Virus record (IMG/VR): IMGVR_UViG_3300045988_056128 | Coordinates: 1-5,063 of that record | From: a virus | DNA length: 5,063 nucleotides | Strand: one strand, 5' to 3' | Shown here: in pieces, positions 1 through 5,063 of the stretch | How positions within the stretch are numbered: the stretch's first letter is position 1 | How the letters are laid out: every line of letters starts with the position of its first letter | The notes under the pieces: generated by a model | Told to the model about the DNA's origin: nothing | The model's input: only the letters and a program-made list of their open reading frames with translations | Database searches by the model: none | Program-made: the position numbers and the translations under genes

Positions 1-263
1 CCGCTAAGGTTAAATTAACTGATAAGCAACGTGAACAAATTGAATCTGATTTGAAAGACCCTAAAAAACTTATGGATAAACAATTTTGGAAACAAGTTTT
101 TCATTCTAAAGATGAGAAGTTTAAGTTGCTCCGTGCTTCTTATGAGCGTGGCCTTTCCAATGATATATATTTTAATTTCTATGCTAATAGTCAAGGTTCC
201 GGCTTACAGGATGCTAATGACTTGGCTACTATTGGTTCTCGCCTTAAATATCTTTTTAAGTGA
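1..263 (+). CDS. VP2 minor capsid / DNA pilot protein, C-terminal part. It continues from 4339..5008 because the genome is circular; the full ORF is about 310 aa.
   Basis: Frame-3 ORF ends at TGA 261-263 and runs off the 5' edge of the window. It is in frame with the ORF running off the 3' edge (4339..5063) once the 55-nt terminal duplication is collapsed (5009=1). The sequence is Ala/Asn/Thr/Lys-rich and coiled-coil-like, as expected for a Microviridae pilot protein. Confidence 0.8.
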   Translation, partial: AKVKLTDKQREQIESDLKDPKKLMDKQFWKQVFHSKDEKFKLLRASYERGLSNDIYFNFYANSQGSGLQDANDLATIGSRLKYLFK

Positions 264-272
264 GGTGATATT

Positions 273-353
273 ATGAATAAATGGTTTAGCGCTCTTTGTG
301 TCGCTATTGGTGCGGCCGCTACTTATCTTAGCCAATTTATTTTCGGGAAATGA
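273..353 (+). CDS. Hypothetical 26-aa hydrophobic single-TM peptide, MNKWFSALCVAIGAAATYLSQFIFGK.
   Basis: ATG 273 lies 4 nt after a perfect SD, GAGGTGAT (262-269), which overlaps the VP2 stop TGA. The peptide ends at TGA 351-353, which is embedded in the next identical SD. It has an uninterrupted hydrophobic core of about 20 residues. The ORF is not in the track because it is shorter than the track cutoff. Confidence 0.4.
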   Translation: MNKWFSALCVAIGAAATYLSQFIFGK

Positions 354-362
354 GGTGATTTT

Positions 363-479
363 ATGAAACGTCGTAAGATGACTCGTAAAGGTTCCAAGCG
401 TCTTTTCACTGCAACCGCTGATAAAACTAAATCTATTAACACTGCTCCGCCGCCAATGCGTGGCGGTATCCGGTTGTAA
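363..479 (+). CDS. Small, highly basic DNA-binding protein of 38 aa, analogous to phiX174 J and gokushovirus ORF8: MKRRKMTRKGSKRLFTATADKTKSINTAPPPMRGGIRL.
   Basis: ATG 363 lies 4 nt after SD GAGGTGAT (352-359). Twelve of the 38 residues are K or R and only one is acidic. The stop TAA (477-479) overlaps the ATG of the Rep gene as TAATG. The size matches the J and ORF8 class of DNA-condensing proteins in Microviridae. Confidence 0.6.
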   Translation: MKRRKMTRKGSKRLFTATADKTKSINTAPPPMRGGIRL

Positions 480-1417
480 TGGTTTGTTACCATCCTATAA
501 CTGCGTATCAGTTGCGCCAATGTAAACCTAACGGCAAGAAAGCTATAGTTTTTGGCGCACCGCCTACGCAACCTTTTGACGTTATCAATCTTCCTTGTGG
601 TCAGTGTATTGGTTGCCGTTTAGAGCGTTCTCGTCAATGGGCCGTGCGCTGTATGCATGAAGCTAGCTTGCATCCGTGCAATAGTTTCCTTACATTAACT
701 TATGATGATGAACATATCCGCTGGTCTCCTATTACCGGCGAACAGACACTCTATAAGAGAGATTTGCAGTTGTTTATGAAACGTTTGCGGAAATATTTGG
801 AACCTATTAAAGTTCGGTTTTTTGCGTGTGGTGAATATGGTGACAATACTTATCGGCCTCATTATCATCTTATTCTTTTTGGTTATGACTTTAGGTCAGA
901 CCGACGATTGTATAAGTTGTCTAATGCAGGTTTCCCCTATTATATTAGTGATATTCTTAATAAGCTATGGACTCATGGTTACTGTCTTGTGGCTGATGTT
1001 ACATTTGACTCATGCGCCTATGTTGCTCGTTACGTAACGAAAAAACTTAACGGCGAAGCCGGGAGATTAAAGTACGAAGGCATTCAGCCGGAATTTGTTA
1101 ATATGAGCCGCCGTCCCGGTATTGGTGCTGATTGGTTTGCGAAATATGCCGGTGATGTATATCCATATGACCGGGTAATAATTGTTGATAACGATAAGGT
1201 CCGGAAATTACGGCCACCGAAATATTATGATAAGCTTTATGATGCTATTAACCACGACGAAATGGAGCTTATCAAGGAAAAACGTGTAGAAAATGCTAAA
1301 CTACATGAGCAGGAAATATATACTCCCGGTCGCTTGGAAGCTAAAGAAAAATTTAAGTTTGCTCAAATTAAGAGCTTAGAAAGAGGTAAAACAGATGAAA
1401 CTTTACAGTGTATATGA
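479..1417 (+). CDS. Rolling-circle replication initiator protein (VP4, gene A-like), 312 aa.
   Basis: All three RCR motifs are present: FLTLTY (motif 1), HYHLILF (HUH motif 2) and YVARYVTKK (motif 3, with two catalytic Tyr as in phiX174 A). The N-terminus has the LPCGQCIGCRLERSRQWAVRCMHE Cys cluster typical of Microviridae VP4. The ORF is translationally coupled to the upstream ORF. Confidence 0.92.
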   Translation: MVCYHPITAYQLRQCKPNGKKAIVFGAPPTQPFDVINLPCGQCIGCRLERSRQWAVRCMHEASLHPCNSFLTLTYDDEHIRWSPITGEQTLYKRDLQLFMKRLRKYLEPIKVRFFACGEYGDNTYRPHYHLILFGYDFRSDRRLYKLSNAGFPYYISDILNKLWTHGYCLVADVTFDSCAYVARYVTKKLNGEAGRLKYEGIQPEFVNMSRRPGIGADWFAKYAGDVYPYDRVIIVDNDKVRKLRPPKYYDKLYDAINHDEMELIKEKRVENAKLHEQEIYTPGRLEAKEKFKFAQIKSLERGKTDETLQCI

Positions 1418-1646
1418 TAAAAAATCTATGATTTACGGTCAAATTATGACTTGTCAGGATGAGATTCAAGCCAAGAGATTATTTGAACGTGCTGTCAATG
1501 ATGACGACACTATGTTGTTCCACTATCCGGAAGATTTTGTACTTGTTGAAATTTGTGATTTTGATGAGCATACCGGTAATATTACTACTATGCCTATGCC
1601 TAAACAGATTTTGGAAGCACAAGCATGTTTTCCAATTGAAAAATAA
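1395..1646 (+). CDS. Small non-structural protein of 83 aa, VP5-like, with a putative role in ssDNA synthesis or packaging.
   Basis: A good SD, AAGAGGT (1381-1387), sits 7 nt before ATG 1395. The ORF overlaps the Rep 3' end by 23 nt. Its size, its position immediately after Rep and its MKLYSVYDKK... N-terminus match gokushovirus VP5-type proteins. The family assignment comes from memory and has not been searched. Confidence 0.55.
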   Translation: MKLYSVYDKKSMIYGQIMTCQDEIQAKRLFERAVNDDDTMLFHYPEDFVLVEICDFDEHTGNITTMPMPKQILEAQACFPIEK

Positions 1647-1676
1647 GTGCAATACTCGTTTTGCACTTACTTTTTT
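1645..1676 (+). terminator. Weak candidate intrinsic terminator or attenuator.
   Basis: An 8-bp stem aagtgcaa (1645-1652) / ttgcactt (1661-1668) with an 8-nt loop is followed by ac and then TTTTTT (1671-1676). The stem is AT-rich, so readthrough into VP3 is likely. Confidence 0.3.
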
Positions 1677-1715
1677 CAATTCGCCGCCGGCAGGCACTGA
1701 AAGGAGTTACACTTT

Positions 1716-2186
1716 ATGAGATTTAAAACTATTTTTGATACCTATCAAGAAAAACAAGGTATTATTTTCAAGGAACCCACTATGACAGTACAGAGTGAAA
1801 AAGATAACTGTGACATTAATGTTATCATGAACCGCTATGCTACATGCGGTACGCCGCTTCCTTATCGTACTGACGGCGTTCAGCCTGTTTATGCTGATGT
1901 TTCTGAACTTGGCGATTATATGGAGAACTTCCAGCGTTGTAAGCAAGCTGAAGAAATGTTTAATGCTTTGCCGTCTGCGCTTAGAAAAGAGCTTGACAAT
2001 AACCCTGCTAATCTGATACCCTTTATTCAGGACAAGCAGAATGAAAGTAGGTGTATCGAATATGGACTTATTAATAAGCCAATTGTGGAAGCTCCTAAAG
2101 CTCCTGTTGTTGTTAATCCTAATCCCGCTAATCCTGTTTCTAATAATACGCCCAATCCTATCGTACATACAGATAGTGATGCTTAA
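1716..2186 (+). CDS. Internal scaffolding protein (VP3), 156 aa.
   Basis: SD AAGGAG (1701-1706) sits 9 nt before the ATG. Conserved gokushovirus VP3 signatures are present: QSEKDNCDINVIMNRY and LPSALRKELDNNPANLIPF. Confidence 0.8.
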   Translation: MRFKTIFDTYQEKQGIIFKEPTMTVQSEKDNCDINVIMNRYATCGTPLPYRTDGVQPVYADVSELGDYMENFQRCKQAEEMFNALPSALRKELDNNPANLIPFIQDKQNESRCIEYGLINKPIVEAPKAPVVVNPNPANPVSNNTPNPIVHTDSDA

Positions 2187-2199
2187 TAGCTGATTTTAA

Positions 2200-2224
2200 G
2201 GCCGCCGTTTGGCGGTCTTTTTTT
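2200..2224 (+). terminator. Rho-independent terminator.
   Basis: A GC-rich 7-bp stem ggccgcc (2200-2206) / ggcggtc (2211-2217), including one G-U pair, has a gttt loop and is followed by a run of 7 T (2218-2224). It starts 14 nt after the VP3 stop. Confidence 0.7.
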
Positions 2225-2246
2225 ATTGCGAACTTCCGCCGAGGGT

Positions 2247-2283
2247 GTGGGAACAGTTGCCCTCTTGATGTAACTGTTCCCAC
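2247..2283. other. Perfect 12-bp hairpin: gtgggaacagtt / aactgttcccac, with 13-nt loop gccctcttgatgt.
   Basis: Exact reverse-complement arms were read directly from the sequence. The hairpin is in the only long non-coding region. The loop contains CTTGAT. Confidence 0.7.
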
Positions 2284-2287
2284 TGAC

Positions 2288-2312
2288 ACCAATCGTTAAA
2301 CTGTCGATTGGT
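2288..2312. other. Second hairpin: accaatcg / cgattggt, 8-bp stem with 9-nt loop.
   Basis: Exact inverted repeat starting 5 nt after hairpin 1. Confidence 0.6.
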
Positions 2313-2316
2313 TCAC

Positions 2317-2340
2317 GAACCTTTTCCCCGTCAAAGGTTC
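2317..2340. other. Third hairpin: gaaccttt / aaaggttc, 8-bp stem with 8-nt loop tccccgtc.
   Basis: Exact inverted repeat starting 5 nt after hairpin 2. Confidence 0.6.
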
Positions 2341-2385
2341 ATAAAAATACGGCCTTTCCGTTTAAATATTTTTTCGTTCCGGTAG

Positions 2386-2414
2386 TTGATACTATGTTAA
2401 ATTTCTGTTAGAAT
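2386..2414 (+). promoter_or_regulatory. Sigma70-type promoter: -35 TTGATA (2386-2391), 17-nt spacer, extended -10 TGtTAGAAT (2406-2414). An AT-rich UP-like tract lies upstream at 2361-2376.
   Basis: Five of six matches to each consensus hexamer at the optimal 17-bp spacing, plus the TGn extended -10 motif. It sits in the only intergenic region, downstream of the terminator and upstream of the ORF52/VP1 block. The predicted TSS is at about 2421. Confidence 0.5.
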
Positions 2415-2487
2415 ATCTATGAGAGGTAAATATATCATGCCTCTTATATGGCGTAATGTTATATACAAGCAAGAAAGGAGTCAAAAA

Positions 2488-2646
2488 ATGGTAATGTCTG
2501 ATTTTGACCGCTTTGTCATTAGGCATGGATTGATGCCCACTTACAATCCGGATACTCTTATTTGGGTTCATGGTTCTTATTGTGATGTTCCTGCTGAATA
2601 TTCAGCACGTGTTTTCTCGAAAGGTGGTGAATTTGTGAATGAGTAG
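2488..2646 (+). CDS. Hypothetical protein of 52 aa, MVMSDFDRFVIRHGLMPTYNPDTLIWVHGSYCDVPAEYSARVFSKGGEFVNE, with no recognised family.
   Basis: A strong SD, AAAGGAG (2474-2480), sits 7 nt before ATG 2488. This is the first ORF downstream of the predicted promoter and it overlaps the VP1 start by 8 nt. The track ORF 2419..2646 is the same frame with an upstream ATG that would lie at the predicted TSS and has no SD. Confidence 0.4.
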   Translation: MVMSDFDRFVIRHGLMPTYNPDTLIWVHGSYCDVPAEYSARVFSKGGEFVNE

Positions 2647-4234
2647 ACATTCAGTACAACATCTGTTTTCTCAGGTGCCTACTGCTCAAATTCCTCGTTC
2701 TAAGTTCAATCGCTCTCATGGTTTAAAGACTACGTTTGATAGCGGTTATCTAGTACCAATCTTTGTAGATGAGGTTCTTCCCGGTGATACGTTCTCTATG
2801 GACTGTACGCTGTTTGCTCGTGTTGCTACACTGATTAGCCCTATCATGGATAATATGTACATGGACACTTTTTGGTTCTTCGTGCCGGAACGTTTGTTGT
2901 TTGACCACTTCCAAGCAATGTGCGGTGAACAGGATAATCCTACTGATTCTACTGATTATCTCTTTCCTACTGTGAAATCTCCAACAGGTACAGGCTTTGA
3001 AGTTGGTTCCATTGCTGATTACTTTGGATTGCCAACAGGTATCCCGAATTTAGAAGTCAGAGCAGAGCCGTTCCGTGCTTACAATCTCATCTATAATGAA
3101 TGGTTTCGTGACGAAAATCTTCAAGAGTCTTTGCCTTTTACTAAAGCAGATTCAGACCAATACTCTAACTATAAGTTAGTTAGACGTGGCAAACGTCATG
3201 ACTACTTTACTTCTGCCTTACCTTGGCCGCAAAAAGGCCCCGGTGTAGAGTTGCCCTTTGGCGGTACTGCTTCGCTTACAGGTGAGATTTTCCAAAATCT
3301 TTATTCCGGCGATATTCGCGGTCGTCAGAATCAGGGTGATGATAGTTGGCTTGCTAATGTTCTTTTAACTAGTGCTGGTTATGCTGGTTCTGGTGATGAT
3401 GATAGTTTTGCTGGTGGTACTCCTTACAAACTTAGTATGGATTTGTCTAAGGCTAAAGTCGATTTAACATCTGCTACGTCTATCACTATCAATCAGTTCC
3501 GTGAGGCTTTTCAGATTCAACGCTGGTATGAGCGTGCTGCTCGTGGTGGTACTCGTTACACAGAAATAATCAGAAGTTTCTTCGGTGTAGTTTCTCCTGA
3601 CGCTCGTCTTCAACGTCCGGAATATCTTGGCGGTTCCTCTAATCGTATTGATGTTAATGTCATTCCGCAGACATCTGGTACTACTGATGTTTCTCCGCAG
3701 GCTAATTTATCTGCTTTTGCTGTTGCTACCAATGGTAGAGGCAATGGATTTAGCAAGTCTTTCACCGAGCATGGTTGGATTATTGGTCTCGTCAATGTCA
3801 GAGCTGATTTGACCTATCAACAAGGCATTAATAGGATGTGGACACGTTCTACTAAGTTCGATATGTATTGGCCGACATTTGCTTTTTTAGGTGAGCAGGC
3901 TGTGTTAAACAAGGAAATATTCGCCCAAGGTAATGAAGAGGATGATGGCGTTTTTGGTTATCAGGAACGCTATGCCGAATACAGGTATTCACCTAGTCAA
4001 GTTACCGGTAGATTCCGTTCTACTTATGCTCAGTCTTTGGATTCTTGGCATTTAGCTCAAAAATTCGATAATTTGCCTAAGCTCAACCCGGAATTCATTG
4101 TTGATAATCCGCCGATTGATAGAATTGTTGCTGTTCCGTCTGAACCTCAATTCCTTCTTGATGCGTGGTTTAATTTAAATTGCGTTCGTCCGATGCCGGT
4201 CTATGGTGTCCCCGGTCTTATGGACCATTTCTAA
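2639..4234 (+). CDS. Major capsid protein (VP1, F-protein family), 531 aa.
   Basis: The N-terminal RSKFNRSHGLKTTFDSGYLVPIFVDEVLPGDTF signature is the hallmark of Microviridae and gokushovirus major capsid proteins. The length is typical. SD AAGGTGGTGA (2621-2630) sits upstream of the ATG. Confidence 0.95.
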   Translation: MSRHSVQHLFSQVPTAQIPRSKFNRSHGLKTTFDSGYLVPIFVDEVLPGDTFSMDCTLFARVATLISPIMDNMYMDTFWFFVPERLLFDHFQAMCGEQDNPTDSTDYLFPTVKSPTGTGFEVGSIADYFGLPTGIPNLEVRAEPFRAYNLIYNEWFRDENLQESLPFTKADSDQYSNYKLVRRGKRHDYFTSALPWPQKGPGVELPFGGTASLTGEIFQNLYSGDIRGRQNQGDDSWLANVLLTSAGYAGSGDDDSFAGGTPYKLSMDLSKAKVDLTSATSITINQFREAFQIQRWYERAARGGTRYTEIIRSFFGVVSPDARLQRPEYLGGSSNRIDVNVIPQTSGTTDVSPQANLSAFAVATNGRGNGFSKSFTEHGWIIGLVNVRADLTYQQGINRMWTRSTKFDMYWPTFAFLGEQAVLNKEIFAQGNEEDDGVFGYQERYAEYRYSPSQVTGRFRSTYAQSLDSWHLAQKFDNLPKLNPEFIVDNPPIDRIVAVPSEPQFLLDAWFNLNCVRPMPVYGVPGLMDHF

Positions 4235-4248
4235 GAGAGGTGAATATT

Positions 4249-4329
4249 TTGAATGACTTACAAGTTTCAACTATTGCAATCGTATCTTTGTGTATTATTG
4301 TTGTCTTACGTACTTTTGGTCTGATTTGA
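4249..4329 (+). CDS. Hypothetical small hydrophobic peptide between VP1 and VP2. With a TTG start it reads (M)NDLQVSTIAIVSLCIIVVLRTFGLI, 26 aa. The alternative ATG 4253..4324 in the next frame gives MTYKFQLLQSYLCVLLLSYVLLV.
   Basis: A perfect SD, GAGGTGA (4237-4243), lies immediately after the VP1 stop. In the otherwise gapless genome a 104-nt gap separates VP1 from VP2. With the TTG start, the stop TGA 4327-4329 is embedded in the SD of VP2, the same architecture as at 261-363. Start codon and frame are uncertain. Confidence 0.3.
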   Translation: MNDLQVSTIAIVSLCIIVVLRTFGLI

Positions 4330-4338
4330 GGTGTTACC

Positions 4339-5063
4339 ATGGGTTTATGGTCTGCTATCCGTGGCGATGTTTTTGGTAGCCTTGCTGGCGGTCTTATCGG
4401 TTCTGCTTTTGGCGGCAATAGTGCCAAAAAGCAAGCCGCCCTCCAGCGTCAAAATTGGGCATATCAACAGCAAAATGCCCATCAGTTTGAAGTTGGCGAC
4501 TTAAAGGCCGCTGGTCTTAATCCTATTCTTTCTGCTACTAATAGCCAAATTGCCGGCATGGGTTCCGCCCCTTCTACTTCTGATAATGGTGTTGGAGCTG
4601 GCGTTACTAATAGTATTACCGCCGCTCTTACTCGTCAGGCTAATGTAGAAATTGAAAAAACTAAAGCTGATATTGCTTTGATTGAAGCTAAGGCCAATGC
4701 TACCAATGCTAGAACTAATGCTATTACTGCTGGTATACATGGTGATGATATATCTAAGGCTAATGAGCGTTATGATGCTGATACTGCAAATATTAAATCT
4801 GATACTCGCTTGAAAAATGTTACTGCTGATTATACTTCCGCTAAACAATCTAATGAAGCCAAACTTACACAGGCTGAATTTGAGCGTATTCAGAATGATA
4901 TTCGTATTGCTAATGAGAAGTTGCCCTATGAGATTGATAATATTGTTGCTAATAGTCAAAATGCTCGTGCTACTGCTAGCTATATGTTATCTATGGTTAA
5001 TCTGAATGCCGCTAAGGTTAAATTAACTGATAAGCAACGTGAACAAATTGAATCTGATTTGAA
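4339..5063 (+). CDS. VP2 minor capsid / DNA pilot protein, N-terminal part. It runs off the window end and continues at 1..263.
   Basis: ATG 4339 lies 5 nt after TGAGGTG (4327-4333). The N-terminus is Gly-rich and hydrophobic, MGLWSAIRGDVFGSLAGGLIGSAFGG, followed by QNWAYQQQNAHQFEVGDLKAAGLNPILS, which is typical of gokushovirus VP2. There is no in-frame stop to the end of the window. Confidence 0.85.
   Translation, partial: MGLWSAIRGDVFGSLAGGLIGSAFGGNSAKKQAALQRQNWAYQQQNAHQFEVGDLKAAGLNPILSATNSQIAGMGSAPSTSDNGVGAGVTNSITAALTRQANVEIEKTKADIALIEAKANATNARTNAITAGIHGDDISKANERYDADTANIKSDTRLKNVTADYTSAKQSNEAKLTQAEFERIQNDIRIANEKLPYEIDNIVANSQNARATASYMLSMVNLNAAKVKLTDKQREQIESDL
5009..5063. repeat. 55-nt exact terminal duplication of 1..55. 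This is an artefact of linearising a circular genome, whose unit length is 5008 nt.
   Basis: Direct comparison: ccgctaaggttaaattaactgataagcaacgtgaacaaattgaatctgatttgaa occurs at both ends of the window. Confidence 0.9.

What the first reader, a model, noticed from the sequence alone, without database searches (positions are those of the whole stretch)
273..353. 26-aa single-TM peptide between VP2 and the J-like gene, with a second of similar size between VP1 and VP2
Gokushoviruses have no described E-type lysis gene. Here two ORFs of about 26 aa have optimal SDs and long uncharged hydrophobic cores: MNKWFSALCVAIGAAATYLSQFIFGK and (M)NDLQVSTIAIVSLCIIVVLRTFGLI. They occupy the only gaps in an otherwise overlapping gene set. 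They are candidates for membrane-active or lysis peptides (MraY/MurJ-type inhibitors, as in phiX174 E and Qbeta A2), or for small morphogenetic or membrane-anchoring factors. They are probably unannotated because they fall below ORF-caller cutoffs.
Basis: partly seen in the sequence, partly recalled or inferred. Interest (0 to 1): 0.65.

Follow-up and report, generated by a model that had tools for sequence, protein, structure and literature searches.

The report
Two unannotated gokushovirus membrane mini-genes
Two 26-codon genes hidden in the gaps of this small gut-phage genome are real, conserved and encode membrane-type peptides; they are the only candidates in this clade for the still-unknown way such phages burst their host, but that function has not been tested.

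Summary
The window is a circular 5,008-nt gokushovirus genome. Both ORFs exist: pep1 at 273-353 (ATG) and pep2 at 4249-4329 (TTG). Each follows a GAGGTG Shine-Dalgarno that overlaps the upstream stop codon.

They are genuine genes. pN/pS is 0.16 for both, against 0.14 for the J-like gene and 0.8 or more in other frames. For pep1, 26 nucleotide alleles encode 6 peptides (P=2e-5). The pep2 start codon switches between TTG, ATG and GTG at the same position.

No GenBank record annotates either gene, and no Pfam or PHROG family matches.

pep1 extends to lineages whose VP1 is only about 45% identical. It occurs in three gene-order contexts. pep2 is never found without pep1: 20 genomes have both, 7 have pep1 only, 0 have pep2 only, 61 have neither.

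pep2 is a uniformly hydrophobic membrane span with an invariant VxL[RK][TS]FxLI tail. pep1 is an uncharged amphipathic helix with a face of small residues.

Relatives are prophages integrated at dif in Phascolarctobacterium.

In most genomes of the clade these are the only genes beyond the six canonical ones. Lysis is therefore the leading hypothesis, at about 0.4. It is untested, and EC6098-like gokushoviruses lyse E. coli without either gene.

The parts
273..353 (+). pep1 gene: 26 aa, MNKWFSALCVAIGAAATYLSQFIFGK. Invariant M-N-K-W head, then an uncharged amphipathic helix with a face of small and polar residues.
   Evidence: ORF. pN/pS 0.156. 26 alleles encode 6 peptides; variable columns 6/2/21, P=1.9e-5; 32 synonymous vs 6 nonsynonymous changes. 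Family alignment A1. Helical moment z about 2.2.
262..267 (+). GAGGTG Shine-Dalgarno of pep1. It overlaps the VP2 stop TGA (261-263) and lies 5 nt before the ATG.
   Evidence: Sequence. The same TGAGGTG-5nt-ATG arrangement is kept in relatives.
352..357 (+). GAGGTG Shine-Dalgarno of the J-like (VP8) gene (363-479). It overlaps the pep1 stop TGA (351-353), which implies translational coupling from pep1 to J.
   Evidence: Sequence. J-like gene matches PHROG 10695, E=8e-13.
4249..4329 (+). pep2 gene: 26 aa, TTG start, (M)NDLQVSTIAIVSLCIIVVLRTFGLI. Acidic N-terminus, uniformly hydrophobic span, invariant C-terminal V-x-L-[RK]-[TS]-F-x-L-I.
   Evidence: ORF. pN/pS 0.164. The start codon is ATG at the same position in L018, L010, L021 and L152, and GTG in L139. 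A 1-nt insertion just upstream in L007 leaves the frame intact. Alignment A2. Hessa dG -0.72.
4237..4242 (+). GAGGTG Shine-Dalgarno of pep2. It lies 6 nt before the TTG and just after the VP1 stop TAA (4232-4234).
   Evidence: Sequence. GGAGGTG is conserved in relatives.
4328..4333 (+). GAGGTG Shine-Dalgarno of VP2 (ATG at 4339). It overlaps the pep2 stop TGA (4327-4329), which implies translational coupling from pep2 to VP2.
   Evidence: Sequence. In L122, L145 and L146 the pep2 stop and VP2 start overlap as ATGA.
2386..2414 (+). Probable promoter of the polycistronic transcript that carries both peptide genes: TTGATA-17-TAGAAT with an extended -10. It overlaps the phage's dif-like site (2376-2403).
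   Evidence: Best sense-strand promoter match. The prophage junction maps to 2393-2401. Function is inferred, not shown.
2198..2219 (+). Intrinsic-terminator-like hairpin after VP3; probable end of the transcription unit.

Best explanation
Shown: pep1 and pep2 are protein-coding genes under purifying selection. Each encodes one short helix of membrane type.

Inferred from the Shine-Dalgarno/stop-codon overlaps, one good promoter match and two terminator matches: both lie inside a single late polycistronic unit, VP1-pep2-VP2-pep1-J-VP4, and are translationally coupled to their neighbours.

Inferred from charge placement: pep2 inserts with its N-terminus outside and its C-terminus inside, presenting its invariant [RK][TS]FxLI tail to the cytoplasm. 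pep1 inserts with its N-terminus inside and uses its small-residue face to pack against other membrane helices.

Inferred function: together they provide the phage's action on the host envelope at the end of infection, that is, lysis and release. pep1 is the core effector because it occurs alone in seven lineages. It would work like a very small single-gene lysis protein, either by wedging into a membrane enzyme or flippase of the lipid II pathway, or by oligomerising and depolarising the membrane. pep2 never occurs without pep1 and sits directly beside it in L139. It is an added partner that tunes the timing or targeting of pep1.

Confidence that both are real genes for membrane-type peptides is about 0.95. 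Confidence in the lysis role is about 0.4.
For: Coding status:
- pN/pS is 0.156 and 0.164, against 0.141 for the accepted J-like gene; other frames give 0.8 or more.
- Third-position excess and synonymous:nonsynonymous counts of 32:6 and 42:20.
- The pep2 start codon switches TTG/ATG/GTG at one position.
- No RNA family and no unusual RNA fold at either locus.

Membrane character:
- pep2 has dG -0.72, and only 0.09% of random ORFs are as hydrophobic.
- pep1 has a 22-residue uncharged core and a helical moment z about 2.2 in all 12 members.

By elimination:
- No lysis enzyme or any other unassigned family is found in the genome.
- The only other extra ORF (2419/2488-2646) is a variable insertion that most relatives lack. 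In L001, L003 and L005-L009 the gene set is the six canonical genes plus pep1 and pep2.

Open question: gokushoviruses lack a known lysis gene (PMC7062461).

Precedent:
- Membrane-localised single-helix Sgls target MraY or MurJ, and about 10% of untargeted TMD candidates lyse E. coli.
- LysM is 37 residues (PMC12506998).
- A 25-residue MS2 L peptide dissipates the proton-motive force (cited).

Plasticity typical of lysis genes: other lineages carry non-homologous small hydrophobic genes in the same two slots.

Expression: weak start codons behind strong Shine-Dalgarno sites (TTG in 24 of 26 pep2 alleles; TTG or ATT in several pep1 genes) fit a potent product kept at a low level.

Nested distribution and tandem arrangement of the two genes.
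Against: - There is no functional test of any kind.
- 26 aa is shorter than any characterised Sgl.
- pep1 is only marginally hydrophobic by a simple insertion scale.
- Neither peptide shows any similarity to E, to holins or to any other family.
- 61 of 88 distinct gokushovirus genomes have neither gene. EC6098-like phages lyse E. coli (PMC7062461) yet have no room for intergenic peptides. Lysis in this subfamily can therefore be achieved some other way, and the argument by elimination is weakened.
- pep1 lies next to the DNA-binding J gene in two of its three contexts, and both peptides flank the pilot protein VP2. That equally suits a role in morphogenesis or DNA delivery.
- The phage is temperate, so superinfection exclusion is a plausible alternative.
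Confidence: 0.4

Rival explanations
1. The peptides are accessory membrane proteins unrelated to lysis. They could act in superinfection exclusion or immunity by blocking DNA entry of incoming phage at the membrane. Alternatively they could optimise burst size as the small hydrophobic K protein of phiX174 does.
For: Relatives are dif-integrated prophages of Phascolarctobacterium. Gokushovirus prophages confer superinfection immunity by an unknown mechanism (PMC7062461). The genes are clade-restricted and dispensable at subfamily level. phiX174 K is a small, non-essential hydrophobic protein (own knowledge).
Against: Both genes sit inside the late structural operon and are coupled to VP1, VP2 and J, with no promoter of their own. 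EC6098-like phages show immunity but lack the genes. Purifying selection is as strong as on J.
Confidence: 0.25
2. The peptides are morphogenetic or DNA-delivery cofactors. They would be small hydrophobic helices that work with the pilot protein VP2 and/or the DNA-binding protein J. Possible roles include chaperoning VP2's hydrophobic N-terminus, anchoring assembly or packaging at the membrane, or travelling in the virion to help form the DNA conduit.
For: pep2 lies directly upstream of VP2 and is coupled to it. pep1 lies directly upstream of J in two gene orders and moves together with J. In L139 both peptides sit directly upstream of VP2.
Against: pep1 shows no relationship to the VP2 N-terminus (hhalign probability 0.9%). 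pep1 is separated from J in L139. Most gokushoviruses assemble without these genes.
Confidence: 0.2
3. The ORFs are leader ORFs. Only the act of translating them matters, because it delivers ribosomes to the VP2 and J start sites. The peptide products would be incidental.
For: Each stop codon is embedded in the next gene's Shine-Dalgarno (TGAGGTG-5nt-ATG) or overlaps the next start as ATGA or TAATG.
Against: Selection acts on the amino-acid sequence: pN/pS is 0.16, and 26 alleles encode only 6 peptides. Motifs are conserved across lineages whose VP1 is 45-70% identical. Other gokushoviruses express VP2 and J without any leader ORF.
Confidence: 0.05
4. The ORFs are chance open frames made hydrophobic by the T-rich coding strand.
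For: 18% of stop-to-stop segments in this genome reach pep1's hydrophobicity. Hydrophobic alternative-frame ORFs are common in the window.
Against: The ORFs are conserved, show frame-specific purifying selection, have conserved Shine-Dalgarno sites, and show start-codon switching.
Confidence: 0.01

Closest known systems
phiX174 protein E (Bullavirinae amurin, MraY inhibitor)
   Same: It is a microvirus-encoded small protein whose active part is a single N-terminal membrane helix. It serves as the only lysis gene in a tiny genome that has no endolysin.
   Different: E is 91 aa, is overprinted inside gene D, and needs a proline in its membrane span and host SlyD (own knowledge). pep1 and pep2 are 26 aa, occupy their own intergenic slots, have no proline in the span, and have no sequence or profile similarity to E.
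Levivirus M Sgl (LysM, 37 residues, MurJ inhibitor) and SglPP7
   Same: These are very small single-helix membrane proteins that act by helix packing against a host membrane protein (PMC12506998). pep1's conserved small-residue face suits that mode of action.
   Different: They come from ssRNA phages and are not homologous to pep1 or pep2. They are 37 aa or longer. Their lytic function is demonstrated, whereas here it is only inferred.
MS2 L C-terminal 25-residue peptide and type I toxin peptides (TisB, ShoB, Ibs; own knowledge)
   Same: They are peptides of about 19-30 residues that are sufficient to permeabilise or depolarise the inner membrane (Goessens 1988, cited).
   Different: They contain charged residues in an amphipathic helix, whereas the pep1 and pep2 cores are uncharged. 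The type I toxins are chromosomal genes controlled by antisense RNA.
phiX174 protein K
   Same: It is a small hydrophobic accessory protein of a microvirus that is not part of the virion (own knowledge).
   Different: K is 56 aa and overprinted. It is not homologous to either peptide, and its function (modulating burst size) is itself poorly defined.
Holins and pinholins of tailed phages
   Same: They are small membrane proteins of the late operon. Glycine/alanine-zipper faces drive their oligomerisation, and two-component holin/antiholin sets exist.
   Different: Holins come with an endolysin, and none is encoded here. Holins are usually 60 aa or longer with a charged C-terminal domain. The only PHROG holin hit was E=0.16, and only for the clade-2 pep1.

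Membership tests
phiX174 E-type lysis protein (amurin) | Sequence or profile similarity to the microvirus lysis protein E family | tested here: not met
   No Pfam-A or PHROG family at E<=1 for either window peptide.
phiX174 E-type lysis protein (amurin) | Gene overprinted within the scaffolding gene; product about 90 aa with an N-terminal TMD containing an essential proline | tested here: not met
   Both genes lie in their own intergenic slots and encode 26 aa. The window peptides contain no proline.
phiX174 E-type lysis protein (amurin) | Inhibits MraY and causes septal lysis of growing cells | not testable with these tools
   Requires expression and biochemical assays.
Single-gene lysis proteins (Sgl) in the functional sense | A small protein with one membrane helix, encoded by a small lytic phage that lacks an endolysin | tested here: met
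   pep2 is clearly a TM span (dG -0.72). pep1 has an uncharged 22-residue amphipathic helix and is borderline (dG +3.05). No muralytic enzyme is encoded in the genome.
Single-gene lysis proteins (Sgl) in the functional sense | Expression alone causes lysis of the host | not testable with these tools
   The base rate for untargeted TMD candidates was about 10% in E. coli.
Holin or pinholin | Genetic pairing with an endolysin | tested here: not met
   No endolysin or peptidase is encoded in the window or in close relatives.
Holin or pinholin | Profile match to a holin family | tested here: not met
   The only hit was phrog_4712 (holin) at E=0.16, for the clade-2 pep1. The window peptides gave none.
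Gokushovirus pilot protein VP2 N-terminal hydrophobic segment (possible paralogue) | Profile similarity between the pep1 family and VP2 N-termini | tested here: not met
   hhalign probability 0.9%.
Small ORFs upstream of J in Sutterella-type and L070-type gokushoviruses | Profile similarity to pep1 (NKWF/NDWW head) | tested here: inconclusive
   hhalign aligns NKWFSAL with NDWWTLL, but the probability is 1.8% and P=0.028. The sequences are too short to decide.

The most novel reading that the evidence does not exclude
pep1 is the missing lysis gene of a large clade of gut gokushoviruses. At 26 residues it would be the smallest known 'protein antibiotic'. It would act through its conserved small-residue helix face on a membrane step of cell-wall precursor supply in diderm Firmicutes, and pep2 would be a dedicated membrane partner. 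Together they would form a two-peptide lysis module unlike E, the ssRNA-phage Sgls, or holin-endolysin systems.
Probability: 0.3. Interest if true: 0.8.

Novelty: new variant of a known kind. Interest (0 to 1): 0.6.

Why it matters
How gokushoviruses leave their hosts is an acknowledged gap. These are among the most abundant ssDNA phages in gut and environmental viromes, yet they lack the phiX174 E gene and usually have no lytic enzyme.

This analysis turns two ignored 81-nt gaps into two conserved gene families with defined motifs, a defined distribution and a likely host genus. That makes the lysis question directly testable for this clade by synthesis and inducible expression.

If either peptide targets a cell-wall precursor step, it would define a minimal peptide inhibitor and possibly a new antibiotic target site in Negativicutes.

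The result also shows that standard ORF callers, which impose a minimum of 90 nt, systematically miss real genes in microviruses. Even the J-like gene is unannotated in every GenBank relative.

Tried and rejected
1. The alternative ATG ORF at 4253-4324 (MTYKFQLL...) was considered as the real pep2.

2. An upstream in-frame start for pep2 (TTG 4180, or ATT 4246). Rejected: L007 has a 1-nt insertion just upstream of the TTG, and relatives use ATG at the 4249 position.

3. Stop-codon readthrough fusions (pep2-VP2, pep1-J). These are in frame in the window, but not in L002 (TAATG) or in L122, L145 and L146 (ATGA), nor in L021. The feature is not conserved.

4. The four GenBank records where pep2 falls under a 'similar to VP2' feature. 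This is only a 1-nt overlap, not a fusion.

5. pep1 as a paralogue of the VP2 N-terminus. hhalign probability 0.9%.

6. Remote homology of pep1 to other small ORFs upstream of J. Not supported.

7. A conserved RNA element instead of a gene. No Rfam hit, and fold z-scores of 0.34 and -0.05.

8. Enrichment of small TM-like ORFs in gokushovirus gaps: 24 on the sense strand against 3 on the antisense strand. This control is biased by the T-rich coding strand, and the crude caller both missed pep2 and picked up alternative-frame artefacts. I treat it as suggestive only.

9. The large protein-database searches, representative search and structure prediction could not be used. The peptides are shorter than the tools' 30- to 40-aa minima.

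11. The 75-aa ORF at 2419-2646 as the lysis gene. It is a variable insertion absent from most relatives.

12. A search for an overprinted hydrophobic ORF in EC6098-like prophages found nothing conserved across all six genomes.

13. Several literature searches found no earlier description of these peptides.

Full report
**What the window is.** The 5,063-nt window is a circular 5,008-nt gokushovirus genome with a 55-nt terminal overlap. The genes run on the plus strand in this order:
- VP2, 4339 wrapping round to 263
- pep1, 273-353
- a J-like/VP8 gene, 363-479 (PHROG 10695, E=8e-13)
- VP4, 479-1417
- VP5, 1395-1646
- VP3, 1716-2186
- a non-coding region of about 230-300 nt
- an optional small ORF ending at 2646
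- VP1, 2639-4234
- pep2, 4249-4329

These assignments rest. The closest GenBank records are nine monkey and pig faecal gokushoviruses at 84-87% nucleotide identity. None of them annotates pep1, pep2 or even the J-like gene.

**Checking the observation.** pep1 starts at ATG 273. Its GAGGTG lies 5 nt upstream and overlaps the VP2 stop codon. pep2 starts at TTG 4249, with GAGGTG 6 nt upstream. The pep1 stop lies inside the J-like gene's Shine-Dalgarno, and the pep2 stop lies inside VP2's. The repeated TGAGGTG-5nt-ATG pattern therefore links pep2-VP2-pep1-J, and the VP1 stop sits just upstream of pep2's Shine-Dalgarno.

These are not the only gaps in the genome. And pep1 is only moderately hydrophobic.

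**Are they genes?** Yes. Four lines of evidence agree.

First, both ORFs are intact in all nine close relatives and are recognisable in the more distant fox virus KT264825.

Second, pairwise Nei-Gojobori sums give pN/pS of 0.156 for pep1 and 0.164 for pep2. The accepted J-like gene gives 0.141. The two alternative frames give 0.8 to more than 2.

Third, the wider allele set shows the same pattern:

| Gene | Distinct nt alleles | Distinct peptides | Variable columns (pos 1/2/3) | Binomial P | Syn : nonsyn |
|---|---|---|---|---|---|
| pep1 (window clade) | 26 | 6 | 6/2/21 | 1.9e-5 | 32 : 6 |
| pep2 | 26 | 11 | 15/6/21 | 0.019 | 42 : 20 |

Fourth, the pep2 TTG is replaced by ATG at the same codon in L018, L010, L021 and L152, and by GTG in L139. 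A 1-nt insertion in L007 lies just upstream of it.

The overlapping ATG ORF at 4253-4324 is not under selection. No Rfam family matches either locus, and neither folds better than shuffled sequence.

**Distribution and context.** tblastn finds pep1 in 12 GenBank phage records and pep2 in 16. None carries a feature for them.

pep1 reaches far beyond the window's clade. It occurs in:
- L021 and L140
- the NKWW subtype (L010, L122, L139, L142, L145, L146, L152, L156-L158)
- L023
- a diverged form in L133
- a second clade whose VP1 is only about 45% identical (L092, L094, L098, L100, L108, L116, L121)

pep1 occurs in three gene orders: VP2-pep1-J-VP4, VP5-pep1-J-VP3, and VP1-pep2-pep1-VP2-J. It usually travels with J but is not bound to it.

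pep2 is confined to the lineages with VP1 of at least about 58% identity, and it always sits in the VP1-VP2 gap. Among 88 distinct assessable genomes, the counts are as follows:

| pep1 | pep2 | Genomes |
|---|---|---|
| present | present | 20 |
| present | absent | 7 |
| absent | present | 0 |
| absent | absent | 61 |

Other gokushovirus lineages carry non-homologous small hydrophobic genes in the same two slots. EC6098-like E. coli prophages have neither the genes nor the space for them.

**Anatomy of the peptides.** The pep2 family has an acidic N-terminus and a uniformly hydrophobic, beta-branched span. Its simple Hessa sum is -0.72 kcal/mol, and 0.09% of composition-matched random ORFs are as hydrophobic. 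Its tail, V-x-L-[RK]-[TS]-F-x-L-I-stop, is invariant. It shows no amphipathic periodicity.

The pep1 family has an invariant Met-Asn-Lys-Trp head and a 22-residue uncharged core rich in Ala, Gly, Ser and Thr. All 12 members show a raised helical moment in both side-chain volume and hydrophobicity (mean z about 2.2). Small and polar residues (S/T6, V/Q/E10, G13/A14, T/G17, Q/G21) line one face, and bulky residues line the other.

By the positive-inside rule, the two peptides would have opposite topologies. This is an inference.

Weak start codons behind strong Shine-Dalgarno sites recur: TTG in 24 of 26 pep2 alleles, and TTG or apparently ATT in several pep1 genes.

**Host and lifestyle.** Full copies of close relatives are integrated in longer contigs, and the junction falls at window coordinates 2393-2401. 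The host side of the junction is a dif-like site (ACGTCCGATAA-TRTATA-TTATGTWAAAT). Related prophages lie in Phascolarctobacterium contigs, and one flank gene is 89% identical between L013 and the Phascolarctobacterium contig L133.

The likely host is therefore a diderm Firmicute. The phage is temperate in the XerCD/dif manner described for enterobacterial gokushoviruses (PMC7062461).

The best promoter match (2386-2414) overlaps the phage's dif-like site. Terminator-like hairpins follow VP5 and VP3. Both peptide genes therefore lie inside one polycistronic unit.

**What they most likely do.** This much is shown: there are two selected genes for membrane-type helices, they are coupled to the structural genes, and their distribution is nested.

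The rest is inferred. In most genomes of the clade these are the only genes beyond VP1-VP5 and J. The 2419/2488-2646 ORF is a variable insertion, and no lytic enzyme is encoded. Gokushoviruses are known to lack a lysis gene. Small membrane helices are what single-gene lysis proteins are made of. I therefore rank lysis or release first, with pep1 as the effector and pep2 as its added partner, at about 0.4.

Several facts count against this reading:
- there is no experiment
- the peptides are very small
- pep1 is only borderline hydrophobic
- most gokushoviruses lack the genes, including the one group shown to lyse E. coli

The rivals are:
- an accessory membrane role such as superinfection exclusion, or a K-like effect on burst size (0.25)
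- a morphogenetic or DNA-delivery role with VP2 and J (0.2)
- pure leader ORFs (0.05, contradicted by selection on the amino-acid sequence)
- chance ORFs (0.01)

**Comparison with what is known.** The peptides work like the membrane-helix Sgls (E, LysM) or like small depolarising peptides, but they are members of neither group. No profile matches them. Neither gene is overprinted. Neither span contains a proline. No endolysin partner is present. pep1 is not related to the VP2 N-terminus. A resemblance to other small ORFs upstream of J is not significant.

No paper in the searchable library describes small hydrophobic ORFs in gokushoviruses.

**Verdict.** This is a real, conserved and previously unannotated pair of mini-genes. 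They form new families within a known general kind: small phage membrane peptides, and candidate single-gene lysis proteins. They make the lysis question testable for this clade but do not yet answer it.

Noticed in passing
window 2376-2415; L013, L014, L133 junctions: Relatives are prophages integrated at a host dif-like site in Phascolarctobacterium-type contigs. The window carries an imperfect dif (cgttccggtag-TTGATA-ctatgttaaat). The best promoter match (-35 TTGATA, -10 TAGAAT) overlaps it, and in the integrated form the -35 is replaced by host sequence. Integration might therefore silence the operon.
   Followed up: partly
window 2241-2296 (hairpin 2249-2281): A hairpin whose loop contains CTCTTGATGTA is 92-98% identical over about 50 nt in otherwise unrelated microviruses (hits H13-H24). 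It recurs in EC6098-like E. coli prophages. It is probably the rolling-circle origin and VP4 nick site.
   Followed up: no
window 2419-2646 (likely start at 2488): A 52-75-aa ORF between the usual VP1 Shine-Dalgarno and VP1 is a variable insertion. It is absent from L001, L003 and L005-L009, and different inserts occupy the slot in L002 and L010. No family matches it. It looks like an accessory-gene slot.
   Followed up: partly
window 363-479: The J-like/VP8 DNA-binding gene (PHROG 10695, E=8e-13) is unannotated in all ten GenBank relatives examined, and also in RefSeq annotations of EC6098-like E. coli prophages.
   Followed up: partly
L045, L050, L059, L061, L086, L088 (VP1-VP2 gap): A conserved 55-60-aa single-TM protein family (MD..K.A.I.HV.RKYVAP..GALVVWLVAN...) occupies the same VP1-VP2 slot in environmental gokushovirus lineages. 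It is not homologous to pep2.
   Followed up: no
L125 10536-10711; L030, L038, L042, L043: Sutterella-type gokushoviruses carry a different pair of small genes directly upstream of J: a 30-39-aa TM peptide and a 28-30-aa amphipathic peptide (M[AT]LH..DW[WF]...FFK.FF). The architecture matches pep2 plus pep1, but homology is not demonstrable.
   Followed up: partly
L147 4864-4995; L124 7795-7920: A 41-43-aa TM-like ORF with a basic tail is overprinted in the 3' part of VP2. It is shared by one E. coli prophage and the Intestinirhabdus prophage but is absent from four other E. coli prophages. Its significance is unknown.
   Followed up: partly
L146, just downstream of VP2 (locus position about 2190): In this genome the pep1 codon at the start position is ATT, 6 nt after GAGGTG. 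This suggests a rare ATT initiation codon.
   Followed up: no

Follow-up and report, generated by a model that had tools for sequence, protein, structure and literature searches.

A DNA hairpin in the non-coding region of a gokushovirus genome (hairpin 1) is, judged by sequence comparison, an element conserved across gokushoviruses, and it is probably the site of the nick by which the phage Rep protein initiates copying of the genome. We consider it likely that hairpin 1 and the TGACACC beside it (positions 2247–2290) make up the plus-strand origin of rolling-circle replication. This reading is favoured because the element shares the register of the phiX174 origin, because the phage Rep carries the corresponding motifs, and because the CTTGATA site of pC194-family plasmids offers a parallel. 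A preliminary description of the same DNA had put forward its three-hairpin region as a candidate replication origin, and that headline holds. Its further suggestion, that the loop of hairpin 1 could be the Rep nick site, gains strong comparative support: the segment CTTGATGTAA is near-invariant, the stem around it covaries, the element occurs subfamily-wide, and both its sequence and its spacing are phiX174-like.

Genome organisation

The stretch of DNA analysed (the window; 5,063 nucleotides) holds a complete circular gokushovirus genome of 5008 nt, bases 1–55 recurring at 5009–5063. Its + strand carries every gene. The closest GenBank records in a whole-genome search were monkey and pig faecal gokushoviruses, with ~85–87% identity, and the same gene order is known from E. 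coli gokushovirus prophages (PMC7062461). The features of the genome and of its non-coding gap are as follows.

363–479, +, 38-aa basic protein
479–1417, +, VP4/Rep (Pfam REP_ORF2-G2P at 8e-21), the HUH endonuclease for which hairpin 1 is the proposed target
1395–1646, +, VP5
1716–2186, +, VP3 scaffold protein
2187 to about 2488, non-coding stretch
2198–2225 (hairpin 2198–2219), +, terminator-like hairpin with arms AAGGCCGCC/GGCGGTCTT and a T run, from a consensus scan
2386–2414, +, promoter-like TTGATA-17-TAGAAT with TG before the −10 (extended −10), from a consensus scan, upstream of the small ORF and VP1
Between the non-coding stretch and VP1, +, small ORF
2639–4234, +, VP1 capsid protein
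Across the circle junction, +, VP2

Microviridae package the coding strand, and structures on the + strand are therefore those present in virion DNA. The terminator-like hairpin at 2198–2225 closes the VP4-VP5-VP3 block and forms the 5′ edge of a conserved non-coding block; it is kept in close relatives, two of which (L027 and L147) have another stem sequence. At the other side of the gap, the TGnTAnnAT form of the −10 is retained in relatives, including those without the dif-like segment described below. The three hairpins lie after the terminator-like and before the promoter-like signal, as had been reported. The same description had called this the sole intergenic region and had spoken of a single terminator of the genome, but another gap of 69 nt, between VP5 and VP3, contains a second terminator-like hairpin at 1644–1669. 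A GC-skew analysis, proposed at that stage as a check on the origin, revealed no switch point in the genome, and the measure is uninformative for a rolling-circle genome of 5 kb.

Three hairpins in the non-coding gap

The hairpins have the following structure.

2247–2283, +, hairpin 1: perfect 12-bp repeat with arms GTGGGAACAGTT (2247–2258) and AACTGTTCCCAC (2272–2283) and a 13-nt loop GCCCTCTTGATGT (2259–2271)
2288–2312, +, hairpin 2: 8-bp stem with arms ACCAATCG (2288–2295) and CGATTGGT (2305–2312) and a 9-nt loop
2317–2340, +, hairpin 3: 8-bp stem with arms GAACCTTT (2317–2324) and AAAGGTTC (2333–2340) and an 8-nt loop

All three are perfect, with stems of 12, 8 and 8 bp at the positions originally given for them; the unpaired gaps that separate them measure 4 nt (TGAC and TCAC), rather than the 5 nt first reported. 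When 2241–2346 was folded as single-stranded DNA, exactly these three hairpins formed, with a free energy of −26.4 kcal/mol compared with a mean of −10.8 for shuffled sequences (z −6.55; 0 of 200 shuffles as good), and the complementary strand of the region folded equally well. Other perfect inverted repeats of at least 8 bp with a short loop are few genome-wide, and none is similarly clustered. The likeness of the hairpin-1 loop to a CTTGATA core, pointed out previously, extends to CTTGAT (2264–2269, + strand), after which the window reads CTTGATG. We also considered pairing of the GAGGG flank (2241–2245) with the CCCTC of the loop, for which the relatives give no support.

The stem of hairpin 1 covaries around constant blocks

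We aligned 51 diverse copies of hairpin 1 with MAFFT, and the alignment was therefore not fitted to the structure. Compensatory double changes were found in all 12 stem pairs. Across these copies 87.5% of stem cells were paired, against 34–40% when the partners were slid, and the covariation score was 0.60 compared with 0.16 after shuffling, none of 500 shuffles scoring as high. Among the inner eight stem pairs, single-sided changes and G-T pairs were almost absent, a pattern that fits a DNA helix, possibly one required on both strands, better than an RNA helix. Hairpin 1 resembles the hairpin-loop class of rolling-circle origins in that pairing is kept rather than sequence and the putative nick motif lies in a constant loop. 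Two blocks are constant.

2264–2273, +, near-invariant block CTTGATGTAA: the 3′ side of the loop plus the first two bases of the stem, including the predicted Rep cleavage position G2267/A2268
2284–2290, +, TGACACC, the second constant block TGACAC(C): within two bases 3′ of the stem, candidate Rep binding site

The columns of CTTGATGTAA were invariant or more than 90% conserved in two alignments, one of them that of the 51 diverse copies; the 5′ part of the loop varies in both sequence and length. The distance between the blocks is rigid. Counting the C of CTTG as position 1, TGAC occupies positions 21–24 in the 51 copies, with identical spacing in SpV4, phiMH2K and Dulem virus 250 and a difference of one base in Chp1 and Chp2. 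From its constancy and placement, we regard TGACACC as a candidate binding site for Rep.

A conserved coding-strand hairpin with a constant loop might instead be a signal for another protein or step, such as packaging or a change-over to single-strand synthesis effected by VP5 or the small basic protein, or else an RNA structure in the transcript. The phiX174 origin likewise serves packaging, according to older literature. We judge it unlikely that hairpin 1 is such a signal and not a Rep cleavage site. The hairpin sits after the terminator, the near absence of G-T pairs from its inner stem would be unusual for an RNA helix, and an Rfam scan of the whole window returned nothing relevant and no match for hairpin 1; moreover, the constant loop contains a motif at which this enzyme family is known to cleave, placed at the phiX174 spacing from GAC. 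A conserved plus-strand hairpin could serve packaging or complementary-strand initiation as well as, or instead of, plus-strand initiation.

Hairpin 1 is shared by gokushoviruses and several other microviruses

In a first whole-genome search, positions 2241–2296 gave 92–98% matches in gokushoviruses that have no other alignable sequence, from sources as different as sea squirt gut, lemurs, pigs, humans and a plant; hairpin 1 alone matched at 90–98% where the rest of the genome failed to align. A more sensitive search with the non-coding region detected the hairpin-1 segment in 110 records, and hairpins 2 and 3 in only the nine closest. A 14-mer from the loop and 3′ arm is present in more than 120 IMG/VR contigs, most of them 4–5 kb long and of the same architecture. 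Conservation of the hairpins in relatives, which had been named as a check on the origin proposal, is thus subfamily-wide for hairpin 1 and confined to close relatives for hairpins 2 and 3.

To avoid selecting on the element itself, 80 contigs were sampled only by Rep similarity (41–96% identity to the window Rep). A covariance model of the hairpin, which scores the window copy at 66 bits, matched 73 of these contigs, the best score always falling on the Rep strand, and a broader second model added one more. The six that did not match are truncated, one of them breaking off inside the hairpin loop, so that hairpin 1 was found in 74 of 74 untruncated genomes.

Among long-known phages, the second model located the element in phiMH2K with an E-value of 4.5e-5; in SpV4, Chp1 and Chp2 the element was the top-ranked match but individually weak (E 0.12, 0.3 and 0.56, respectively). 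These three weak matches are intergenic, located after VP3, and on the coding strand. A sequence-only matrix failed to single out the site in Chp1 or Chp2, for which structure was needed. Two further chlamydiaphages carry compensatory stem changes around a constant ACTTGAT loop; relatives of the Chp2 Rep in viral contigs numbered only two, both chlamydiaphages. An E. coli chromosomal gokushovirus prophage beside hipBA has the element between VP3 and VP1 (60.5 bits). Of nine microviruses with Rep identities down to 24%, six gave a match in a non-coding gap, one with an E-value of 1.3e-6 and five between 0.014 and 0.17, and the covariance model detected no copy in the three distant ones with 24–28% Rep identity.

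A regex screen placed the element on the VP1/VP4 strand in 142 of 143 genome-sized loci, directly upstream of VP4 (92 genomes) or VP1 (49) according to gene order, and intergenic in these 141. It is inverted relative to all genes in two genomes, one in this screen and the other (L014) outside it; if the element is the plus-strand origin, these two would package the non-coding strand.

Relationship to the phiX174 origin

The window Rep has an HUH motif, HYHLI, at residues 128–132, and its YVARYVTKK (Tyr181 and Tyr185) aligns with YVAKYVNKK (Tyr343 and Tyr347) of phiX174 protein A. VP4 therefore combines the HUH motif and the two tyrosines (YxxxY) that mark an initiator of the phiX174 type. The viral-strand origin of phiX174 is annotated at 4306, where the sequence reads CAACTTG|ATATTAATAACACTATAGACCAC, and a recent preprint places cleavage by protein A between G4305 and A4306 (CTTG|AT), through Tyr343 and Tyr347, within a 30-nt origin. 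CTTGAT and GAC stand in the same register and at the same spacing in the gokushovirus element and in the phiX174 origin. By analogy with phiX174, the nick in the window is predicted at G2267|A2268.

When a matrix built from gokushovirus copies only was run over phiX174, the true origin took rank 7 among 10,772 positions when all columns were used and rank 3 when only those of high information were, which corresponds to p of roughly 3e-4 to 7e-4 and no stronger. The conserved phiX174 30-mer CAACTTGATATTAATAACACTATAGACCAC is identical to the gokushovirus element at only 16 of 30 positions, ungapped; what the two share is the register and not the 30-nt sequence. Neither phiX174 nor G4 has a hairpin at this place or a match to the covariance model.

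The likeness to phiX174 therefore comprises the enzyme family and its catalytic motif, the core CTTG|AT, a GAC block at equal distance, and an overall length of ~30 nt. There are differences as well: the phiX174 site lies inside the Rep (A) gene, whereas the gokushovirus element is intergenic, and phiX174 has an unpaired AT-rich spacer where the middle 10 nt of the gokushovirus element form the 3′ arm of a covarying stem. Dulem virus 250 presents an intermediate form (CTTGATATTATATGTAGGAGTGACAC / CTACTTGATATTATATGTAGGAGTGACAC), with a phiX174-like AT-rich middle, a weak stem and TGACAC at the family spacing.

Other rolling-circle systems offer partial parallels. Plasmids of the pC194 family (Rep_1) are reported to be nicked at CTTGATA (PMC10378824), and their double-strand origins (pC194 sequence TCTTATCTTGATAATAAGG) share the core CTTGAT and an HUH initiator with the gokushoviruses but differ in Rep family and flanks. 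The nonanucleotide stem-loops of CRESS-DNA viruses and the pT181 and pMV158 origins likewise present a nick motif in the loop of a hairpin of conserved structure, with a binding site nearby. Their sequences and Rep lineages are unrelated to those described here; in gokushoviruses, by comparison, the nick motif is on the 3′ side of the loop and the candidate binding block follows the stem on its 3′ side, with rigid spacing.

A model for plus-strand initiation

That the stem occupies the positions of the AT-rich spacer in phiX174 suggests two routes of exposure for one cleavage site, by melting or by cruciform extrusion. We infer cleavage, Rep binding and cruciform extrusion at hairpin 1, and the following sequence of events is proposed. 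On the supercoiled duplex of the replicative form, the 12-bp inverted repeat would extrude as a cruciform, leaving the CTTG|ATGT loop single-stranded, while the TGACAC block 20 nt downstream would position Rep (VP4) on the origin. Rep would then cut the coding strand at G2267/A2268 through Tyr181 or Tyr185 and remain bound to the 5′ end, and a host polymerase would extend the 3′ OH at the nick. One round later, the hairpin regenerated on the displaced strand would present the site again, and the second tyrosine would cut and re-join, releasing a circular plus strand for packaging. On this model, the gokushovirus element would be the counterpart of the 30-nt phiX174 origin, with a stem in place of the AT-rich spacer and an intergenic location.

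With somewhat less confidence than for hairpin 1 itself, but still on balance, we favour the broader view that gokushoviruses, together with several neighbouring lineages of microviruses, have in common one ancient plus-strand origin, which would be the phiX174 origin in another form: a Rep motif in the loop of a covarying hairpin, a rigid TGACAC anchor, and a location outside the Rep gene.

A full-text literature search, with the older papers on Chp, SpV4 and phiMH2K outside its reach, found no description of a gokushovirus origin or of this hairpin or motif. The nearest precedent concerns reekeekee- and roodoodoo-microviruses, for which conserved intergenic hairpins were predicted and a role in replication was proposed (PMC9865509). 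Those hairpins are similar in being intergenic in microviruses, with compensatory stems and, in one clade, an identical loop; they belong to other clades and have other sequences, and their authors favoured a complementary-strand origin and drew no link to a Rep motif.

Gokushoviruses are among the commonest single-stranded DNA phages of gut and aquatic viromes. If our reading is correct, a replication origin would be mapped for the most abundant single-stranded DNA phage group, and the unstructured phiX174 origin would be tied, through Dulem virus 250 as an intermediate, to the hairpin origins found in plasmids and CRESS-DNA viruses. One initiator family may then have two ways of exposing its cleavage site, from an AT-rich stretch or from a cruciform. 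An element of ~45 nt with a predicted cleavage position would make the origin question directly testable. The same element is carried by E. coli prophages, and phages of that gokushovirus prophage type can be grown in laboratory E. coli (PMC7062461). The element would also give circular genomes a natural zero coordinate and a strand call, provide a sensitive non-coding marker for microviruses and their prophages, and offer a basis for building plasmids or phagemids that carry the origin.

Comparison with the G4 complementary-strand origin

The preliminary description had drawn a second parallel, with the origin at which G4 starts its complementary strand through direct priming by DnaG. Under that proposal, the cluster including hairpin 1 would be read by primase on the SSB-coated hairpins, with a primer begun at the CTG (2283–2285), and the CTTGAT would be coincidental. 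The G4 region has the following layout.

3893–3938, G4 hairpin
3946–3965, G4 hairpin
3972–3992, G4 hairpin
3996–3998, CTG after the last hairpin
3970–3997, annotated primer

The window does share with G4 three consecutive stable hairpins on the packaged strand of a non-coding gap, and the CTG is present as described, touching the 3′ base of hairpin 1. The proposal nonetheless fails for hairpin 1, because the CTG is kept in only 20 of the 51 copies: the base before TGAC is more commonly G than C. The triplet is also differently placed, 3 nt past the last hairpin in G4 and between hairpins 1 and 2 here. A BLAST comparison of the non-coding region with G4 and phiX174, including their complementary-strand origins, gave chance 8–11-mers only, and hairpins 2 and 3 are confined to the close clade, leaving hairpin 1 as the only widely conserved member of the cluster. 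That phages of Chlamydia, Spiroplasma, Bdellovibrio, E. coli, and gut and marine hosts all retain the loop motif argues for a phage-encoded reader over host primases; the motif also corresponds to the site where cleavage by the homologous phiX174 enzyme has been mapped. A G4-type origin that includes hairpin 1 is, on this evidence, improbable.

Hairpins 2 and 3

Hairpin 2 begins inside TGACACC. It exists in at least four sequence versions among the relatives, all still hairpins, which include a swap from GTCA/TGAC to GACA/TGTC and two unrelated stems. In 15 relatives hairpin 3 was 100% paired; its loops vary there, and its stem shows a single compensatory change (GAACTTTT/AAAAGTTC). One contig (L147) lacks hairpin 3 and has a single hairpin of this kind. 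From the terminator to hairpin 3, the block is 90–95% identical in relatives whose genomes are ~85% identical, and in four pig-derived relatives without the next 60 nt (the dif segment) conservation ends exactly at 2340. The block therefore behaves as a unit.

We also asked whether a downstream hairpin belongs to the element universally, and rejected this idea: the mean fold energy 3′ of TGACAC was −4.0 kcal/mol, barely beyond the −3.5 kcal/mol of genome controls, so that such a hairpin is not family-wide. An inverted GACAC after the element is enriched, occurring in 16% of copies versus 6% of controls. From these comparisons, hairpins 2 and 3 are best described as clade-specific structural hairpins of close relatives only.

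Every microvirus needs a site at which to initiate its complementary strand (PMC9865509, PMC5714925), and our guess, held with low confidence, is that hairpins 2 and 3 help to start that strand on the incoming single-stranded genome. A refinement of the preferred reading follows, in which hairpin 1 is the plus-strand origin and hairpins 2 and 3 form an adjoining complementary-strand origin, at which primosome, primase or RNA polymerase would enter, on the pattern of filamentous phages and rolling-circle plasmids. Stems preserved by compensatory changes while loops vary, together with the high identity of the block and its sharp end at 2340, are consistent with this arrangement, which we hold tentatively, as a possibility short of even. 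It sits less easily with the lack of similarity to known single-strand initiation sites, with the fold energies showing that a downstream hairpin is not general, and with the single such hairpin of L147.

A dif-like site in the same gap

The gap contains a further element.

2375–2402, +, dif-like Xer site CGTTCCGGTAG TTGATA CTATGTTAAAT, with an 11-6-11 layout

It is separate from the hairpins, since relatives without the dif segment keep them. This bears on the suggestion that the hairpins are transcription terminators, transcript-stabilising structures or accessories of the neighbouring Xer site. They do lie between two transcription units, beside a terminator and the dif-like site, and a T-rich stretch follows hairpin 3 in the relatives without dif. 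In the window, however, no T run follows any of the three hairpins, and the consensus scan lists 2198–2219 only. The loop of hairpin 1 is constant while its stem varies, the reverse of the pattern of a terminator, and all three hairpins persist where the dif segment is missing. We therefore regard roles of this kind as highly improbable and retain hairpin 1 as the likely plus-strand origin.

The XerD arm of the dif-like site agrees with that of E. coli dif at 10 of 11 positions, and at 11 of 11 in relatives (reference arm TTATGTTAAAT). Relatives can be aligned as far as ATGTTAAA; beyond it they follow three continuations that are unrelated to one another. One of these belongs to a 30.5-kb contig (L140) with an integrated copy, bounded on the left by ACGTCCGATAA TAAGGA TTATGTTAAAT and on the right by the phage site; the flank contains a terminase-like gene. 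Two other contigs (L003 and L147) have two dif-like sites each. Both hallmarks of Xer-mediated integration, copies bounded by two sites and a break in homology at the site, are accordingly present.

The 28-mer ACGTCCGATAATGTATATTATGTTAAAT occurs within contigs L003 and L147 and at the start of a third (L135). A 27-mer of it matches 16 species genomes, in each of which the full 28-mer is found once and exactly; 11 of the 16 are Phascolarctobacterium. In the Phascolarctobacterium reference genomes with a matching dif, no microvirus was detected within 8 kb of the site. The dif-like site points to a Phascolarctobacterium host and to Xer-mediated lysogeny there, which would extend what is known from the gokushoviruses of E. 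coli (PMC7062461).

A dif-like site and prophage integration

The window carries a dif-like Xer site between the hairpin region and the VP1 (capsid) gene, together with two further features:

2375-2402: dif-like Xer site, CGTTCCGGTAG TTGATA CTATGTTAAAT
1644-1669: second terminator-like hairpin followed by a T run, within the 69 nt that separate VP5 from VP3
2489-2646: small ORF, 52 aa long when counted from its ATG (2489), with AAAGGAG upstream

The dif-like site is kept in relatives, and homology between them ends directly 3′ of it. Its centre coincides with the −35 element of the predicted promoter. A relative with a Rep identity of 93% is present as a prophage in a 30.5-kb contig (IMGVR_UViG_3300045988_054327, at about 2813-7930), bordered by two dif-like sites. 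A gene for a terminase-like protein lies in the adjacent DNA, so this gokushovirus prophage may adjoin or lie within another prophage.

Some relatives (L003, L147 and L135) are bordered by the 28-mer ACGTCCGATAATGTATATTATGTTAAAT, which occurs once in each of 16 species genomes (contigs L214-L229). Phascolarctobacterium accounts for 11 of these, which suggests that this is the host genus; no microvirus was found at any of these loci. Four close relatives (MG945413, MT135267, MG945179 and MG945676) lack the segment corresponding to 2341-2402, including the dif-like site, yet retain the terminator and all three hairpins. Thus, temperate and non-temperate variants appear to coexist.

The origin-like hairpin in other genomes

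The same element, comprising hairpin 1 and the adjoining TGACACC, was detected in a gokushovirus prophage adjoining hipBA in the E. coli C41 chromosome (L249, 4486-4533 of that locus; covariance-model score 60.5 bits), where it lies between VP3 (scaffold) and VP1, with GGTGTCA ~40 nt 3′ of TGACACC. A 32-nt consensus of the element was matched in 7 of 5426 complete E. coli genomes. Dulem virus 250 has an origin-like site (3944-3972) with a stem of only 4 bp. Its AT-rich middle, CTTGATATTATATG, resembles that of the phiX174 origin, and it shares with the gokushovirus element a TGACAC at the family spacing (TGAC at 21-24, counting the C of CTTG as 1). This site is a possible intermediate between phiX174-type and hairpin-type origins.

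In two sequences, L088 (512-560) and MG945307 (1999-2045), the origin-like hairpin is opposite in strand to all large genes, and neither contains a second copy. Either the inversion is an assembly artefact or these phages would nick and package the non-coding strand. Tandem duplications within the element were seen in two others: L139 (4864-4923) has a 12-nt repeat, ATGTAACTGTTC, beginning exactly 3′ of CTTG, at the predicted nick, and L019 an 8-nt repeat, GTAACTGT. An 8.5-kb contig, L023, has two differing copies ~4.1 kb apart (849-895 and 4968-5016), and may represent two related genomes joined head-to-tail.

Several metagenomic contigs stop within the hairpin region or shortly before it (L187, at its 3′ end, L135, L138, L177 and L193), L187 terminating within the hairpin loop. 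The hairpin structure may interrupt assemblies or sequencing reads.

Minor features of the window

The sequence 3′ of hairpin 2, TCACGAACC (2313-2321), loosely echoes the TGACACC 3′ of hairpin 1; CACGAACC, in the same region, is conserved in the clade. The small ORF at 2489-2646 overlaps the VP1 start and has no match in Pfam; its position is conserved among relatives.
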